A DNA stretch of 64,000 nt from Eubacteriales bacterium (GCA_045127455.1 JBGVQK010000044.1:24158-88157); one strand, 5' to 3'; shown: positions 1 through 64,000, counted from the stretch's first letter. Notes: a model not told the origin generated them from the letters alone. Numbers and translations: made by a program.

Positions 1-220
1 CGCCGTCGGTATGTAAGAAGATATAGAGGTAGCCTGTGTGGGGAAGGCGGTTCTCTTTATCAAGATGCGCGACATCGGCAAGATTGATTTGGCAGAGGAA
101 AATCTCATCCTCATAGAAGTCGCCTTCCCACGCAAGGGGAACGGTGGGAGTGCCAAAAAACTTTGACGCACCGAGATCGTGATCCGCAGGTGCTTTTTTT
201 ACTTTGATTCCAATTGCCAT
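1..220 (-). CDS. DUF1963/YwqG-like protein, N-terminal part only (gene runs off the left edge)
   Basis: ATG at 220-218. My translation is MAIGIKVKKAPADHDLGASKFFGTPTVPLAWEGDFYEDEIFLCQINLADVAHLDKENRLPHTGYLYIF. It shows the SKFxGxP...FLxQINL...LPxxGxLYxF pattern I associate with DUF1963. It is absent from the ORF track because there is no stop in the window. Confidence 0.55.
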   Translation of the reverse strand, partial: MAIGIKVKKAPADHDLGASKFFGTPTVPLAWEGDFYEDEIFLCQINLADVAHLDKENRLPHTGYLYIFLHTDG

Positions 221-242
221 AATTGTTTGGCACTCCTTTCAT

Positions 243-599
243 TTATGATTCTTCGCTTTTTTCCTCAAGCATCAAAACCACGTGATCGCTGCGTGACCAA
301 GCGTATTCGTTTCTGCCGCCCTGTTCACTCCTTCCGCGCAGACATACGCGGGGATTTTCGAGAGAAATGACACCCTCGATGCCCCTCTGCGCCTCTTCAT
401 CAAAGAAGGTGAATTTGATCTCGTTCTCGGTCAATTCATCAATTCTGATTCTCTCGCCGCGGCTTGTACTGTCCGCTCCGTCCCTAATTTCATAGACCTC
501 GTTCCAATAGTGGTTATACCAACTGCCGTAGGTATATTCGTGCGTTTCACGATCAAGACGGAGAATGTATTTGGACCATATTTCGTTTATATTACTCAT
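243..599 (-). CDS. hypothetical protein (118 aa)
   Basis: ORF-track ORF. GAGGT lies upstream of the ATG at 599. It is tightly packed between neighbouring minus-strand genes. I recognise no motif. Confidence 0.5.
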   Translation of the reverse strand: MSNINEIWSKYILRLDRETHEYTYGSWYNHYWNEVYEIRDGADSTSRGERIRIDELTENEIKFTFFDEEAQRGIEGVISLENPRVCLRGRSEQGGRNEYAWSRSDHVVLMLEEKSEES

Positions 600-627
600 T
601 TTTCAACCTCTGCTATTTTATGCAACG

Positions 628-993
628 TTATGATATGGAATAGTGGATTTTATCTTCTCGCTCGGGCTCGGTCTTTTCGGTAACGACCGTTGCGCTGAAT
701 GCATAATGCGAATTATAGCAGCCCTCGAGATAGGACCATTTTTGATACGAATATAATCCTCTGCATTCCTCGCCCACGCTGACCACGCGCTCATATTCCA
801 CAGGTACTATCTCTGATTCCTTGTTATTGGGATCTTTTCTTTCACTGGAATAGGAATGAACCGTAAACGTGCCGTCACCGTTGTCCTTACAGCTTATCCA
901 AAAGCTATAGCCCACAACATGCTTTTCCCCGTCCACAGGAACATACTGCAATGCGTAATCCGGGAAATTGAATTTTACCATTAAATAATACAT
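628..993 (-). CDS. hypothetical protein (121 aa)
   Basis: ORF-track ORF that starts 15 nt after the stop of the upstream lipoprotein gene. I recognise no motif. Confidence 0.5.
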   Translation of the reverse strand: MYYLMVKFNFPDYALQYVPVDGEKHVVGYSFWISCKDNGDGTFTVHSYSSERKDPNNKESEIVPVEYERVVSVGEECRGLYSYQKWSYLEGCYNSHYAFSATVVTEKTEPEREDKIHYSIS

Positions 994-1007
994 ACCGTCA
1001 CCGCCTT

Positions 1008-3722
1008 TTATTTTGTAAGAGTTGCATCAAAGATACCGTAAGAGGGCGAGTTGCTGTTATGGTCGAGCCAGAAGGTAAGACGTTCACAGTTTGCAACGTC
1101 CACGGTGATCTCTGTAGTTGCCATATCAGAAGTCAATTTGTATTCGCCAACTATCTTGTCGTCCGCAATCACGTAGAGCGTGTCATAAGGCTGCTTTCTG
1201 CCGTCGGATCCTTTGTCATTGTCAAGGACGCCAACGTTGAAGGTCATCGTTTTATACTGCTTTTGAAGATTGAAGCAAGCAAAGGATGCTTGGCTGACCT
1301 CACTTGAAGCAGCGAGAGCCATAAGAGCAAGTGCTCCACCGACAAAGCCTGCAATACCAAAGGATCCGGCACCAATAAGTCCACCGGCATCCAAGGACAA
1401 GTATACGCAGGTAGAAAGCACAAAACCGCGCGTATGGTTTACACCGTCAATGGTGAAATATTTTCTGTTATCCGTGCCGTCGTAAATTCCGTTGAAATAA
1501 CGGATTGCATCGTGTCCGTTACCCTCGGCACTCATATACTCATAAGGATTAAAACGTTCCATAAGATCAACCGTATCGGGGAAGGGCTCCTCTTCGTGCT
1601 TGAAGAAATCAAGCTCACCGATCTCGTGGGTGTGTACACCGATATCCGCCACCATATAGGTTCCGCGCGTCAGTGACGGCATACCGAGCAGGCTGAACTG
1701 AAGCACGTCAACGCCCTCGATATTCAGCTCGTAGCTCTTGGGGAAGGCGGTTGCGGTGAGAGGGTAGCGTGCAAGCTCAACCCCGTCACCGTAGATGACG
1801 AGAACGTCATCTTTTACGTGGCTTCTGTCAACACGTCCTACGGTAAAGGTAAGATACTTAAACTGTCCGCCAAGCTTGAAGTTTGCTTCGGTAGGCATAG
1901 CAGAATCCAAGGGAGAGCCCATAAAGCTGTAGATGGATTCCATAACAATACCCTCGTTATAGAAGATATCACCAAGATAATGTCCTCTGTATTTGGTCGA
2001 TCCGTCATATACGCGCGTCGCCTTCGTGGAGAACGGAACGCCTATTTCACCGATAAGCTTATACGATCCGGGCTTTACTGTTTCGGGCTCTTCTATCACG
2101 GGTGCGCCAAGCGTCATATTATAAAACCCATAATCCGCCTGATGCAGTCCGCCGTAATCAATGCCAGCGCTTACCTCAATACAAAGAATATGTCCGCCCG
2201 TAACGTCAAGCGAATAGCTCACTGTGGGATTGTCGTATTCAAGCTCAACGTCAAGGATCTTAACACCGTCAAGATATATATTGAGCCAACCTCCGTCCGC
2301 ATACATGGATTCCTCCACAACTCCCACGGAGAAATTGAACTGCTTATATTTTCCTCCAAGATTATAATAAGAGGGTGCACTTACTATCCATGCATCGTGC
2401 ATAACAAGTCCCTTATTGTACTCCTTGCCCGCAACAGTGAAGCTATCTTTGCCCTTTCCATCGTACACCTTGGTGCTTTCGGTTATATAGAACATGGACG
2501 CTCCTTCAAAGAAGTCGACCGTTCCGTCAACCGTCTTTACCGTATCGTCAATGCTTCGAGGCTCTACCGAGAGCACGGGGTCCGCAATATAGAGTGACGT
2601 AAGCTTCCAGTTGTCGCGGATACGAATGACCATTTTCTTCGCACCCGTAATATCCACAGTATAGGAATGTGCTTTTTCAAACGCATACTGACGCTCCTCA
2701 AACACCTGCTCTCCGTCAAGCAAAATCTCAAACGCTGCGTACATATTGGCGTCCATCGCTTCGATAAGGTCATCCTTTGCACCCACGGTAAAGCTGAACT
2801 CGGTATAGGTCTTGCCGTCAAGATAGAATATGGTATCGTTGGTTTTGCCCGCACCGTATGAATTTCCGTTATTGAGCGGTATTCCGTCATAATACGTATC
2901 TCCCGCTATACAGAAAGACTCATTTCTGATGTAATTATGATAGTTCATATTGCCCTCGGAGCTGGGGGAGAGAATATCGTTGAGGTAATATCCGCCGCCC
3001 GGGGCATACATAGATTTGCTGAATCCAAACGAGCCGGAAAACCATTCAAGCATTCTGCCGTTGGCGTGGTTGTCGGCAATGTAAAATCCGTCGGTTATCA
3101 TCGTGATGCAAAGAATGTAATCGCCGAGCATAGTGTAATAGTACGCAACTCTGTACGTACCTTCGCTGCCCTCAAAATTGATGTATTCGGTGCTTTCATA
3201 CGATTTGCCACCGATGGTAGGATTGCGATTTTTTGTTTGGGTGGAGTTCCAGCCCTTGGGCTTGTTTTTGAAATACTCGCTGATAGAGTACCAAGGATCG
3301 CTGACACCTTCTTTTTTCTTCTCGATCGTAATTTCAATGGCATCGTCGGTTGCATCGTTTACCGCGCGACAATCCACCACAAACTCGGATGCCGCTTTTT
3401 GAGCCGTGGTTCTGTTAGAAAAACAGGTCAGTGGATTTGATGCAATTTTGGAATCGCTTTCAAAATACCAGTGTGCAGGTAAATGAAGCGAAAGATTGAA
3501 ATATTGATTTTTATAGGTCTTTCCGGTTACGGTGCCCTCAAGATTTGTGGGCTTTTTGTTGGTTTCTTGCGGCTTGGTGGTTTCGGTTTGAGGAGTTGTG
3601 TCTTCGGTAGTCGTTTCCTTTGGGTCTGTAATCGTTACCAATCCGCAGGATGCTAAGGTTGGCAGCAGCATTGCCAGCATAAGCGCAATAGCCAATAATT
3701 GAATGAATAATTTCGATTTCAT
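1008..3722 (-). CDS. large lipoprotein with four NPCBM/NEW2-like modules
   Basis: Lipobox signal peptide MKSKLFIQLLAIALMLAMLLPTLASC and a Thr/Pro/Glu-rich linker. Four internal repeats share the pattern F(S/N/T)F(T/S/N)VG...DG...(V/I)D(V/I)(T/E)G (FSFTVGAKDD, FNFSVGVVEE, LTFTVGRVDR, MTFNVGVLDN). GGAG RBS before the ATG at 3722. Confidence 0.8.
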   Translation of the reverse strand: MKSKLFIQLLAIALMLAMLLPTLASCGLVTITDPKETTTEDTTPQTETTKPQETNKKPTNLEGTVTGKTYKNQYFNLSLHLPAHWYFESDSKIASNPLTCFSNRTTAQKAASEFVVDCRAVNDATDDAIEITIEKKKEGVSDPWYSISEYFKNKPKGWNSTQTKNRNPTIGGKSYESTEYINFEGSEGTYRVAYYYTMLGDYILCITMITDGFYIADNHANGRMLEWFSGSFGFSKSMYAPGGGYYLNDILSPSSEGNMNYHNYIRNESFCIAGDTYYDGIPLNNGNSYGAGKTNDTIFYLDGKTYTEFSFTVGAKDDLIEAMDANMYAAFEILLDGEQVFEERQYAFEKAHSYTVDITGAKKMVIRIRDNWKLTSLYIADPVLSVEPRSIDDTVKTVDGTVDFFEGASMFYITESTKVYDGKGKDSFTVAGKEYNKGLVMHDAWIVSAPSYYNLGGKYKQFNFSVGVVEESMYADGGWLNIYLDGVKILDVELEYDNPTVSYSLDVTGGHILCIEVSAGIDYGGLHQADYGFYNMTLGAPVIEEPETVKPGSYKLIGEIGVPFSTKATRVYDGSTKYRGHYLGDIFYNEGIVMESIYSFMGSPLDSAMPTEANFKLGGQFKYLTFTVGRVDRSHVKDDVLVIYGDGVELARYPLTATAFPKSYELNIEGVDVLQFSLLGMPSLTRGTYMVADIGVHTHEIGELDFFKHEEEPFPDTVDLMERFNPYEYMSAEGNGHDAIRYFNGIYDGTDNRKYFTIDGVNHTRGFVLSTCVYLSLDAGGLIGAGSFGIAGFVGGALALMALAASSEVSQASFACFNLQKQYKTMTFNVGVLDNDKGSDGRKQPYDTLYVIADDKIVGEYKLTSDMATTEITVDVANCERLTFWLDHNSNSPSYGIFDATLTK

Positions 3723-3734
3723 TTCCTTTTCTCC

Positions 3735-4370
3735 TTACTCAATATCTAATTTTTTGCCAAGGTCGTTGTATTCTTCGCCATCAGCGGGGAAGACTCTTGT
3801 TTTGCCAATGAAATAATCGTTTGCTACAAATCCGATCTTTTTATCCTCGAACATACCAAATTCCACCTCTTTGGAACTGTTATATCCGCACATGATGCCG
3901 TTGACCCAAACGCACTCGTCGTAGTTGCACTCCTTGCCTTCAAAGTAGCAGGTTCGCACGCCAACGCCGTGTTCTTTTCCATTTTTGACCTCGCCCTTGT
4001 ACTCGGTGCGGAAGTCGTCACTTTCGGTGATGACAACGCCAAACCGAGACGGATCGCAATGCCTGTGGCCGGGGAAGCCAAACGCCTCAAAAAAGATCTC
4101 AAGGGTGCGCTTTGCCGCCGCCTCACTCAAACCGCGATTGTGAAGGTCGCCTTTGATTTTTTCCGCATACAAACGATAGTTGTATGCGTCGTTTATGAGT
4201 TCGAGCAGCACCTCTCGCGTGGGACCGTAGATCAGTACTGCAAACTGTCCTGCTTCTTGTTTGTTATCCGAAAGATCCATCAATTTTTGAAAGCTCGCGT
4301 CCTTGTCGAACAGACCTTCAAATCCGTCCTCACCCTCGCAAAGCTCTCGAATCACCCAAATCAGATTCAT
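3735..4370 (-). CDS. hypothetical protein with MORN-like C-terminal repeat
   Basis: GGAGG RBS. The C-terminal YKGEVKNGKEHGVGVRTCYFEG resembles a MORN repeat. The N-terminal half is unrecognised. Confidence 0.6.
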   Translation of the reverse strand: MNLIWVIRELCEGEDGFEGLFDKDASFQKLMDLSDNKQEAGQFAVLIYGPTREVLLELINDAYNYRLYAEKIKGDLHNRGLSEAAAKRTLEIFFEAFGFPGHRHCDPSRFGVVITESDDFRTEYKGEVKNGKEHGVGVRTCYFEGKECNYDECVWVNGIMCGYNSSKEVEFGMFEDKKIGFVANDYFIGKTRVFPADGEEYNDLGKKLDIE

Positions 4371-4394
4371 ATCCGTTCCTCCTTATAACATTTT

Positions 4395-4631
4395 TTAAGA
4401 AGCGACGTTTTGCGACGTCTCGTCAACCGTTACAAGCTCCATAATGTCTCCAATATCGCAATCAAGATGCTCGCAGATGCGAACCAATACTGAAAGAGAG
4501 ACCTCTTCATCTCGGCGCAATTTGGTGAGCGTGTTGGGAGCGAACCCAATTTCCTTGCGTAAATCTCCCTTGCTCATCTTCTTATCCACGAGCATTTTCC
4601 AAAGCTTGTTGTAGCGAATTTGTTTTGTCAT
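4395..4631 (-). CDS. XRE-family helix-turn-helix transcriptional regulator (78 aa)
   Basis: MTKQIRYNKLWKMLVDKKMSKGDLRKEIGFAPNTLTKLRRDEEVSLSVLVRICEHLDCDIGDIMELV is a typical short Cro/C1-type HTH. I chose the ATG at 4631 (GAGGT 5 nt upstream) rather than the track's upstream GTG. Confidence 0.85.
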   Translation of the reverse strand: MTKQIRYNKLWKMLVDKKMSKGDLRKEIGFAPNTLTKLRRDEEVSLSVLVRICEHLDCDIGDIMELVTVDETSQNVAS

Positions 4632-4657
4632 AGTCAACCTCACGCATAGTATTTCTG

Positions 4658-4676
4658 TATAATTGTACCAATTATA
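4658..4676 (-). promoter_or_regulatory. candidate operator palindrome in the leader of the XRE-led operon
   Basis: TATAATTG-TAC-CAATTATA (8-bp arms) lies between a minus-strand TTGCAA-17-TATACT promoter and the regulator's RBS. Confidence 0.35.
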
Positions 4677-4842
4677 TCATCAGTATAGCACATATTTTTC
4701 ACTTTTGCAATAGACTTGCTAACATTTATAGCAAACTTTCGCAAGATCGTGACATTTTTGTGTTTTCTAAAGCCTTTGAAGCTTTGAATTACTTTTGTTC
4801 GTAACAGACTATTGCTTCATACTGCAATCACTTAGGGAGATC

Positions 4843-4891
4843 GGAAAAGTTCGGCTAATTTACACAAATTCTTAAAATCAGCCGAAAAAAC
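4843..4891. repeat. copy 1 of a 3-copy palindromic intergenic repeat (core TTCGGCTAATTTAyAnAAATTCTTAAAAtnAGyCGAAAAA)
   Basis: By-eye alignment with the copies at 8072-8120 and 10473-10520. All three are in the same orientation. Confidence 0.8.
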
Positions 4892-4893
4892 TA

Positions 4894-4922
4894 TTGACAA
4901 ATCGGGAACAATGTGATAAAAT
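4894..4922 (+). promoter_or_regulatory. sigma-A-type promoter of the ATPase gene
   Basis: TTGACA (4894-4899), a 17-nt spacer, then TGA-TAAAAT (4917-4922). It directly abuts repeat copy 1. Confidence 0.55.
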
Positions 4923-4977
4923 AAACTCGTAAGTTAGTAACTCTTGATATAGTTATTTGCGAAGAAAGGAGCTTTTT

Positions 4978-6372
4978 ATGTTTTACTGTCGTGAAAAAGA
5001 GCTTTTTGAATTGAACAAACGATATACTAACGGCAAGTTTGAGTGTGTCGTCGTTTACGGCCGTCGCCGTGTCGGAAAGACGGCTTTGCTTGGTGAGTTT
5101 TGCAAGGATAAGCCTACCGTCTTCTTTTCCGCACTCAATGCCACAGCTGGGGAAAATCTTGTGGCGCTTTCCAAGGCGATTTATGAAAAGGATCATCCCG
5201 ATGCTACCACAGCACCGGTTTATAATAGCTTTGATGATGCTTTTGCTGAGATCACCCGTATGGCAAAGGACGAACGACTCGTATTTGTCATTGACGAGTA
5301 TCCTTATCTTGCCAAAGCAGATAAATCCATTTCCTCACGCCTTCAACACATCATTGACCGAGTATGGCAGGACAGTCAAGTCTACCTGATTCTTTGCGGC
5401 TCGTCGATGAGTTTTATGGAGTATCAGGTGCTCGGCTATGAAAGCCCTCTGTACGGCAGGAGAACGGCTCAGTTTAAGATTCAAGCTCTGACCTACCGTG
5501 AGACCACCGTATTCAATCAAAGCCTTACGAACGAAGAAAACGCCCTTGTATACGGCATCACGGGCGGCGTGCCTCACTATATTAACAAGCTGAACGTTGA
5601 TGGTGATGTGGATGGCGCGCTTCTTGATAATCTTTTTAATAATTCAAGCTATCTCTTTGAAGAACCCGAGAATCTTTTGAAGCAGGAGCTCCGCGAACCC
5701 GCTATTTATAATTCCATTATCTCTGCCATTGCAGGTGGCGCATCGCACGCAAACGAGATCTCTACCAAAGTCGGTATTGAATCCGCCGTGTGCGCTAAAT
5801 ATTTGAAGATTCTGCTTGACCTCAGTATTCTCAAAAAGGAAACGCCGATCACCGAAAAGACGGGCAAGAAAACCATCTACAACATCGGAGATAATTTCTT
5901 CCGCTTCTGGTATCGTTTCGTGCCGCAGAACACCTCCGCCATTAGCGCGGGACGTATGCCGAAAATTTACGAGCAGTCGGTGAAAAAGTATATCCCCGAA
6001 TATATGGGCTTGGTATTTGAGCAGATGTGTCGCGACTATCTCCTGCGATATGACGAAAAACTCCCCATCATGCTCTCTGAGGTCGGTCAGTGGTGGGGTA
6101 CAGACCCGAAAGCACGAAAAGAGGTTCAGATCGATATCGTGGGTGCTCCGGCCGAGGGAGATGAATATATCATCGGCTCTTGCAAATATAAGAACGAGCA
6201 AATCGGCATTGACGAGCTGGAACGCTTAAAGTACTATGCTTCCGTATTTGGCAAGGGCTCAAAATATCGCTATTATATTTTCTCCAAGGGTGGATTTACA
6301 AAGGGGCTTGAGGAAAGAGCCAAGGCTGAGGAGGTAACTCTCCTTACCCTAGATGACATCTATTGTAAATAA
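4978..6372 (+). CDS. AAA-type ATPase with DUF234-like C-terminus (archaeal-ATPase family)
   Basis: FYCREKELFELNKRY...VVVYGRRRVGKTALL (Walker A) and VFVIDEYPYL (Walker B-like), at a length typical of ATPase_2+DUF234 proteins. The ATG at 4978 has an AAAGGAG RBS 6 nt upstream. Confidence 0.85.
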   Translation: MFYCREKELFELNKRYTNGKFECVVVYGRRRVGKTALLGEFCKDKPTVFFSALNATAGENLVALSKAIYEKDHPDATTAPVYNSFDDAFAEITRMAKDERLVFVIDEYPYLAKADKSISSRLQHIIDRVWQDSQVYLILCGSSMSFMEYQVLGYESPLYGRRTAQFKIQALTYRETTVFNQSLTNEENALVYGITGGVPHYINKLNVDGDVDGALLDNLFNNSSYLFEEPENLLKQELREPAIYNSIISAIAGGASHANEISTKVGIESAVCAKYLKILLDLSILKKETPITEKTGKKTIYNIGDNFFRFWYRFVPQNTSAISAGRMPKIYEQSVKKYIPEYMGLVFEQMCRDYLLRYDEKLPIMLSEVGQWWGTDPKARKEVQIDIVGAPAEGDEYIIGSCKYKNEQIGIDELERLKYYASVFGKGSKYRYYIFSKGGFTKGLEERAKAEEVTLLTLDDIYCK

Positions 6373-6706
6373 AAAACATAGGTCACGCAATCGAAAAGAA
6401 GCGTGACCTCATTTTGATATGTGTATGAGTGTGATAGACGTCGTAGTGTGTAATGAGCAATTTGGAATTTTTGATACAGAAAACACGTATCTCATGAGAA
6501 TTGAGAAGACTGCCCGGGGCGGCTTGTGCAACGAGTGGAATTGTGAAATTACGCGGGGTACTAAGCTCTCTCATGCGTAATTTGAAATAGTTATACCACT
6601 GAAAGTCCTTATCTTGTAAGAATTTTCGTGGGCAAATAAAAGAAAAAACATGGGTACTTTTCAAAGCCGATTTTTGCTCAAAAAATACCCATGTTTTTTG
6701 ATTGTT

Positions 6707-7825
6707 TTAGTCGTATTGAACGGGGATGCAACGACGGTGTTTTTGCCTGATTCTGCGATTGATCGAATCAAAATCAAGCGGATGCCACCATGCGCTCCGC
6801 ACCCAATCTGAGATCCATTCGTGTTCGGGATGGTCGGGATCGTTCAGTATTTTCATCTTCTCATCAAACCCATACGCACCGCCGCTGTCCTCCATAGGCG
6901 CGTCACCAATCGCCTCGGTACAGTGTGGGTATGGTGTGGTGCAGTCGGGAATAAAACGCTTCAGCTTGATCGTATGTATCCAACTGTCACCGAAATCGTA
7001 TTCATAGTCTATCTTCTTTTGTGATTCGAAAATTTCACGAATAGTAACCGTCGTGCTGTCGATAGATTTACCACCGCTGAATGCGATCCAATCATCATTC
7101 TCAAAATGCGCAGGTTGAATAATTTCTCTCGGTCTGCCCATACTGTCCTTTTTCAAAACAAACTGATGCAGATGACAATCGTGCCATTCAAAAGCATTTT
7201 GCAAAATTCTGTGAAGCTGATAGAAATTAAGATCGCTTGGAACAACCAAACTTCTCTTACAGGGAGTAAGCAGGTCAAGCGTAACTTCAAGCTCCGCCAC
7301 GTGTGCAGACTGCACGGGTGCGCCATATCTTTCGGTGAGCGTGGCAATCAGCTTTTCATAGATAAACGAATAATCTTCTTTTGCGATCATATCGTCATTG
7401 ATCCACGGCAGATATTTCTCTTGAAACATACTGTCAGACTCAAACAAATTCACAAAACGCTCCACACGCTCACACGCCTTGTTGCAATATGCAACGTCAG
7501 ACCGAGATGCAGTTGATGCAAATGTTAAGTCCTGCCCACATTCGTCAAGATATTTTCCTATAATCTCGGAAGCAACATACTCACTTTGCAACACCGCGCG
7601 AATACCGTCCTTCATCAACTCGGACATCCTGGCAATACTTTTTGCCGTTAGTCCGTGAATCACGAAGCAACACTTGGTTGCATTGTTTACGGCAACCAAC
7701 GTCTTGCGGCGATTCAGTATGATAAGATTCGCCGTCCAAGAAAACAGTGGATCGGTTTCGACAGCTATTTTTTGAGGCTTTACTCCCAAAAAGTCGAGAA
7801 GCTTTTTTGTACATCCTATAACCAT
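6707..7825 (-). CDS. plasmid pRiA4b ORF-3-like family protein
   Basis: The C-terminal half carries the hallmark YEYDFGDSWIHTIKL and GDAPMEDSGG motifs of the pRiA4b ORF-3/MM3350-like domain. The ATG at 7825 has a GGAAGGAGA RBS. Confidence 0.8.
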   Translation of the reverse strand: MVIGCTKKLLDFLGVKPQKIAVETDPLFSWTANLIILNRRKTLVAVNNATKCCFVIHGLTAKSIARMSELMKDGIRAVLQSEYVASEIIGKYLDECGQDLTFASTASRSDVAYCNKACERVERFVNLFESDSMFQEKYLPWINDDMIAKEDYSFIYEKLIATLTERYGAPVQSAHVAELEVTLDLLTPCKRSLVVPSDLNFYQLHRILQNAFEWHDCHLHQFVLKKDSMGRPREIIQPAHFENDDWIAFSGGKSIDSTTVTIREIFESQKKIDYEYDFGDSWIHTIKLKRFIPDCTTPYPHCTEAIGDAPMEDSGGAYGFDEKMKILNDPDHPEHEWISDWVRSAWWHPLDFDSINRRIRQKHRRCIPVQYD

Positions 7826-8071
7826 ATTTTTCTCCTTCCACACGCCCACTTCTATAAATACATTATATCACATTTTCGGAAAATTTCAATAGAAACAACG
7901 GAATGAGTATTATGTTTGAATCACTGTGAGTAATTGAGAGAAGAAGACTGCCGAGGCGGTCGCCCTCGGAAATGCATTTATACCAGACTCATTCTACCAA
8001 AAAAGCTGAGATTTATAATTTGCTGCAATTTCAAAATGAGTATGGTACGTGAAACGGTCAAGGTATAAAAA

Positions 8072-8120
8072 GAAAAACTTCGGCTAATTTATAAGAATTC
8101 TTAAAATTAGCCGAAAAATG
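8072..8120. repeat. copy 2 of the palindromic repeat (the only copy with perfect arms TTCGGCTAATTT/AAATTAGCCGAA around a GAATTC centre)
   Basis: Sequence comparison. It is followed by a 23-bp-period tandem duplication TCAACAATCGTCGGAAAAA / TCAACAATCGTCGAAAAAG at 8129-8170. Confidence 0.8.
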
Positions 8121-8180
8121 AGTGTTTCTCAACAATCGTCGGAAAAATATTTCAACAATCGTCGAAAAAGTGATGATATA

Positions 8181-9479
8181 TTACATCTTTTTGTCATCGG
8201 TTGCGGGGTTATCGATCAGCTGACCGTCCTCGGTAAAGCGTGAGCCGTGGCAGGGGCAATCCCAGGTATGCTCGGCTCGGTTGTACTTAAGGGCGCAACC
8301 GAGGTGAGGGCATCGGGGTGGGGTGGGCGTGAGAATGCCTACTGTAGATTCAAAAGCGTTGACGGCAAGCTGTGGATGCAAAATGGTGCGCGAGGGATCG
8401 AAAACGGCGGCGTATGGATTGTTTTTGCCTTGCACAAGGTCGCAGAGAATATTGGCGGCGACCATAGCGTTTGTCATACCCCACTTGTTAAAGCCTGTCG
8501 CAACGAACACGTCGGGGGTGGATTTTGAATACTGCCCGATATAGGGAACGTCGTCCAGCGTCATGCAATCCTGCGTTGCCCATTTGCCCACAATTTCGGC
8601 GTTTTTGTAGTGCTTGCGGGCAAAATCTTCAAGCTCTTGCCAACAGCCGCCCTTCTTGCCTGTGCGGTGACCGCCACCACCGAGGAGCAGAAGTTCACCG
8701 TAGCTTCGGAAGGATAGCCCTGTGTCCAATTCGTCTACGTACATACCGCTGACATTCTGCGCATTTTTGAGAGTGAGAACATAGGAACGGTGCTGATAGA
8801 GCTTTAAGGAATACAGTCCGTGCTTGTTGATCATCGGAAAATGCGTTGCGATAATCAGCTTTTTGTAGGTGATCTCGCCACGGTTGGTTTTCGCCTTGTT
8901 TGGCATTACTTCTGTGACCTTGGTATGCTCGTGGATTGGCAGACTTTTTGCGATTGTATATAAAAATTTCAATGGGTGGAACTGCGCTTGATTCTTCACG
9001 CGCACAGCTCCCGCAACCCGAAACGGAAGCTCTTTTGCATCCGAAAAGTCGGATTTCACACCGATACGGTTGAGCGCGGCGACCTCCTTTTCAATCATCT
9101 TGCGGTCAACCGTAGAATAGACGTAGTTATCCCGCGTTTCATAGTCGCAGTCAACATTCTCGCAAAGTCGGGCATATTCTTTGAGCGCTTTGGTCTGCGC
9201 CTCCGCATATAACCGCGCTTTGTCCTCGCCAAAGCGTTTTATCATCTTATCGTAAATCAATCCATGCCCGAGCGTGATCTTCGCTGTGGTCTTTTTAGTA
9301 ATACCGCCGCAAACCTCCGTCGCTTCTACCAGCATACAATCCACTCCCGCGTTTTTCAGCTTATAAGCACACAAAATTCCCGCGATCCCGCCGCCGATAA
9401 TTAAAACGTCTGTCTTTTTATTCCCATCAAGCGCGTCAAACTGCGGCTTATCCGCTGTTTTTAACCATATTGAGTCCAT
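8181..9479 (-). CDS. FAD-dependent oxidoreductase with C-terminal Rieske [2Fe-2S] domain
   Basis: N-terminal dinucleotide-binding motif DVLIIGGGIAGILCAYKL. C-terminal Rieske motif CPHLGC...CPCHGSRF. GGAGG RBS. Confidence 0.85.
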   Translation of the reverse strand: MDSIWLKTADKPQFDALDGNKKTDVLIIGGGIAGILCAYKLKNAGVDCMLVEATEVCGGITKKTTAKITLGHGLIYDKMIKRFGEDKARLYAEAQTKALKEYARLCENVDCDYETRDNYVYSTVDRKMIEKEVAALNRIGVKSDFSDAKELPFRVAGAVRVKNQAQFHPLKFLYTIAKSLPIHEHTKVTEVMPNKAKTNRGEITYKKLIIATHFPMINKHGLYSLKLYQHRSYVLTLKNAQNVSGMYVDELDTGLSFRSYGELLLLGGGGHRTGKKGGCWQELEDFARKHYKNAEIVGKWATQDCMTLDDVPYIGQYSKSTPDVFVATGFNKWGMTNAMVAANILCDLVQGKNNPYAAVFDPSRTILHPQLAVNAFESTVGILTPTPPRCPHLGCALKYNRAEHTWDCPCHGSRFTEDGQLIDNPATDDKKM

Positions 9480-9616
9480 AATATATCCTCCGAATCTTAA
9501 TAGGATTAGTGTTTACACGGAAACGAATAATATGTGTTAATTCGAGAGCTATTATTTACTTTTGCATAGAAATGTGGTATAATAAAAAATATAAAAACAT
9601 CAAAGGAAGTCATAAT

Positions 9617-10402
9617 ATGAGAATAGTTAACTGGAATATATCATGGAGCAATAAAACAGACAATAAAGCCGCTTATTTAAGAAGTTTAATTGAGGGGACG
9701 TCGTTTGTAGTTATCTTGCAAGAAGTAAAAATGTTTGCTTATGAGGCATTAAAGCAGTCCTTGGGAGATATAGCTAATATTGAGTATTCGTTGGACTATC
9801 GTATTCCCGGCAAATTTGATACAGATTCAAGAAAACTTGGTGTTGCTATATTAGTAAGCAAAGACTTGAAGATTACAAATTCACAAGCATTGAGCCGAAC
9901 TCTTATGCCGGATAGAACAATAATGGTTGACATAGAGTACAATAATGCACCTTTGCGAATTTTGGGATTACATTCGGTGACGGGCTGTCACCACTTAAAA
10001 GCGAAGGAAATACAGTTTTTCTCCTTTGCAGAGGCAGTGGATGAGTACAAACCCGATGTTGTAGGTATAGATGCCAATGAGCCTCAGTATGACCATTATG
10101 AAATTAGCAAAATGAAATTTTTTGATAATTATAATAAGGGAAATGGATGCAAAACATTTTTTGAAACAATGCAAGCCAACGGTATGGCTGATTCATTTGT
10201 AAAAGACTATGATATAGAAAAATACATAGAGGGTGAGTACCTTACAACATCTCATATAATCAAACGAGGACACAAAAAGGTACGTTACGATTTTTTGTTT
10301 GTCAATAATGAGAAAATTCGTAATTACCATTGTTCCTATGACTATGACAATGCAGTTGAGGCTGGCAGCGACCACGCAGCAGTAATAGTAGATGTGGAAT
10401 AA
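9617..10402 (+). CDS. endonuclease/exonuclease/phosphatase (EEP) family protein
   Basis: MRIVNWNI at the N-terminus and SDHAAVIVDVE at the C-terminus are typical EEP-fold ends. The ATG at 9617 has an AAAGGAAG RBS, so the track's upstream extension is rejected. The gene is AT-rich (22/60 and 16/60 G+C on two lines I counted). Confidence 0.8.
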   Translation: MRIVNWNISWSNKTDNKAAYLRSLIEGTSFVVILQEVKMFAYEALKQSLGDIANIEYSLDYRIPGKFDTDSRKLGVAILVSKDLKITNSQALSRTLMPDRTIMVDIEYNNAPLRILGLHSVTGCHHLKAKEIQFFSFAEAVDEYKPDVVGIDANEPQYDHYEISKMKFFDNYNKGNGCKTFFETMQANGMADSFVKDYDIEKYIEGEYLTTSHIIKRGHKKVRYDFLFVNNEKIRNYHCSYDYDNAVEAGSDHAAVIVDVE

Positions 10403-10472
10403 TCAATAACAAATAAAGGGGCTGAGCTTCTTGCTTTACTAAAATGCAGTTGACTCATCCTTTTTGTTTTAA

Positions 10473-10520
10473 AAAAAGTTTCGGCTAATTTATATAAATT
10501 CTTAAAAATAGTCGAAAAAT
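10473..10520. repeat. copy 3 of the palindromic repeat
   Basis: AAAAAGTTTCGGCTAATTTATATAAATTCTTAAAAATAGTCGAAAAATG. The right arm is degenerate. Confidence 0.75.
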
Positions 10521-10619
10521 GCTTTTAATTCTTTGCTTTTCGTAATTTTATACCTTCAGTAATATATTTTCCGCCGTTTTGGGAAATACTAACGGTGAAA
10601 ACAAAAAACGGAGGTATAT

Positions 10620-11282
10620 ATGTTCAAACACGAAAAACAGTTATTTCATCCCGTAGAAGTAGAAAGACCGAATCCGCAGTATGCGGTTCTCCTTCAGGAA
10701 CAGCTTGGCGGCGGAAACGGCGAGCTCAAGGCGGCAATGCAGTATATGTCGCAGAGCTTTCGCATCAAGGATCCCGAGATCAAGGATCTTTTCCTCGATA
10801 TTGCCGCGGAGGAGCTGGGACACATGGAAATGGTGGCGCAGACCATCAATCTGCTCAACGGCCACGACGTGGACGCAACCAAGGTGCAGGCGGGCGAGGT
10901 GCAGACCCACGTTCTGCTCGGGCTCAATCCCGGCCTCATCAATTCCTCGGGATACTCTTGGACAGCGGATTACGTGACCGTGACGGGCGACCTGTGCGCT
11001 GACTTACTTTCCAACATTGCGTCCGAGCAGAGAGCCAAGGTGGTTTACGAATATCTCTACCGTCAGATCGAGGACAAGAAGGTGAGAGAGACCATTGATT
11101 TTCTTCTCAACCGCGAGGAAGCGCACAATCAGATGTTCCGTGATGCTTTCAACAAGGTACAGGAAACGGGCTCAAACCGCGATTTCGGCACGACCAAGGC
11201 TGCAAAGATGTATTTCTCTATGTCGAACCCCGGACCGAACACTTTTGCAACCGGCGAAACCAAAGCGCCGGCGTTTAAGTGA
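10620..11282 (+). CDS. manganese catalase family protein (full length, 220 aa)
   Basis: MFKHEKQLFHPVEVERPNPQYA...GGGNGELKAAMQYMSQSF. Both E..H metal motifs are present (AAEELGHMEM and NREEAHNQMF). GGAGG RBS. Confidence 0.9.
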   Translation: MFKHEKQLFHPVEVERPNPQYAVLLQEQLGGGNGELKAAMQYMSQSFRIKDPEIKDLFLDIAAEELGHMEMVAQTINLLNGHDVDATKVQAGEVQTHVLLGLNPGLINSSGYSWTADYVTVTGDLCADLLSNIASEQRAKVVYEYLYRQIEDKKVRETIDFLLNREEAHNQMFRDAFNKVQETGSNRDFGTTKAAKMYFSMSNPGPNTFATGETKAPAFK

Positions 11283-11305
11283 CGATTGTCTAAAAAAACA
11301 ATAAG

Positions 11306-11339
11306 AAAAAACGATGCTCCCACGGGGGCATCGTTTTTT
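11306..11339. terminator. bidirectional intrinsic terminator
   Basis: AAAAAACGATGCTCC-CAC-GGGGGCATCGTTTTTT lies between the convergent Mn-catalase and cotJC genes. Confidence 0.7.
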
Positions 11340-11424
11340 CTATCTTTGGAGAAAACAGTACACTCTTGCCATTTTCCTTTCTTATTTTATAAATTTTTAT
11401 AGTGTTTCCTGCGTTTTGTTGCAC

Positions 11425-11847
11425 TTACAAGGTAGTAGCATCTGCTGCCAAGTCCTCGTTGAGGTCGGTGATGACGTCGCCCTTGATGCCGACGTATTTC
11501 ATATCAAAGGGCACGCCGGATGCCGCTATGGGATAGATGCCCGTGGTATGGTCGACGAAATAAGGTGCGAAGGGGGTCTTTGCGATCTCTTCCTCAGAGA
11601 CGTTGCGCGTCAGCTGATAGAGGATTGCTGCCACCATTTCAAGGTGTGCGAGCTCTTCTGTGCCTACGTCGGTTAAAATACCTGTGATCTCACCATAAGG
11701 CATTGCATAGCGTTGATTGAGATAGCGCATCGAAGCAGCAAGTTCGCCGTCGGGTCCACCGAGTTGGGAGACAATAAGGCTTGCAAGCTTTGGATTGGGA
11801 TTTTTGATTTTTACAGGGTATTGCAAAGTTTTCTCATAAGTCCACAT
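11425..11847 (-). CDS. cotJC: spore coat protein CotJC (Mn-catalase fold), C-terminally short (140 aa)
   Basis: MWTYEKTLQYPVKIKNPNPKLA...GGPDGELAASMRYLNQRY...GTEELAHLEMV matches CotJC closely. It ends at ...LNEDLAADATTL, before the second E..H motif. GGAGG RBS. It is the last gene of the cotJA-B-C order. Confidence 0.8.
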   Translation of the reverse strand: MWTYEKTLQYPVKIKNPNPKLASLIVSQLGGPDGELAASMRYLNQRYAMPYGEITGILTDVGTEELAHLEMVAAILYQLTRNVSEEEIAKTPFAPYFVDHTTGIYPIAASGVPFDMKYVGIKGDVITDLNEDLAADATTL

Positions 11848-11867
11848 AAGTCAGGTTCCTCCTATTT

Positions 11868-12137
11868 TCAGTTGGCTTCCGGTTCCCAAGGCCAAGGGCC
11901 CTTTACCCAATCCCACGAATTGCGGCTGGTGTTGCCGTACATAGTAACGGGACCGCAATTTTTTTGGTAGGATGCAAGCAGCTTTTCGCGCTGCTCAACA
12001 AGGGCGTGGTAGTAGGCTAAGGCTTCGGGGTGGCAGGGATACGCATCCAAAAAGAGGACGGTTTCCTGAATGGCAAAGTTGATGGCACGCAGCGTTTCAC
12101 GCTCGCGGCAACAGTTAGAGTGATTGGTTTGGTTCAT
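11868..12137 (-). CDS. cotJB: spore coat protein CotJB
   Basis: RETLRAINFAIQETVLFLDAYPCHPEALAYYHALVEQREKLLASYQKNCGPVT...WDWVKGPWPWE is the CotJB signature. I trimmed the track ORF to the ATG at 12137. Confidence 0.85.
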   Translation of the reverse strand: MNQTNHSNCCRERETLRAINFAIQETVLFLDAYPCHPEALAYYHALVEQREKLLASYQKNCGPVTMYGNTSRNSWDWVKGPWPWEPEAN

Positions 12138-12150
12138 AGCAGATGGCTCA

Positions 12151-12591
12151 TCACATAGGGCGACGAGCACAACCCTCCTTTCCGCCTTTTTGTACAACTG
12201 CCTCAAAGGGCAGAACAAGCTCGGCAAAAATGGTGCCATGCTTGAGACCTTCGGCAGGATCGAGCAGCTTGCGCCAGCACTGACGGGGAGAATAGACCAT
12301 TGCAAGCGCGGGTGCGTGGAGCTCGGTAGGGCAAGAGGTGTTGCAGGGCTTTTGACAGCCACAGTCGTTCTCGGGCTTTACAGGAGCCTCTTGACGTGCC
12401 TGTGGTTGACGGCCTTGGGGTGCCCACTCGCAGCAGCTACCCATTGCCCGACGGGGGTCATAGGTGTTGCGGTTGCAGGAGCGGTCAGCGCGATTGCAAG
12501 CACTGCCGCTTAATTCACCACCAAGCATACGGCGCAAAAAATCGGCGTCGGCACGGTTTTCGGCCGCGCGACGGTTGTTTTCAAAATACAT
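12151..12591 (-). CDS. cotJA: CotJA-like spore coat-associated protein with Cys-rich N-terminal extension
   Basis: The C-terminal LAMVYSPRQCWRKLLDPAEGLKHGTIFAELVLPFE is the CotJA motif. I chose the ATG at 12591 because AAAGGAG lies 6 nt upstream. Confidence 0.75.
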   Translation of the reverse strand: MYFENNRRAAENRADADFLRRMLGGELSGSACNRADRSCNRNTYDPRRAMGSCCEWAPQGRQPQARQEAPVKPENDCGCQKPCNTSCPTELHAPALAMVYSPRQCWRKLLDPAEGLKHGTIFAELVLPFEAVVQKGGKEGCARRPM

Positions 12592-12825
12592 TTGTAGCTC
12601 CTTTTGCATTATATTTAGTCCACACAGTGCGTGTGCGACTATTCCCAATATATGCTTTTTTGTCGCAAAATGTCATAATTTTGATTATTTTTTATAAAAA
12701 GAATTATTCTTATTATTAAAATAAGGCGATTTTTTGCAAATTTTTGATTTTCTATTGCGTTTTAATAAAAAATCGTGTATAATAGGTTTATCAAAACTAC
12801 TGAAAAAGAAAGTGAGGGAATAGAT

Positions 12826-13803
12826 ATGGCAGGACCTATGGGCGGAGGCCGCGGTGGCGGTGGAGGATTTGGCGGTGGTTCTCGCGGTGGCGGATTCGGT
12901 GGCGGCCGAGGCGGCGGATTTCACGGTGGCGGCGGATTTAGAGGCGGCCCTTACCATCGTGGCCCACGTTTTGGCTACGGATATTATCATCGTCCGCGCT
13001 TCTTTGGCTTTGGACCTCGTTATTACTATGGCGGCGGTGGATGCCTTGGCGGCTTCCTTGGTGCGCTGATGGCACCCTTCATCCTTTTGATGGTTGTTGC
13101 CGTTATGATGTTTGGCGTTGTTGGCTCGGCACTTTCCAATGCGGCAAACGGTGGAATTATCTCTTATGATGAGGGCACCTTCCAAGACTATGCTGATATT
13201 GAATACAACAAAGCATTTGGAAATTCTGATGCTTACGAGGATAATATCTTAATTGTTGTTCTTGTTAACGAAGAAACAGATTATTACTATTATATTCCTT
13301 GGGGCGGAAACAATCTTGACAATGAGATTTATGAGTTGTTTGATGTAGGTGGAGCATTTGATGCAGCAATGAGTGGCTCCATTCAAAACTATTATAAGCA
13401 TTCTTTGGATGAAGATCTTATTCGCGTAATTGAAACCATGACTCGCAAAATCGACAACCTTGGATTGGAATCATCATTCAAAAAAACGTATAGTCACGAA
13501 AATTCTCCTGCATCTCATTTGGAAAATTACACCGATCTTTCAATGAACAAGGGAACGGTAGATGATGCGTTAGAGGAATTTACTGTTCAAACAGATATTC
13601 CGATTGTTCTTGTGGTCGAAGATATGGAGGACGTATTCGGCAAATCCTTGCCCACGGGCGATATCGTTATTTTGGTTGTTCTTTCGGTACTTGGTATTGT
13701 GGCAATTGTGAGCATTGTGCGCGTGATTAAAGACCGCAGCAAGTTCAAGCAGGGCAATCCCGAGGACGATGACAGAAACGACAGAGACAACGACAAGTGG
13801 TAA
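12826..13803 (+). CDS. membrane protein with Gly/Arg/Phe-rich (RGG-like) N-terminus, two TM segments and a possibly TPM-like central domain
   Basis: ATG at 12826 after GAGGGA. MAGPMGGGRGGGGGFGGGSRGGGFGGGRGGGFHGGGGFRGGPYHRGPRFGYGYY is followed by a TM segment (LGALMAPFILLMVVAVMMFGVV). The soluble part contains NILIVVLVNEETDYYYYIPWGGN. There is a C-terminal TM segment and an acidic tail. Confidence 0.7.
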   Translation: MAGPMGGGRGGGGGFGGGSRGGGFGGGRGGGFHGGGGFRGGPYHRGPRFGYGYYHRPRFFGFGPRYYYGGGGCLGGFLGALMAPFILLMVVAVMMFGVVGSALSNAANGGIISYDEGTFQDYADIEYNKAFGNSDAYEDNILIVVLVNEETDYYYYIPWGGNNLDNEIYELFDVGGAFDAAMSGSIQNYYKHSLDEDLIRVIETMTRKIDNLGLESSFKKTYSHENSPASHLENYTDLSMNKGTVDDALEEFTVQTDIPIVLVVEDMEDVFGKSLPTGDIVILVVLSVLGIVAIVSIVRVIKDRSKFKQGNPEDDDRNDRDNDKW

Positions 13804-13807
13804 CAAT

Positions 13808-13853
13808 AAAACGCAGTACGTAGTGCAAATTTGCACTACGTACTGCGTTTTTG
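13808..13853. terminator. bidirectional terminator (44-nt perfect palindrome)
   Basis: AAAACGCAGTACGTAGTGCAAATTTGCACTACGTACTGCGTTTT lies between convergent genes. Confidence 0.75.
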
Positions 13854-13872
13854 CGCGTTTTTATGATTTGCG

Positions 13873-14877
13873 TTACTTAACCTCAAACGCTATAACCTTG
13901 TTGGCAAAAAAGAACTTACCAACAATATATTTGTTGCAAGCCGACTCAAAGCTGACCGCTACCTTGCCGTCCTTGGTAAAGGTAAGGCCTTCGCTAAAGG
14001 CGGGCATTTTTATGTTTTCGATGCGAGTAGAGGAATCAAGATAATAGAGGGGAACGTCAACGCCCATTGTGTTGATGGTCTTGCCGCTGTCAACCCAGCC
14101 GCTATGAAATTCCATATAGGAAGGATTGAGCCCCCAAGAGCGGGAAAGCATTACCTTGCCGTCCTCGTTTACGGCAAAGCCTTGCACCTGAGAGGTGATG
14201 GAGACCGAGAAAGCGGGTTTCGCATCCTCTGCAATCGAGCCATCATCAGCGAGAGGAAAGGCGGAAAGGATCGCTTTGTTTTCATCTCCTGCGGGGGTGG
14301 TGAAATAGTGAGCTTTTTTGGTTTCGTAGCTTTCGGCGCGGTAGAATTCGCCAACGTAGATGTAATCGTCATCCGAGAAGCAGAAGGAAGCAGAGGTGTC
14401 AACGGTAAATTGACCAATGGCTTTTACAGAATCGCCGTCCTTGGCGTTCCAAATATCCGAAAAACGGTAGATGCGCAGATATCCTACCTTACCGTCACCC
14501 TCTGCGTGGTTGTCGGAGATGTAGAGGTAGTCGCCCGCTCTCGTAACGCCGCCTGCGTGTCCCTTGGCTTGCTCGCCCTCGGGCGTGAGCAGAACGATCG
14601 CTTTGGTTTCCTTGCCGGTTACCAGGTAAAGCTCGGCTTTTTTGCCGTTGTAGCCCGAGTGAATATAGGTATCGGTCTCGGGATCGTAGTCAAGACCTTG
14701 GGGAACGAATCCGTCATTTAGGGCAGGAATTTTAGAGACCTGCTCTCCCTGTGCGTAATAATCGGGGTAGAGGACAAACTTTGCCACGTGTAAGCCACCC
14801 CAAGCGAGGAGAACGATTGCAAGAGCAGATATCACAAGAATGCAAATGAGCTTGAGAAACCATTTTAAAATCTTCAT
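13873..14877 (-). CDS. membrane-anchored hypothetical protein (334 aa)
   Basis: N-terminal TM anchor MKILKWFLKLICILVISALAIVLLAW. AAAGGAG RBS. I do not recognise the soluble domain. Confidence 0.7.
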   Translation of the reverse strand: MKILKWFLKLICILVISALAIVLLAWGGLHVAKFVLYPDYYAQGEQVSKIPALNDGFVPQGLDYDPETDTYIHSGYNGKKAELYLVTGKETKAIVLLTPEGEQAKGHAGGVTRAGDYLYISDNHAEGDGKVGYLRIYRFSDIWNAKDGDSVKAIGQFTVDTSASFCFSDDDYIYVGEFYRAESYETKKAHYFTTPAGDENKAILSAFPLADDGSIAEDAKPAFSVSITSQVQGFAVNEDGKVMLSRSWGLNPSYMEFHSGWVDSGKTINTMGVDVPLYYLDSSTRIENIKMPAFSEGLTFTKDGKVAVSFESACNKYIVGKFFFANKVIAFEVK

Positions 14878-15147
14878 AAAAAGACTCCTTTCGAGTTTTT
14901 TTGATAGACATATTATAATGGAATATTATGAACTTGTAGTAAACAGATGGCAATTTTCGAAAAAAATATTTCCCAAAACAATAAAACAGCAGGGGCCGGC
15001 GTCCTCGACGGTCCGTTTGCATGGGGCTCTGAACCCAAACGTGCGTATAATGCAGCATTATTCTTTACTCACGAAGCGCACGTTATAATAAAAACGCAAG
15101 CGTTTTTATTTGGGTTCAGCGATAAAATCCATCTGCATAAAAACAAG

Positions 15148-15180
15148 AACCCATCCGCTATTGCGGATGGGTTTTGCTTT
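15148..15180. terminator. hairpin terminator downstream of the tRNA operon
   Basis: AACCCATCCGC-TATT-GCGGATGGGTT with T-runs on both strands. Confidence 0.55.
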
Positions 15181-15182
15181 TA

Positions 15183-15260
15183 TGGGGTGAGATATGGGGC
15201 TCGAACCCACGACCTTCAGGGCCACAACCTGACGCGCTAGCCAACTGCGCCAATCCCACC
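15183..15260 (-). tRNA. tRNA-His (anticodon GTG)
   Basis: I folded the cloverleaf manually. It has the extra G at position -1 pairing with C73, anticodon loop TTGTGGC, T-loop TTCGAGC, and an encoded CCA. Confidence 0.9.
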
Positions 15261-15272
15261 ATATTTAATTTG

Positions 15273-15349
15273 TGGCGTGCCTTGAGGGATTCGAACCCCC
15301 GACCTACTGCTTAGAAGGCAGTTGCTCTATCCGGCTGAGCTAAAGGCAC
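15273..15349 (-). tRNA. tRNA-Arg (anticodon TCT)
   Basis: Manual fold of GTGCCTT/AAGGCAC acceptor, anticodon loop CTTCTAA, T-loop TTCGAAT, and an encoded CCA. Confidence 0.9.
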
Positions 15350-15375
15350 ATCACTGGTGCCTTTCGGTCACCTTT

Positions 15376-15449
<74 letters not shown>

Positions 15450-15477
15450 AAAGATGTGCGCTCACACGTACTTGAAT

Positions 15478-15506
15478 ATTATATCACACACATCTGTTTT
15501 TGTCAA
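15478..15506 (-). promoter_or_regulatory. sigma-A promoter of the tRNA Gly-Arg-His operon
   Basis: The minus strand reads TTGACA-17 nt-TGA-TATAAT, a perfect consensus about 30 nt upstream of tRNA-Gly. Confidence 0.65.
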
Positions 15507-15625
15507 TACTTTTTTTGAAAATATTTTTGTTTTTTACAAAACGCATCGCAATACTTTCCACTTGACTTTCGTACCCAATTATGATAGAATGAATATAGAA
15601 AAGTATGGAATAAAGGGGGAGCAGA

Positions 15626-16060
15626 ATGACTTATCAACGCCTGATAGATGTGAATGACACTGACATACTGCAACTCTGCCGTGTGATGGATTTAGCGAAT
15701 GTATCTCGCTTTATTAGTTACGACAAGGAAAAATATTGGCAATACGTTACCTCAACAAATTCCGTTTTTTACTACAAGGTATATCAAAGAAATTCATTGG
15801 TTGGAGCGGTACACCTTGAAATAAACGATAAAATTTTATATATGAGTATATTGGTTTTTCCCGAATATCAAAATCAAAAAATAGGGACTAGTATCATCAA
15901 GGATATCCAAGACAAAAAACTGCCTATTGATTTTGAAAGAATCGAAGTTTCAATTGATGAAGCAAATGTTGCTTCTATTCGTTTGTTTGAAAAGATGAAT
16001 TTCAAATTGTTTGCCAAAGAAAAAGAATTATTTACTTATGTTTATCAAATGCCTGCATAA
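15626..16060 (+). CDS. GNAT-family N-acetyltransferase (144 aa)
   Basis: The size and the ...ILVFPEYQNQKIGTSIIKDI... acetyl-CoA-binding-like segment fit GNAT. GGGGGAG RBS. The gene is AT-rich (17/60 G+C on one counted line). Confidence 0.75.
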   Translation: MTYQRLIDVNDTDILQLCRVMDLANVSRFISYDKEKYWQYVTSTNSVFYYKVYQRNSLVGAVHLEINDKILYMSILVFPEYQNQKIGTSIIKDIQDKKLPIDFERIEVSIDEANVASIRLFEKMNFKLFAKEKELFTYVYQMPA

Positions 16061-16093
16061 ATGCGGCAAATTAAAATTTAAAGGAGACCACAG

Positions 16094-16636
16094 ATGTCCG
16101 AATTTTTAGCATCCCTACATCCCATTGTCGTGTGCTTGATCGTGTGCGCGGCAAAAATTATTGAAATCACTATCCAATCTCTCAAAACCTGCATGATGGT
16201 CAAGGGGCAGAGGCTCAAGGCGGCAATGCTTGGCTTTGTAGAGTGTATGATCTGGGGACTTGTTATTTCCACCATCATCTCAACTCTTGGAGATAATTTG
16301 TTCCTGCTTCTGTTCTATTGTGTGGGTTATGCAACGGGACTTTTCCTCGGCTCTACCATTGAGGGCAAGATCGCGCTCGGTACATCGAATTTGCAGCTCA
16401 TTGCCAATGATGATAACACAAAGCTGATCATTGCTTATCTTCGCCAAAAAAAGCGCGGATATACGGTGTTTGGCGGTCAAGGCTCTACCGACAAAATGAA
16501 TATGATTTTAATTGTTTTGCCACGCAGAGAAATGAAGCGCGTACTCAGAGAAATTCGCAAACTCTGCAACAACCGTGTGTTTGTGGTTGCATCCGACGTC
16601 AGCAAATATGCAGGCGGCTATGGATTGGTGAAATAA
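16094..16636 (+). CDS. UPF0316/DUF2179-domain membrane protein
   Basis: Three N-terminal TM segments followed by a C-terminal ...YTVFGGQGSTDKMNMILIVLPRREMKRVLREIRKL... DUF2179-like domain. AAAGGAG RBS. Confidence 0.8.
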   Translation: MSEFLASLHPIVVCLIVCAAKIIEITIQSLKTCMMVKGQRLKAAMLGFVECMIWGLVISTIISTLGDNLFLLLFYCVGYATGLFLGSTIEGKIALGTSNLQLIANDDNTKLIIAYLRQKKRGYTVFGGQGSTDKMNMILIVLPRREMKRVLREIRKLCNNRVFVVASDVSKYAGGYGLVK

Positions 16637-16698
16637 AAACAACAAATAAAAAAACTGCCGCCTTTGAGTGATATAAGGCGGCAGTTTTCGGTTTATTA

Positions 16699-17835
16699 TT
16701 ATGTAAGGTCCTTTATAAAGCAACGGCGGCGCTTATGCTGCTCCTTATCAAAGAACTTCCACTGTGCTTGAATCTTTGTGTTTGTTTCAAGCTGGGGGCC
16801 TGTTTCGGCATAAAGGATGTGGTTCTTTGCAGTGGTATTGACAAAATGATTGAAGATGGTAGCAATCAGCAGCGTGCCCTGCAGCTCGGGCTTGATAGCA
16901 ATGAGCAAGAGGTCAACGGTGTCGTTTTTGTTCATTGCATAAAGCACGGGAGCCCATCCCCAAGGCAAAAGTTTTCCGCGGCATTTGGAAAGAGCGTTGG
17001 CAAGAGAGGGAACGGTTACACCAAAGGCGACCATTTCGTCATTTTCGTCTACAACAAAGCAAGCGTAGTCGGGGTTGACGAGCGGAATGAACTTGTTTGC
17101 GTATTTTTCAATTTGACGGTCGGTCAGATCAACCGTACCGTAAAGGGGAGCATACGCCTCATTGACAAGCTTAAAGACCTGCTTTACGTAGGGCTTGTAG
17201 TCCTTGCGGTGCTTGAGGGATGCAATATGATATTTGCCCTGACGCTCGTTGCGAGCCGCCACACGCGCAATCATTTGTGCCTCGCGGGAATCGGGCTTGG
17301 GCACGTTGATGCGGTACTCGATCCAGTCGGTGGACTTGCCGTAGCCGAGGCGCTCAAGGTGCTCCTTGTAGTAGGGAGCATTGTAATATGTAATAAACAT
17401 GCTTTGCCGGTCAAAGCCCTCAATCAGCATACCCTCGCGGTCGAGATCGCAAAAGCCGAGAGGACCGTGCACTTGGGTGCAGCCCTTTTCGCGCGCCCAA
17501 GCCTCTACAGTATCAAATAGTGCTTTGGAAACGCGCTCGTCGTCGATAAAGTCCACTTGCGAAAAGCGCATTTGGTTTTGCCCCCACTTTTCGTTGGCAC
17601 GGTGGCTGAGAATTGCACCGATGCGCCCAACGATCTTGCCGTCCTCATAGGCAAGAAAGCATCTTGCCTCACAATATTTAAATGCAGGGTTTTTGGCAGG
17701 ATTCCAATCGTCTACGTCGTCCCCGAAAAAGCCTGGGACGTAGTTCGGTTCATTTTTATAGAGTTGATTGGGGTAGTCAACAAAGCGGCGTCTGTCGCGC
17801 TGTGTTAAGACTTCTTTGATAATGATATTACCCAT
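16699..17835 (-). CDS. GNAT-like acyltransferase (378 aa, uncharacterised clostridial family)
   Basis: MGNIIIKEVLTQRDRRRFVDYPNQLYKNEPNYVPGFFGDDVDDWNPAKNPAF... is the N-terminus of a conserved N-acetyltransferase-annotated family as I recall it. AAAGGGA RBS. Confidence 0.65.
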   Translation of the reverse strand: MGNIIIKEVLTQRDRRRFVDYPNQLYKNEPNYVPGFFGDDVDDWNPAKNPAFKYCEARCFLAYEDGKIVGRIGAILSHRANEKWGQNQMRFSQVDFIDDERVSKALFDTVEAWAREKGCTQVHGPLGFCDLDREGMLIEGFDRQSMFITYYNAPYYKEHLERLGYGKSTDWIEYRINVPKPDSREAQMIARVAARNERQGKYHIASLKHRKDYKPYVKQVFKLVNEAYAPLYGTVDLTDRQIEKYANKFIPLVNPDYACFVVDENDEMVAFGVTVPSLANALSKCRGKLLPWGWAPVLYAMNKNDTVDLLLIAIKPELQGTLLIATIFNHFVNTTAKNHILYAETGPQLETNTKIQAQWKFFDKEQHKRRRCFIKDLT

Positions 17836-18129
17836 GAGTAATCCCTTTCAATTTTTGGTGTTTCGTATATTATACAAAAAAAGTCGAAATTTGTCAATAG
17901 TTTTGGCGCAATTTGGGCTTTCTCGGCTATTTGCACAAAAAAGAAAAAGACGAAAACACATCTCGATCGTGCCCAAAATCAACTCTTTTTATCACATTTT
18001 TTCACAAAATTTATCTGTGCCTAAATAATAAACATCTTGCGTTAAATTTTGGCGAAGGAGTACTTGCAAAAAAAGCGGTGGCTATGCTATAATAAAAGTA
18101 AACTTACATTTTGAGAACGGAGGTAGGCA

Positions 18130-19050
18130 ATGGAAGCAAAAACGATTGACCTAAAATACAATATCGGCCGCGAAATTCCCATTCGGTGCATTGAAAACGA
18201 CTCCTTGCGGGATCTGGATATACAAAACAATTGCTTTTTGCTGTTGATGGTTCACGAGGGAAGTGTGAGCCTGCAATGCGGCGATGAAATTATAGATGCT
18301 ATGGGCCCGTGCCTGCTTTGCTTTGATGAAAGACGACCGCTTCGCCTTGTTCGCAGACGTAATTTGTGCTGCGATGCCGTTTATTTTCATCCGACCTTTC
18401 TCAACGTCAATATGACCTTTGAGCGCGTGCGCTCGAGCGGATACGAGGAGCTCGCCACCATTCACGATCTCTTTTTGCTCGGTCCATTTGTAACCGACCG
18501 TCGCCCCATACTGCCTATGCTCGACGATTATCAAGCCTCCATGCGCTTTCTCTTTTCCAAATTGGCAGAGGAGCTTGAGGAGCAATCCGATTGGTATTGG
18601 TCCTGCCGCAGTCGTTCTTATTTTATAGAAATTATGTTGCTTTTGGAGCGCATCTATTGCTCTATGGGTGGGCGTATCGTTGAGGTCACCGAGGAGGTGG
18701 ACGAATTTGACAATGCCTTTCTCAAGCAGGCGGTCACCTTTATCGAGAACCATTACAACGAGCCAATCACCCTGCAGGATATCGTGTACTCCTGCTCCAT
18801 CAACCACTCCACCTTAACCAAGCTGTTCAAGCAGGAGCTTGGTATTACACCCGTGGCATATTTGTGGCATTACCGCCTTGTAATTGCCAAAAAGCTTTTG
18901 GAGTTTACCAACCTGCCCGTAAAGGAGATCGCAAAGCGTTGCGGCTTTAAAACGGTTCAGCACTTCAGCCGCAAATTCGAGGAGCAGTTAGGGCTCTCTC
19001 CAGCCGTTTTCCGCACGCAGGCAGTCGCACGCCGCAAGGCAACCTTTTAA
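18130..19050 (+). CDS. AraC-family transcriptional regulator
   Basis: The C-terminal double HTH ITLQDIVYSCSINHSTLTKLFKQELGITPVAYLWHYRLVIAKKLLEFTNLPVKEIAKRCGFKTVQHFSRKFEEQLGLSPAVFR. The N-terminal part is cupin-like. Confidence 0.9.
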   Translation: MEAKTIDLKYNIGREIPIRCIENDSLRDLDIQNNCFLLLMVHEGSVSLQCGDEIIDAMGPCLLCFDERRPLRLVRRRNLCCDAVYFHPTFLNVNMTFERVRSSGYEELATIHDLFLLGPFVTDRRPILPMLDDYQASMRFLFSKLAEELEEQSDWYWSCRSRSYFIEIMLLLERIYCSMGGRIVEVTEEVDEFDNAFLKQAVTFIENHYNEPITLQDIVYSCSINHSTLTKLFKQELGITPVAYLWHYRLVIAKKLLEFTNLPVKEIAKRCGFKTVQHFSRKFEEQLGLSPAVFRTQAVARRKATF

Positions 19051-19069
19051 TCGAGAATAGGAGAATTGA

Positions 19070-20887
19070 ATGAAAAAATATATCGCGCTTTTCCTTTGTA
19101 TGATAACCGTATTTTCACTATGCGCATGCAACGTATATGAGAAGCTCTTTCCAGCGCTCACTTCGCCGGAGCCTACGTCCCCCGATGCTGACGCGCCAAG
19201 CGAAACAACGACCGAACCGGCGGGTACCACAACGGCTCCCGAGGACGCGATCGAGCCCCCTGACGATGCGGACGTAGAAACCGATCCTTTTCAATACTAC
19301 CATAACATTATAGAAGCATATGGAATCGCCGTCCGTCGCTTTGACCTGATCGATGCTGACGATGAAACGCTTGCCAAAGAGCTGGAATTGGAATCCATCG
19401 AATTTGCAGAGCCCTTCCACAAAATTTTAGAGGCGGCATACGCTTTTTACCCCTATGACGATCGGGACGAGCAAACGCCTGCGCTCGAAAGGTTTTCTTA
19501 CTTTGTGTATGAAAATCGTTGCGACCTCAACGGTGACGGGCATCGCGAGCTTGTACTTATGACCGAGGATTATCGTGTTTTGGCAATCTATTCCTACATT
19601 AAGCTCCCTAAAGTGGTTCGTGGGGAGACTATTTGGCTTGACTACGCCGTTTTGATGGACACCTTCACACCCGAAGAGGGGTGTTGGATCGATAGCGAGG
19701 GGCGTATTCACGTCAATGCACTTTTTAACAATTCGCTTTATCAAAGCCACGCCGTTTACGAGATCGAACAAGGCGGAGCTCGACTGAACCTGATCGTACA
19801 ATACGGTCAGAGCAACAACGAGTTTGTCAAGATTGCAAACGGTGAGCGCGTCAAGATCGGGCAAGTAGAGTTCGATGCCCTGAACGATCAATACGGCAGC
19901 TATCTTGCTCCCGACGAGAGAGCCGAGGCCACACGCACACAGTCGGGGCTGGGGTACTATACCCTCTTTTCCAGGTGGCAATGGGAGATCCCCGAGGCAA
20001 TGTACCGCCCCGTTTTGAAGGGAGAGAAAAAGGTACGCATTGGAGAGACAGGGGAGTTCATTTACCTCAAGGATTACGTTCCCACTACCGCGGATGCATC
20101 TCTTGCAAAGTGTGAGACCTTGCGCTACGTCTATTACTATGCGGAGGAAAAGGATCTCCTGGACGTTGCCATTGATTGCGGCAGTGAAAAATTGAACCTG
20201 ACCTACGACAGTGGCGTTGTCACTCTGACCCAGCTCTCCGACGAGATCTGGAACGAGATCGAGGAGCGTCCATACGGTTATGCTATCTGCAAACTCATCG
20301 CCCCCTGGCGTGAGACGGTCCTTTCGCCCGAGGAGATCGAAGCCATTGCAAGCAGCGTTTGGCATATTCGAGACGGCGACGAAGACGGTGCCGCCGGCAC
20401 GCTCTACATACATTATGTTGACGTAGCCGAAGAGCCCGACGAGGATGGATATTACCTTGTTACCTGGCGTTGGGAAGCATATATTTGGTGTGGTTATGAT
20501 GCTTGCACAGAGACAGACCCGAATCACCGACATTTGCACAGCGTGAAAAATTATCGCTATATGCTCGTTCACATGCAAACGGGCGAATACGTTGACAATG
20601 CCCGCATCTCCCCCGAGCGTGCCAAGAGAATCGCCGAGGACTATTGGGGACTTGCCGACGGAACCGTGATTCACGGCAAGGGCAGAACCTTTGTGGTCCG
20701 CATGGAAATCAGCGACGGCGTTGGTTACGGCAACGATCTTTACAGTGCTTATTTACGCGTGGAATGTTATTCAACACGCGATTTTGAAAATGGTTATCCG
20801 CCGCTTGAGATCAAGGATGTCGACTTTGTTCACATTGGCAAAAAAGACGGCGGAACCTACGTTTACCCGTATATAGAAGGAAAATAA
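19070..20887 (+). CDS. lipoprotein, function unknown (605 aa)
   Basis: Lipobox MKKYIALFLCMITVFSLCAC and a Pro/Thr/Glu linker. It starts 17 nt after the araC-like stop. Confidence 0.75.
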   Translation: MKKYIALFLCMITVFSLCACNVYEKLFPALTSPEPTSPDADAPSETTTEPAGTTTAPEDAIEPPDDADVETDPFQYYHNIIEAYGIAVRRFDLIDADDETLAKELELESIEFAEPFHKILEAAYAFYPYDDRDEQTPALERFSYFVYENRCDLNGDGHRELVLMTEDYRVLAIYSYIKLPKVVRGETIWLDYAVLMDTFTPEEGCWIDSEGRIHVNALFNNSLYQSHAVYEIEQGGARLNLIVQYGQSNNEFVKIANGERVKIGQVEFDALNDQYGSYLAPDERAEATRTQSGLGYYTLFSRWQWEIPEAMYRPVLKGEKKVRIGETGEFIYLKDYVPTTADASLAKCETLRYVYYYAEEKDLLDVAIDCGSEKLNLTYDSGVVTLTQLSDEIWNEIEERPYGYAICKLIAPWRETVLSPEEIEAIASSVWHIRDGDEDGAAGTLYIHYVDVAEEPDEDGYYLVTWRWEAYIWCGYDACTETDPNHRHLHSVKNYRYMLVHMQTGEYVDNARISPERAKRIAEDYWGLADGTVIHGKGRTFVVRMEISDGVGYGNDLYSAYLRVECYSTRDFENGYPPLEIKDVDFVHIGKKDGGTYVYPYIEGK

Positions 20888-20987
20888 CCCTCTCTTTTTC
20901 TTTCTTGGCAGTTACTGTCAAGCCCCAACGCATTTTATGCGTTGGGGGGTCTTTATATGATTGCTCGTCCCAATTTCGGCTTGCCAC

Positions 20988-21017
20988 TTGACAGAGAAAG
21001 GGGATTTGTATTATAAT
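20988..21017 (+). promoter_or_regulatory. sigma-A-type promoter of the glycyl-radical enzyme operon
   Basis: TTGACA (20988-20993), an 18-nt spacer, TATAAT (21012-21017). It is preceded by the hairpin terminator CCCCAACGC-ATTTTA-TGCGTTGGGG of the lipoprotein gene. Confidence 0.55.
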
Positions 21018-21056
21018 ATAATCAAGATATGTATCCTTTATAGAAAGGAGATTTTT

Positions 21057-23045
21057 ATGAAGCCTGCTCTGAAAAATCTATACGATTATTTTATCATCAA
21101 CCGCACACACCGCGCACGTCGTGTGCCTTGTGAGGTGGATTTTGCATCCGAATATTCCGCTCTTGGACTCTCGCACGAGGAGCGTATGTGCCGCCGCTTT
21201 GAAACGCTTATGGCAATGGAGCAGCCGCACATTTTGCCCGATGAAAAAATCGTTTTCACACGTTCCGTTATGAACGGGGGAAAGGTTCTTACCCCCGAGG
21301 AATGGGAGAAACTTGAGGACGAGCGCTTTGTGTGGGGACATAATGCCGGTGCATCCAATATCTCTCTCAACTATGAAACAATGATCAGTCGCGGCTTCGA
21401 CGCTTACCGAAAGACCGCTACGCCCATTCAAAACCGAATGATGGATGCTGTTACCGACCTTTGTGACCGCTATCGTGCGCTTGCAAAAGAGCAGGGCAGA
21501 GCCGACGTTGTAGCTGTTTTTGATCAAATTCCGCGCCGTGGCGCACGTAATTTCCGTGAGGCATTGCAGTTTTTCCGTGTTCTGCACTTTTCTTTGTGGG
21601 TTGAGGACAACTGTCACAACACAATAGGCCGTTTCGATCAATACATCTATCCCTACTACAAAAAAGACCGCGACGCGGGTGTTTATACCCGTGAGGAAGC
21701 ATTTGACCTGCTTTGCGACTTTTTCCTTTCCTTTAACAAGGATAGCGATATGTACTATGGCGCACAACAAGGAGATAACGGTCAGAGTATGGTGCTCGGC
21801 GGCATCGATAAAGATGGCAACGACTGCTATAACGAGCTTTCCGAGCTTTGTCTGCGCGCGAGTGGAGAATTAAAACTGATCGATCCTAAAATCAATCTGC
21901 GTGTCAACAAAAACACCCCCCTTGCGGTATACGAGGAGGGAAGCAAGCTCACGCGTGTGGGACTTGGTTTTCCGCAATACTGCAACGATGACGTAGTTAT
22001 TCCCGGTCTTGTGGAAATGGGGTATGACTACGAGGATGCCGTCAACTACGTTGTGGCGGCGTGTTGGGAGTTCATCATTCCCGGTGTGGGAGACGAGATC
22101 CCCAACATTGCGGCACTCAATCTTGCAGAGGTTGTTAACCGCGCTATCCGCAAATATGCGCCGCACGTCCAAACCTTTGATGAACTCCTCGCGGGTATGC
22201 GTCAAGAAATGATGGCAGCGTGCGACGAATTGACCGCTCCTATGAAAAACGTTTACCAGTTGCCGTCATCCTTTGCCGACCTTTTGCGAGACTCTCGCAA
22301 GTATCGCAATTTTGGCAGCCACGGTGTAGGAATCGCCACCGCTGCCGACTCGCTTGCAGCCGTCAAAAAATACGTATTTGAAGAAAAGTCGGTCACTGTC
22401 GAAGAACTGATCGCGGCAATGGACGAGAATTTTGCAAATTCCCCCGAGCTTTTGCACAAGTTGCGCTATGAGGCTCCCAAAATGGGATGCGAGGGCGGTG
22501 AGTCTGCGGCAGAGCTTTCCAAAGCCGTTCTTTACGCCTTTTCGGATGCGCTTGCAGGCCGCAAGAACTGTTTTGGTGGCATCTGGCGTGCAGGAACGGG
22601 AACGGCAATGATGTACTTGCGCCACGCAAACGTAACGGGCGCAACTGCTGACGGACGCCTTGCAGGCGAATCCTTTGGCGCGAATTTCTCGCCCTCACTC
22701 TTTGCCAAAACCGCGGGACCTATTACCGTATGCGAGCATTTCTCTTGTGCCGATATGAAGCGCACCCTCAATGGCGGTCCCTTGACGCTTGAGTTCGCTA
22801 TGAGCACCTTCCGTGATGAAGAAAGTATATCCAAGCTTGCCACGCTCGTTCGCTATTTCATTTTGCGCGGCGGACATCAGATCCAGCTCAACGCGGTCGA
22901 CCCCGCAAAGCTGCGCGAGGCGCAAAAGGATCCCGACCGTTACCGCCAGCTTATCGTGCGTATTTGGGGTTGGTCTGCCTATTTCGTGGAGCTCGACAAA
23001 CCCTATCAGGAGCACGTCATCGTCCGTCAGGAGTACACACTTTGA
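21057..23045 (+). CDS. glycyl radical enzyme, PFL2/dehydratase-like, compact form (662 aa)
   Basis: C-terminal glycyl-radical motif LIVRIWGWSAYFVELDKPYQEHVIVRQE. Candidate Cys loop VVAACWEFIIPG (Cys-x-Glu). The ATG at 21057 has an AAAGGAG RBS. An activase gene follows immediately. Confidence 0.9.
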   Translation: MKPALKNLYDYFIINRTHRARRVPCEVDFASEYSALGLSHEERMCRRFETLMAMEQPHILPDEKIVFTRSVMNGGKVLTPEEWEKLEDERFVWGHNAGASNISLNYETMISRGFDAYRKTATPIQNRMMDAVTDLCDRYRALAKEQGRADVVAVFDQIPRRGARNFREALQFFRVLHFSLWVEDNCHNTIGRFDQYIYPYYKKDRDAGVYTREEAFDLLCDFFLSFNKDSDMYYGAQQGDNGQSMVLGGIDKDGNDCYNELSELCLRASGELKLIDPKINLRVNKNTPLAVYEEGSKLTRVGLGFPQYCNDDVVIPGLVEMGYDYEDAVNYVVAACWEFIIPGVGDEIPNIAALNLAEVVNRAIRKYAPHVQTFDELLAGMRQEMMAACDELTAPMKNVYQLPSSFADLLRDSRKYRNFGSHGVGIATAADSLAAVKKYVFEEKSVTVEELIAAMDENFANSPELLHKLRYEAPKMGCEGGESAAELSKAVLYAFSDALAGRKNCFGGIWRAGTGTAMMYLRHANVTGATADGRLAGESFGANFSPSLFAKTAGPITVCEHFSCADMKRTLNGGPLTLEFAMSTFRDEESISKLATLVRYFILRGGHQIQLNAVDPAKLREAQKDPDRYRQLIVRIWGWSAYFVELDKPYQEHVIVRQEYTL

Positions 23046-23046
23046 T

Positions 23047-23871
23047 ATGAACGGATTGATTTTTGATATAAAGGAATTTTCCATTCGCGATGGCGAGGGT
23101 GTTCGCACCACGGTCTTTTTTAAGGGCTGCCCTTTGCGCTGCGCGTGGTGCCACAACCCCGAGGGGCTCTCTCCCACGCCCGAGCTTTGGGCAGATCCTG
23201 CGCGTTGCCGCAATTGCGGACTTTGCCGCATTCCCTGCGAGCACACCGATTGCAAGCCCTTTGGGCGCTGCCTGCACGTCTGCCCACAAGACCTTGTTAG
23301 ATGCGTAGGGAAAACATATACCGTCCCCGAGCTTGCCGCGCGCTTACGTAGGCAAAAGCCGATGTTTGATGCCATGGGGGGCGGTGTCACCCTTTCGGGC
23401 GGAGAGCCGCTTTTGCAAGCCGACTTTTGCGCGGAATTTCTCAAAGAACTTGGCGGCAATATTCACACAACCGTTGAAACGAGCGGATACGCAAGCGAGC
23501 GTGATTTTGAGCGCATCATTCACTTATGCGATTTTGTGATTATGGATATCAAGCTGATGAACGACGAAGCGCATCGACACTGGACAGGTGTTTCCAATGC
23601 GCAGATCCTTTCCAACGCAAAGCTTTTGATGAGGAGCGGCGTGCCGCACCTTTTCCGCACCCCCCTTATACCGAGTGTTACAGACACCGAAGAAAATTTG
23701 CGTGCTATTGCGGAATTTCTTGGCGACGAGCCCATCGAGCTCCTGCCCTACAACGATCTCGCACCTGCCAAATATGCCGCCGTCAGCCGCACCTTCTCAA
23801 GCGAGATAGATCCCTCAAAAAAGAGAACCCCCGATCTTTCATTTTTTAAAAACGCTACCTTGCGAGCATAA
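23047..23871 (+). CDS. glycyl-radical enzyme activating protein (radical SAM)
   Basis: CPLRCAWCHNPEG (CX3CX2C) plus a ferredoxin-like insert CRNCGLCRIPC...CLHVCP and GGVTLSGGEPL. The ATG at 23047 is 1 nt after the GRE stop. Confidence 0.9.
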   Translation: MNGLIFDIKEFSIRDGEGVRTTVFFKGCPLRCAWCHNPEGLSPTPELWADPARCRNCGLCRIPCEHTDCKPFGRCLHVCPQDLVRCVGKTYTVPELAARLRRQKPMFDAMGGGVTLSGGEPLLQADFCAEFLKELGGNIHTTVETSGYASERDFERIIHLCDFVIMDIKLMNDEAHRHWTGVSNAQILSNAKLLMRSGVPHLFRTPLIPSVTDTEENLRAIAEFLGDEPIELLPYNDLAPAKYAAVSRTFSSEIDPSKKRTPDLSFFKNATLRA

Positions 23872-23917
23872 AGAAAAGGCACTCACTGCGGTGAGTGCCT
23901 TTTTGGTTGTTTGATGG

Positions 23918-25459
23918 TTATTGGTTTTGGTTGATGAAGAAGGATTTACCAACGAAGAAGAGCTTGCCTTCAGACTCGATAACGTACCAGTTAGCATATA
24001 AGCCTTGCTCTTGTGCTACAAGCTTAACTTGAGCGCCTTGAGCGAGCTGACCGAGTACCTCACCCGTTGGATCGGGAGTGCCGTAGCAGTTTGCAACGCC
24101 ATTGGTGGTAACGGTGGTGGGAGTTTCGAGCTTGGTGAATTGAGGATACTTGATGATCAGATCGTCAAGGGTAACGGTAGGATTGCCGCTGGGGTCGGTG
24201 GTGAGGTATTCCAAAGCCTTGCCGCCAACAAAGCCGCGAATGACAACGTCCTTGTCGCCTTCCTTCTTGGTGTATTCAACCAAGAACCAAGTGGTCTCGT
24301 CGATCTCGCCGGATGCGTAAACCTTGATTGCCTTAATGGTATCGGGGTTCTTACCGGACTGCGGGTTTGCCAAGCTGTTGCTGGGCTCGTTTTCAGCAGG
24401 GAAAACGGGGGTGCGACGAATGGTAATGGTTGCTTCCTTGAGCACGTAGTAGGTCATGCCGCCATCGATCTTTGTCAGGGTGGGGTAGAGAGCAATCCAA
24501 TCGTCAATGCTCATCTCACCGCTGGTGTCGGAAAGGTAGCTAGAGTTGATGTAACCGAATTTGTATTCGCTCGGTACGCCTTCCTTATCGGAGGTTACGA
24601 GAACTACAACGTAGCTCCACTCAACACCGTTAACGGTACCGGTCTTGAGCAGGGTGACCTCACAACCGTCGGAGAGGCTCAGGATGATGGTGACGTTTTC
24701 GTCGGTGCTGGGCGCTGTGCGGAAGTTGACCATGCCGCCTTGCTCAACGCTTACGTACTTCTTAACGCCTACCTCACCGTTTACGGGAGTGAACAAATGC
24801 TGGTATTGAGAGTCATCGTTGGGGTTTGTGACCTTGTCCTCGGAGAGGTGACGGTTCGCCAAATAGTAGGTCTTGCCATCGGTGCCTTGAATACGAGACC
24901 AGGTGCCGTTGGTGTGTGTAACGGTAACTACGTCGTTGAGCTTGTGAGAGCCCAAAACGGTGGAAATGTTATCGTTATCGGAGGGGTAAAGGCGCTTGCG
25001 CAGACCCTCGGTTGCAACGTATCTCGAGTAAGAGCCGCCGGTAACCTCTACAAAGTCGGTGCCCAAAATGTTCTCTTCGGTAACGCTTGCTTTGGAAACG
25101 TAGCCGTTGAGGAGCTGACCCTCTTTTTCGTATTCAACGTAGTACCAGGAGGTGCTTTGCTTGGTGCAATGCAGCTCGGTCTCCTTCGGGATAGAAGCCA
25201 GAGCGGTGCTTGTGTTGCTTGCTTCCTCGCGCAGTCTTACGTCGTTAACGGTGAATACGGATTTATCTACGTCCTGCCACGAAATAACAGGGGGATTTAC
25301 GTTTGTGTTGGGGTCGGGAGTGGTTTGGCCTGTGGGTGGATTTTGGTTGGGCTCAGTGCCGTTGGGGTTGTTGTTATTGTTTCTTGCTACGCAAGAAGCA
25401 AGGGCAGTGGCGCTCATCAATCCTGCCAAAAGCAGGGCTACAATTCTTTTTTTCATCAT
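23918..25459 (-). CDS. lipoprotein with repeated bacterial SH3 domains
   Basis: Lipobox MMKKRIVALLLAGLMSATALASC and an Asn/Pro linker. About five SH3b-like repeats (WYYVEYEKEGQLLNGYVSKASV, TWSRIQGTDGKTYYLANRHL, WFLVEYTKKEG...RGFVGG, NWYVIESEGKLFFVGKSF). Confidence 0.8.
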   Translation of the reverse strand: MMKKRIVALLLAGLMSATALASCVARNNNNNPNGTEPNQNPPTGQTTPDPNTNVNPPVISWQDVDKSVFTVNDVRLREEASNTSTALASIPKETELHCTKQSTSWYYVEYEKEGQLLNGYVSKASVTEENILGTDFVEVTGGSYSRYVATEGLRKRLYPSDNDNISTVLGSHKLNDVVTVTHTNGTWSRIQGTDGKTYYLANRHLSEDKVTNPNDDSQYQHLFTPVNGEVGVKKYVSVEQGGMVNFRTAPSTDENVTIILSLSDGCEVTLLKTGTVNGVEWSYVVVLVTSDKEGVPSEYKFGYINSSYLSDTSGEMSIDDWIALYPTLTKIDGGMTYYVLKEATITIRRTPVFPAENEPSNSLANPQSGKNPDTIKAIKVYASGEIDETTWFLVEYTKKEGDKDVVIRGFVGGKALEYLTTDPSGNPTVTLDDLIIKYPQFTKLETPTTVTTNGVANCYGTPDPTGEVLGQLAQGAQVKLVAQEQGLYANWYVIESEGKLFFVGKSFFINQNQ

Positions 25460-25646
25460 TTTCTCGTTGTGTCCTTTCTGTTGGTAGTTAGTCGTTTTAT
25501 CGAATGGGAGTTTGCGCTCCGCTAAATATCCAAGTATAAGTATAACATATTATAAAATGCTTGTCAATGAATTTTTCCTTATTTTTTGCAAAAAATAAAA
25601 AATATTTTTGCTTTTTGCCTTCTTTTTGTGCGCAGCGGCACCCGTT

Positions 25647-25676
25647 TGCATAATACGGCAAAATTTGCACAGAATA
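25647..25676 (+). promoter_or_regulatory. possible forespore (sigma-G/F-type) promoter of spoVAD
   Basis: TGCATA, 17 nt, CAGAATA resembles my recollection of the GHATR-17/18-CATnnTA consensus. It sits about 20 nt upstream of the RBS GGAGGTGA. Confidence 0.35.
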
Positions 25677-25698
25677 ATTACCCCGGAGGTGACGGCTT

Positions 25699-26727
25699 AT
25701 GAGACGTGACATAATAAAAACAGCGGCTGAAATTTTTGCTTTTGCAAGTGTTGTCGGTAAAAAAGAGGCGGAGGGACCGCTTGGAGAGCTATTTGATTTG
25801 AAGGACACCACCAACCGTTTTGGAATGAAAACCTGGGAGAGTGCCGAGAGCGAGATGCAACGCCTTTCTTTGAACACCGCCCTTGCAAAAGGTAAGGTGA
25901 GCCCCCATGAGGTCGGTGCTCTTTTTGCAGGTGATCTGCTCAATCAATGCGTGGGCTCTGCTTACGGATTGCAGAGCTTTGACGTTCCGTATATCGGGCT
26001 TTACGGCGCTTGTTCGACCTGTGCCGAAAGCCTTTTACTCGCTTCGATCTTTGTCAGCTACGAAATGTGTAAGACCGCCGCAGCGGTGACATCGTCGCAC
26101 TATTGCTCTGCCGAACGGCAATATCGTACTCCTTTGGAGTACGGCGCGCAGAGAGCCCCCACAGCGCAATGGACGGCTACGGGAGCGGGGGCATTCCTTG
26201 TGCGAGAGGTAAACGAAAAAGAATTTCGAGTCGAGAGTAGCGCAGTTGTTCGTCGGTGCGTGATCGGGCGCGTGCAGGATAGCGGCGTTACAGATGCCGC
26301 CAATATGGGCGCGGCAATGGCACCTGCCGCACTTGACACGCTTTGCCGCTTTTTTCAAGAGAGCGGAATGCGCCCAGAGGATTACGACCTGATCCTGACG
26401 GGTGACCTCGGCTTTGAGGGGGGCGACATTCTTTGCTCCTTGATGAAGGCTGAAGGATATGATATCGCCCCCGTTTATAACGATTGCGGACGAATGATCT
26501 ACGATAGAGAAAAGCAAGACGTACACGGAGGCGGCTCGGGCTGCGGATGCTCGGCGGTAGTGCTTTCTGCCGATATTTTGCCAAAGATCAAAAGGGGAGA
26601 GCTCTCGCGCATTCTGTTTTTGGCAACGGGTGCAATGATGAGCCCCGATAGTCTCAAGCAAGGGGAAAAGGTGCTTGCCGTGGCGCATCTGCTTGAAATA
26701 GAACGTTTAACAAAGGGAGGCAAGTAA
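25699..26727 (+). CDS. spoVAD: stage V sporulation protein AD
   Basis: 342 aa with a thiolase-like pattern: ...VVGKKEAEGPLGELFDL...WESAESEMQ...YGACSTCAESL...HGGGSGCGCSAVV.... Confidence 0.9.
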   Translation: MRRDIIKTAAEIFAFASVVGKKEAEGPLGELFDLKDTTNRFGMKTWESAESEMQRLSLNTALAKGKVSPHEVGALFAGDLLNQCVGSAYGLQSFDVPYIGLYGACSTCAESLLLASIFVSYEMCKTAAAVTSSHYCSAERQYRTPLEYGAQRAPTAQWTATGAGAFLVREVNEKEFRVESSAVVRRCVIGRVQDSGVTDAANMGAAMAPAALDTLCRFFQESGMRPEDYDLILTGDLGFEGGDILCSLMKAEGYDIAPVYNDCGRMIYDREKQDVHGGGSGCGCSAVVLSADILPKIKRGELSRILFLATGAMMSPDSLKQGEKVLAVAHLLEIERLTKGGK

Positions 26728-27096
26728 ATGGATCTGCTTTTGACGTATTTGCGCGCCTTTTTGGTGGGAGGCATTTTTTGCGTGATCGCGCAAGTTCTCA
26801 TCGACCGCACAAAGCTCACCCCTGCGCGTATTTTGGTCACCTACGTTGTGGCAGGGGTCGTTCTTGGCGGAATGGGACTTTATAAGCCCATTGTCGAATT
26901 TGCGGGCGCGGGCGCGACGGTACCGCTTACGGGCTTTGGATATTTGATCTCTAAAGGCGTGAGGGAAGCGGTGGGAGAGCAAGGACTTCTTGGCGCACTT
27001 ACGGGCGGCTTGCGTGCCTCTGCAGGCGGAATTGCCGCGGCGCTTGTATTTGGATATCTCGCGTGTCTCATCGCGAAAGGGAAACCGAAGAATTGA
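26728..27096 (+). CDS. spoVAE: stage V sporulation protein AE
   Basis: 122-aa polytopic protein MDLLLTYLRAFLVGGIFCVIAQVLIDRTKLTPARILV...VPLTGFG. The ATG directly follows the spoVAD stop. Confidence 0.9.
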   Translation: MDLLLTYLRAFLVGGIFCVIAQVLIDRTKLTPARILVTYVVAGVVLGGMGLYKPIVEFAGAGATVPLTGFGYLISKGVREAVGEQGLLGALTGGLRASAGGIAAALVFGYLACLIAKGKPKN

Positions 27097-27121
27097 AAAA
27101 AGCAATGATGATATAAATCCA

Positions 27122-27346
27122 AGCCCTCCTCCGGGAGGAGGGAAGCTCCGCGCAAAGTCGTGGAGCAGGGAGGAGCCCACGGCATTTTAGAATAGTACTC
27201 GCCATAAAAAGAGCGCTTTACGTTCGTGCACGCAGGCTCCTTCCGTCATTTTCTTGCGAAAATGCCACCTCCCTCCCGGAGGGAGGCTATCAAAATCTGC
27301 CATTATGCAAAATTGAGCGCAATGACGATTTGTCACTGCGCTTGTT
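27122..27346. repeat. modular hairpin-rich intergenic element, copy 1
   Basis: The modules in order are: palindrome CCCTCCTCCGGGAGGAGGG; a variable hairpin; IR GGGAGGAGCCC; a 56-bp core; IR GGCTCCTTCC; a variable hairpin; palindrome CCTCCCTCCCGGAGGGAGG; and a conserved 55-bp tail ending in the hairpin GAGCGCAATGAC/GTCACTGCGCTT. Confidence 0.8.
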
Positions 27347-27444
27347 GTAGACCGAAACCTACGCGATAGTCGCGTGGTTGGGAAAAGGTTATGCCGATGA
27401 ATAGAAGGGAAACCAAAAGTTAACGCGGGATGTCTTTGCGAAAG

Positions 27445-27675
27445 AGCCCTCCTCCGGGAGGAGGGGGGACCGCGATAGCGGTGGGAGGAGCCCGCGTGTA
27501 CGAAAGAAAAGTACTTTTCCTATGGCGAGTGGTATGCGTGAATGCCGCAGGCTCCTTCCGTCCTTGCCGCTTGCGGCTTTGACACCATCCCTCCCGGAGG
27601 GAGGCTATCAAAATTTGCCATTATGCAAAATTGAGCGCGATGACTTTTGTCACCGCGCTTGTTTTTTATTTTTTT
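27445..27675. repeat. modular hairpin-rich intergenic element, copy 2 (core inverted relative to copy 1; tail hairpin followed by a T-tract, so a likely terminator)
   Basis: Same module order 323 bp downstream. The tail is nearly identical. The terminator stem shows a compensatory A-T to G-C change between the copies. Confidence 0.8.
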
Positions 27676-27676
27676 A

Positions 27677-29278
27677 TCAATCCAAATTGACTGCCATAGC
27701 GTGGCGCGCGTAGTTGAAGGAAAGGCTTACACCCGGCTCAAAGCCGCCAAAGGGAAGGAGCTCTTCTTCAAGCTCTTCAATACGCTCGATCTTGCCGTTT
27801 ACATACGCGAGGATACGCGCGCGGCAAGCATCGGTGCGGCGCATAATACCGCCAATGCGGCGGTCCTGCACCTCAAAGCCCTGCGGCTTGTTGTCTGTCA
27901 TCCACTGCTTTTCAAAGGCTTTGACAAAGATTCCAAGACGCTTGATGACCTCGGGATAGTCCTTTTCAGCCAAAGTGCGCAGAGTTTCCTTGTCGCCTGC
28001 CTCGTAGGCACGACGGGTGCGGAGCCCGAGTTCATATTTGATCTCCAGCACGTCGCAAAGCTTTGCGGCAGAGTCGAACACGTAGCCGTATTTGCGTGTT
28101 TTCTTTGCGGTAGCAGAGAGCTTTTTGGAGATCTCTCCAAATTTTGCACCCGCGCCGAGACTTACGCTGTAATCGAGGAAGTCGTTGAAGTAGTCGGAAA
28201 GCAGCATATACTTTGCAGGATTTTTGGGGTAGCTCGTGTATTCTACGATGTGGTTTGGCATATCGATTTCCATAAACTCGTCGTAATCAATGCCAAACAT
28301 TCTTTTGAACTTCGCCTTGATCAATGCCTCGTCGGTGTTGCCTTTGGCATACTCGGAGAGGTAGAAGAGAGAAGGAAGCTGTGAGAAGTGCGAGCACTCA
28401 CCGCCGTTATCGCCCCACATAGTAAAGAAGACGTTTTTGATCTTCTTCTCGCGGCAAGCGTCAAGAGCGGGCAGCATGGATTTGAGGGTGTAGCGGTTGC
28501 TGGGGATGAGTCCTATCCAGCTCCACGCGCCGCCTGCAAACCACGTATTTTTGGAGAGCTGCTTGTGATTTTCAAACATATCGCTGTAGCCCTGCTTGTT
28601 TGTGGTCCAATAATCCCAAAAAACAGGAATGACCTCAGGCGGGAATGCCTCAACCACTTCTTTGGGCATCTCGCACTTGGGGATATAGTATTTGCCGTTG
28701 TTCCAAGAACGGAAGAACATATCCGACCAGATCATGACCTCGTAATCATATTTTTTTGCGATCTCGCAAACGCGAGCAAGGTGACGCTTGATAATGGTGT
28801 TCACGGGCTCGTAGCCGTGAATGTCAAGATGCTTTCCGCGACCGAGATTGAACGCCTCATCCATACCGATGTGAATGCGACGGGTGCGGAAGCACTCGGA
28901 AAGAGACGCGAACATATGGTCGATAAACTCATAGGAGCGCTCGTCATCGGTCAAAATGACGTCGCCAAAATCAATGGGGAACTTGCCCCAACGAACAGCG
29001 GCAGTCAGATGCGCCAGCGTTTGAATGCAAGGAATGACCTCAATCCCCATCGAAGCACCGAGATCGTCAATTTCTTTGAGCTCTGCCTTGGAGTAGCGAC
29101 CTCTCATATAGCCAAAGTAGGGCTCACCGTCTACCTCGTAGGTGTCCTCGGTGTAAAGGAATACACAGTTGTAGCCCATTTTTTTGAGCAGCGGGAAGAA
29201 GCGTTTGAGTCCATCAAGGCTCATAACCGCGTTGCGCGACATATCAATCATCACGCCAAAGGTGTTGTAGTTTTTCAT
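27677..29278 (-). CDS. glycoside hydrolase family 20-like (beta-N-acetylhexosaminidase-type)
   Basis: FGVMIDMSRNAVMSLDGLKRFFPLLKKMGYNCVFLYTEDTYEV...EVIPCIQTLAHL...IHIGMDEA matches the GH20 catalytic TIM-barrel pattern as I recall it. AAAGGAG RBS. Confidence 0.75.
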   Translation of the reverse strand: MKNYNTFGVMIDMSRNAVMSLDGLKRFFPLLKKMGYNCVFLYTEDTYEVDGEPYFGYMRGRYSKAELKEIDDLGASMGIEVIPCIQTLAHLTAAVRWGKFPIDFGDVILTDDERSYEFIDHMFASLSECFRTRRIHIGMDEAFNLGRGKHLDIHGYEPVNTIIKRHLARVCEIAKKYDYEVMIWSDMFFRSWNNGKYYIPKCEMPKEVVEAFPPEVIPVFWDYWTTNKQGYSDMFENHKQLSKNTWFAGGAWSWIGLIPSNRYTLKSMLPALDACREKKIKNVFFTMWGDNGGECSHFSQLPSLFYLSEYAKGNTDEALIKAKFKRMFGIDYDEFMEIDMPNHIVEYTSYPKNPAKYMLLSDYFNDFLDYSVSLGAGAKFGEISKKLSATAKKTRKYGYVFDSAAKLCDVLEIKYELGLRTRRAYEAGDKETLRTLAEKDYPEVIKRLGIFVKAFEKQWMTDNKPQGFEVQDRRIGGIMRRTDACRARILAYVNGKIERIEELEEELLPFGGFEPGVSLSFNYARHAMAVNLD

Positions 29279-29327
29279 AGTTGTATTCTCCTTTGTGTTC
29301 AGGCTGGAATTATTCCGATGGTTTTTG

Positions 29328-29957
29328 TTATTTAAAAGACTCCATTAGGGTATCCAATTCTTCAAATGAGAGCACTTTCGGGTTATAATTTTGTTTGTCG
29401 TACCGATCAAAGAGGATAGACTCGATACCCATCTCTTTTGCAGCCAGTAGATTATTGATGCTGTCATCTATAAAAAGGCATTCATTTGCCTTTTTGCTTG
29501 TTTGCTGCAAAGTCAGCTCGTATATTTGAGGGTCTGGTTTTCTGCAGTGAACATCTCCGCTGACAATTTTGTGCTTGAAATATTTATCCAATCCAAAATA
29601 TTTTGTGATATATGCACTCCATTCGGAAACATCTGTGGATAATAAAACAAAATCATACGTTTGATAATATTTTTCTGCAAAGACAATAAATGAAGAGTCA
29701 AAAGAAAGATGGTTTTCGATATAATCTCTCATATGAAACTCTGTATCTTGATATCCCAACAGCGAAAGAAATTCGTGCGAACTGATTTCACCGTATCCTG
29801 CTTTGGTGAATAATCGTTCTTCCTCAAACTGCTTTTTCAAGCGTTCGTGCTCCGACTTGTCAAAATGAGAAAATGTATATGGGATAAAATTGCCTTTCGG
29901 TTCCTTCAAAATAACACCGTACATATCGATGACTATGGTTGTTACTTTCTTTTTCAT
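29328..29957 (-). CDS. HAD-superfamily hydrolase
   Basis: VIDMYGVI (motif I-like) and CLFIDDSINNLLAAKEMGIESILF (motif IV). GAGGGGGA RBS. Confidence 0.75.
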   Translation of the reverse strand: MKKKVTTIVIDMYGVILKEPKGNFIPYTFSHFDKSEHERLKKQFEEERLFTKAGYGEISSHEFLSLLGYQDTEFHMRDYIENHLSFDSSFIVFAEKYYQTYDFVLLSTDVSEWSAYITKYFGLDKYFKHKIVSGDVHCRKPDPQIYELTLQQTSKKANECLFIDDSINNLLAAKEMGIESILFDRYDKQNYNPKVLSFEELDTLMESFK

Positions 29958-29975
29958 TCTTTCCCCCTCTTATCA

Positions 29976-30184
29976 TCACCTCATCCGCCTCGCGGTGGCT
30001 CGGCACCTTCTCCTCAAGGAGAAGGCTTTTTGTTAGTGGCACCTCGAAAAATAGGATCTAGTAGTGTATGTTTGTTGACATATAAAGAAATTCGCGTGAC
30101 AGCAAATCAACTTTTAGCCTTCCCCTTGAGGGGAAGGTGGCAGGCTTTTGCCTGCCGGATGAGGTGACGGATGCAAAGCATCCG
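29976..30184. repeat. composite inverted-repeat element (hairpin-of-hairpins)
   Basis: The outer IR is TCACCTCATCCG (29976-29987) / CGGATGAGGTGA (30156-30167). Each arm is continued by a variable hairpin and a palindrome (CACCTTCTCCTCAAGGAGAAGG / CCTTCCCCTTGAGGGGAAGGTG). An extra hairpin CGGATGCAAAGCATCCG follows. Confidence 0.65.
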
Positions 30185-30191
30185 CCGAAAT

Positions 30192-30809
30192 TTATGTGAG
30201 TGAAGGTTCGCCAAGCAAATACGCCTTGACATCCCCCACAAATTGGTTTCCGCAGCGTTCAAGCTCGCCCATTACGCGGTTGATGCCGCGCTCGCTCTTG
30301 TACCAATTTTCTTTTGTGATGCCCGAGCAATTGATGGGGCAGACCTTAAATTCTACGTTTGGGAACGCCATTTGATAGAGCATCAGGCAACGGCGCGCGT
30401 GGAACTCCTTGCAAACAATGAGCGCGGTTTTGACCTTGATGCCGTTTTCATCAACAAGCTTTCGAGAAAGAAACGCGTTGTCGCGTGTGTGGCGCGCTTG
30501 ATCCTCGGGGATGATCGCGTCTCGCGGAACGCCGTTTTTTGTCAGCACGTCAATAAAGAATTCGCATTCCGAGCGATAATTGCCCACATAGACGTCGGCT
30601 TTGTCGGCAACGCCGGGCCAAACGTCCCATTTTACACCCATCGCACCCGAGGGGATGATCCACTTGGCATATCCGCGACGCCAAAGCTCGGCTGCGTATT
30701 CGGGCTGTTGAGGATGCATACCGCCCGGCAAAAAGATGACGTCTGCCGCCTCGGGAAGGTCGCGCACAAATATGTAATTGGAAATATCGTTGATAATGCG
30801 ATCGTTCAC
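30192..30809 (-). CDS. YdcF/DUF218 family protein
   Basis: ...VIFLPGGMHPQQPEYAAELWRRGYAKWIIPSG...SRHTRDNAF-like segment (ARHTRDNAFLS)...ALIVCKEFHARRC matches the DUF218 pattern. GTG start at 30809 with an AAAGGAG RBS. Confidence 0.8.
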   Translation of the reverse strand: MNDRIINDISNYIFVRDLPEAADVIFLPGGMHPQQPEYAAELWRRGYAKWIIPSGAMGVKWDVWPGVADKADVYVGNYRSECEFFIDVLTKNGVPRDAIIPEDQARHTRDNAFLSRKLVDENGIKVKTALIVCKEFHARRCLMLYQMAFPNVEFKVCPINCSGITKENWYKSERGINRVMGELERCGNQFVGDVKAYLLGEPSLT

Positions 30810-30902
30810 AGCCGTTCTCCTTTCCGGTGGATACCTTTTTTGACATTATATCACAAAATGCGCACAAAGTAAATAGAGAGACACTATTTTCTCAAAATTT
30901 AT

Positions 30903-30979
30903 TGTAGGAGCGATTCACGAATCGCCCGCCCGAAAAAACAAGTGAAAAAAACGGGGCGATACTTGAATCGCCCCTACGA
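30903..30979. repeat. short inverted-repeat element (arms TGTAGGAGCGATTCACGAATCGCCCG / CGGGGCGATACTTGAATCGCCCCTACGA)
   Basis: The two arms are reverse complements with a few mismatches, and each contains its own small hairpin. A third, degenerate arm lies at 52050-52075. Confidence 0.65.
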
Positions 30980-31073
30980 ATGTTATTTACAAACACAACA
31001 ACCCTTGACATCCCCAAGCAAATATGCTATAATAAACCCAACAAAAAACGACAAAATCCCACAGGGGGTACGT

Positions 31074-31724
31074 ATGACACAAAAGCAAAAAAAGGAGCGC
31101 CTCTCGCAGATCGTCGAAGCACTCAAAGAGATATATCCCGAGGCACTCTGCGCGCTGGAGTGGGGCGGAGAACCTTGGAAGCTGCTCATTATGGGCAGAC
31201 TTTCGGCACAATGCACCGATGCGCGCGTCAATCTCGTTTGCCGCGAGCTTTTTGACGCTTATCCGACGCCCGAGGCGATTGCCAAGGCGAGCGTTGAAGA
31301 GCTCGAAGAATACATCCGCCCGTGTGGGCTTTATCACGTCAAATCACAAAACACCAAGGATGCCTGCGCTATGCTCGTGAATGAGTACGATGGCATCGTT
31401 CCCGACACGATGGAAGAGCTGCTCAAATTCCCGGGCGTAGGTCGAAAAGTTGCCAATTTGTTACTCGGTGACCTCTATGGGAAGGGCGGCGTGGTAGCAG
31501 ACACCCACTGTATGCGCATTTGCGGACGCTTTGGAATGTACCGCGAGGGGCTCAAAGATCCCGTGCAGGTCGAGCGTATCCTCACACCTCTGCTCGAACA
31601 AAAAGAGATCTGCGACTTTTGCCACCGTATCGTCCAATTTGGCAGAGATACCTGCACCGCCCGCAATCCCAAATGCGAAGAATGTCCCATTGCGCATCTT
31701 TGTGAGCATGGGAAAAGAGAATAA
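31074..31724 (+). CDS. nth: endonuclease III
   Basis: ...LLIMGRLSAQCTDARVN...FPGVGRKVANLLLGD (HhH-GPD)...CTARNPKCEECPIAHLC ([4Fe-4S] loop). ATG at 31074 after AGGGGG. A TTGACA-17-TATAAT promoter lies at 31004-31032. Confidence 0.9.
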   Translation: MTQKQKKERLSQIVEALKEIYPEALCALEWGGEPWKLLIMGRLSAQCTDARVNLVCRELFDAYPTPEAIAKASVEELEEYIRPCGLYHVKSQNTKDACAMLVNEYDGIVPDTMEELLKFPGVGRKVANLLLGDLYGKGGVVADTHCMRICGRFGMYREGLKDPVQVERILTPLLEQKEICDFCHRIVQFGRDTCTARNPKCEECPIAHLCEHGKRE

Positions 31725-31864
31725 AAAAAGAAATGATTAAAAGGTCAAGATTGCGAAGATCAGTTTTAACCTTTTGCTTTTGTGGAATGTGTTGACAATC
31801 CGTTGAAATAGTGATATAATACAGTCACAAATGCCGACGGGCTGAAACGAAAGGATAAAAAAGT

Positions 31865-32578
31865 ATGAAAAGAACGGTTAAAATCGCATTGCTTGTTTGT
31901 TTGATTTCGCTTGTGAGTGCGTTTATGTTTACGGCGTGCAATACTCCTCCTCACGAGCATACTGTAGCGATTCATGAAGCTGTTGCTCCTACTTATTACA
32001 AAGCGGGTCTCACTGCTGGTGCATATTGTTCTGAATGTGGTGAAGTTCTTGTGGCACAAAAACTTGTTCCTGCTACCGGCTCTGTTGGACTGACCTATAC
32101 TACATGGAATGGCACCTGCACGATTACCGGTATCGGCACTTGCACGGATACAAACATTTGTGTCCCAAGAAGGGTGAATGACCACAAGGTTACGAGCATT
32201 GGTGATTCTGCATTTGCCAACTGCTCCAATCTTATAAGTGTATCGCTCCCCGATAGCGTAACCACCATCGGCAAGTGGGCGTTCTCTTATTGCAACAATT
32301 TGACAAGCGTAACGCTTTCTAATGGCGTAATTACCGTTGGTAGATCTGCATTTGCCAACTGTCCTAACCTTATGAGCGTAACAATAGGGGACTCTGTTAC
32401 CACCATTAACGATAATATATTTTGGAATTGCACCAATCTTAAGAGCATTCAATTTGAGGGTACTGTTGATGAATGGAATGCCATCCGTAAAGACAAGAAT
32501 TGGGATGCTTCCAGTGGAAACTACACCATCTATTGCATCGATGGCACGATTGACAAAAAGGGCACTGTTACCAAGTAA
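31865..32578 (+). CDS. lipoprotein with BspA-type leucine-rich repeats
   Basis: Lipobox LISLVSAFMFTAC. Repeats IGDSAFANCSNLISVSLPDSVTTIGKWAFSYCNNLTSVTLSNGVITVGRSAFANCPNLMSVTI. Confidence 0.8.
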   Translation: MKRTVKIALLVCLISLVSAFMFTACNTPPHEHTVAIHEAVAPTYYKAGLTAGAYCSECGEVLVAQKLVPATGSVGLTYTTWNGTCTITGIGTCTDTNICVPRRVNDHKVTSIGDSAFANCSNLISVSLPDSVTTIGKWAFSYCNNLTSVTLSNGVITVGRSAFANCPNLMSVTIGDSVTTINDNIFWNCTNLKSIQFEGTVDEWNAIRKDKNWDASSGNYTIYCIDGTIDKKGTVTK

Positions 32579-32661
32579 ATGTGAATATCTTTAACCGCTC
32601 CTCTTGGAGCGGTTTTTTTATACAAAAAATGAGCACCTACATTTGCAGATGCTTATTTTTA

Positions 32662-33174
32662 CTATTCATTCACAACCTTAATTTGACACATCTTCATTGC
32701 TTCAAGGGCGTTTTTGTGGCTTTGGGGGGTGACGCCTGCGCAGCATTTTGCGTCGACTGTTACGGGGATCTCAAGGAAGTTTGCCTTTGCGAGCATGGCG
32801 TTGGAAATGACGCAGATGTCGGTGCAAAGACCGATGAACTCCAGAGATTCTACGTCTTTTTCTTCTTTCAAGAATTCCATCAACGCGGTTGAGCCAAAGG
32901 TGGGCTTGTCGATGGCGTCTGTCTTGCGCAAAGGCTCAAGCGTGGGGTGAATTTGCCAACCGTTTGTCCCTTTGATGCAATGCTCAACGGGCAGGTTGTG
33001 ACCCTCTTGGGTGGAAAGATAATCGGGCGTGTGCGTGTCTCTTGTGAAGAGGACCTTGCCATCAAAATTTTCGATCTTCTCTTTGACGTAAGGCAGAATT
33101 GCCACCGCCTCGGGGGTGCCGAGCGCGCCGTCAATAAAATCGTTTTGCATATCAATAACAATCAAATATTTCAT
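32662..33174 (-). CDS. isochorismatase-family cysteine hydrolase (nicotinamidase-like)
   Basis: MKYLIVIDMQNDFIDGALGTPEA...FTRDTH...IGLCTDICV carries the catalytic D, K and C pattern. Confidence 0.85.
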   Translation of the reverse strand: MKYLIVIDMQNDFIDGALGTPEAVAILPYVKEKIENFDGKVLFTRDTHTPDYLSTQEGHNLPVEHCIKGTNGWQIHPTLEPLRKTDAIDKPTFGSTALMEFLKEEKDVESLEFIGLCTDICVISNAMLAKANFLEIPVTVDAKCCAGVTPQSHKNALEAMKMCQIKVVNE

Positions 33175-33872
33175 TGTGCTTCTCCTTTCAAGGGGGCATT
33201 CGTTGCGGTTGCAGGGTTCTTTTTTCTGTGTCTCGGGCGGCGTCTTCTGTTGCCGTTTTTGCTGCCCGTGTGCCCGTTTCTCTTCCTTTTTGGTTGGTTT
33301 TGAACGGTGGTATCACCGCAACACTCGGGGTAGGCGACAGTCAGCATTTCGGCATCCACGTGTGCATCGCGGCAAACGGCGCGCATCAGGTGCATTGTGG
33401 CAAGGGCGTCTCCATCACTGCGGTGTTGATTTTCGGGTGCCTCTCCGCACCAAGCGGTCACGTATCCCGCAAGACCGTGCGCCTCGCGGTGCTTGGTCTG
33501 CTTGCGGCAAAGCCTTTCCATATCAAACCAAAAGTAGGATATCGGGGCAAGCTCGTATCGCTCACACGCGCGTCGCAGAGCCGTAACGTCATTGCTTACC
33601 GAAAATCCCACAGCCATATCTGCCTCGGCAAACAGCGCCTGGATCTCTTCATGCTTCTCGGGGAAGAGGGGACTCGTTTCAATCGATTCCATTGGATAGG
33701 CAAGAATGTTTTTGGCAACGTACTCGTTCCATTCACAATCGGGATTGATGCAAATATCGGTAGGGCCGGAGAGAATATTGAATTCCTCGTCGGTCATTAC
33801 GTAGCCAAAAGAGAACACCGAGCCGGGAATTTTTCCGTTTGCAAATTCCATATCAAAAAACAGGAGCTTCAA
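33171..33872 (-). CDS. DnaQ-like 3'-5' exonuclease domain protein with polybasic C-terminal tail
   Basis: LLFFDMEF (ExoI D-x-E), ...VGFSVSNDVTAL (ExoII-like) and HRSDGDALAT (ExoIII H..D). The tail is QPKRKRNGHTGSKNGNRRRRPRHRKKNP. I propose a TTG start at 33872 (GGTGA upstream), downstream of a TTGCAT-17-TGC-TAAAAT promoter. The start is uncertain. Confidence 0.65.
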   Translation of the reverse strand: MKLLFFDMEFANGKIPGSVFSFGYVMTDEEFNILSGPTDICINPDCEWNEYVAKNILAYPMESIETSPLFPEKHEEIQALFAEADMAVGFSVSNDVTALRRACERYELAPISYFWFDMERLCRKQTKHREAHGLAGYVTAWCGEAPENQHRSDGDALATMHLMRAVCRDAHVDAEMLTVAYPECCGDTTVQNQPKRKRNGHTGSKNGNRRRRPRHRKKNPATATNAPLKGEAQ

Positions 33873-34068
33873 ATTTTCACCAACTTTCTTTATCTGCCTA
33901 TATTTTAGCACAGATAAATGAAAAATGCAACAGCTTTCTCGCATTCGGCAAAAAAATATTAACAATATATAAACTCTTGCCAGAATTATTGACAAAAAGC
34001 AGTTTTTGTGGTAAGATGTACCTAAAGGTACATCACGCCTACTTATTTTATTAAACGGAGGAGCTCCT

Positions 34069-35130
34069 ATGAAGAAAACCACCATCGTTTTGCTGGTTCT
34101 CGCACTTGCTATGTTGATGAGTGCTTGCGCCATGCCCGGCGTTGCCCCGACACCTGAGGAATCTATCCCTACAAATCTCGAGAAAGGAAACAACTATAAC
34201 GCAGATATGAAAGACCTGAACAACACCAATGAATCCGCCGCTCGCATTTGGCCTTGGGAAGACCCCAGCATCGTTCTCCCCCCCTTCACCGGCGAGGTTA
34301 CCGAGTACGGCAGCATTAAGTCGCTTAAAATCGTTGCTATTGGCGATGCAAGCGCAAGAGACGCTTGGCAGTTCTTCCCGCAAATCGCAAAAGAGGCAGG
34401 CATTGAGCTCAAGCTCACCGTTCTTTACTGCAACGGAGACCTCAACTCGCACAACAGCACGGGTACCTCTTATACCCACATCGAAAACACCGGCAACGGT
34501 TGGGTAACCGTTAGCACAAATGCAAAAAGATTGGACGTTTTGCAATCCGAAGCATGGGATTATTGCATTGTCAACCAAAGCATTGCAAACAGTGGCTTGA
34601 GCAACACCTACGGCGCTTTGTCGTTGCTGCTCAGATCCAACCTGCTCGCAACCGTTTCCAAAAACCGTGACGTAAAGCATCTGTTTATGCAAACCTGGGC
34701 TTACGAGGTCAACGACCGCAACAATTTGTTCAACGGCTTTAAGGCTTACGGCACCGACCAACAAAAAATGTATGCGGACATCAACAGCACCGTTAAGAGC
34801 AAGGTCATCACCTGCTCCAACCTTTCCAAGGTAGCTGCCAACGCAAATAAGGATGGCGTTATTCCCGTAGGCACCGCAGTGCAAAACATGCGCGAGTCTT
34901 ACTGGAGCGACGGCCTCACCCGCGATTCCGAGTTCCTTTCCACCACCGGCAAGGTTCTGGCGGCAGTTATGCTCTTTAAGAGTATCACCGGCTATGACGT
35001 CAACGGCCTTGAACTGAGCGATCCTGTATTCGATCACGCTCGTCCGCACTTGGGTGTTATTAAGGAATCCGTAAACAACGCATACCTCAAGCCCTACGAA
35101 ACCACCGATTCCGTATATCACATGGACTAA
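34069..35130 (+). CDS. lipoprotein, DUF4886/SGNH-like domain
   Basis: Lipobox LALAMLMSACA. LKIVAIGDASARDAWQFFPQIAKEAGIE resembles the DUF4886 N-terminal block. It is a paralogue of the next gene. Confidence 0.7.
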   Translation: MKKTTIVLLVLALAMLMSACAMPGVAPTPEESIPTNLEKGNNYNADMKDLNNTNESAARIWPWEDPSIVLPPFTGEVTEYGSIKSLKIVAIGDASARDAWQFFPQIAKEAGIELKLTVLYCNGDLNSHNSTGTSYTHIENTGNGWVTVSTNAKRLDVLQSEAWDYCIVNQSIANSGLSNTYGALSLLLRSNLLATVSKNRDVKHLFMQTWAYEVNDRNNLFNGFKAYGTDQQKMYADINSTVKSKVITCSNLSKVAANANKDGVIPVGTAVQNMRESYWSDGLTRDSEFLSTTGKVLAAVMLFKSITGYDVNGLELSDPVFDHARPHLGVIKESVNNAYLKPYETTDSVYHMD

Positions 35131-35141
35131 TGGAGTAGACG

Positions 35142-36287
35142 ATGAAACGCTACATTTCTTTTGTCGCCTTTTTGTTGGCAACGGTTCTCCTGATTTCTGC
35201 TTGCGGTGCAGGCAAAACCCCTGAAGAGACCGAGCCTGAGGAGATCACTCCCGAAGTAACCACTCCTGAAGTCACTACTCCCGAGGATACCACGCCCGAG
35301 GAAACGACTCCTGAGGCAACCACCCCCGAAGAAACGACCACCGAGGAAAAATCCCCTCAGTTGGAGCCTGCTTGCAAGCACGTATTCACAAGCCGTATCG
35401 TTCTTGAGCAGGTCACCACAAAGGCCGACGGCAAAATTGCAAACGTATGCGGCAATTGCGGCGGCTGGCAAGAGGAGATCCTTCCTGCAGTTAAATCCAT
35501 TAAGATTTTGGCTATTGGCAACAGCTTTAGTGATAATACCCTGCAATATCTGCCCGCACTTGCCAAGGAGCTTGGCATTGAAGAGATCGTTGTTGGTAAG
35601 CTCTACGTTGGCGGTTGCACCGTTGACGGGCATTGGGACCGCGCACAGTCGGGCGCTAACTATGAGCGCTTCGACCTCAATCTTGGCAATGGCTGGGCAT
35701 CGCAATCCACCAAAACGCTCAAGTACGCGCTCACCCTTTACGATTGGGATATCATTACCATGCAGCAGGGCAGCCCCCAAAGCGGCTTGCCGAGTTCCTT
35801 GAACAATTTGCAAAATCTCGTTGACTATGTCAATGCCAACAAGACCAACCCCAACGCAAAGCTCTATTGGCACATGACGTGGGCATATTCTCAGTTCACA
35901 ACGCACTCAGGCTTTGCCAACTACAACAAGGATCAGATGACGATGTATAACGCCATTGTAGATCTTTCCAAAAACCACATTATGGCAAGCGGAAGCTTTG
36001 CAGGCATTATTCCTGCAGGTACAACGGTGCAAAACTATCGCGGCAATGATGCGGATAGCGAATTTGTTGAAAAAGAATACATCACCACCGACGGATACCA
36101 CCTGCAAACCTATATGAGATTGGCAACGTCCTTGGTTTGGCTTAGAACGTTGACCGGATTGAGCTTGGATGATATCACCTGCACGTCTCAACAGGATATC
36201 GCATTTGCCAAACCCAATCTCAAATCTCTCAAGAGAGCGGCTGAAAATGCATATTTAAACCCCTACGAGGTCGTTCCCGTATACTAA
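35142..36287 (+). CDS. lipoprotein, DUF4886/SGNH-like domain, with T-P-E-rich linker
   Basis: Lipobox LLATVLLISACG. Linker PEEITPEVTTPEVTTPEDTTPEETTPEATTPEETTTEE. IKILAIGNSFSDNTLQYLPALAKELGIE. Confidence 0.7.
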   Translation: MKRYISFVAFLLATVLLISACGAGKTPEETEPEEITPEVTTPEVTTPEDTTPEETTPEATTPEETTTEEKSPQLEPACKHVFTSRIVLEQVTTKADGKIANVCGNCGGWQEEILPAVKSIKILAIGNSFSDNTLQYLPALAKELGIEEIVVGKLYVGGCTVDGHWDRAQSGANYERFDLNLGNGWASQSTKTLKYALTLYDWDIITMQQGSPQSGLPSSLNNLQNLVDYVNANKTNPNAKLYWHMTWAYSQFTTHSGFANYNKDQMTMYNAIVDLSKNHIMASGSFAGIIPAGTTVQNYRGNDADSEFVEKEYITTDGYHLQTYMRLATSLVWLRTLTGLSLDDITCTSQQDIAFAKPNLKSLKRAAENAYLNPYEVVPVY

Positions 36288-36360
36288 TTAAAAGCTAACA
36301 AACAGTTAAATGCGCCACCGTTCGGTGGCGCATTTTTGAAAAACAATTTTTGGAGTTGTT

Positions 36361-36957
36361 ATGAAAATTTACGATATTTCACAAGAGCTTTTTAGTTGCA
36401 TCGTCTTTCCGGGAGATCCCGCACCCAAGCGGGAGCGGCTTTCCTCTATGGAAGACGGCGCACTCTATAACCTGACCGCGCTCTCGCTTTGCGCGCACAA
36501 CGGCACACATATCGACGCACCTTATCATTTTATCAAGAATGGCAAAACGGTGGAGCAACTCCCGCTTTCCAAAACGGTTGGCTGGGCGTACGTTACGCAA
36601 GAGGACGGCTTGCTTGGTGCCGCAGATGCAAGACGCATTCTCAGCGAAGCGCAAAAAGCCGATCCCAATGCCGCCAAGCGCATCCTTTTGGGTGGCAAGG
36701 TGATTGTGAGTGAGGAAGCCGCACGCGTTTTTGCCGAGGCTGAAATCGACCTTTTGGGCAACGAATCGCAAACCGTAGGGCCCGAGGATGCCCCAATGCA
36801 GGTGCATCTTACGCTCCTATCTCGCGAGGTCGTGCTCCTTGAGGGCATTCGCTTGGGAGATGTTCCCACGGGCGTTTATCTGCTTTCTGCCGCACCTATC
36901 TCGCTGGCGGGCAGTGATGGGGCACCCTGCCGCGCAATTTTGATTTCACTTGAATAA
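36361..36957 (+). CDS. cyclase-family protein (kynurenine formamidase-like)
   Basis: MKIYDISQEL...FPGDPAP...LSLCAHNGTHIDAPYHF is the putative-cyclase signature (HxGTHxDxPxH). Confidence 0.85.
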   Translation: MKIYDISQELFSCIVFPGDPAPKRERLSSMEDGALYNLTALSLCAHNGTHIDAPYHFIKNGKTVEQLPLSKTVGWAYVTQEDGLLGAADARRILSEAQKADPNAAKRILLGGKVIVSEEAARVFAEAEIDLLGNESQTVGPEDAPMQVHLTLLSREVVLLEGIRLGDVPTGVYLLSAAPISLAGSDGAPCRAILISLE

Positions 36958-36970
36958 AGAGGAATACTAT

Positions 36971-38095
36971 ATGAAGAAAATTCAAAATTCGATTCATCCC
37001 GATGATGATCTGCATTATCAAAAAATGGGACTGACACGCGACCGCGTAGAGCTTTGGGAAGACGGCGCGCGCGTTGACGGTTCAAAGGGTACTTATGAGT
37101 GGTGGTATTACGATTCTCATTATCCCGATGGCACCATTCTTGTTATCTTTCTGTTTTCCAAAAATCCAATCAGCGTAAACGGACCTATTCAGCCGATGTC
37201 TACTATGGAGTTAACGCTCCCAGACGGAACAAAGTTCTCCGAAGAGGTTAGCGCAACGCTTGCCGAAAGTCATTACGCCAAAGAACAATGCGACGTTCGC
37301 GTTGGCGACTGTTGGTGCAAGGGTAACTTGAAGCACTATGACGTTGTGTTCAAGGGTAAAACCATGTCGGCAAAGCTTTCGCTTGACGGAACCATTCCCG
37401 CGTGGCGTTCGCAAACGGGAAGCATCTTCTTTGGTGATAACGAGGAGCACTATTTTGCTTGGCTTCCCGCCATTCCCGAAGGTAAAGCAGTTGCTGACAT
37501 CATCTATGACGGGGGTAAGGAACTCCACCTTGAGGGCTCGGGCTACCACGACCACAACTGGGGCAATATCTCTATGCTGAGTCTCATGCACCATTGGTAT
37601 TGGGGCAGAGCAAAGATTGGGGACTACAAGGTCATTTCTTCTTGGATCACCGCAGGAGAGAAGTACGGATATAAGGATCACGACGTTTTTATGATTGCCA
37701 AAGGCGGCGAGATCTTAGGGGATAACTCCAACCATACCCTCAAATTCAAGCCCGAGGATCGCTATATCGACGAGCAAACGGGCAAGCCTGTTTACAACAA
37801 GGTCATTTATGAGTACACCACCGAAAAAGGTGAGGAATATCGCATCACATACCACCGCCACGGCGACATCAACAAGACCTGCTTTGTTGACGTTCTCCCT
37901 AAACCGCTCGGCGTCCTTGCCAAGCTTATTGGCTTTGACGGAGGATATTTGCGCTTTGAAGGTACGGCAACCATTGAAAAGATAGAAAATGGAAAAATCG
38001 TTGAATGTGTCAGCGACCCCGCAGTTTGGGAGCTGATGTATTTTGGAAAGTCCTGCGCCGATGAAAAATATCGCGCCAAGAATAACCAAGTGTAA
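36971..38095 (+). CDS. CrtC/AttH-like lipocalin-fold protein (tentative)
   Basis: GTYEWWYYDSHYPDGT resembles the EWWYFD block of hydroxyneurosporene-synthase/AttH-like proteins. ATG at 36971 after AAGAGGAA. Confidence 0.5.
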   Translation: MKKIQNSIHPDDDLHYQKMGLTRDRVELWEDGARVDGSKGTYEWWYYDSHYPDGTILVIFLFSKNPISVNGPIQPMSTMELTLPDGTKFSEEVSATLAESHYAKEQCDVRVGDCWCKGNLKHYDVVFKGKTMSAKLSLDGTIPAWRSQTGSIFFGDNEEHYFAWLPAIPEGKAVADIIYDGGKELHLEGSGYHDHNWGNISMLSLMHHWYWGRAKIGDYKVISSWITAGEKYGYKDHDVFMIAKGGEILGDNSNHTLKFKPEDRYIDEQTGKPVYNKVIYEYTTEKGEEYRITYHRHGDINKTCFVDVLPKPLGVLAKLIGFDGGYLRFEGTATIEKIENGKIVECVSDPAVWELMYFGKSCADEKYRAKNNQV

Positions 38096-38148
38096 CGGAT
38101 AGAAAAAGCACGCCCAACCGCTTTCGGTTGGGCGTGCTTTTTATTTGC

Positions 38149-39075
38149 TTACTTTTTATTCTTTTCTTTTGATCTCTTGTCGTTAATGATCTTCATATGC
38201 TCGGCAGTAACAAGCGTAACGCCGTTTTCCTTTGCCCAGGCAACGCAGCCCTTGAGAACAACAGAGAGGAATACGCGCGGCACACCGAGAATGGTCATCA
38301 GAGCCTCATCGGTAAATTTTACGGTGTCGTCTGCGCGGTCAGCCGCGTAGCGAACAGACTCGAGAGATGCCTGACGCACCTGCAAAAGCTCGGCTCTCAT
38401 GCGTGTTTTGCGATGGAACCAGAAGTTCTTGCTATCTCTGTAACCGTAGTCAACGGGCAGAGCGGGGAAGTCCTTTGCCTTTACACCGTTGATGATGGCA
38501 TCGCTGTACTTTTTCTTCATCAAAATCTTGTCGATCTTAAGAATGAAGTGTGCGCCAAATTTGGAAGTAATGCCGTTAAAATCGTGATAAGGGCCCTCAT
38601 AGCCGTTGAGCTCACCGGGCATATCCTTGTCGGCGCCGTCCAGCTCGCGAACCCATGTACATTCAATAACCTCGATCGCATCGGTCATTACCATCGGGCG
38701 AGCCTCACCGGTTTCTTCCTCAATCAAGCTCTTCTCCAAACGGAACTTGCACTTGGGCATCTTTTCGGAGGGCTTGTCACCCGGCCAAGAAAGCTTAACT
38801 GCCTCTTTAAAGGTTTTGGGATTGTCATCAATAAAGTTGATGGCGCATTTGCCGGTGCGCAGAATGTTTTGCGCGGTGTTGGAAGAGTTGCGGCAGGAAA
38901 GAAGCATTGCATAATAGTCCTTGCCTGCTACGTAGTAAGGTTGGATCAGGGAGTAGGGACCAAGGTTTGTGGTGCCATCCTCGCACAGGGTGCTGATAAC
39001 AACGGTGGGCATCGGGAAGAACAGAGACGTCTGATAAAAGTTATCCACAATGCGTAAATTTTCAAAGCTGCTCAT
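38149..39075 (-). CDS. flavin-reductase-like protein with possible PCP_red-type C-terminal domain (tentative)
   Basis: The N-terminal FFPMPTVVISTLCEDGTTNLGPYS resembles the FMN-binding split barrel. The C-terminal VKFTDEALMTILGVPRVFLSVVLKGCVAWAKENGVTLVTAEHM resembles the PCP_red domain. AAAGGAG RBS. Confidence 0.5.
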   Translation of the reverse strand: MSSFENLRIVDNFYQTSLFFPMPTVVISTLCEDGTTNLGPYSLIQPYYVAGKDYYAMLLSCRNSSNTAQNILRTGKCAINFIDDNPKTFKEAVKLSWPGDKPSEKMPKCKFRLEKSLIEEETGEARPMVMTDAIEVIECTWVRELDGADKDMPGELNGYEGPYHDFNGITSKFGAHFILKIDKILMKKKYSDAIINGVKAKDFPALPVDYGYRDSKNFWFHRKTRMRAELLQVRQASLESVRYAADRADDTVKFTDEALMTILGVPRVFLSVVLKGCVAWAKENGVTLVTAEHMKIINDKRSKEKNKK

Positions 39076-39158
39076 AATATAAGTCTCCTTTGTGGTGTTT
39101 TTATACTTCTATTATACTCCCGAAGGGAGCGATTGTCAAGCCTTTAACAAAAATATCA

Positions 39159-39377
39159 TCAATCCTTTTTCAGCCCGATAATGTCGCTCTCGGGAACGTT
39201 ATAGATAAGAGCAGGGCATTGACCGCCAACCTGCATCGTATAAAAGACCGCGCCCGATTTGTCGACCTCGGCATCGTAGATCCACGCAAAGCGCATCTCA
39301 CCCCGATGATAAAAATTGACAAAATCCTTTACCTTGTATTTCGCCGCCGCGGGATATTTCTTTTTGAAGAAGAACAT
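39159..39377 (-). CDS. small hypothetical protein (72 aa)
   Basis: GAGGT RBS 7 nt upstream. It sits immediately downstream of yitT-like on the same strand. Confidence 0.45.
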   Translation of the reverse strand: MFFFKKKYPAAAKYKVKDFVNFYHRGEMRFAWIYDAEVDKSGAVFYTMQVGGQCPALIYNVPESDIIGLKKD

Positions 39378-39408
39378 AGTGTTTACCTCGTTATGAAAGC
39401 TTTAAAAT

Positions 39409-40293
39409 TTAGATCCGCCTTTTAAAATTTCCAAACACCTCGTTTACCTTTTCAAAGCTTGCAAAGGTATCGGGGTATTTTTTAATGATCTTCATCATCT
39501 CGCCGATCTGGCGCTTGTTGATGATGCAAACAAGCATATATTTGTCGGTGTTCGAATACATTCCGTGCACTTGCATTTCGGTAACTCCGCGGTGCAAGCG
39601 AGTCATTAACTCTTCGGCAATCTGTTCGGGGTGAGTAGTAATAATTTCAAATTTGTAACCGTTTTTAATGCCACTCAAACCGTGATCGACGATAACGTTT
39701 GCAATAAACAGGTTGCAAAGGGTACAAATAACGGGGGTTATTCTCATTCCATACACAAAGAATGCAATCAACACAACACTCGTATCCATAATAAAGGAAA
39801 CGTATGCGATATTCATTTCGGGTTTCATCTTTTTTATCAGCGCAGAAATTCCATACGTACCGCCGCTGGCGCCAAAGCGCCTGAGCATTAAGGAGAAGCC
39901 AAATCCCGAAATAACGCCTGTGGCAATGCAAGCAAAAACAATGTTAAAATCTTCCTCATTATTTGCCAAGCAGTAAGGCATCCATCCGAGTAGCTCGTAA
40001 AGACGCGGAATAAAGGATTGCACAACCATATATAAGCTCAAAATTACACCCAGCTTTTTGTTGATAAAAGCACTGACCAAAACAAAGATGGGCAAGTTAA
40101 AGGCGATCATTAAAACAGACCAGCTGACTCTATCCTGCAGCAAATGGTGGGTGATGGTTGCAAGACCGCCAACACCGCCGGGAGCAAAGCCGTTACTGTT
40201 TTGAAAAAAGTGATATGCAGTACCAACGATAACGCCTGCCGTTATAGCACATAGAATATCAAGTATATGGTTTTTAAAGTCCCTTTTTTTCAT
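39409..40293 (-). CDS. YitT-family membrane protein (DUF2179 C-terminus)
   Basis: ...AITAGVIVGTAYHFFQNSNGFAPGGVGGLATI... with multiple TM segments and a C-terminal soluble domain. A TTGACA-17-TATAAT promoter lies upstream on the minus strand. Confidence 0.85.
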   Translation of the reverse strand: MKKRDFKNHILDILCAITAGVIVGTAYHFFQNSNGFAPGGVGGLATITHHLLQDRVSWSVLMIAFNLPIFVLVSAFINKKLGVILSLYMVVQSFIPRLYELLGWMPYCLANNEEDFNIVFACIATGVISGFGFSLMLRRFGASGGTYGISALIKKMKPEMNIAYVSFIMDTSVVLIAFFVYGMRITPVICTLCNLFIANVIVDHGLSGIKNGYKFEIITTHPEQIAEELMTRLHRGVTEMQVHGMYSNTDKYMLVCIINKRQIGEMMKIIKKYPDTFASFEKVNEVFGNFKRRI

Positions 40294-40569
40294 CGGTGAT
40301 GTAACTCCTGTAAGATTCTTATAGCTTTTGTTTCTACGGTAACATTATAATATGAATGAAAGAATTTGTCAATAGAATGATAAAAAATGAAGAAAGAGAA
40401 TCGCGTGTAAGAGGACTTGAACAGCTCCAAAAACGCCGCCAATGTTTGGCTAAAGCTGATAAACACTTCGGCACTATGGCATTTTGCAAGCAAAATACAG
40501 TGGGATTCTGCGAACCCAATTACCTACACCAACAAAAAAACGAGATGCTTATGCATCTCGCTCTTCTGT

Positions 40570-40656
40570 TGGTGCGGGTAAGAGGACTTGAACCTCCACG
40601 AAGTTGCCCCCACTAGAACCTGAATCTAGCGCGTCTGCCAATTCCGCCATACCCGC
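40570..40656 (-). tRNA. tRNA-Leu (anticodon CAG)
   Basis: Manual fold with acceptor GCGGGTA/TACCCGC, anticodon loop TTCAGGT, a long variable arm, T-loop TTCAAGT, and an encoded CCA. A minus-strand TTGACA-17-TATAAT promoter lies at 40734-40762. Confidence 0.9.
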
Positions 40657-40870
40657 GAATGTTAATGAGTGGGTGTGGCGGAGTTTTTCCGCACATACCC
40701 GCAAATATTGCGCCGTCTGTTGACGACCTCTATATTATACACGATGGAGATTGTTTTGTCAAGACTTTTTGTTAAAGTTTTTTATAAAAAATTTTCATTT
40801 TTTTTGAAAAAAGACTTGACATTTCAAAAAAATCGTGTATAATATAGTATGTTGCGTGCAAGACGCACAC

Positions 40871-40955
40871 GCGGGAGTGGCGGAACTGGCAGACGCGCAC
40901 GTTTGAGGGGCGTGTGGTTCACACCGTACGGGTTCAAGTCCCGTTTCCCGCACCA
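40871..40955 (+). tRNA. tRNA-Leu (anticodon GAG)
   Basis: Manual fold with acceptor GCGGGAG/TTCCCGC, anticodon loop TTGAGGG, a long variable arm, and an encoded CCA. A TTGACA-16-TATAAT promoter lies at 40816-40843. Confidence 0.9.
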
Positions 40956-41298
40956 TAAGAAAAGCAAAGGTTTGATACAATAGTATTGAACCTTTTTTCT
41001 TTGCATATAGGGAGTTCTTTCCTTTCTGTAAGTAAACAGCAGAGCCTTGTAGGAGTGTTTAACTGCACTTTTGCAAGGCTCTTTTTCCTTATATATAATA
41101 ACTACGGAACGAAAGGACTATCAACGGGACAAATGGTAGTTAACAAACGAAATGCAAGAGTAGTCATATTTGACTTTATTGTATTTTACTGAAAAATGCA
41201 GAAAGTCAAAAAAGACCACGAAAGTTGTCGTATATGACTACACAAATCAGAAAAGTTATGTTATAATAATAGCACAACAACATTTGGAGGATCTACAT

Positions 41299-42387
41299 AT
41301 GACAAACTTAAAAAACAATATTGATCACTATATGAAGCAAAAAGGTATTAGAATGTACAGTCATTTGTTGGTTGATCTAGCACATGAGCTTGGTATTAAA
41401 GGTCAGCAAGCATATGCGTTTGCCGAGAGAGAAAAATCAAACTTCTCTAAAATGTTAAAAGGCGAAAGACCGCTTAAGTATGAATTTATTATTCCGCTCG
41501 AAAAGGTATTCGGTGTTTCATTAGCAAGATTGTTAGATGAAAATTCATTTAAATTGCCTGTTGAAAAAGATAACGTTCCTTTCAACAAAGGTTTTAGATA
41601 TTACGCATATATAGATGATGCAAAACTGTATAAAGAAGAATTCGATTTATTGCTTACAAAGGACGGAAAATCGATTATCTCAGAAACAGATGAATTTGGG
41701 AAAACATTTCTTGATTATGTTGTTGAATATCGTGCTGTTAATGGTGTTCGTTACCTTCATGACGAGTACGGGATTAAATTAAAATGGTATTATAATAACT
41801 TTGATTTTAACAAAAGAAAAGGTGTAACTTGGATTAACTTTCACAATGCCATAGAATTTGCACGTCTTGTTGCAAGCATGGATGACCCCGATTTATTTAA
41901 TGACATTTATGATTCATATAATATGTTTTTCACAAACGGACATTATGGCGGTAATGACAGCATTTTTTATAACACTGATTATTTGGAAATATTGTTAGAC
42001 CACGATCACCTGTTCAATTCAATGTTTGAAATAAAACCATATCGTCATGAATTAAGTAGCAAGCAAAAAAGAGAGAAAAAAGTTGATTATATTACGTATT
42101 ATTCTATCAACCCCATAATCAATAATTGTTTAAGATATTCTTTGCAACATTTGGACAAATATCAGCATAGGGCAAAAGATATATTGAAATTTGCTATTGA
42201 TTACAACAAGAGAATAGCGAATGAGGTTGCCGCAGAAAATTGTTATATTTGTAATGAATTAGGTGGACTAAAAGACTTTAGAAATAATGATTATTATAGC
42301 CTTGTAATTTTTGTTGATGTGGACGTAAAAGATTCTGAAATAAAAGATTTAGTTGATCAGTTACCTAAATTCAAGGACTGTTTTTAA
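41299..42387 (+). CDS. N-terminal HTH (XRE-like) protein with large uncharacterised helical-looking C-terminal domain (362 aa)
   Basis: ATG at 41299 after GGAGG. The HTH-like segment is IRMYSHLLVDLAHELGIKGQQAYAFAEREKSNFSKMLKGERPLKYEFIIPLEKVFGVSLARLLDE. I do not recognise the rest, although DEFGKTFLDYVVEYRAVNGVRYL looks repeat-like (ankyrin/TPR). Confidence 0.75.
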   Translation: MTNLKNNIDHYMKQKGIRMYSHLLVDLAHELGIKGQQAYAFAEREKSNFSKMLKGERPLKYEFIIPLEKVFGVSLARLLDENSFKLPVEKDNVPFNKGFRYYAYIDDAKLYKEEFDLLLTKDGKSIISETDEFGKTFLDYVVEYRAVNGVRYLHDEYGIKLKWYYNNFDFNKRKGVTWINFHNAIEFARLVASMDDPDLFNDIYDSYNMFFTNGHYGGNDSIFYNTDYLEILLDHDHLFNSMFEIKPYRHELSSKQKREKKVDYITYYSINPIINNCLRYSLQHLDKYQHRAKDILKFAIDYNKRIANEVAAENCYICNELGGLKDFRNNDYYSLVIFVDVDVKDSEIKDLVDQLPKFKDCF

Positions 42388-42398
42388 AAGGAGACACT

Positions 42399-42566
42399 AT
42401 GTTTAAACGAATGATTAACAGAAATAAATATTACGAGCAAGAAACCAGAGCACACTTAAATTCGCTTTCTGAAAAAGAATTATTAATAGAGGTACTTCTT
42501 GAATTAAAAATGCTTAATGATAAATGTGATGATATAGCAAGAAAAATTGTTATTTGGAGTGATTAA
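42399..42566 (+). CDS. small ORF (55 aa), not in the ORF track
   Basis: ATG at 42399 with AAAGGAG 5 nt upstream, 12 nt after the upstream stop. My translation is MFKRMINRNKYYEQETRAHLNSLSEKELLIEVLLELKMLNDKCDDIARKIVIWSD. It has no signal peptide. Confidence 0.45.
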   Translation: MFKRMINRNKYYEQETRAHLNSLSEKELLIEVLLELKMLNDKCDDIARKIVIWSD

Positions 42567-42600
42567 AAATTAATATTAAAGATTATTGAGTGCTAATACT

Positions 42601-42650
42601 ACTGTACGCATTTTGAATGAACTGTACGCACTTTTCAAGGGGTGTACGCA
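42601..42650 (+). repeat. three direct repeats (AC/GG)TGTACGCA phased at exactly 20 bp
   Basis: TGTACGCA occurs at 42603-42610, 42623-42630 and 42643-42650. Confidence 0.7.
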
Positions 42651-42684
42651 AATTGTATTAAAATAGGTATTTACTCACAAAAAG

Positions 42685-42716
42685 AAAAGGTAGGCAGTCG
42701 CCTACCTTTTCTTTTT
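42685..42716 (+). terminator. intrinsic terminator closing the cassette
   Basis: AAAAGGTAGGC-AGTC-GCCTACCTTTT followed by CTTTTT. Confidence 0.7.
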
Positions 42717-42963
42717 GCTACGGAAATGGGCAGGCAGAACATATCGAGCGAAGCGAAATATGTTCAACTGTCCCGCCCCTGTGGCAATTGCCTGCCGGTT
42801 TTGGCTACCGAAAAACAAGGGGGGGAGTCCCTCCAAAATTACTTTCCAATAAGTAAAATTTATCTGTGGTTAAATTCTTTTTCAATTCCTATTGTAAAGG
42901 CGCTCAAAATGTGCTATAATAAAATTCCCCCGCGGCGGGGCAAAACGCAATGAGGAGGATGCT

Positions 42964-43872
42964 ATGAAAGATCCGTCATCTATTTTAAAATCTCTGGTGC
43001 TTTCCGAGCCCTCCGAGGAAGATGCGCACAACCCGCGCGCAAAAAGGGCAAAGCTGCTAAAATGGATCCTTCCCGTCGCTATTGCGTTATTGATCGGCAT
43101 TGGAATATTGATCTATTTTCTTGTAAGACCAAGCAACGCCCCAAAGCTGACAGAGCCCCCATATTTTATTGGCATTCACGATATTGAGATCACCGAAGGG
43201 GACGGCATTGCCTACCGCCAAGGCGTTACGGCGTATGATTGCACCGGCAAAGAGATCTCCTTTGAGGTGAATGCGAACGCCGTTAAGATCAACACCCCCG
43301 GTGTGTATGAGGCGATCTATATTGCTACCGATGCCGACGGTAATATAAAGGAAGAAAAAATAACGGTGACCGTACTGAAAAGGCCCAAGGTAGACCCCGA
43401 GGTCTTATATGAGCTGGTAGACCAAAACATACAAAGGCACGGCATGGACGAAATGAGCAAAAAGGAGCTTGCAGAGTTCCTCTATGACCACATCAAGGCA
43501 AACACCACCTTTGTAAGCGATTCCGATAAAACCGACTGGATCGCCGAGGCCTACCGCGCCTTGACCGATAGGGAAGGGGATTGCTTTACATATTATGCAG
43601 TTGCGCGGGCTTATTTTAACCGCTGCGGTGTGGAAACGATTACGGTTCAGCGTACGCAGAACGCGCGCCCGGGCACACACTATTGGCTGCTTGTGAATAT
43701 GGGAACGACCGATGCCCCCGCGTGGTACCATTGGGATGCTTGCCCGCACTATATGGAATATCCCTTTTATTCTTGTCTTGTAACCGATGATGAGCTCTTG
43801 GCTTACAACCAAAAGGTGGAAAACTACTATCTGTTTGATATGGAGCTTTACCCGAGAACACCCGAAGAATAA
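42964..43872 (+). CDS. membrane-anchored transglutaminase-like protein with Ig-like domain
   Basis: TM segment WILPVAIALLIGIGILIYFLV. An Ig-like/DUF5011-like segment IEITEGDGIAYRQGVTAYD...VYEAIYIATDADGN. Cys-His-Asp core candidates REGDCFTYYAV, HYWLLV and WYHWDA. Confidence 0.7.
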   Translation: MKDPSSILKSLVLSEPSEEDAHNPRAKRAKLLKWILPVAIALLIGIGILIYFLVRPSNAPKLTEPPYFIGIHDIEITEGDGIAYRQGVTAYDCTGKEISFEVNANAVKINTPGVYEAIYIATDADGNIKEEKITVTVLKRPKVDPEVLYELVDQNIQRHGMDEMSKKELAEFLYDHIKANTTFVSDSDKTDWIAEAYRALTDREGDCFTYYAVARAYFNRCGVETITVQRTQNARPGTHYWLLVNMGTTDAPAWYHWDACPHYMEYPFYSCLVTDDELLAYNQKVENYYLFDMELYPRTPEE

Positions 43873-44023
43873 GAATCGAGGTTTGCTTTGTTTTAGTGCA
43901 GAACAAAATCCAACGTAAAAATACAGTTTTCGTTTTAAGATATCGAAATCCGCCGAAAAATCGGCGGATTTTGTGTTTTATTTGGCTTTTTGGTTGCATT
44001 TTTAAAAAAATTCAAAAAAGCAC

Positions 44024-44071
44024 TTGACAGCGTAACAATGTTATGCTATAATAATGCCGTAACAATGTTAC
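44024..44071 (+). promoter_or_regulatory. sigma-A promoter with two copies of the palindrome GTAACA-A-TGTTA(C/T) (putative autoregulatory operators)
   Basis: TTGACA (44024-29), 17 nt, TATAAT (44047-52). One palindrome lies at 44032-44044 inside the spacer. A perfect copy lies at 44059-44071, just downstream of the -10. Confidence 0.55.
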
Positions 44072-44091
44072 GAGAAAGGAGTGGAAAGCAC

Positions 44092-44475
44092 TTGGAGCAG
44101 GAATTGATCTCTAAAAAGGAGCTTTTGGAGCTCTACGGCATATCCTACGGTGCGCTTTACCGTTGGAAGCGAAAGGGGCTTATCCCCGAGGATTGGTTCA
44201 TCAAAAAATCAACCGTTACGGGGCAGGAGACCTTTTTTCCGCGCAAGCTGATCTGCGAGCGGATGGAATTGATTCAAAAGCAAAAGGATGACACCTCGCT
44301 TGAGGAGCTTTCAAAGCATTTTTCAAGCGAATCTAAAAAGAACGCGACCATCATCCTTGATACGGCTTTTGGACGTAAGACCTTTTATTTGAGTGATATC
44401 AAAGCGATTATTGTTGATAATGGCGAGGGTGCACAGAGAGATATTACAAACGAAATTTTGGGAGGTAAACAATGA
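44092..44475 (+). CDS. YhbD/DUF4004-like MerR-type DNA-binding protein
   Basis: (M)EQELISKKELLELYGISYGALYRWKRKGLIPEDWFIKKSTVTGQETFFPRKLI matches the DUF4004 N-terminus I recall. TTG start at 44092 downstream of AAAGGAG. The track's upstream ATGs fall inside the promoter. Confidence 0.7.
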   Translation: MEQELISKKELLELYGISYGALYRWKRKGLIPEDWFIKKSTVTGQETFFPRKLICERMELIQKQKDDTSLEELSKHFSSESKKNATIILDTAFGRKTFYLSDIKAIIVDNGEGAQRDITNEILGGKQ

Positions 44476-45212
44476 GCGGCAATATGGATATGAGAATCTC
44501 GGGAAGCGGCAGCGTTCCCGCAGGAGAATATAACAAAGTATCTGTCAGCGGCAGTGGACGTCTTTTGGGAAAGGTGCGCTGCGAGTCCTTTTCTTCGTCA
44601 GGAGCAAGCCATGGGGAGCATATAGAATGCTCCGATACCTTTAAGGTGTCGGGAGCATCCTCGTTCTCGGGTGATGTCAAGGCAAATTACATCGGTGTGT
44701 CAGGCTCTTTTTCCTGCGGTGGCAATCTTGTGGCTGAGGAAAAGTTTTCTTGTTCGGGAAGCACAAAATGCAAGGGGAGCGTCAAAGGAAATCTGCTTTC
44801 CATTGCGGGTGCGCTGAAGGTCGGTGGTGACGTTGAAGGCGAAAAGGTCAAGGTAGACGGCATCCTCAACTGTGAGGGGCTTCTCAACGCCGAGGATATT
44901 GAGATCAAATTTGAGCGAGAAATGGAGATCGGCAGTATTGGCGGTAGCAAGATCGTCATTTTCCCAAGAGAACCGTTTAAAGCGGTTATTAAGCTTCCTC
45001 TGTTTTCCGCCCTCGCAAGGCGCGCGAGCGCGGGCGTGTCGGTAGCCACCTCTATTGAAGGTGACGAGATTGCATTGGAAGGCGTTAGCTGCCCTCGTGT
45101 AACAGGGCGTATCGTTGCCATTGAGCGAGGATGCAACATTGAGCTGGTACAGTATAGCGAAACGGTTGAGATCTCGCCCGATGCCAAGGTTGGCAGAACA
45201 GAAAAAATCTAA
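44472..45212 (+). CDS. polymer-forming cytoskeletal (bactofilin-like, YhbE/YhbF-type) protein
   Basis: Repetitive beta-helix-like sequence ISGSGSVPAGEYNKVSVSGSGRLLGKVRCESFSSSGAS...VSGASSFSGDVKANYIGVSGSFSCGGNL. It overlaps the upstream stop by 4 nt. Confidence 0.8.
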   Translation: MSGNMDMRISGSGSVPAGEYNKVSVSGSGRLLGKVRCESFSSSGASHGEHIECSDTFKVSGASSFSGDVKANYIGVSGSFSCGGNLVAEEKFSCSGSTKCKGSVKGNLLSIAGALKVGGDVEGEKVKVDGILNCEGLLNAEDIEIKFEREMEIGSIGGSKIVIFPREPFKAVIKLPLFSALARRASAGVSVATSIEGDEIALEGVSCPRVTGRIVAIERGCNIELVQYSETVEISPDAKVGRTEKI

Positions 45213-45235
45213 TTTATTGGTAGGAGGCTATCAAA

Positions 45236-45997
45236 ATGTTTTTAGAACTAAACTTTTACTCGCGAGAGCTTGGCAGACAGGTTCGCGCAAATGTTATCAT
45301 TCCCGAGCAGTTCAGAGACACCAACGAGTCCTATAAAACGCTCTGGCTTTTGCACGGACTGACCGATGACCATTCGGCATGGATGCGAAATAGTTCGATC
45401 GAGCGCTACGCCAACGATTTTGGTATTGCCGTTGTGATGCCAAACGTAGATAGAAGCTGGTATACTAACACCGCCTATGATGCAAATTATTTCAATTACG
45501 TTGCAAAGGAGCTCCCCGAGGTCTGCCGCAAGCTGTTCAAGGGGATGAGCGAAAAACGCGAGGACAATATTGTTGGCGGACTTTCTATGGGTGGCTACGG
45601 TGCTGTTAAGCTGGCACTTTCTTGCCCCGAGCAGTATGGTGCTTGTATCTCGCTTTCGGGCTCTTTCGACGTTACCAGAGTGGGAAGAAACTACAATCTC
45701 AACGAGTGGAGAAGCATTTTTGGCTTTGACATTGACAAGGCGTTGGAGCTTGCAGGCAGCGAGCACGATCTGTTTGCGCTTGCCGAGCGGAATAAAAAAG
45801 AGGGAAGAGCATTCCCCAAGCTGTATTTGTGGTGCGGAACCGAGGATTTCTTGGTCGATATGAACTATTTGTTCGATAAGCACCTTTCAAGCCTTGACGT
45901 GCCGCACGTCCTGAAGGTATCCGAGGGAAACCACTCCTGGAAGTGGTGGGACCTTCACATTCAAAATGCCCTCAAATACGTATTAAGCGAAGAGTAA
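45236..45997 (+). CDS. esterase-family alpha/beta hydrolase
   Basis: ...YKTLWLLHGLTDDHSAW...IVGGLSMGGYGA (GxSxG)...GNHSW. GGAGG RBS. Confidence 0.85.
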   Translation: MFLELNFYSRELGRQVRANVIIPEQFRDTNESYKTLWLLHGLTDDHSAWMRNSSIERYANDFGIAVVMPNVDRSWYTNTAYDANYFNYVAKELPEVCRKLFKGMSEKREDNIVGGLSMGGYGAVKLALSCPEQYGACISLSGSFDVTRVGRNYNLNEWRSIFGFDIDKALELAGSEHDLFALAERNKKEGRAFPKLYLWCGTEDFLVDMNYLFDKHLSSLDVPHVLKVSEGNHSWKWWDLHIQNALKYVLSEE

Positions 45998-46036
45998 AAC
46001 AAAAAGGAAGCCTAAATTTTAGGCTTCCTTTTTTGC

Positions 46037-46417
46037 TTATTCTTCAACAATTTCGCAATCAAGCAATGCGAGCAGCTTTTCGGCATCAAAGAGGGGGAAG
46101 AGCAGCTCTAAGGGCTCGCCCTCGTGCGTAAAACGCAGGGAATAGTAGCCATTCATTGTGTAGTACTCCTCGTAGTCAACCTCTTCCATTGTAATGCCGT
46201 ATTTGGCATATTTGAGACCGTCGTAGGGGTCGTCTGCCATCCAAGAGTCAAAGGTGATGGAGTCGTTCACCTTTACCAGCGCTTCAATCTCGCTCATAGG
46301 GAAGCCAACAACGGCGCCGTTGTACCAAAAGCAAAGCTTTCCATCCTCTAAAAAGGCGGTGGGGGTATCGTTTGTGTAGGCAAAACGTCTTTTCTTGTCA
46401 AAGTCCTTGGAGAGCAT
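46037..46417 (-). CDS. hypothetical protein (126 aa)
   Basis: I prefer the ATG at 46417 (GAGGTG 9 nt upstream) over the track's GTG at 46429. I recognise no motif. Confidence 0.5.
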   Translation of the reverse strand: MLSKDFDKKRRFAYTNDTPTAFLEDGKLCFWYNGAVVGFPMSEIEALVKVNDSITFDSWMADDPYDGLKYAKYGITMEEVDYEEYYTMNGYYSLRFTHEGEPLELLFPLFDAEKLLALLDCEIVEE

Positions 46418-46437
46418 CGTGGTAAACACCTCGACTT

Positions 46438-46902
46438 CTACAGCATCAAAAGGAACACGTAATTCTTGCTTGACTTGCTTGTTAAAGGTTCGTAAGCACC
46501 GTCAACGCTGTCCAGCGCCTCATCGGGCTCGTCATTGTCCTCGTTTTCTTCTGCCTTTTCTTTTTTGCGGTTGATGTAAAACAGAATCAAGCTTGCCACA
46601 ATAAATGCACCCGCAGCAATCGCCAAAACGGGGGGAATCGCCCCAGTGGCTTCGAAGCGCTTAATCGTTTGCGATACCATGATCATGCCGATCACAAGCA
46701 TAATGAGCGGTACAAGTGAGCGCAACAGCATTTTCCCAACGCCCTTGTTAATACTCTTATGAATTGCTTTTTCAAAATCCTTATCAAGCTCTTTCCTTTT
46801 TTCGGCAAGAGCTACACTTTCGCGGCGCAATATCAGGGATTGGTTCTCGATCGCATTCACCTCATCGTCCAAGTTGATGCGGAACATATTTTCTCGTATC
46901 AT
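46438..46902 (-). CDS. hypothetical membrane protein (154 aa)
   Basis: AAAGGAG RBS. Two predicted TM segments (LVPLIMLVIGMIMV, LAIAAGAFIVASLILFYI) and an acidic tail. Confidence 0.55.
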   Translation of the reverse strand: MIRENMFRINLDDEVNAIENQSLILRRESVALAEKRKELDKDFEKAIHKSINKGVGKMLLRSLVPLIMLVIGMIMVSQTIKRFEATGAIPPVLAIAAGAFIVASLILFYINRKKEKAEENEDNDEPDEALDSVDGAYEPLTSKSSKNYVFLLML

Positions 46903-46926
46903 ATTAAGTCTCCTTTTCTTTGGTTA

Positions 46927-48177
46927 TTATTTTCCAATAAAAGCACCATTCGCCTGCAAAACAGTTTGTAGCTCGGCTACGTCAACGGCTCGAACAGGGC
47001 GATTGGCTTTTGCGGCTAAACCGATAGCTACACCGGCTGCTTCTCCAATGCAACAAACGCTTGGCATAATGCGGTAGGATGCCTGCGCACCGTGATCGGA
47101 AGAAATACATCTTCCCGCAACCAGCAAATTAGCCGCCTTTTGCGGAATCAGGCTGCGATAGGGAATGGTATACCATTTTCCTTCGGGGAAATAATAGTGG
47201 CTCGTTCCCGTTCCTTCGGGGTTGTGAATGTCAATATCGTAATTGCAAGCGCATACCGCATCATCAAATATGGTAAACGCTCTGCAGTCGCTTTCTGTCA
47301 AAACGTAATCGCCTACGATCATTCGGCTTTCGCGCACGCCAATTTCTGCAGCGGTCATCATCAAAAAGCTGTCCTCAAGTCCGTCGGCGTGCTTTTTCAT
47401 AAAGTCGTATATCTCATAGACCTGCTCTCTGGCAATCAGCTCTGCCTTTGTTACTTCCTCGGGCGAGGTGGGGTCTAATTTTATCACTCTCGTGGTGTTA
47501 AAGTGAAGCACGTTGGGAATGGGCGTTTTGAAAACAAGGATATTTTCTCTTGGGTTGATGAGCTCTCCGTTGTGCAACGCTTGCTTGTGAATTTCGTTCA
47601 TGCGTTCCTTGCTTTCGTAAAAGCGTTCCACGTCAACGTTTCCCACGCGGAAGCAAAGCGTCATAGGCTGGCACAGATGATCGGGCTCACGGCCGAGAAC
47701 GGTGGGGCAACCCGAAAGAAATGCCACTTGTGCATCTCCCGTAGCGTCAATATAATAATTCGCTTCAAGCTTCATAATACCGCCCTTGGTAGCAACCGAA
47801 ACAGAGCGCACCGTCTCGCCATCCTTTTCCACAGAGCAAATATACGCGTGGAAAAGCAGATCGATCCCCGCGCGGCAGACCATATCACTCAGAATGCGTT
47901 TGAGTTCTTCCTCAAGAAAAGCCCTGCCGGACATGGCATTGCATTCCTGGAGCTTGCGGTATATCGTTCCAAAAATTCCGCGATAGAGAAAGGTAGAAAC
48001 GCCGTTTATTCTGGTTGTCATCGACATAAAGGGATTCACAAGCGAATGCACGGCAGCGCCGCCCAAACAGTTTCCTTTTTCCACTAACAAAACCGAGGCA
48101 CCCTCTCTTGCAGCCGCAAGAGCCGCAGCTGTTCCTGCAAAGCCACCGCCGATAACGATTACATCATATTTTTTCAT
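46927..48177 (-). CDS. FAD-dependent oxidoreductase (FAD_oxidored-type)
   Basis: MKKYDVIVIGGGFAGTAAALAAAREGASVLLVEKGNCLGG. GGGAGG RBS. Confidence 0.85.
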   Translation of the reverse strand: MKKYDVIVIGGGFAGTAAALAAAREGASVLLVEKGNCLGGAAVHSLVNPFMSMTTRINGVSTFLYRGIFGTIYRKLQECNAMSGRAFLEEELKRILSDMVCRAGIDLLFHAYICSVEKDGETVRSVSVATKGGIMKLEANYYIDATGDAQVAFLSGCPTVLGREPDHLCQPMTLCFRVGNVDVERFYESKERMNEIHKQALHNGELINPRENILVFKTPIPNVLHFNTTRVIKLDPTSPEEVTKAELIAREQVYEIYDFMKKHADGLEDSFLMMTAAEIGVRESRMIVGDYVLTESDCRAFTIFDDAVCACNYDIDIHNPEGTGTSHYYFPEGKWYTIPYRSLIPQKAANLLVAGRCISSDHGAQASYRIMPSVCCIGEAAGVAIGLAAKANRPVRAVDVAELQTVLQANGAFIGK

Positions 48178-48297
48178 AGTATTCCTCCCACAGACCTTTG
48201 GCTAAGGATTTGCTATACGTTTATTATAGCACGGTTTTTCTGTTCTGTCAATAAAAAGAGCCGAACACGCGCGGTGTTCGGCTCAACTGTTTGTTAA

Positions 48298-49617
48298 TTA
48301 TTCGGCATCCTTTTTGCCTTTTTTGGAGAGCATTGTGTTTGCGAGAATACCAAGGATCAGCGCGCAAGCAATGGTGGTGATGGTAACCTTGCCAAAGGTA
48401 AGGGAGAGACCGCCAATGCCGGGGATGAGGATTGCGGAAACAACAAAGAGGTTTCTGTTGTCGCCAAGGTCAACCTGCTGGATCATCTTCAGACCCGAAA
48501 CTGCGATAAAGCCGTAAAGAGCAATGCAAACGCCGCCCATTACGCAGTTGGGAATGGTGGAAAGGAATGCTGCAAAGGGAGCAAAGAAGGAGATAACGAT
48601 TGCCATAATAGCGGTTGTAATAATGGTTACAACAGAAGCATTACCCGAAATCGCTACGCAACCAACCGACTCACCGTAGGTGGTGTTGGGGCATCCGCCG
48701 AAGAATGCACCTGCCATCGAGCCTACGCCGTCACCAAGCAGGGTGCGGTGCAGACCGGGTTCTTCGAGAAGATCGGATTCGATAATGGAGGAGAGGTTTT
48801 TATGGTCTGCAACGTGTTCTGCAAAAACAACGAATGCAACGGGAATGTATGCAACAGCAACGGTTGCAACATAGGAGCCGGTAATATCACCCAAGCCCTT
48901 GAAAGCGGTTACAAAGGTGAAATCAGGAACCCACTTCATATTTGCAAATGCGCTAAAGTCGATAACGAGGAGAGCCTCATTGCCGCTTGCCATACCAATG
49001 AGAGTAAAGATAGTAGCGGTGAGGTAGCCTGCAAGGATACCAATGATAAAGGGGATCATCTTAATCGTCTTCTTGCCAAATACCGAGCAGAGCATTACAA
49101 CTGCAAGGGTTACAAGTCCGCAAATAATGGCAACGTAGCTGGAGCCGCCTGCGGGAGCCTTGTTGAGGTCGTTAACGGCAGCGCCTGCAAGGGAAAGACC
49201 GATCAGGGCAACTGTGGGGCCGATAACAACGGGAGGCATCAGCTTGTTGATCCACTTTACGCCAACGAGCTTAATAACGATAGCGATTACTACGTAAACA
49301 AGACCTGCCATAATAGCACCCATGATCAAGCCAACGTAGCCTGCAGCCAGCGAGGTTGCGCCTGCAAATGCAGCAGCCATAGGGCCAAGGAAAGCAAAGG
49401 AAGAACCAAGGAATACAGGGCTCTTAAACTTTGTAAAGAGCAGATAAACGAGCGTGCCGACACCTGCACCAAACAGAGCCGCAGTTTGCGACATTCCGTG
49501 ACCGACAATAACGGGAACAACGATGGTTGCCGCCATAATGGCAAGCAGCTGTTGGAAAGCGAAGATGAGGACCTGACCAAACTTTGGCTTGTCCTTTACA
49601 TTGTAGATGAGTTTCAT
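48298..49617 (-). CDS. NCS2-family nucleobase (uracil/xanthine) permease
   Basis: MKLIYNVKDKPKFGQVLIFAFQQLLAIMAATIVVPVIVG... with polytopic, Gly/Ala-rich TM segments. ATG at 49617 with a GGAGGAGA RBS. Terminator at 48251-48284. Confidence 0.9.
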   Translation of the reverse strand: MKLIYNVKDKPKFGQVLIFAFQQLLAIMAATIVVPVIVGHGMSQTAALFGAGVGTLVYLLFTKFKSPVFLGSSFAFLGPMAAAFAGATSLAAGYVGLIMGAIMAGLVYVVIAIVIKLVGVKWINKLMPPVVIGPTVALIGLSLAGAAVNDLNKAPAGGSSYVAIICGLVTLAVVMLCSVFGKKTIKMIPFIIGILAGYLTATIFTLIGMASGNEALLVIDFSAFANMKWVPDFTFVTAFKGLGDITGSYVATVAVAYIPVAFVVFAEHVADHKNLSSIIESDLLEEPGLHRTLLGDGVGSMAGAFFGGCPNTTYGESVGCVAISGNASVVTIITTAIMAIVISFFAPFAAFLSTIPNCVMGGVCIALYGFIAVSGLKMIQQVDLGDNRNLFVVSAILIPGIGGLSLTFGKVTITTIACALILGILANTMLSKKGKKDAE

Positions 49618-49803
49618 TTTTCTCCTCCTAAAATTTTTTGAAAGTCTCGCGGTCTTTCGGCTTCTGCCCAATTTGCAAAAAAAGAGCCCACCGGAAAAAG
49701 GGTCGCTTATGGCAGGACTTGCAAACTGAAGCGTGGGGAACCCGAAAATACCTCCGATGAACTTACTGCCATCAAGTATACCACAAAAGCAATCGTTTGT
49801 AAA
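49618..49803 (-). promoter_or_regulatory. promoter plus structured leader with intrinsic terminator (candidate riboswitch/attenuator, class unassigned)
   Basis: On the minus strand, TTTACA (49803-49798), 17 nt, then TGG-TATACT (49780-49775). A 7-bp helix AUGGCAG (49772-49766) / CUGCCAU (49715-49709) encloses about 50 nt. A hairpin AGCGACCC...GGUGGGCU plus U7 follows (49708-49677), then 60 nt to the RBS. Confidence 0.45.
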
Positions 49804-49901
49804 CCCCTTTTTCGATTTTTTGTGACAAAAAACATTGTTTATTTTCAGACGAAAAGCAGAGACCTTTCGACCTCTGCTTCTGTTTTTATCCTTATATATA
49901 A

Positions 49902-51119
49902 TTATTCCAGCACAGGCAAAGAAAGAATGGGAGAGAGTCCTGTTTCTTTAATTGCCGCATCGGCATCGGTGGCAGTCATTTTGGAGCTGATAACGGCAAA
50001 TTTGCCGTCGGTGATCCAAACGCTGTCCTCGCTTGCAAGCGCGCTCTTTGCTTTCGCTTCGCATCTGGGGCAGCCCTCAAACACGTATACGCGACGGCAG
50101 AGAAGAGCAGAAACGCTTGCCATATCCTCGTCACTTGCAACCTTCCAGTAGGGCAAACGGCGGTCGGTGGAACGTCCCGAAAGGATGTCGAGAATATCCG
50201 CCACAACCGCGCTTGCGGTGGGGAGCTTGCCCGCACCCGCGCCATAGAAGAGCGCGCGACCGAGCATATCGGTGTTTACCAAAATGCCGTTGTAAACGTC
50301 GTCTACGTGGCAAATGGGGTTGGTGGGAAGCACCAAGAACGGAGAAACAAGTGCCAATACGCGTCCGTTAATCTCTTCGGTGTGGCCAATGAGCTTAACA
50401 GCACCGCCAAGCTTGTCCGCTACGGCGGTATGCTCCTTGGTAATGCCCGTAATGCCCGTGGTCGAAATCTTGTTGGGGTCAAGCAGCTTGCCAAATGCGA
50501 GAGCGGCAAGAATAACGATCTTGCGTGCGGCATCAAGACCTTCCACGTCGGCGGCAGGGTTTGCCTCGGCATAGCCCTTTTGCTGTGCAAGCTTGAGCAC
50601 GTCGGCAAATGCCGCGCCCTCGTTCTTCATTTTTGTCAGAATGAAGTTGGTCGTGCCGTTGAGAATTCCGCTGACCGAGAGGATCGCGTTAGAGGCGAGG
50701 TCGGTCTGCATCGGGCGAATGATCGGAATACCACCACCAACGCTGGCTTCAAACAAATAGGAGACGTGATTTTCGCGTGCCAGATCCAAAAGCTCGGCGC
50801 CAAAGGTGGCAACCACCTCTTTGTTCGAGGTCACAACGTGCTTACCTGCCTTAAGAGCCGCAACGGTAAAGTCATATGCGGGGTGTGCACCGCCCATCAT
50901 TTCGGCAACCAAAACGACCTCGGGGTCATCAAGGATGACCTTGATGTCGTGCACTACGCGCTCTCCCAAGGGATGATCGGGGAACTCGCGCAAATCGAGA
51001 ATATATTTTACGTTGACCTCGTCGCCACAGTAAGCAGCGATCTGCTTTTGATTTTGAGTGAGGACCTCTGCGGTTCCGCTACCAACGACACCAAAGCCAA
51101 GAAGTGCAATTTGTAACAT
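49902..51119 (-). CDS. hom: homoserine dehydrogenase
   Basis: MLQIALLGFGVVGSGTAEVL...VVTSNKEV...EASVGGGIPII, with a C-terminal ACT-like region. ATG at 51119 with a GAAAGGAG RBS. Confidence 0.9.
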   Translation of the reverse strand: MLQIALLGFGVVGSGTAEVLTQNQKQIAAYCGDEVNVKYILDLREFPDHPLGERVVHDIKVILDDPEVVLVAEMMGGAHPAYDFTVAALKAGKHVVTSNKEVVATFGAELLDLARENHVSYLFEASVGGGIPIIRPMQTDLASNAILSVSGILNGTTNFILTKMKNEGAAFADVLKLAQQKGYAEANPAADVEGLDAARKIVILAALAFGKLLDPNKISTTGITGITKEHTAVADKLGGAVKLIGHTEEINGRVLALVSPFLVLPTNPICHVDDVYNGILVNTDMLGRALFYGAGAGKLPTASAVVADILDILSGRSTDRRLPYWKVASDEDMASVSALLCRRVYVFEGCPRCEAKAKSALASEDSVWITDGKFAVISSKMTATDADAAIKETGLSPILSLPVLE

Positions 51120-51299
51120 AAAAGGGGCTCCTTTCGGGAAAACGCTGCGCTCGGGCAGCTTTGTCATATCTTACCTTATATCATACCACAAAATATTGCA
51201 AATTGCAAACAAAACTATTGAAAAAATCAAAAAAATATGCTATACTTTTGTAGAAAGATCGATTTTGACAGAAAAAAGCCCTGAAAGGGGGAGAAAAAT

Positions 51300-51857
51300 A
51301 TGCCCGCATCACCTATTGGAGGCATGAGCACCGTTAAAATTTTTGTTTTGTATCTTATGCGAAACATCAATTATCCGCTCAGCTTCGTTACAATTAACGA
51401 TATCGTCATGCAAAACGACTACGTTATGTACCTCGATTTTGCTATGGCTTTTCACGAAATGCTCGATGGCGGCCTCATTGTAGAGGACGGCAAGGACGAG
51501 CACGGAGAGGCGCTTTATTCGGTTACACGCAAGGGAACGATGATTGCCGAGCAGCTTCGCTCGGATATTCTGCCGGCAGTCCTTGACCAAAGCATGACCT
51601 ACGCCTTGCGCTACTTGGATTTTCAGCGCCGCGGTGTCACCATTGATTGCTCTACCGAGCGTCGCGCCGACAATACCTTTGACGTTGTCTTAACCCTCAA
51701 GGAAAAGGACAAGACCATCTTTGAAACGAAGATCAACGTCGATTCGGAATACCGCGCACATCAAATGCGCAAGACCTTCCGCGATCGCCCCGACGTCGTC
51801 TACCGCGGCGTTGTTGCACTACTCACCGGAAAAGTAGATTATTTGTTTGATAAATAA
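51300..51857 (+). CDS. DUF4364-family protein (PadR-like fold, putative regulator)
   Basis: ...VKIFVLYLMRNINYPLSFVTINDIVMQNDYVMYLDFAMAFHEMLDGGLI matches my memory of DUF4364. GGGGGAG RBS before the ATG at 51300. Confidence 0.65.
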   Translation: MPASPIGGMSTVKIFVLYLMRNINYPLSFVTINDIVMQNDYVMYLDFAMAFHEMLDGGLIVEDGKDEHGEALYSVTRKGTMIAEQLRSDILPAVLDQSMTYALRYLDFQRRGVTIDCSTERRADNTFDVVLTLKEKDKTIFETKINVDSEYRAHQMRKTFRDRPDVVYRGVVALLTGKVDYLFDK

Positions 51858-51867
51858 TAAGAGGAGA

Positions 51868-52035
51868 CGTGGGGGAACTTTTTGAAAAAAGTTCCCCCAC
51901 ACCCCTTCAAAAACTTTCTGACAATAATAGCAAAATGGAATTGCAACTGTACGGATAGACAGTCGACGCGAGGCGAAACCTCGCTTTTGCTGTCGCGAGC
52001 GATTAGGGACCACTAACCCTACTCGCTAAGAGAGT
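51868..52035 (+). repeat. ~168-bp dispersed repeat, copy A
   Basis: It begins CGTGGGGGAACTTTTTGAAAAAAGTTCCCCCACACCCCTTCAAAAACTTTC and contains GACAGTCGACGCGAGGCGAAACCTCGCTTTTGCTGTCGCGAGC...TCGCTAAGA. Its partner lies in inverse orientation at 61572-61739. Confidence 0.75.
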
Positions 52036-52136
52036 AGAATAGATACAAATGTAGGAGCGATTCACGAATTACCCGTTTCACAATAAAAAACTCCCACCCA
52101 TCGTTTTTGATGAGTGGGAGTTTTGTTTTCCCCATT

Positions 52137-52265
52137 TTATGCAAACAGATTGATCAGCATATAAATGATACCCGTTAGGGCAGAGCCACCTACCAGAATG
52201 GAAAGAACAAGCGCGAGGATGCGTGCGGGGGTGGAGATTTTAGACTTTTTTTCTTGGTTAGCCAT
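52137..52265 (-). CDS. possible small membrane protein (42 aa), not in the ORF track
   Basis: My translation is MANQEKKSKISTPARILALVLSILVGGSALTGIIYMLINLFA. It lies between the topoisomerase gene stop and a terminator (52090-52125). The RBS AAAGGA 10 nt upstream is weak. Confidence 0.35.
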   Translation of the reverse strand: MANQEKKSKISTPARILALVLSILVGGSALTGIIYMLINLFA

Positions 52266-52288
52266 GGTATATGTATCCTTTCAAAAAA

Positions 52289-54487
52289 TTATTTCTTATC
52301 TATAAGAACGCCCGTTGAGGGGATCTTTATTTTTTTGAGCCCCTTTGCATCTTCGGGGATCTTTTTGGGGTCGTTGGTAGCAGAAACAATCGTTGTGCCT
52401 TTCTTCATACTCATCAGCGTAACTCCGCCCGAGGTACGGGTTGCCATAATGGGAATGAGCGAGGACTTGATCAGAATTGCACGTCCGTCGGAGGCGGTGA
52501 TCATAATTTCCATCGGGCTCTTTTCATAGAACGCTGCTACAACGGGGGAGTTTTTGGAGTATGCCGAGGTGATCTTGCGGCGGTTGCCCGTAATTTCGTA
52601 GTTGGCAACCGAAATACGCACGCCCTTGCCGTTTTCAAATATCAGCACGATATTTTCCTTGGCGGGGTACTTGTTTTGAATGTTCATCAAAATCGGCTTT
52701 TCTCCGGCATCCATCTTGAGCTTAACGGGCAAATAGTCACCGAGTGCCGACGACTTGGTGGTGTCAAAGTCCTCTGCCTTTGCGCGGTAGAGCTGCTGTT
52801 GGTTGGTCAGGAAGATAAAGTTATCGGTGTTCTGACCATCCACCAAATAAAGCTGCTCGTCATCCTCTTTGAAGGATTGCTCGTCGTTACCCTGCAGCGA
52901 GCGGAAGGTGATCTTTTTGAAATACCCTTCGCGGCTGAGAACAAAGCGCGCGGGATAGTTTTCAATGTGTTCTTCTTCCTTGTATTCCTTAATAGCACCT
53001 GCGGAGACGATCTGCGAGCGACGAGGCTGACCGTATTTCTTTTTGACCTCGGTAAGCTGCTGGATAATAAGTGCTTTTTGCTTGAGCTCATCCTTGAGCG
53101 TTTCTTCCATATCGGCGATCTCTTTTTGCAAGTCGTCGATCTCTGCCAAACGGTTAAGGATGTACTCGCGGTTGAGGTAACGCAATTTGATCTCAGCAAT
53201 AAAGTTTGCCTGAATCTCGTCAATGTCAAAGCCCTTCATCAAGTTGGGAACAACCTGAGATTCTTTTTCGGTCTTACGAATGATGCGAATGGCTTTGTCG
53301 ATGTCAAGAAGAATTTTTCCAAGACCGAGCAACAGGTGCAGCTTGTCCTTCTTCTTCTTCAGGTCGAATTTCAGCTCGCGGCGAACGCATTGCAAGCGGA
53401 AGGTGATCCACTCGCGCAAGATCTCCTGCACACCCATTGTGCGAGGTGTGGAGTCGATAAGGATATTAAAGTTGCAACGGAAGCTATCCTCAAGGGGAGT
53501 GAGCTTAAACAGCTTTGCCATCAGCTTATCGGGGTCGGTTCCGCGGCGAACGTCAAGCGTGAGCTTAAAGCCGTTGAGGTCGATCTCATCGCGGAAGTCG
53601 GTGATCTCCTTGATCTTGCCTTCCTTGTAGAGCGTGGTCAATTTTGCCATGATCAGCTCAATGGTGGTAGAGTAGGGGATCTGGATGATCTCAATGCAGC
53701 TGTTTTCTTTATCAAAAACGTAGCGCGCACGCATACGCACCGAGCCCGAGCCCGTGGTGTAGATGCGCTTCATTTCCTCTTCGTCATAAAGAATGGCACC
53801 GCCACCGGGGAAATCGGGGGCTTTGATGAGCTCCATCAATTTTTCAAGGGGCAGTCGAGACTTGCGCAGCATAGCAATGGTGCCGTCGCAGATCTCGCCC
53901 AGGTTAAAGGAGCAAATATTGGATGCCATACCAACGGCAATACCCATATTGGGCATAACAAGCACGTTGGGGAAGGTGGTGGGCAGGAGCACAGGCTCCT
54001 TCATGGTAGCGTCATAGTTGTCTACCATATCTACGGCATTCTTTTCAATGCCGCCAAAAAGCTCGTGGCAAATAGGAGCGAGCTTTGCCTCTGTATAACG
54101 CGATGCCGATGCAACGGTGTTAGAGGAATACTGCTTACCAAACGAGCCCTTGGATTCTACCAAGGGGTGCAGCAGCGTTTCGTTTCCGCGCGTCAAGCGC
54201 ACCATCGTTTCATAAATGGATGCATCGCCGTGGGGGTTGAGCTTCATCGTTTGTCCTACAATGTTCGCGCTCTTGGTAAATCCGCCTGTGAGCAGACCCA
54301 TTTTATACATTGTATAAAGGAGCTTGCGGTGCGAGGGCTTCAGTCCATCGATTTCGGGGATCGCACGAGAAACGATAACGCTCATAACGTAGGGCATATA
54401 GTTCTTTTCAATCGTTTCGGTAATCGGTTGATAAACGATGGGGGCGTAAACGATTTCTTTCTTTTCTTTCTTTTGCTTTCTTGCCAT
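52289..54487 (-). CDS. type IIA DNA topoisomerase subunit A (ParC/GyrA-like)
   Basis: NYMPYVMSVIVSRAIPEIDGLKPSHRKLLYTMYKMG...NPHGDASIYETMVRL...SRYTEAKL (catalytic Tyr). 732 aa. Confidence 0.9.
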   Translation of the reverse strand: MARKQKKEKKEIVYAPIVYQPITETIEKNYMPYVMSVIVSRAIPEIDGLKPSHRKLLYTMYKMGLLTGGFTKSANIVGQTMKLNPHGDASIYETMVRLTRGNETLLHPLVESKGSFGKQYSSNTVASASRYTEAKLAPICHELFGGIEKNAVDMVDNYDATMKEPVLLPTTFPNVLVMPNMGIAVGMASNICSFNLGEICDGTIAMLRKSRLPLEKLMELIKAPDFPGGGAILYDEEEMKRIYTTGSGSVRMRARYVFDKENSCIEIIQIPYSTTIELIMAKLTTLYKEGKIKEITDFRDEIDLNGFKLTLDVRRGTDPDKLMAKLFKLTPLEDSFRCNFNILIDSTPRTMGVQEILREWITFRLQCVRRELKFDLKKKKDKLHLLLGLGKILLDIDKAIRIIRKTEKESQVVPNLMKGFDIDEIQANFIAEIKLRYLNREYILNRLAEIDDLQKEIADMEETLKDELKQKALIIQQLTEVKKKYGQPRRSQIVSAGAIKEYKEEEHIENYPARFVLSREGYFKKITFRSLQGNDEQSFKEDDEQLYLVDGQNTDNFIFLTNQQQLYRAKAEDFDTTKSSALGDYLPVKLKMDAGEKPILMNIQNKYPAKENIVLIFENGKGVRISVANYEITGNRRKITSAYSKNSPVVAAFYEKSPMEIMITASDGRAILIKSSLIPIMATRTSGGVTLMSMKKGTTIVSATNDPKKIPEDAKGLKKIKIPSTGVLIDKK

Positions 54488-54540
54488 TCTGTGATGTCCT
54501 TTCTGTTAGGTTTGGAACGGTATGGGGAAGCGTGCGCGCC

Positions 54541-55587
54541 TTACACTTCTTTTATGGTGTGCGCGGCAGCGCGGATCAAACGGTTATAAAGCGCAAGACC
54601 GAGCCCATCCTGTGGGGGCAAGTGCGCATAAATGATCTCGGCATCACTGCCATCAGCCTCTCGCAAAGCTGAAAAAAGCCGATGTGCCTGCGTGGCAAGA
54701 TCGTTTTTGTTTCCAATGGGAAAGAGTGTGCTGTCCGCGAGTAGATCGCACTCCTCGTTGTAGCAAAGAATTGCACACTTTTGTGCCTGTGCCTCGCCTT
54801 TGAGATACGCCAGCACGTCCGCATCCTTGCCCTTGAGCAACACGAGCGGAGCGGTGGGGGCGTAGTGACGGTATTTCATACCCGGGGAGAGCGGTCGCTC
54901 GTTCTCGGCAAGCTGATGCAGCACGGCATCGGCAATCGTCACCTTTTCGCACACAAGAGAGAGTGCATCGCGGGTAATGCCGCCGGGGCGCAAGAGGATG
55001 AGCCCGTCACCGTCAATTTTAACGATGGTGGATTCAAGACCGATCTCGCTCTCGCCGCCGTCAAGGATCATATCCACACGCCCGTCCATATCCTCTGCCA
55101 CGTGAGCGGCAGAAGTGGGAGAGGGCTTGCCCGAAAGATTGGCAGACGGTGCAGCGATAGGAAAACCGCAAAGCTCGATGAGCCTATGTGCTACGGGATG
55201 CGAGGGGCAACGCACAGCTACGCTGTCAAGCCCACCCGTAGTGGATTTTGGAATGGTATTTTTGCGGGGCAGAATGACTGTGAGCGGTCCCGGCATAAAC
55301 GCCTTAGACAGCCGATAGTAAAGCGCGTTTGTTTCGGCATACGCCTCGGCATCGGCAGGGTTTGCAATATGAATGATAAGGGGGTTGTCCGAGGGACGTC
55401 CCTTGGCGGCATAGATCTTTTTTGCTGCCTCGTCGCGCGTAGCGTCACCGCCAAGACCGTAAACGGTCTCTGTGGGAAAGACCACGAGTCCGCCCGCTCG
55501 CAAAACCGAAGCGGCACGAAAGAGGTCATTTTCTTGCGCGGCTATGTCTGTAATTTTGATATGTTCGGTTTTCAAGGGAGTCTCCAA
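54541..55587 (-). CDS. tsaC: L-threonylcarbamoyladenylate synthase (Sua5/YwlC type, with C-terminal Sua5 domain)
   Basis: LRAGGLVVFPTETVYGLGGDA...KGRPSDNPLIIHI...SAPSANLSGKPSPT. TTG start inferred at 55587. Confidence 0.9.
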   Translation of the reverse strand: METPLKTEHIKITDIAAQENDLFRAASVLRAGGLVVFPTETVYGLGGDATRDEAAKKIYAAKGRPSDNPLIIHIANPADAEAYAETNALYYRLSKAFMPGPLTVILPRKNTIPKSTTGGLDSVAVRCPSHPVAHRLIELCGFPIAAPSANLSGKPSPTSAAHVAEDMDGRVDMILDGGESEIGLESTIVKIDGDGLILLRPGGITRDALSLVCEKVTIADAVLHQLAENERPLSPGMKYRHYAPTAPLVLLKGKDADVLAYLKGEAQAQKCAILCYNEECDLLADSTLFPIGNKNDLATQAHRLFSALREADGSDAEIIYAHLPPQDGLGLALYNRLIRAAAHTIKEV

Positions 55588-55591
55588 ATCG

Positions 55592-56659
55592 TTAATTCTC
55601 TTGATTTTTCAGTTTTTCGGCTGTTTCTGCGGTGGCAAGGGCATCGATCATTGCGCCAATGTCGCCGTCGAGAAAACGGTCGATGGAGTGAATGGTGAGT
55701 CCGATGCGGTGATCGGTAATACGGCCTTGCGGATAGTTGTAGGTGCGAATGCGCTCGCTTCGATCACCCGTGCCGACTTGACGGCGGCGGTCGGAAGCGA
55801 TGGCATCGGTTTGCTCGCGTTGCTTTTGATCGTAAAGAATGGTGCGCAGCATACGCAGGGCTTTATCCTTGTTTTTGAACTGACTGCGCTCCTCTTGACA
55901 TTCAACCACAATACCCGTGGGCTTGTGCGTAAGACGAACGGCAGACTCGGTCTTGTTGATGTGCTGACCGCCCGCGCCGCTTGATTTGCAGGATTCAAAA
56001 ATGAGGTCGGCAGGGTTGATCTCAACCGAGACCTCTTCGGCCTCGGGGAGAACGGCAACCGTTGCCGTTGAGGTTTGAATACGTCCCTGCGATTCGGTTT
56101 CGGGTACGCGTTGCACGCGGTGAACGCCACTCTCGTATTTAAAACGGGAATACGCACCTTCACCCTCTACCTGGAAGGTCAGCTGACGGTAGCCGCCAAG
56201 CTCGGTGGGGTTCTCGGAAAGCAGCGAGCAGCGAAAGCCCGCCGTTGCGGCATACATCGTATACATACGGTAAAGAACGGCGGCAAACAGAGCAGCTTCT
56301 TCGCCACCGGCGCCTGCGCGGATCTCCACCATTACGTTCTTTTCGTCGTTGGGGTCGCGGGGCAGCAGCATAATGGTGAGCTCGCTCTTGAGCTGCTCAA
56401 CAAGCTCCTTTGCCTCGCGCAATTCCTCGGTTGCCAGCGCGCGCAATTCGTCGTCGCCTTCCTCCAAAAGGAAGAGGGCATCGTCAATGCGCGCCTGTGC
56501 CGATTTGAATGCGCGGTATTTTTCAATGATGGGGGTCAGGGATTTATACTCTTTTGCGATCTGCGCGCATCGCGCAGGATCACCTGCTATTACAGGATCG
56601 GAGAGCGAGGCCTCCAGGTGCAAATATTTATCTTCGGCTTGTTGTAACTTTGTCAGCAT
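55592..56659 (-). CDS. prfA: peptide chain release factor 1
   Basis: ...RIQTSTATVAVLPEAEE...SGAGGQHINKTESAVRLTHKPTGIVVECQEERSQFKNK (GGQ motif). GGAGG RBS. Confidence 0.95.
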   Translation of the reverse strand: MLTKLQQAEDKYLHLEASLSDPVIAGDPARCAQIAKEYKSLTPIIEKYRAFKSAQARIDDALFLLEEGDDELRALATEELREAKELVEQLKSELTIMLLPRDPNDEKNVMVEIRAGAGGEEAALFAAVLYRMYTMYAATAGFRCSLLSENPTELGGYRQLTFQVEGEGAYSRFKYESGVHRVQRVPETESQGRIQTSTATVAVLPEAEEVSVEINPADLIFESCKSSGAGGQHINKTESAVRLTHKPTGIVVECQEERSQFKNKDKALRMLRTILYDQKQREQTDAIASDRRRQVGTGDRSERIRTYNYPQGRITDHRIGLTIHSIDRFLDGDIGAMIDALATAETAEKLKNQEN

Positions 56660-56698
56660 CAGAGACCTCCTTTCTCACAACGTGAAAATGAAATCGAA

Positions 56699-58075
56699 TT
56701 AGAATTGATAGAATGCACGGAATGCGCGGTAAGCCTCATAGAGGTCGACCTTTGCAATCAGCTCGTAGGGAGCGTGCATGGAGAGAACGCCAACACCAAT
56801 GTCGATGGTGTCGATGTTGTGGTTTGCCATATACTTTGCAACGGTTCCGCCGCCGCCAACGTCGGTCTTGCCGAGCTCGCTGATCTGCCATACAACACCT
56901 GCTTCGTTCAGGAAGCGGCGCGTCCAGCCAACCATTTCGGCACTTGCGTCGGATGTACCGCCCTTGCCACCGCTACCGGTGTACTTGCACAGGCAAACGC
57001 CGCAACCGATCAGGGAAGAGTTGCGATGCTCATAAACGTCAGCATAGTTGGGGTCAAAGGTTGCCGTTACGTCGCTGGAGAGGCACTTGGAGTTTGCACG
57101 AACAGCTGCCTCGTTGCCGCCAAGAGCCTTTGCGATCTCGGCGATCATATCAACGATGAGGCTGCTTTGCATACCGGTAACGCCATCGCTGCCGGTCTCT
57201 TCCTTGTCAACAAGCAGACACATAGAGGTGTGGGTGGTGTCGGTGCTGTCGATCATAGCGGTCAGGGAAGGATAAGCGCAAACGCGATCGTCGTGACCGT
57301 AAGCGCAGATCATCGAGCGGTCAAAGCCAACGTCGCGAGCCTTTGCCGCGGGAACGATAGAAAGCTCGGCAGAGAGGAAATCATCCTCGGCAATGCCGTA
57401 TTTTTCATTGAGATAATTGAGAACGCCTGCCTTAACAGCATCCTTTTCTTCGCCGTCAACGGGGCGGCTGCCAACAAGAATGTTCAGCTTTTCTGCTTGG
57501 AATACCTCATTGAGAGTCTTTCCGCCTTGCGCACGGGCGAGGTGGGGGAGCAGGTCTGTAATGTACATAACGGGATCGCTATCGTCCTCGCCTACAACAA
57601 CGTCAATGACCGTGCCATCCTGCTTTACAACTACGCCGTGCAAAGCCAGAGGCATTGCGAGCCATTGATACTTGCGAACGCCACCGTAGTAGTGTGTTTT
57701 AAAGAAGGACATTCCGTGCTCCTCATAAAGCGGAACGGGCTTGAGGTCAAGACGGGGGGAGTCAATGTGAGCGGCAGTGATACGGATACCGTTGTTGATG
57801 TTCTCGGTACCGATGCGGAACAAAAAGATGTTTTTGCCGCGGTTGTTATAATAGAGCTTGTCGCCTACGTTGATAGCATCGCCAAAGTTCCAGGCACGGT
57901 AGCCTGCAGCCTCAGCCAAGCGAACGCTCTCTGCAACTGCTTCGCGCTCGGTCTTTGCCGCATCAAGAAATTTGACGTAACTCTTGGCATATTCATAAGC
58001 TTCTTCTACGACCTTGGCACCTGCCAATTCGTAGACGGTCTTTTTTTCATAACGAAGATTTTTGTTTTCGGACAT
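56699..58075 (-). CDS. M18-family aminopeptidase
   Basis: ...GIRITAAHIDSPRLDLKP...YGHDDRVCAY...MHAPYE are blocks typical of aminopeptidase 1/ApeA-like enzymes. Confidence 0.85.
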   Translation of the reverse strand: MSENKNLRYEKKTVYELAGAKVVEEAYEYAKSYVKFLDAAKTEREAVAESVRLAEAAGYRAWNFGDAINVGDKLYYNNRGKNIFLFRIGTENINNGIRITAAHIDSPRLDLKPVPLYEEHGMSFFKTHYYGGVRKYQWLAMPLALHGVVVKQDGTVIDVVVGEDDSDPVMYITDLLPHLARAQGGKTLNEVFQAEKLNILVGSRPVDGEEKDAVKAGVLNYLNEKYGIAEDDFLSAELSIVPAAKARDVGFDRSMICAYGHDDRVCAYPSLTAMIDSTDTTHTSMCLLVDKEETGSDGVTGMQSSLIVDMIAEIAKALGGNEAAVRANSKCLSSDVTATFDPNYADVYEHRNSSLIGCGVCLCKYTGSGGKGGTSDASAEMVGWTRRFLNEAGVVWQISELGKTDVGGGGTVAKYMANHNIDTIDIGVGVLSMHAPYELIAKVDLYEAYRAFRAFYQF

Positions 58076-58105
58076 GGTAATGGTCTCCTTTATATGTTTC
58101 GATTC

Positions 58106-58681
58106 TTAAAAATACAATTTGATGTAAAGCTCGCGCGCTTTTTCCACATCACGCACATAGCGAGCGGTCTTTGCGTTGGGAATACTCGCAAGCGTTCCAA
58201 ATTCGCTGGCGTATTCGGGATTGGAAAGCCACGCATCAACGGCTTCGGTCCCTGCATCAAAGGCGGCAAAAACGGTCTCCCAAACGCCATAGCGCTCATA
58301 AAGATGGGAGAGATATGCCGCACCGCAGGTAAGATTTTTTTGCGGATCGTAAAGACGTCCCGCATCCTCGGGAGCTTCCCCGAGAATTTCGGTTTGTATC
58401 ATTGCAAATTCGGCAGGCGTAAGCTGCATCAATCCAATGCCGCCGTCCTTGCCCTCCAAATTGCTGGCAAAGCCGCTTTCGGTGCGCACGGTCGCCCAAA
58501 GGATCACCTCGGGAATGCCGTATTTTGCGGCAACCTCGCGAATATCGTTGGCGTAGCGAGGGGAGAGGGGATATTGATTTTTTTCAATGGCGGTCGCAAT
58601 GCCGTCAAAGGCAAATCCAAAGCCTATGGAAAGAGCGAGGATCGCGGCAATGATGGCAAGACTTCTTGCATTCAGCTTCAT
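58106..58681 (-). CDS. lytic transglycosylase (SLT domain), membrane anchored
   Basis: N-terminal TM segment. ...VRTESGFASNLEGKDGGIGLMQLTPAEF... (catalytic ES and GLMQ motifs). Confidence 0.8.
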   Translation of the reverse strand: MKLNARSLAIIAAILALSIGFGFAFDGIATAIEKNQYPLSPRYANDIREVAAKYGIPEVILWATVRTESGFASNLEGKDGGIGLMQLTPAEFAMIQTEILGEAPEDAGRLYDPQKNLTCGAAYLSHLYERYGVWETVFAAFDAGTEAVDAWLSNPEYASEFGTLASIPNAKTARYVRDVEKARELYIKLYF

Positions 58682-59280
58682 CGGGAAAGTACCCCCAATT
58701 CCTTGAGGATATGATGTACCCGTGGGGTTAATGATTCAACGTTTCCGTTGTTTTCAATCACAAAATCGGAATGCGCCTTGAAGAAATCGTCGCTCTTTTG
58801 CGCCAAGATGCGGCGCATAGCCGCCTCGGGGGAAATGCCGTCGCGCGCCATAATGCGCTCGAGCCTGAGCTGACGGTCAGCCAAAACGGATATGACCGCG
58901 GTGCAGCCCTTGTGCGCGCCTGCTTCAAAAAGCTGAGGAGCATCAAACACCACAACGGGCACGCCCTCGCGACGCAAACGCTCCATACGCGTCTTGACCT
59001 CTTCCATTACGTATCTGTGGGTAATGGTGTTCAGCCGCTCGCGAGCGGCGGGGTCGTTGAACACAATGCCGCCCAAGGTGCGACGGTCAAGAGAGCCGTC
59101 GGGGGAGAGAATGCCCTTTCCAAAGACCTCTTTCAGCTCCTCCAAGCAAGAGGAGGGGGGCGTGATCAGCTCGTGATAAACGCGATCTGCATTGATAACG
59201 GGAATGCCGTGGCGAGCAAAGATGGTTGCGACCTCGCCCTTGCCCGCACCCGTAGGACCTGTCAGTCCAATTACGAGCAT
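58678..59280 (-). CDS. coaE: dephospho-CoA kinase
   Basis: MLVIGLTGPTGAGKGEVATIFARHGIPVINADRVYHEL. 4-nt overlap with the downstream gene. Confidence 0.9.
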   Translation of the reverse strand: MLVIGLTGPTGAGKGEVATIFARHGIPVINADRVYHELITPPSSCLEELKEVFGKGILSPDGSLDRRTLGGIVFNDPAARERLNTITHRYVMEEVKTRMERLRREGVPVVVFDAPQLFEAGAHKGCTAVISVLADRQLRLERIMARDGISPEAAMRRILAQKSDDFFKAHSDFVIENNGNVESLTPRVHHILKELGVLSR

Positions 59281-60425
59281 GGCGGCACCTCCATTCTCAG
59301 TCCGCCGATCCCATCAGAGGCGTATGCGGTCTCCATTACCTTTTGCACGTAAAGTCCGTCAGCAAAAGAGGGGGAGAATGGCTTGCCCTCTGCCACAGAG
59401 GAGAGGAAAGCGTGCATACTTGCAAGGTGCCCGTAAAGCCACCCTGCAGGTGCCTTGGGAGAGGGGAAGGTGAGGTCGGGGTAACGGCCGACGCACTCGA
59501 TTTTGGTAAAGCCGCGCATGCCCCCAATAGGAGCGTTGGCAGCTGTGTTATCATAGTAGTAGAGCCAATTGGGCTCCATTAAGGAGAAGCGAAGCGCGCC
59601 TCGCTCACCGTATATTTCAAACGAAAGATCGTCGTTTGTTCCAACCTGCAATTTTCCAACAGTGATCGTGCCGCACGCACCTTCCGCAGTCTTGCCCGTC
59701 AAATAGAAGGATTCATCGGCATTGGTTTCCCATTTTTCGCCGTATCTGCCCTTGCGGGTGGGGTAGCCGATCTGGCTCATGCCGCCAACCTGTACAAGAG
59801 GACCGCACAAAAAGCCGAGCAGGTCGATGACGTGAGAGCCGAGATCAAACAGCACGCCGCCACCGCAAACGGTGCTATCCTGCTTCCACCCCGCGGGGCG
59901 GTTGGGGTCTGCCGCACTGTTGTGCAGATACTTGCCCTCAAAGCTGAGGATGCGACCGAGCTTACCTTCGTCAATAAGCTGCTTTGCACGCATTACGGGA
60001 GCGATCCAGCGGTTGTTGAATACCATACCGCAAATCTGTCCCGCATTAAGGGGGAGCGCGGCGACCTCTTCGGCTTGCTCCGCACTGATGCACAAGGGCT
60101 TTTCGCAAAGCACGCTTTTGCCGGCGGCAATCGCTTTTTTCAGTGTTTCATAGTGATAAACGTTTGGTGTGCAAACGTCGATCACGTCGATCTCGGGGGA
60201 ATTGATCAAGTCATCCTCGTTGGTCGTGGCGATCTTCATACCAAACTCGCGCGCAACGCGCTCGCTCTTTTCTTGCGTTGTGGTGCAAACGCCCAAAACC
60301 TCGCAAGCAAAAGGAAGCTCCCCATAAAAGAAGGGAAGATTTTGCACAGCCCAGGTATGCGTTCTGCCCATTGCGCCAAAGCCCAAAAGACCGATGCGGA
60401 TCGTTTTCTTTTCGTTTTGTTCCAT
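59271..60425 (-). CDS. Gfo/Idh/MocA-family oxidoreductase
   Basis: IRIGLLGFGAMGRTH...DVIDVCTPNVYH...VLCEKPL. ATG at 60425 (AAAGGAAGG upstream); the track's upstream extension is rejected. Confidence 0.85.
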   Translation of the reverse strand: MEQNEKKTIRIGLLGFGAMGRTHTWAVQNLPFFYGELPFACEVLGVCTTTQEKSERVAREFGMKIATTNEDDLINSPEIDVIDVCTPNVYHYETLKKAIAAGKSVLCEKPLCISAEQAEEVAALPLNAGQICGMVFNNRWIAPVMRAKQLIDEGKLGRILSFEGKYLHNSAADPNRPAGWKQDSTVCGGGVLFDLGSHVIDLLGFLCGPLVQVGGMSQIGYPTRKGRYGEKWETNADESFYLTGKTAEGACGTITVGKLQVGTNDDLSFEIYGERGALRFSLMEPNWLYYYDNTAANAPIGGMRGFTKIECVGRYPDLTFPSPKAPAGWLYGHLASMHAFLSSVAEGKPFSPSFADGLYVQKVMETAYASDGIGGLRMEVPPCS

Positions 60426-60655
60426 TTTGCAAAGCCTTCCTTTCCCAATTCGTTGCAAGCACTCGCGCGTGCGCATTACACGAATATATATCTATTCATC
60501 TTATTATAACCCAAAATTTTTGCTTTTGCAATAGGATTGCGCATTATTTTGTTGGAAAATTCAACTTTTCTATCCTTTTTTCGTCTCTTTTATATTGCAT
60601 TTGGCAAAGATTTCGAGTATAATATAGATAGATACTGCGAAGGGAGGGGAATGGA

Positions 60656-61552
60656 ATGGAACAGCTGATTTTGAATTTGCAAGCACTTGGCGTAGAATGG
60701 GAGCAAAACTGCCCACTCTCCAAGCATTCCTCTTTTCGCATAGGCGGCGCGGCAGACCTCGCACTCTTTCCGCGCTCGAGCGATGCACTTTGCCAAACGC
60801 TCTCGCTTTTGCGTGAAAACGGCATTCCCACAATGGTTATTGGCAACGGCAGCAACGTCGTTTTTTCGGATGACGGGTATCGCGGAGCGGTCGTCTTTAC
60901 GGGCAAATGCCGCAAGATCAAAATAGAGAATGATATCGTTCATGCCGATGCGGGCGTGCCTCTTTCGGCACTCGCTTCTGCCGTTCGTGACGAAAGCCTT
61001 TCGGGCTTGGAGTTTGCATTTGGCATTCCCGGCACGCTTGGCGGTGCCGTTTATATGAACGCAGGCGCCTACGGTGGCGCTATCAGCGACGTTTGTGTTA
61101 CTTCCAAATATTACGACCTTGAAAAAGGTCAAGTATATAGCCTGACGGGTAGTGAGCATCATTTTGACTACCGCGAAAGCATTTATCAAAAGCATCCCGA
61201 GCGCGTGATCCTTGGGGCAACCTTGAAATTGAAAAAGGGTATCCGCAAAGTGATCACAGAAGAAATGCGAGCCTATTGGGATAAAAGACGCATCACACAG
61301 CCGCTTGAGCTACCAAATGCAGGGAGTATTTTCAAGCGCCCCGAGGGGCATTTTGCAGGCAAGCTGATAGAGGACTGTGGGCTGAAAGGGCTGACGGTCG
61401 GTGGCGCGCAGGTCTCCACCAAGCACGCGGGATTCATCGTCAATATTGGTGGAGCCACCTGCGAGGACGTCAAACGCTTGATTGAGCAGATACAAACCAC
61501 TGTATTGCAAAAAACAGGCGTGAAGCTTGAGTGTGAAATCAAATTCCTGTAA
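60656..61552 (+). CDS. murB: UDP-N-acetylmuramate dehydrogenase
   Basis: ...LSKHSSFRIGGAADLALFP...VIGNGSNVVFSDDGYRGAVVF...NAGSIFKRP...GGAQVSTKHAGFIVN. A TTGCAT-17-TATAAT promoter lies upstream. Confidence 0.95.
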   Translation: MEQLILNLQALGVEWEQNCPLSKHSSFRIGGAADLALFPRSSDALCQTLSLLRENGIPTMVIGNGSNVVFSDDGYRGAVVFTGKCRKIKIENDIVHADAGVPLSALASAVRDESLSGLEFAFGIPGTLGGAVYMNAGAYGGAISDVCVTSKYYDLEKGQVYSLTGSEHHFDYRESIYQKHPERVILGATLKLKKGIRKVITEEMRAYWDKRRITQPLELPNAGSIFKRPEGHFAGKLIEDCGLKGLTVGGAQVSTKHAGFIVNIGGATCEDVKRLIEQIQTTVLQKTGVKLECEIKFL

Positions 61553-61571
61553 TATCTTGACACAGCAAACA

Positions 61572-61739
61572 ACTTTCTTAGCGAGCAGGGTCTCGGTGGC
61601 GCCTGCGAGCTGGCGATAGCAAGAGCGAGGTTTACCCTCGCGCCGACTGTCCATTTGCAAACTAACGAATTTATTTGGATAATCCTTGTGTGAAAGTTTT
61701 TGAGGGGTGTGGGGAACTTTTTTCAAAAAGTTTCCCACG
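61572..61739 (-). repeat. ~168-bp dispersed repeat, copy B (inverted relative to 51868-52035)
   Basis: The reverse complement reads CGTGGGAAACTTTTTGAAAAAAGTTCCCCACACCCCTCAAAAACTTTC...GACAGTCGGCGCGAGGGTAAACCTCGCTCTTGCTATCGCCAGC...TCGCTAAGA. Confidence 0.75.
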
Positions 61740-61761
61740 AAATAAAAAAAGAGGTGACAAA

Positions 61762-62649
61762 ATGACCTTTACCGAGCGCGTGTGCGCGGAGCTGAGAGAG
61801 CTCCCAATCAAAAAGAATTGTTGCAGACGTGCACTCAGTGCGGGTCTTTTGCTCTGTGCCATGCGGCAGATGGGAGGACAAGTTGTTTTGCCCTGCAAGC
61901 GCGAGGAAGTTGCGCAGTTTGCCGCAGGCGTATTTGAAAAAACCTATTCCAAAACGGCAGAGATGAACGTTATCGGCTACCACGGGCATCGCCAATGGCA
62001 GCTTGTGCTTCCGTCTCCCGCAGCCTCAAAGCTTACGGCGCAGCTGCGTGAGGATGGAGCAGATATTGACGAATTGCTGCACCTGTCGGCGTGCGAGAGC
62101 TGTCGCGCGGCATTTTTGAGAGGATTGTTTTTCATTTCGGGAACGGTTAACGATCCGCAAAAATCCTATCATCTCGAGTTTGTTCTCCCCAGCGAGGAGA
62201 GCGCCGAGGCGGTCACCAATTATCTTGCATCTATCGGCTATCCCCCTCGCCGCATCGCGCGCAATACGGGCGTAGGACTTTATTTTAAGGATGCCACATC
62301 CGTTGCCGATCTTGTCACCCTGATGGGCTCGCATAGCATTATTTTTGAGTTTTATAACGCACGTATCGCAAGTGATATCCGCAACAACGAAAACCGCGCC
62401 ACAAATTGCGTGGCAAGAAATATTCAAAAGGCGGTTGCCGCCGCCGCGCGGCAGATGGAAGCCATTGGGCGACTTATGGAGAGCGGAAAGCTCGACTCCT
62501 TGCCCGAGCCGCTTCGCGAGACCGCACTTTTGCGCTATCGCAATCCTGATGCAACTTTAGACGAATTAAAAAATTTGCATCATCCACCCATATCCAAATC
62601 GGGGCTTTCCCATCGACTGCAAAAGCTGCTCGACGAAGCCGAAGAATAA
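61762..62649 (+). CDS. whiA: DNA-binding protein WhiA
   Basis: MTFTERVCAELRELPIKKNCCRRALSAGLLL...FLRGLFFISGTVNDP...SKSGLSHRLQKL (C-terminal HTH). ATG at 61762 after AGAGGTGA. Confidence 0.9.
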   Translation: MTFTERVCAELRELPIKKNCCRRALSAGLLLCAMRQMGGQVVLPCKREEVAQFAAGVFEKTYSKTAEMNVIGYHGHRQWQLVLPSPAASKLTAQLREDGADIDELLHLSACESCRAAFLRGLFFISGTVNDPQKSYHLEFVLPSEESAEAVTNYLASIGYPPRRIARNTGVGLYFKDATSVADLVTLMGSHSIIFEFYNARIASDIRNNENRATNCVARNIQKAVAAAARQMEAIGRLMESGKLDSLPEPLRETALLRYRNPDATLDELKNLHHPPISKSGLSHRLQKLLDEAEE

Positions 62650-62667
62650 ACGAGAAAGGAGAAGACC

Positions 62668-64000
62668 ATGAAGGATTTTGTGCATTTGCATTTGCATACC
62701 GAATATAGCCTGCTTGACGGTGCGTGTCGCATAGCCGACCTGCCCGAAAGAGTAAAAGAGTGCGGACAGAACGCAGTTGCCATTACCGACCACGGCGTTA
62801 TGTATGGCGTTATCGACTTTTACCGCACTTGCAAAAAAGCGGGCGTTAAGCCCATTATCGGCTGTGAGGTCTACGTTGCTCCCGATTCCCGTTTCACCAA
62901 GCTCAACGCAGGGGAAGGGTATGCCGAGCACCTGGTGCTCCTTTGCGAAAATATGCAGGGATACCGCAACCTGGTCGAGCTCGTTTCGCGTTCCTTTACC
63001 GAAGGCTTTTATAACCGTCCGCGCGTTGACGATGAGCTTTTGCGTCAGTATTCGGGCGGTCTTATCGCACTTTCCGCTTGCCTTGGCGGACGCATTCCAA
63101 AGCTCCTTTCCAAGGGAGACTTTGCCGCCGCAAAAGAGAATGCAACGAAGTATGCAAGCATTTTTGGAAAAGACCATTACTACATTGAAATTCAAGACCA
63201 CGGTCTCGCTGAAGAGCGTGCGGTCCTTCCTCGCCTTGTTAAATTGGCACAGGAATGTGAACTTCCCTTAGTTGCCACAAACGACTGCCACTATCTGCGC
63301 CGCCAGGATGCCGACACGCAAGCGGTGCTGATGTGCGTGCAGACCAACACCACCGTTGATGCAGGTCGCCCCGCGGCATTTGCAACCAACGATTTTTACG
63401 TCAAGGATAGCACCGAGATGTCGCTTTTGTTCCGTGCCTATCCCGAAGCGATTGAAAACACCGTCAAAATTGCCGATATGTGCGCGGTAGAGTTTGATTT
63501 TGATACACAGTATCTGCCAAAATTCCCGTGCCCCGACAAGAAGAGTGCAGAGGAATATTTGCGCGAATTGACCGAAAAAGGATTTCGAGATCGCATCGCG
63601 CGCGGACACATCACCTTTTTGGAGCACACCGAAGAGGATTATCGCGCACGCCTCTCTTACGAGCTTGGCGTCATTTCCGAAATGGGCTTTGCCGACTACT
63701 TCCTTATCGTTCAAGACTACGTCAACTATGCAAAAGGCAAGGATATCCCCGTAGGACCCGGGCGTGGCTCGGGAGCCGGCAGCCTTGTCGCTTATGCGCT
63801 GGGCATCACCGACGTGGATTCCATTCGTTTTGATCTGCTCTTTGAGCGTTTCCTTAACCCCGAACGCGTTACCATGCCCGATATCGACGTCGATTTTTGC
63901 TATAACCGCCGCGACGAGGTGATCGAATACGTCACACGCAAATACGGTGCCGACCACGTTTCTCAAATCATCACGTTTGGCACAATGGCGGCAAGAGCAT
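62668..64000 (+). CDS. dnaE: DNA polymerase III alpha subunit, N-terminal part (runs off the right edge)
   Basis: My translation from the ATG at 62668 (AAAGGAGAAG RBS) is [52 protein letters not shown]...GCEVYVAP...[10 protein letters not shown], which is the PHP domain. It is open to the end of the window. Confidence 0.95.

Follow-up and report, generated by a model that had tools for sequence, protein, structure and literature searches.

In the window, by which we mean the whole 64-kb stretch of DNA that was analysed, two hairpin elements of about 230 nt follow one another in the spacer between the sporulation gene spoVAE and a convergent gene for a GH20-family glycoside hydrolase. Their outer parts run in the same direction, and the segment at the centre of the first is related to the reverse complement of the segment at the centre of the second. 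The locus therefore raises the question of how an internal part of a structured element came to be turned around, and whether this points to a genetic switch, to a structured RNA or to repeat DNA that is being rearranged. A previous sequence-only reading had proposed that the core between the two short inverted repeats (IR-L and IR-R) may be or have been invertible.

The two units and their inverted cores

Both elements lie 3' of spoVAE on its sense strand (Table 1), and the modules that had been described from the sequence alone were all present at their places. Each unit consists, in this order, of palindrome A (CCCTCCTCC-G-GGAGGAGGG), hairpin 1, a 10-bp stem formed by IR-L and IR-R that carries a core of 57 nt, hairpin 2 and palindrome B (CCTCCCTCC-C-GGAGGGAGG), and is closed by a tail with a terminator hairpin. 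The tail of copy 2 ends directly at the stop codon of the convergent GH20 gene, whose protein gave no record in an exact database look-up.

Table 1. Coordinates of the features at and around the spoVAE-GH20 spacer, counted from the first nucleotide of the window.
Feature	Position	Strand	Basis or remark
SpoVAD, 5' of spoVAE	25699-26727		
spoVAE, final spoVA operon gene	26728-27096	+	Pfam SpoVAC_SpoVAEB 2.7e-35
Copy 1, whole element	27122-27344	+	
Copy 1, five-hairpin (or four-way-junction) domain	27122-27288	+	Module parsing; fold; identical sequence in independent assembly L011
Copy 1, palindrome A	27124-27142		
Copy 1, hairpin 1	27143-27167		
Copy 1, IR-L	27168-27177		
Copy 1, core, 57 nt, R orientation	27178-27234	+	R also in L022, L023
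Copy 1, IR-R	27235-27244		
Copy 1, hairpin 2	27245-27269		
Copy 1, palindrome B	27270-27286		
Copy 1, tail and terminator hairpin 1	27287-27344	+	Stem-loop 27315-27342; T-run weak
Conserved "spacer", part of copy-2 unit, ~100 nt	27347-27446	+	Hairpin CTACGCGATAGTCGCGTGG at about 27358-27378
Copy 2, whole element	27445-27676	+	
Copy 2, five-hairpin domain	27445-27606	+	Module parsing; same copy in L004 with other hairpin 2
Copy 2, palindrome A	27447-27465		
Copy 2, hairpin 1	27466-27482		
Copy 2, IR-L	27483-27492		
Copy 2, core, 57 nt, F orientation	27493-27549	+	Majority orientation of the family (L004, L012, L021, L025, L026)
Copy 2, IR-R	27550-27559		
Copy 2, hairpin 2	27560-27587		
Copy 2, palindrome B	27588-27604		
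Copy 2, tail, terminator hairpin 2 and T-run	27605-27676	+	Hairpin 27633-27659; T-run 27660-27676
GH20-family glycoside hydrolase gene, convergent	27677-29278	-	Pfam Glyco_H_20C_C 1.9e-54
Third related hairpin-module cluster	30003-30190		96% identical in L005; partial in L012, L026

The outer modules are collinear between the copies, with 96-100% identity. Palindrome A recurs as a perfect direct repeat (27122-27142 and 27445-27465, 21/21), IR-L matches at 11/11 positions (27168-27178 and 27483-27493; 93% over 27168-27181 and 27483-27496) and IR-R at 10/10 (27235-27244 and 27550-27559; 95% over 27231-27250 and 27546-27565), while palindrome B and the adjoining tail agree at 55 of 57 positions (27270-27326 and 27588-27644). 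The compensatory change in the tail hairpin noticed earlier, from an A-T pair in copy 1 (AGCGCAaTGAC...GTCAcTGCGCT) to a G-C pair in copy 2 (AGCGCGaTGAC...GTCAcCGCGCT), was confirmed in both sequences. The view of this hairpin as a selected terminator was borne out as well: it is the resident intrinsic terminator of the operon (the spoVA/GH20 terminator), duplicated once in the window, and a 28-nt stretch of the copy 1 terminator is 100% identical in L001-L010, which are strains without this element type.

A third, related cluster of hairpin modules was detected at 30003-30190, where the palindromes CCTTCTCC-TCAA-GGAGAAGG and CCTTCCCC-TTGA-GGGGAAGG surround about 90 nt and an outer inverted repeat (CACCTCATCC / GGATGAGGTG) is present. 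This cluster shares the "GG-TGGC-hairpin" junction motif with the two units. Besides this cluster and the spoVAE locus, blastn and pattern scans of the 64 kb gave no further copies.

The central hairpins (27168-27244 and 27483-27559) form an inverted repeat of 77 nt with 75% complementarity. With the IRs left out, the copy-2 core matches the reverse complement of the copy-1 core at 40/55 positions without gaps, which reproduces exactly the earlier hand count after a 1-nt shift of its register, and the conserved blocks listed at that time (CGGCATT, TTCGT(G/A)CACGC and a third) were confirmed. The best ungapped score in the direct orientation was 27, and none of 20,000 shuffled sequences reached 40 (maximum 30), so the cores are related in the inverted orientation only. 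Gapped global identities have a background of 43-67% in the wrong orientation, and ungapped counts are therefore the reliable test. Neither core is palindromic, with 22/56 matches to its own reverse complement, and this value together with the inverted match excludes that the cores are simply palindromic or unrelated. An assembly artefact was also ruled out, since the R orientation recurs in the independent assemblies L011, L022 and L023.

In both copies the core is bounded by the IRs GGGAGGAGCC / GGCTCCTTCC with their inner GCG/CGC (10-14 nt in total). The core had been given as 56 bp flipped between these repeats; the flip between the IRs stands, and the core measures 57 nt between 10-nt stems, with its first C and last A unturned, so that the turned segment comprises 55 of the 57 nt. 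A coding role of the core was considered and rejected: ATGGCGAG... opens reading frames in both copies, and these have no ribosome-binding sites, differ in frame context and are not conserved. Public "proteins" that match these reading frames are merely translated elements.

A repeat family that varies in site, strain and module

Related elements were found at at least seven unrelated loci in assemblies of uncultured, Oscillospiraceae-like Eubacteriales. The palindrome B pattern gave members in four "Eubacteriales bacterium" MAG species (L012, L013, L014 and L016), the core pattern gave one metagenome contig (L021), and a translated element searched against a protein catalogue gave five spurious "genes" (P0001-P0005) on copies L022-L026; a half-element was also present on a human-faecal "bacteriophage" contig. 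The neighbouring genes are unrelated across these loci, with the exception of L022 and L023, which are mutually orthologous. The host belongs to a spore-forming lineage of uncultured Eubacteriales, and HsdM relatives of one of the MAGs are labelled Oscillospiraceae or Ruminococcaceae. A plasmid search gave no match, and four viral-contig matches to the core pattern as well as an Austwickia match from the genome scan (L015) were set aside as chance, all of them lying within coding sequence. The membership of the two elements in a dispersed, strain-variable family had not been noticed in the sequence-only reading.

The family sample is small and includes ten full CCTCC-type copies. Hairpin 1 occurs as four alleles, hairpin 2 as at least five and the core as at least four types, and these are found in many combinations; half-elements and head-to-head pairs also exist (L016, L030). 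At the orthologous loci L022 and L023, hairpin 2 differs between identical flanks. At the distal end of the central hairpin the L001 type has a 9-nt loop and L024 an unrelated 29-nt core, other members have the 57-nt core, and unrelated cores of 35-40 nt take this place in L013 and L016a/b. The latter elements and the L001 type share with those of the window the motif "palindrome-GG TGGC [hairpin] TGAC GGA-stem", with different cores. The sharing extends beyond the domain itself: the ~100-nt "spacer" upstream of copy 2 (27347-27446) is 99% identical in L004, 92% in L026, 86% in L025 and partially present in L021, and in L021, L025 and L026 it sits at unrelated loci. Downstream, a stretch of about 140 nt closed by a terminator is common to L021 and L025, and the start of this stretch is also present in L026, whose contig ends 38 nt into it.

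The spoVAE-GH20 spacer itself measures from 45 to 580 bp among close lineages, the longest being that of the window. Contigs with identical SpoVAE carry three spacer types, i.e., one of 121 bp with a solo palindrome (GCCTCTCCCTCAGGGAGAGCC) and the same terminator (L002, L010), one of 211 bp with a single related "CTCTCC-type" element whose central hairpin has a loop of just 9 nt (L001, L003, L005-L009), and one of 523 bp in which the CTCTCC-type element is followed by a copy-2-type unit (L004). The latter unit differs from copy 2 of the window in hairpin 2, and the terminator hairpin is duplicated around it in L004 as in the window. Contig L011 does not differ from the window up to and including copy 1. 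Copy 1 occurs in identical form in SRR25030078, and L004 belongs to ERZ27297778. In a sister lineage with a slightly different SpoVAE that belongs to the same 90% cluster (L031-L040), the spacer is a plain bidirectional terminator of 45 bp, and in a second sister lineage, also with a slightly different SpoVAE (L041-L050), it consists of 233-261 bp of quite different hairpin modules. Since the spacer types differ both among contigs with identical SpoVAE and among sister lineages, this spacer is a hot spot at which hairpin modules are gained, lost and replaced.

Both core orientations are present in the family. With the + strand of the window as reference, the F orientation was found at five independent loci (window copy 2 together with L004 copy 2, L012, L021, L025 and L026) and the R orientation at two (copy 1 of the window, which equals that of L011, and L022 with L023). 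The core measures 56-57 nt in either case, its first C and last A are fixed, and the asymmetry of the stem is constant, IR-L always reading GGGAGGAG.. and IR-R always ..CTCCTTCC. The fixed asymmetry and the fixed terminal C and A place the breakpoints inside the innermost GCG/CGC of the stem. The hairpin 1 and hairpin 2 alleles are found combined with F and with R in every way, and the same hairpin types can even surround opposite cores, as in window copy 2 (F) and L022 (R), or in L004 copy 2 (F) and L023 (R). The core has thus been inverted, or else inserted in one direction or the other, and the proposal of an invertible core holds in this historical sense. On the other hand, orientation was the same wherever two assemblies cover a locus (n = 2 each), namely R for copy 1 in the window and L011, F for copy 2 in the window and L004, and R in L022 and L023. 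When normalised for orientation, the cores of window copy 2, L004, L025 and L026, from four loci, are 88-98% alike and all F, whereas the closest F-R pair, L021 and L022, reaches 78%. It follows that there have been no recent flips, i.e., no core flips on the time scale of the spread of these copies.

One relative of the family has a coding context. L016a, an element of 135 nt (nt 1196-1330 of L016), forms 45 in-frame codons inside a type I hsdM gene, and PDB homologues align to the L016 HsdM just up to the insertion point. Most close HsdM homologues have 497-500 aa and no insert. In others, the insert at this position is about 20 or 45-57 residues long and contains many palindrome-encoded peptides, for instance DSSLPEGA and DSSPKGGA. 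Between filled and empty alleles the flanks are too diverged at the DNA level for the boundaries to be placed, and the in-frame insertion concerns a related subfamily only, not the copies of the window. The hsdM allele of L029 has a GTAG-headed, REP-like hairpin at the insertion point instead; such GTAG-headed hairpins, also present in L014, are a different family in the same lineages.

Origin of the inverted core and competing explanations

The reading that we favour, with a probability of roughly 0.6, is that the elements are repeat DNA of the REP/BIME, BOX, MITE or RPE-like kind, composed of hairpin cassettes that are rearranged by template switching or recombination, and that the inversion of the core was one such event. 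A gene for a non-coding RNA is less likely and an inverton is unlikely. The family lives in transcribed spacers beside terminators, with a related subfamily at a tolerated in-frame site in hsdM; its elements come and go between close strains, the tips of hairpins are swapped as cassettes between copies, and elements lie nested inside or beside pre-existing hairpins. The 55-nt distal part of the central hairpin would have been turned at least once via its stem arms of 10+3 bp, either by intrastrand or interstrand template switching in replication or by recombination between the arms, after which both orientations would have persisted and diverged. We infer template switching or recombination between the stem arms as the mechanism of the flip. 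Template switching inverts hairpin loops and builds or extends hairpins (PMC8794818), although the loop inversions described are mostly of 4-8 nt (PMC8794818), compared with 55 nt in the core considered here. Any function would be expected at the level of the transcribed stem-loops, as a 3' or 5' UTR structure or as a terminator-proximal barrier, and not as a switch.

The flanks of the nine elements compared contain no short direct repeat in common that could represent a target-site duplication, and no transposase or donor copy was identified; "mobile" is accordingly a term suggested by the distribution of the elements only. Empty sites keep one palindrome, and the two end palindromes resemble a duplicated target.

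The main alternative, which is distinctly less probable, is that the + strand is transcribed into a structured non-coding RNA or into a UTR element that acts in cis. In such an RNA the junction stems would be functional, while the tips, the core among them, could vary freely; the orientation of the core would then either be irrelevant to the RNA or define two RNA variants. The folds are very strong. Copy 1 is predicted to fold with -106 kcal/mol (z = -7.5) and copy 2 with -109.6 kcal/mol (z = -6.7). In single-sequence folds palindrome A pairs with palindrome B, to which it is 88% complementary over 17 nt, giving a four-way junction with z of about -7 on either strand. RNAalifold on 14 members predicts five local hairpins, in which the palindromes are self-paired and the central stem is formed as well, and it reveals compensatory changes in the stems of both the palindromes and the central hairpin; every variant of hairpin 1 and hairpin 2 likewise folds as a hairpin. 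Since the palindromes are perfectly self-complementary and the pairing of A with B is always mismatched, the safest description is that of five consecutive hairpins that can close into a junction.

The strand on which these structures are formed also speaks for an RNA. The + strand of the window corresponds to the sense of the adjacent genes at all seven independent CCTCC-type loci (about 1% by chance), and it folds more stably than the - strand in 9/10 members. It is also richer in G-U pairs and has a conserved G.U position in the central stem, the strand call from the G-U/A-C asymmetry being only suggestive, as the central stem has one wobble per strand. This sense bias and the better folding of the + strand suggest that, as transcribed structures, the elements are either tolerated or under selection, and they fit a strand-specific RNA no less well than selfish DNA, if not better. 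The units are followed by intrinsic terminators in the window, L021 and L025, and the element precedes a start codon by 65-75 nt in L012, L022, L023 and L024. A conserved RNA is, however, difficult to reconcile with the variation described above, in which the element comes and goes among strains with identical SpoVAE, is absent from the sister lineage with the plain terminator and is not kept at orthologous loci. The CTCTCC-type relative at the same spoVAE-GH20 locus has the opposite orientation, the relative in hsdM is translated, a hairpin resembling a terminator is found on the - strand of the spacer too, and reverse-complementing 55 nt would alter the RNA sequence completely. In addition, no sigma-70-like promoter site was found on either strand of 26900-27900, in line with the earlier statement that the core contains no strong promoter. 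Searches with the Rfam 15 covariance models, one of the checks proposed in the sequence-only reading, gave no hit at E<=1 in 26000-29000 of the window and none on the elements of ten related loci, where just tRNAs and sub-threshold terminator-like matches were obtained.

A more far-reaching variant of the cassette idea, which we consider speculative and rather unlikely, is an undescribed way to build and spread structured DNA or RNA by placing hairpins within hairpins. On this view, terminators, palindromes and the central stem would take up cassettes into their loops in either orientation, the target hairpin would be duplicated, and a 45-bp terminator could grow stepwise to a multi-junction structure of 580 bp; the same process could lengthen HsdM in frame. 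The driver might be a structure-specific enzyme or a templated replication mechanism.

It is less probable still that the core was never flipped in place, and that a 55-nt cassette instead entered the central hairpin loop by independent insertions, one way round or the other; this would add a further level to the nesting of hairpins in the family. The distal part of this hairpin is indeed replaceable, as its different loops and cores (9-nt loop; cores of 29, 35-40 and 57 nt) indicate, and larger units seem to have been inserted between duplicated hairpins, to judge from the solo palindrome in L002 versus the palindrome pair in L001 and from the terminators that flank the copy-2 unit. However, none of the sequences compared contains a free-standing 55-nt core outside the central hairpin, and the sequence data are also compatible with inversion in place.

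An active inverton, in which a recombinase encoded elsewhere would flip the core between the IRs for phase variation, is very improbable: inverted repeats of 10-14 bp do bound, with precise and identical boundaries, a segment that is seen both ways, and a distant recombinase is conceivable given that the genes of invertases acting in trans can lie far away from the recombined sites, but the 20 genes tested within about 10 kb (16.7 to 39 kb) include no recombinase or transposase and those characterised are ordinary chromosomal genes (PFL-like enzyme, SH3 protein, SpoVAD/AE, GH20, HAD, DUF218, endonuclease III), there is no promoter-like site on either strand, the best pair of opposite orientation is 78% identical rather than nearly identical, orientation is equal in both assemblies at the two window sites and the L022/L023 locus, and the segment lies between convergent genes, 3' of a stop codon, with nothing obvious to control. 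Its length points in the same direction. For FLP and Cre the smallest known intramolecular spacing for inversion or excision in vitro is about 75-82 bp, above the 55 bp of the core, and to our knowledge no segment as short as this is inverted by site-specific recombinases. The suggestion of a phase-variable switch is thus not upheld by the age of the opposite copies, the promoter scan or the neighbouring genes.

Relation to known repeats and implications

Several described types of repeat resemble the family in kind. As in the BIME/REP clusters of enterobacteria and the BOX elements of Streptococcus pneumoniae, short non-coding hairpin modules are combined in variable numbers and orientations, they occupy transcribed intergenic spacers at the 3' ends of operons, they vary among strains and their predicted folds are very stable. 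This is a likeness in kind only, with no sequence similarity claimed; in contrast to those repeats, the family has no GTAG-type REP head, its hosts are uncultured Eubacteriales, and it is distinguished by the five-hairpin or four-way-junction architecture, the paired end palindromes and the distal segment found in both orientations. The REP/REPIN type is defined by a GTAG head and an imperfect palindrome of about 20-40 nt, whereas the elements described here begin with AGCC-CCTCC...

The RPE repeats of Rickettsia are palindromic repeats of about 100-150 bp that are found between genes and in frame, which the hsdM relative recalls. Sequence and host are unrelated, and in-frame insertion is seen here at a single hot spot of a single gene family, for a relative of the window elements. 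MITEs such as Correia/NEMIS, bcr1 and RUP are also small, with inverted repeats at their ends, presence/absence polymorphism and strong hairpins when transcribed, and correspondingly the family has ends that are about 88% complementary (palindromes A and B) and dispersed copies that are present or absent at at least seven unrelated loci and in the 45-580 bp spacer. Unlike MITEs, its members lack a short target-site duplication, neither a transposase nor a parent IS that would match them was identified, each end is a complete palindrome, and "empty" sites retain one palindrome.

With regard to the core, the closest likeness is to the small inversions of hairpin loops attributed to template switching, in which a segment bounded by two arms is reverse-complemented, the stem is kept, both states recur and no enzyme-specific site is needed (PMC8794818). 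The loops documented there measure mostly 4-8 nt, against 55 nt here, and the present segment sits in a repeat family with recombining modules. The inverted core matches the mutational class of stem-bounded small inversions. Such inversions are classic in the spacers of chloroplast genomes. The invertons, such as fimS and the switches of Bacteroides and C. difficile, resemble the family in that a segment known in both orientations is bordered by inverted repeats. Known inverton switches measure about 150-700 bp, so that the segment of the family is several-fold shorter, and the label fails on the promoter, the nearby recombinase and recent switching. The opposite copies are old and diverged, and the assemblies show each locus in one orientation.

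The family was not found in Rfam or in the literature searched, including that on MITE and REP families in Clostridia. Considering that no tested sequence relation, GTAG head, short target duplication or transposase connects it to any of these types, we place it in no named family; the elements work like mosaic intergenic repeats outside the named ones.

Overall, these results document a repeat family in an uncultured, gut-type lineage of Clostridia, and they demonstrate that terminator-proximal spacers are rebuilt quickly, with lengths of 45-580 bp among lineages in one 90% SpoVAE cluster. They also call for caution in screens for invertons, as segments that are bounded by inverted repeats and occur in two orientations among paralogues can be old, hairpin-mediated rearrangements, and in gene calling, as five catalogued public "proteins" with PPPGGG-type motifs are spurious translations of the elements. 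If the nesting of hairpins within hairpins should prove true, the family would provide a natural example of complex RNA-like structure arising from templated mutation.

Variation at and beside the spoVAE–GH20 spacer

The spacer between the convergent spoVAE and GH20 genes is hypervariable across close lineages, as seen when window positions 27097-27676 are compared with the same locus in two sister lineages (L031-L050). Spacer lengths are 45 bp (a plain terminator), 121, 211, 233-261, 523 and 580 bp, and the 233-261-bp spacers are made of unrelated hairpin modules. The gene content adjoining the locus is also polymorphic (window 29279-30191 versus L001, L004 and L005, contigs with identical SpoVAE): a MazG gene sits between GH20 and DUF218 in L001, both MazG and HAD occur in this region in L004, and only HAD in the window and L005.

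A third cluster of related hairpin modules contains about 90 AT-rich nt between the palindromes CCTTCTCC-TCAA-GGAGAAGG and CCTTCCCC-TTGA-GGGGAAGG, after which comes a 'GG-TGGC-hairpin', the outer enclosing pair being CACCTCATCC / GGATGAGGTG. It shows 96% identity to L005, and is partially present in L012 and L026, which carry family members at other loci.

Table. Positions of related modules, open reading frames and second-family repeats
Feature	Sequence	Positions	Location
Third cluster, related hairpin modules	Window	30003-30190	Between HAD hydrolase and DUF218 genes
Half-element	L030 (MT835878.1)	8720-8850	
Half-element of L030's type	L016	2700-2760	3' of hsdS stop codon
Second, partial element	L024	425-459	About 130 nt from full L024 element
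Related element, 45 codons in frame	L016	1196-1330	Within type I restriction-modification hsdM gene
ORFs resembling P0001-P0005	Window	27420-27611 (-); 27430-27582 (+)	
GTAG-headed REP-like hairpins	L029 (hsdM allele)	about 1330-1400	
GTAG-headed REP-like hairpins	L014	3270-3600	

Partial elements, and translations of the repeats

L030 is a human-faecal contig with the unverified label 'Bacteriophage sp.'; its half-element consists of AACTCCTTCC, a hairpin and a palindrome, and is followed by another palindrome-hairpin module. The 35-nt partial element of L024 comprises hairpin 2 and the start of palindrome B, with 100% identity to window copy 1. On L013, about 260 bp separate the family member and a tRNA gene (coordinates 70-141 and 400-531).

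Public protein catalogues hold 43-68-aa 'hypothetical proteins' (P0001-P0005, from L022-L026) with the motifs APPTAIAVPPPPGGG or SPPPGGGGTAIAVGGA; they are mere translations of the repeat elements.

A second repeat family and the hsdM insertion point

The GTAG-headed REP-like hairpins (GTAGGGCG...CGCCCTAC, GTAGGGGGCATTCACGAATGCCCC) are a second palindromic repeat family, different from the window's elements. They are present in the same lineages as the window-type family, and one of them is held by the hsdM site.

At precisely the position of the L016 element, the number of additional residues among close HsdM homologues is 0, about 20 or 45-57 (proteins listed for this site: P0006, P0012-P0014, P0060, P0062, P0086, P0087, P0110, P0118 and P0123), and the inserts encode palindrome-derived peptides, e.g., DSSLPEGA, DSSPKGGA and ASPSGGGA. 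The hsdM insertion point is an RPE-like hot spot.
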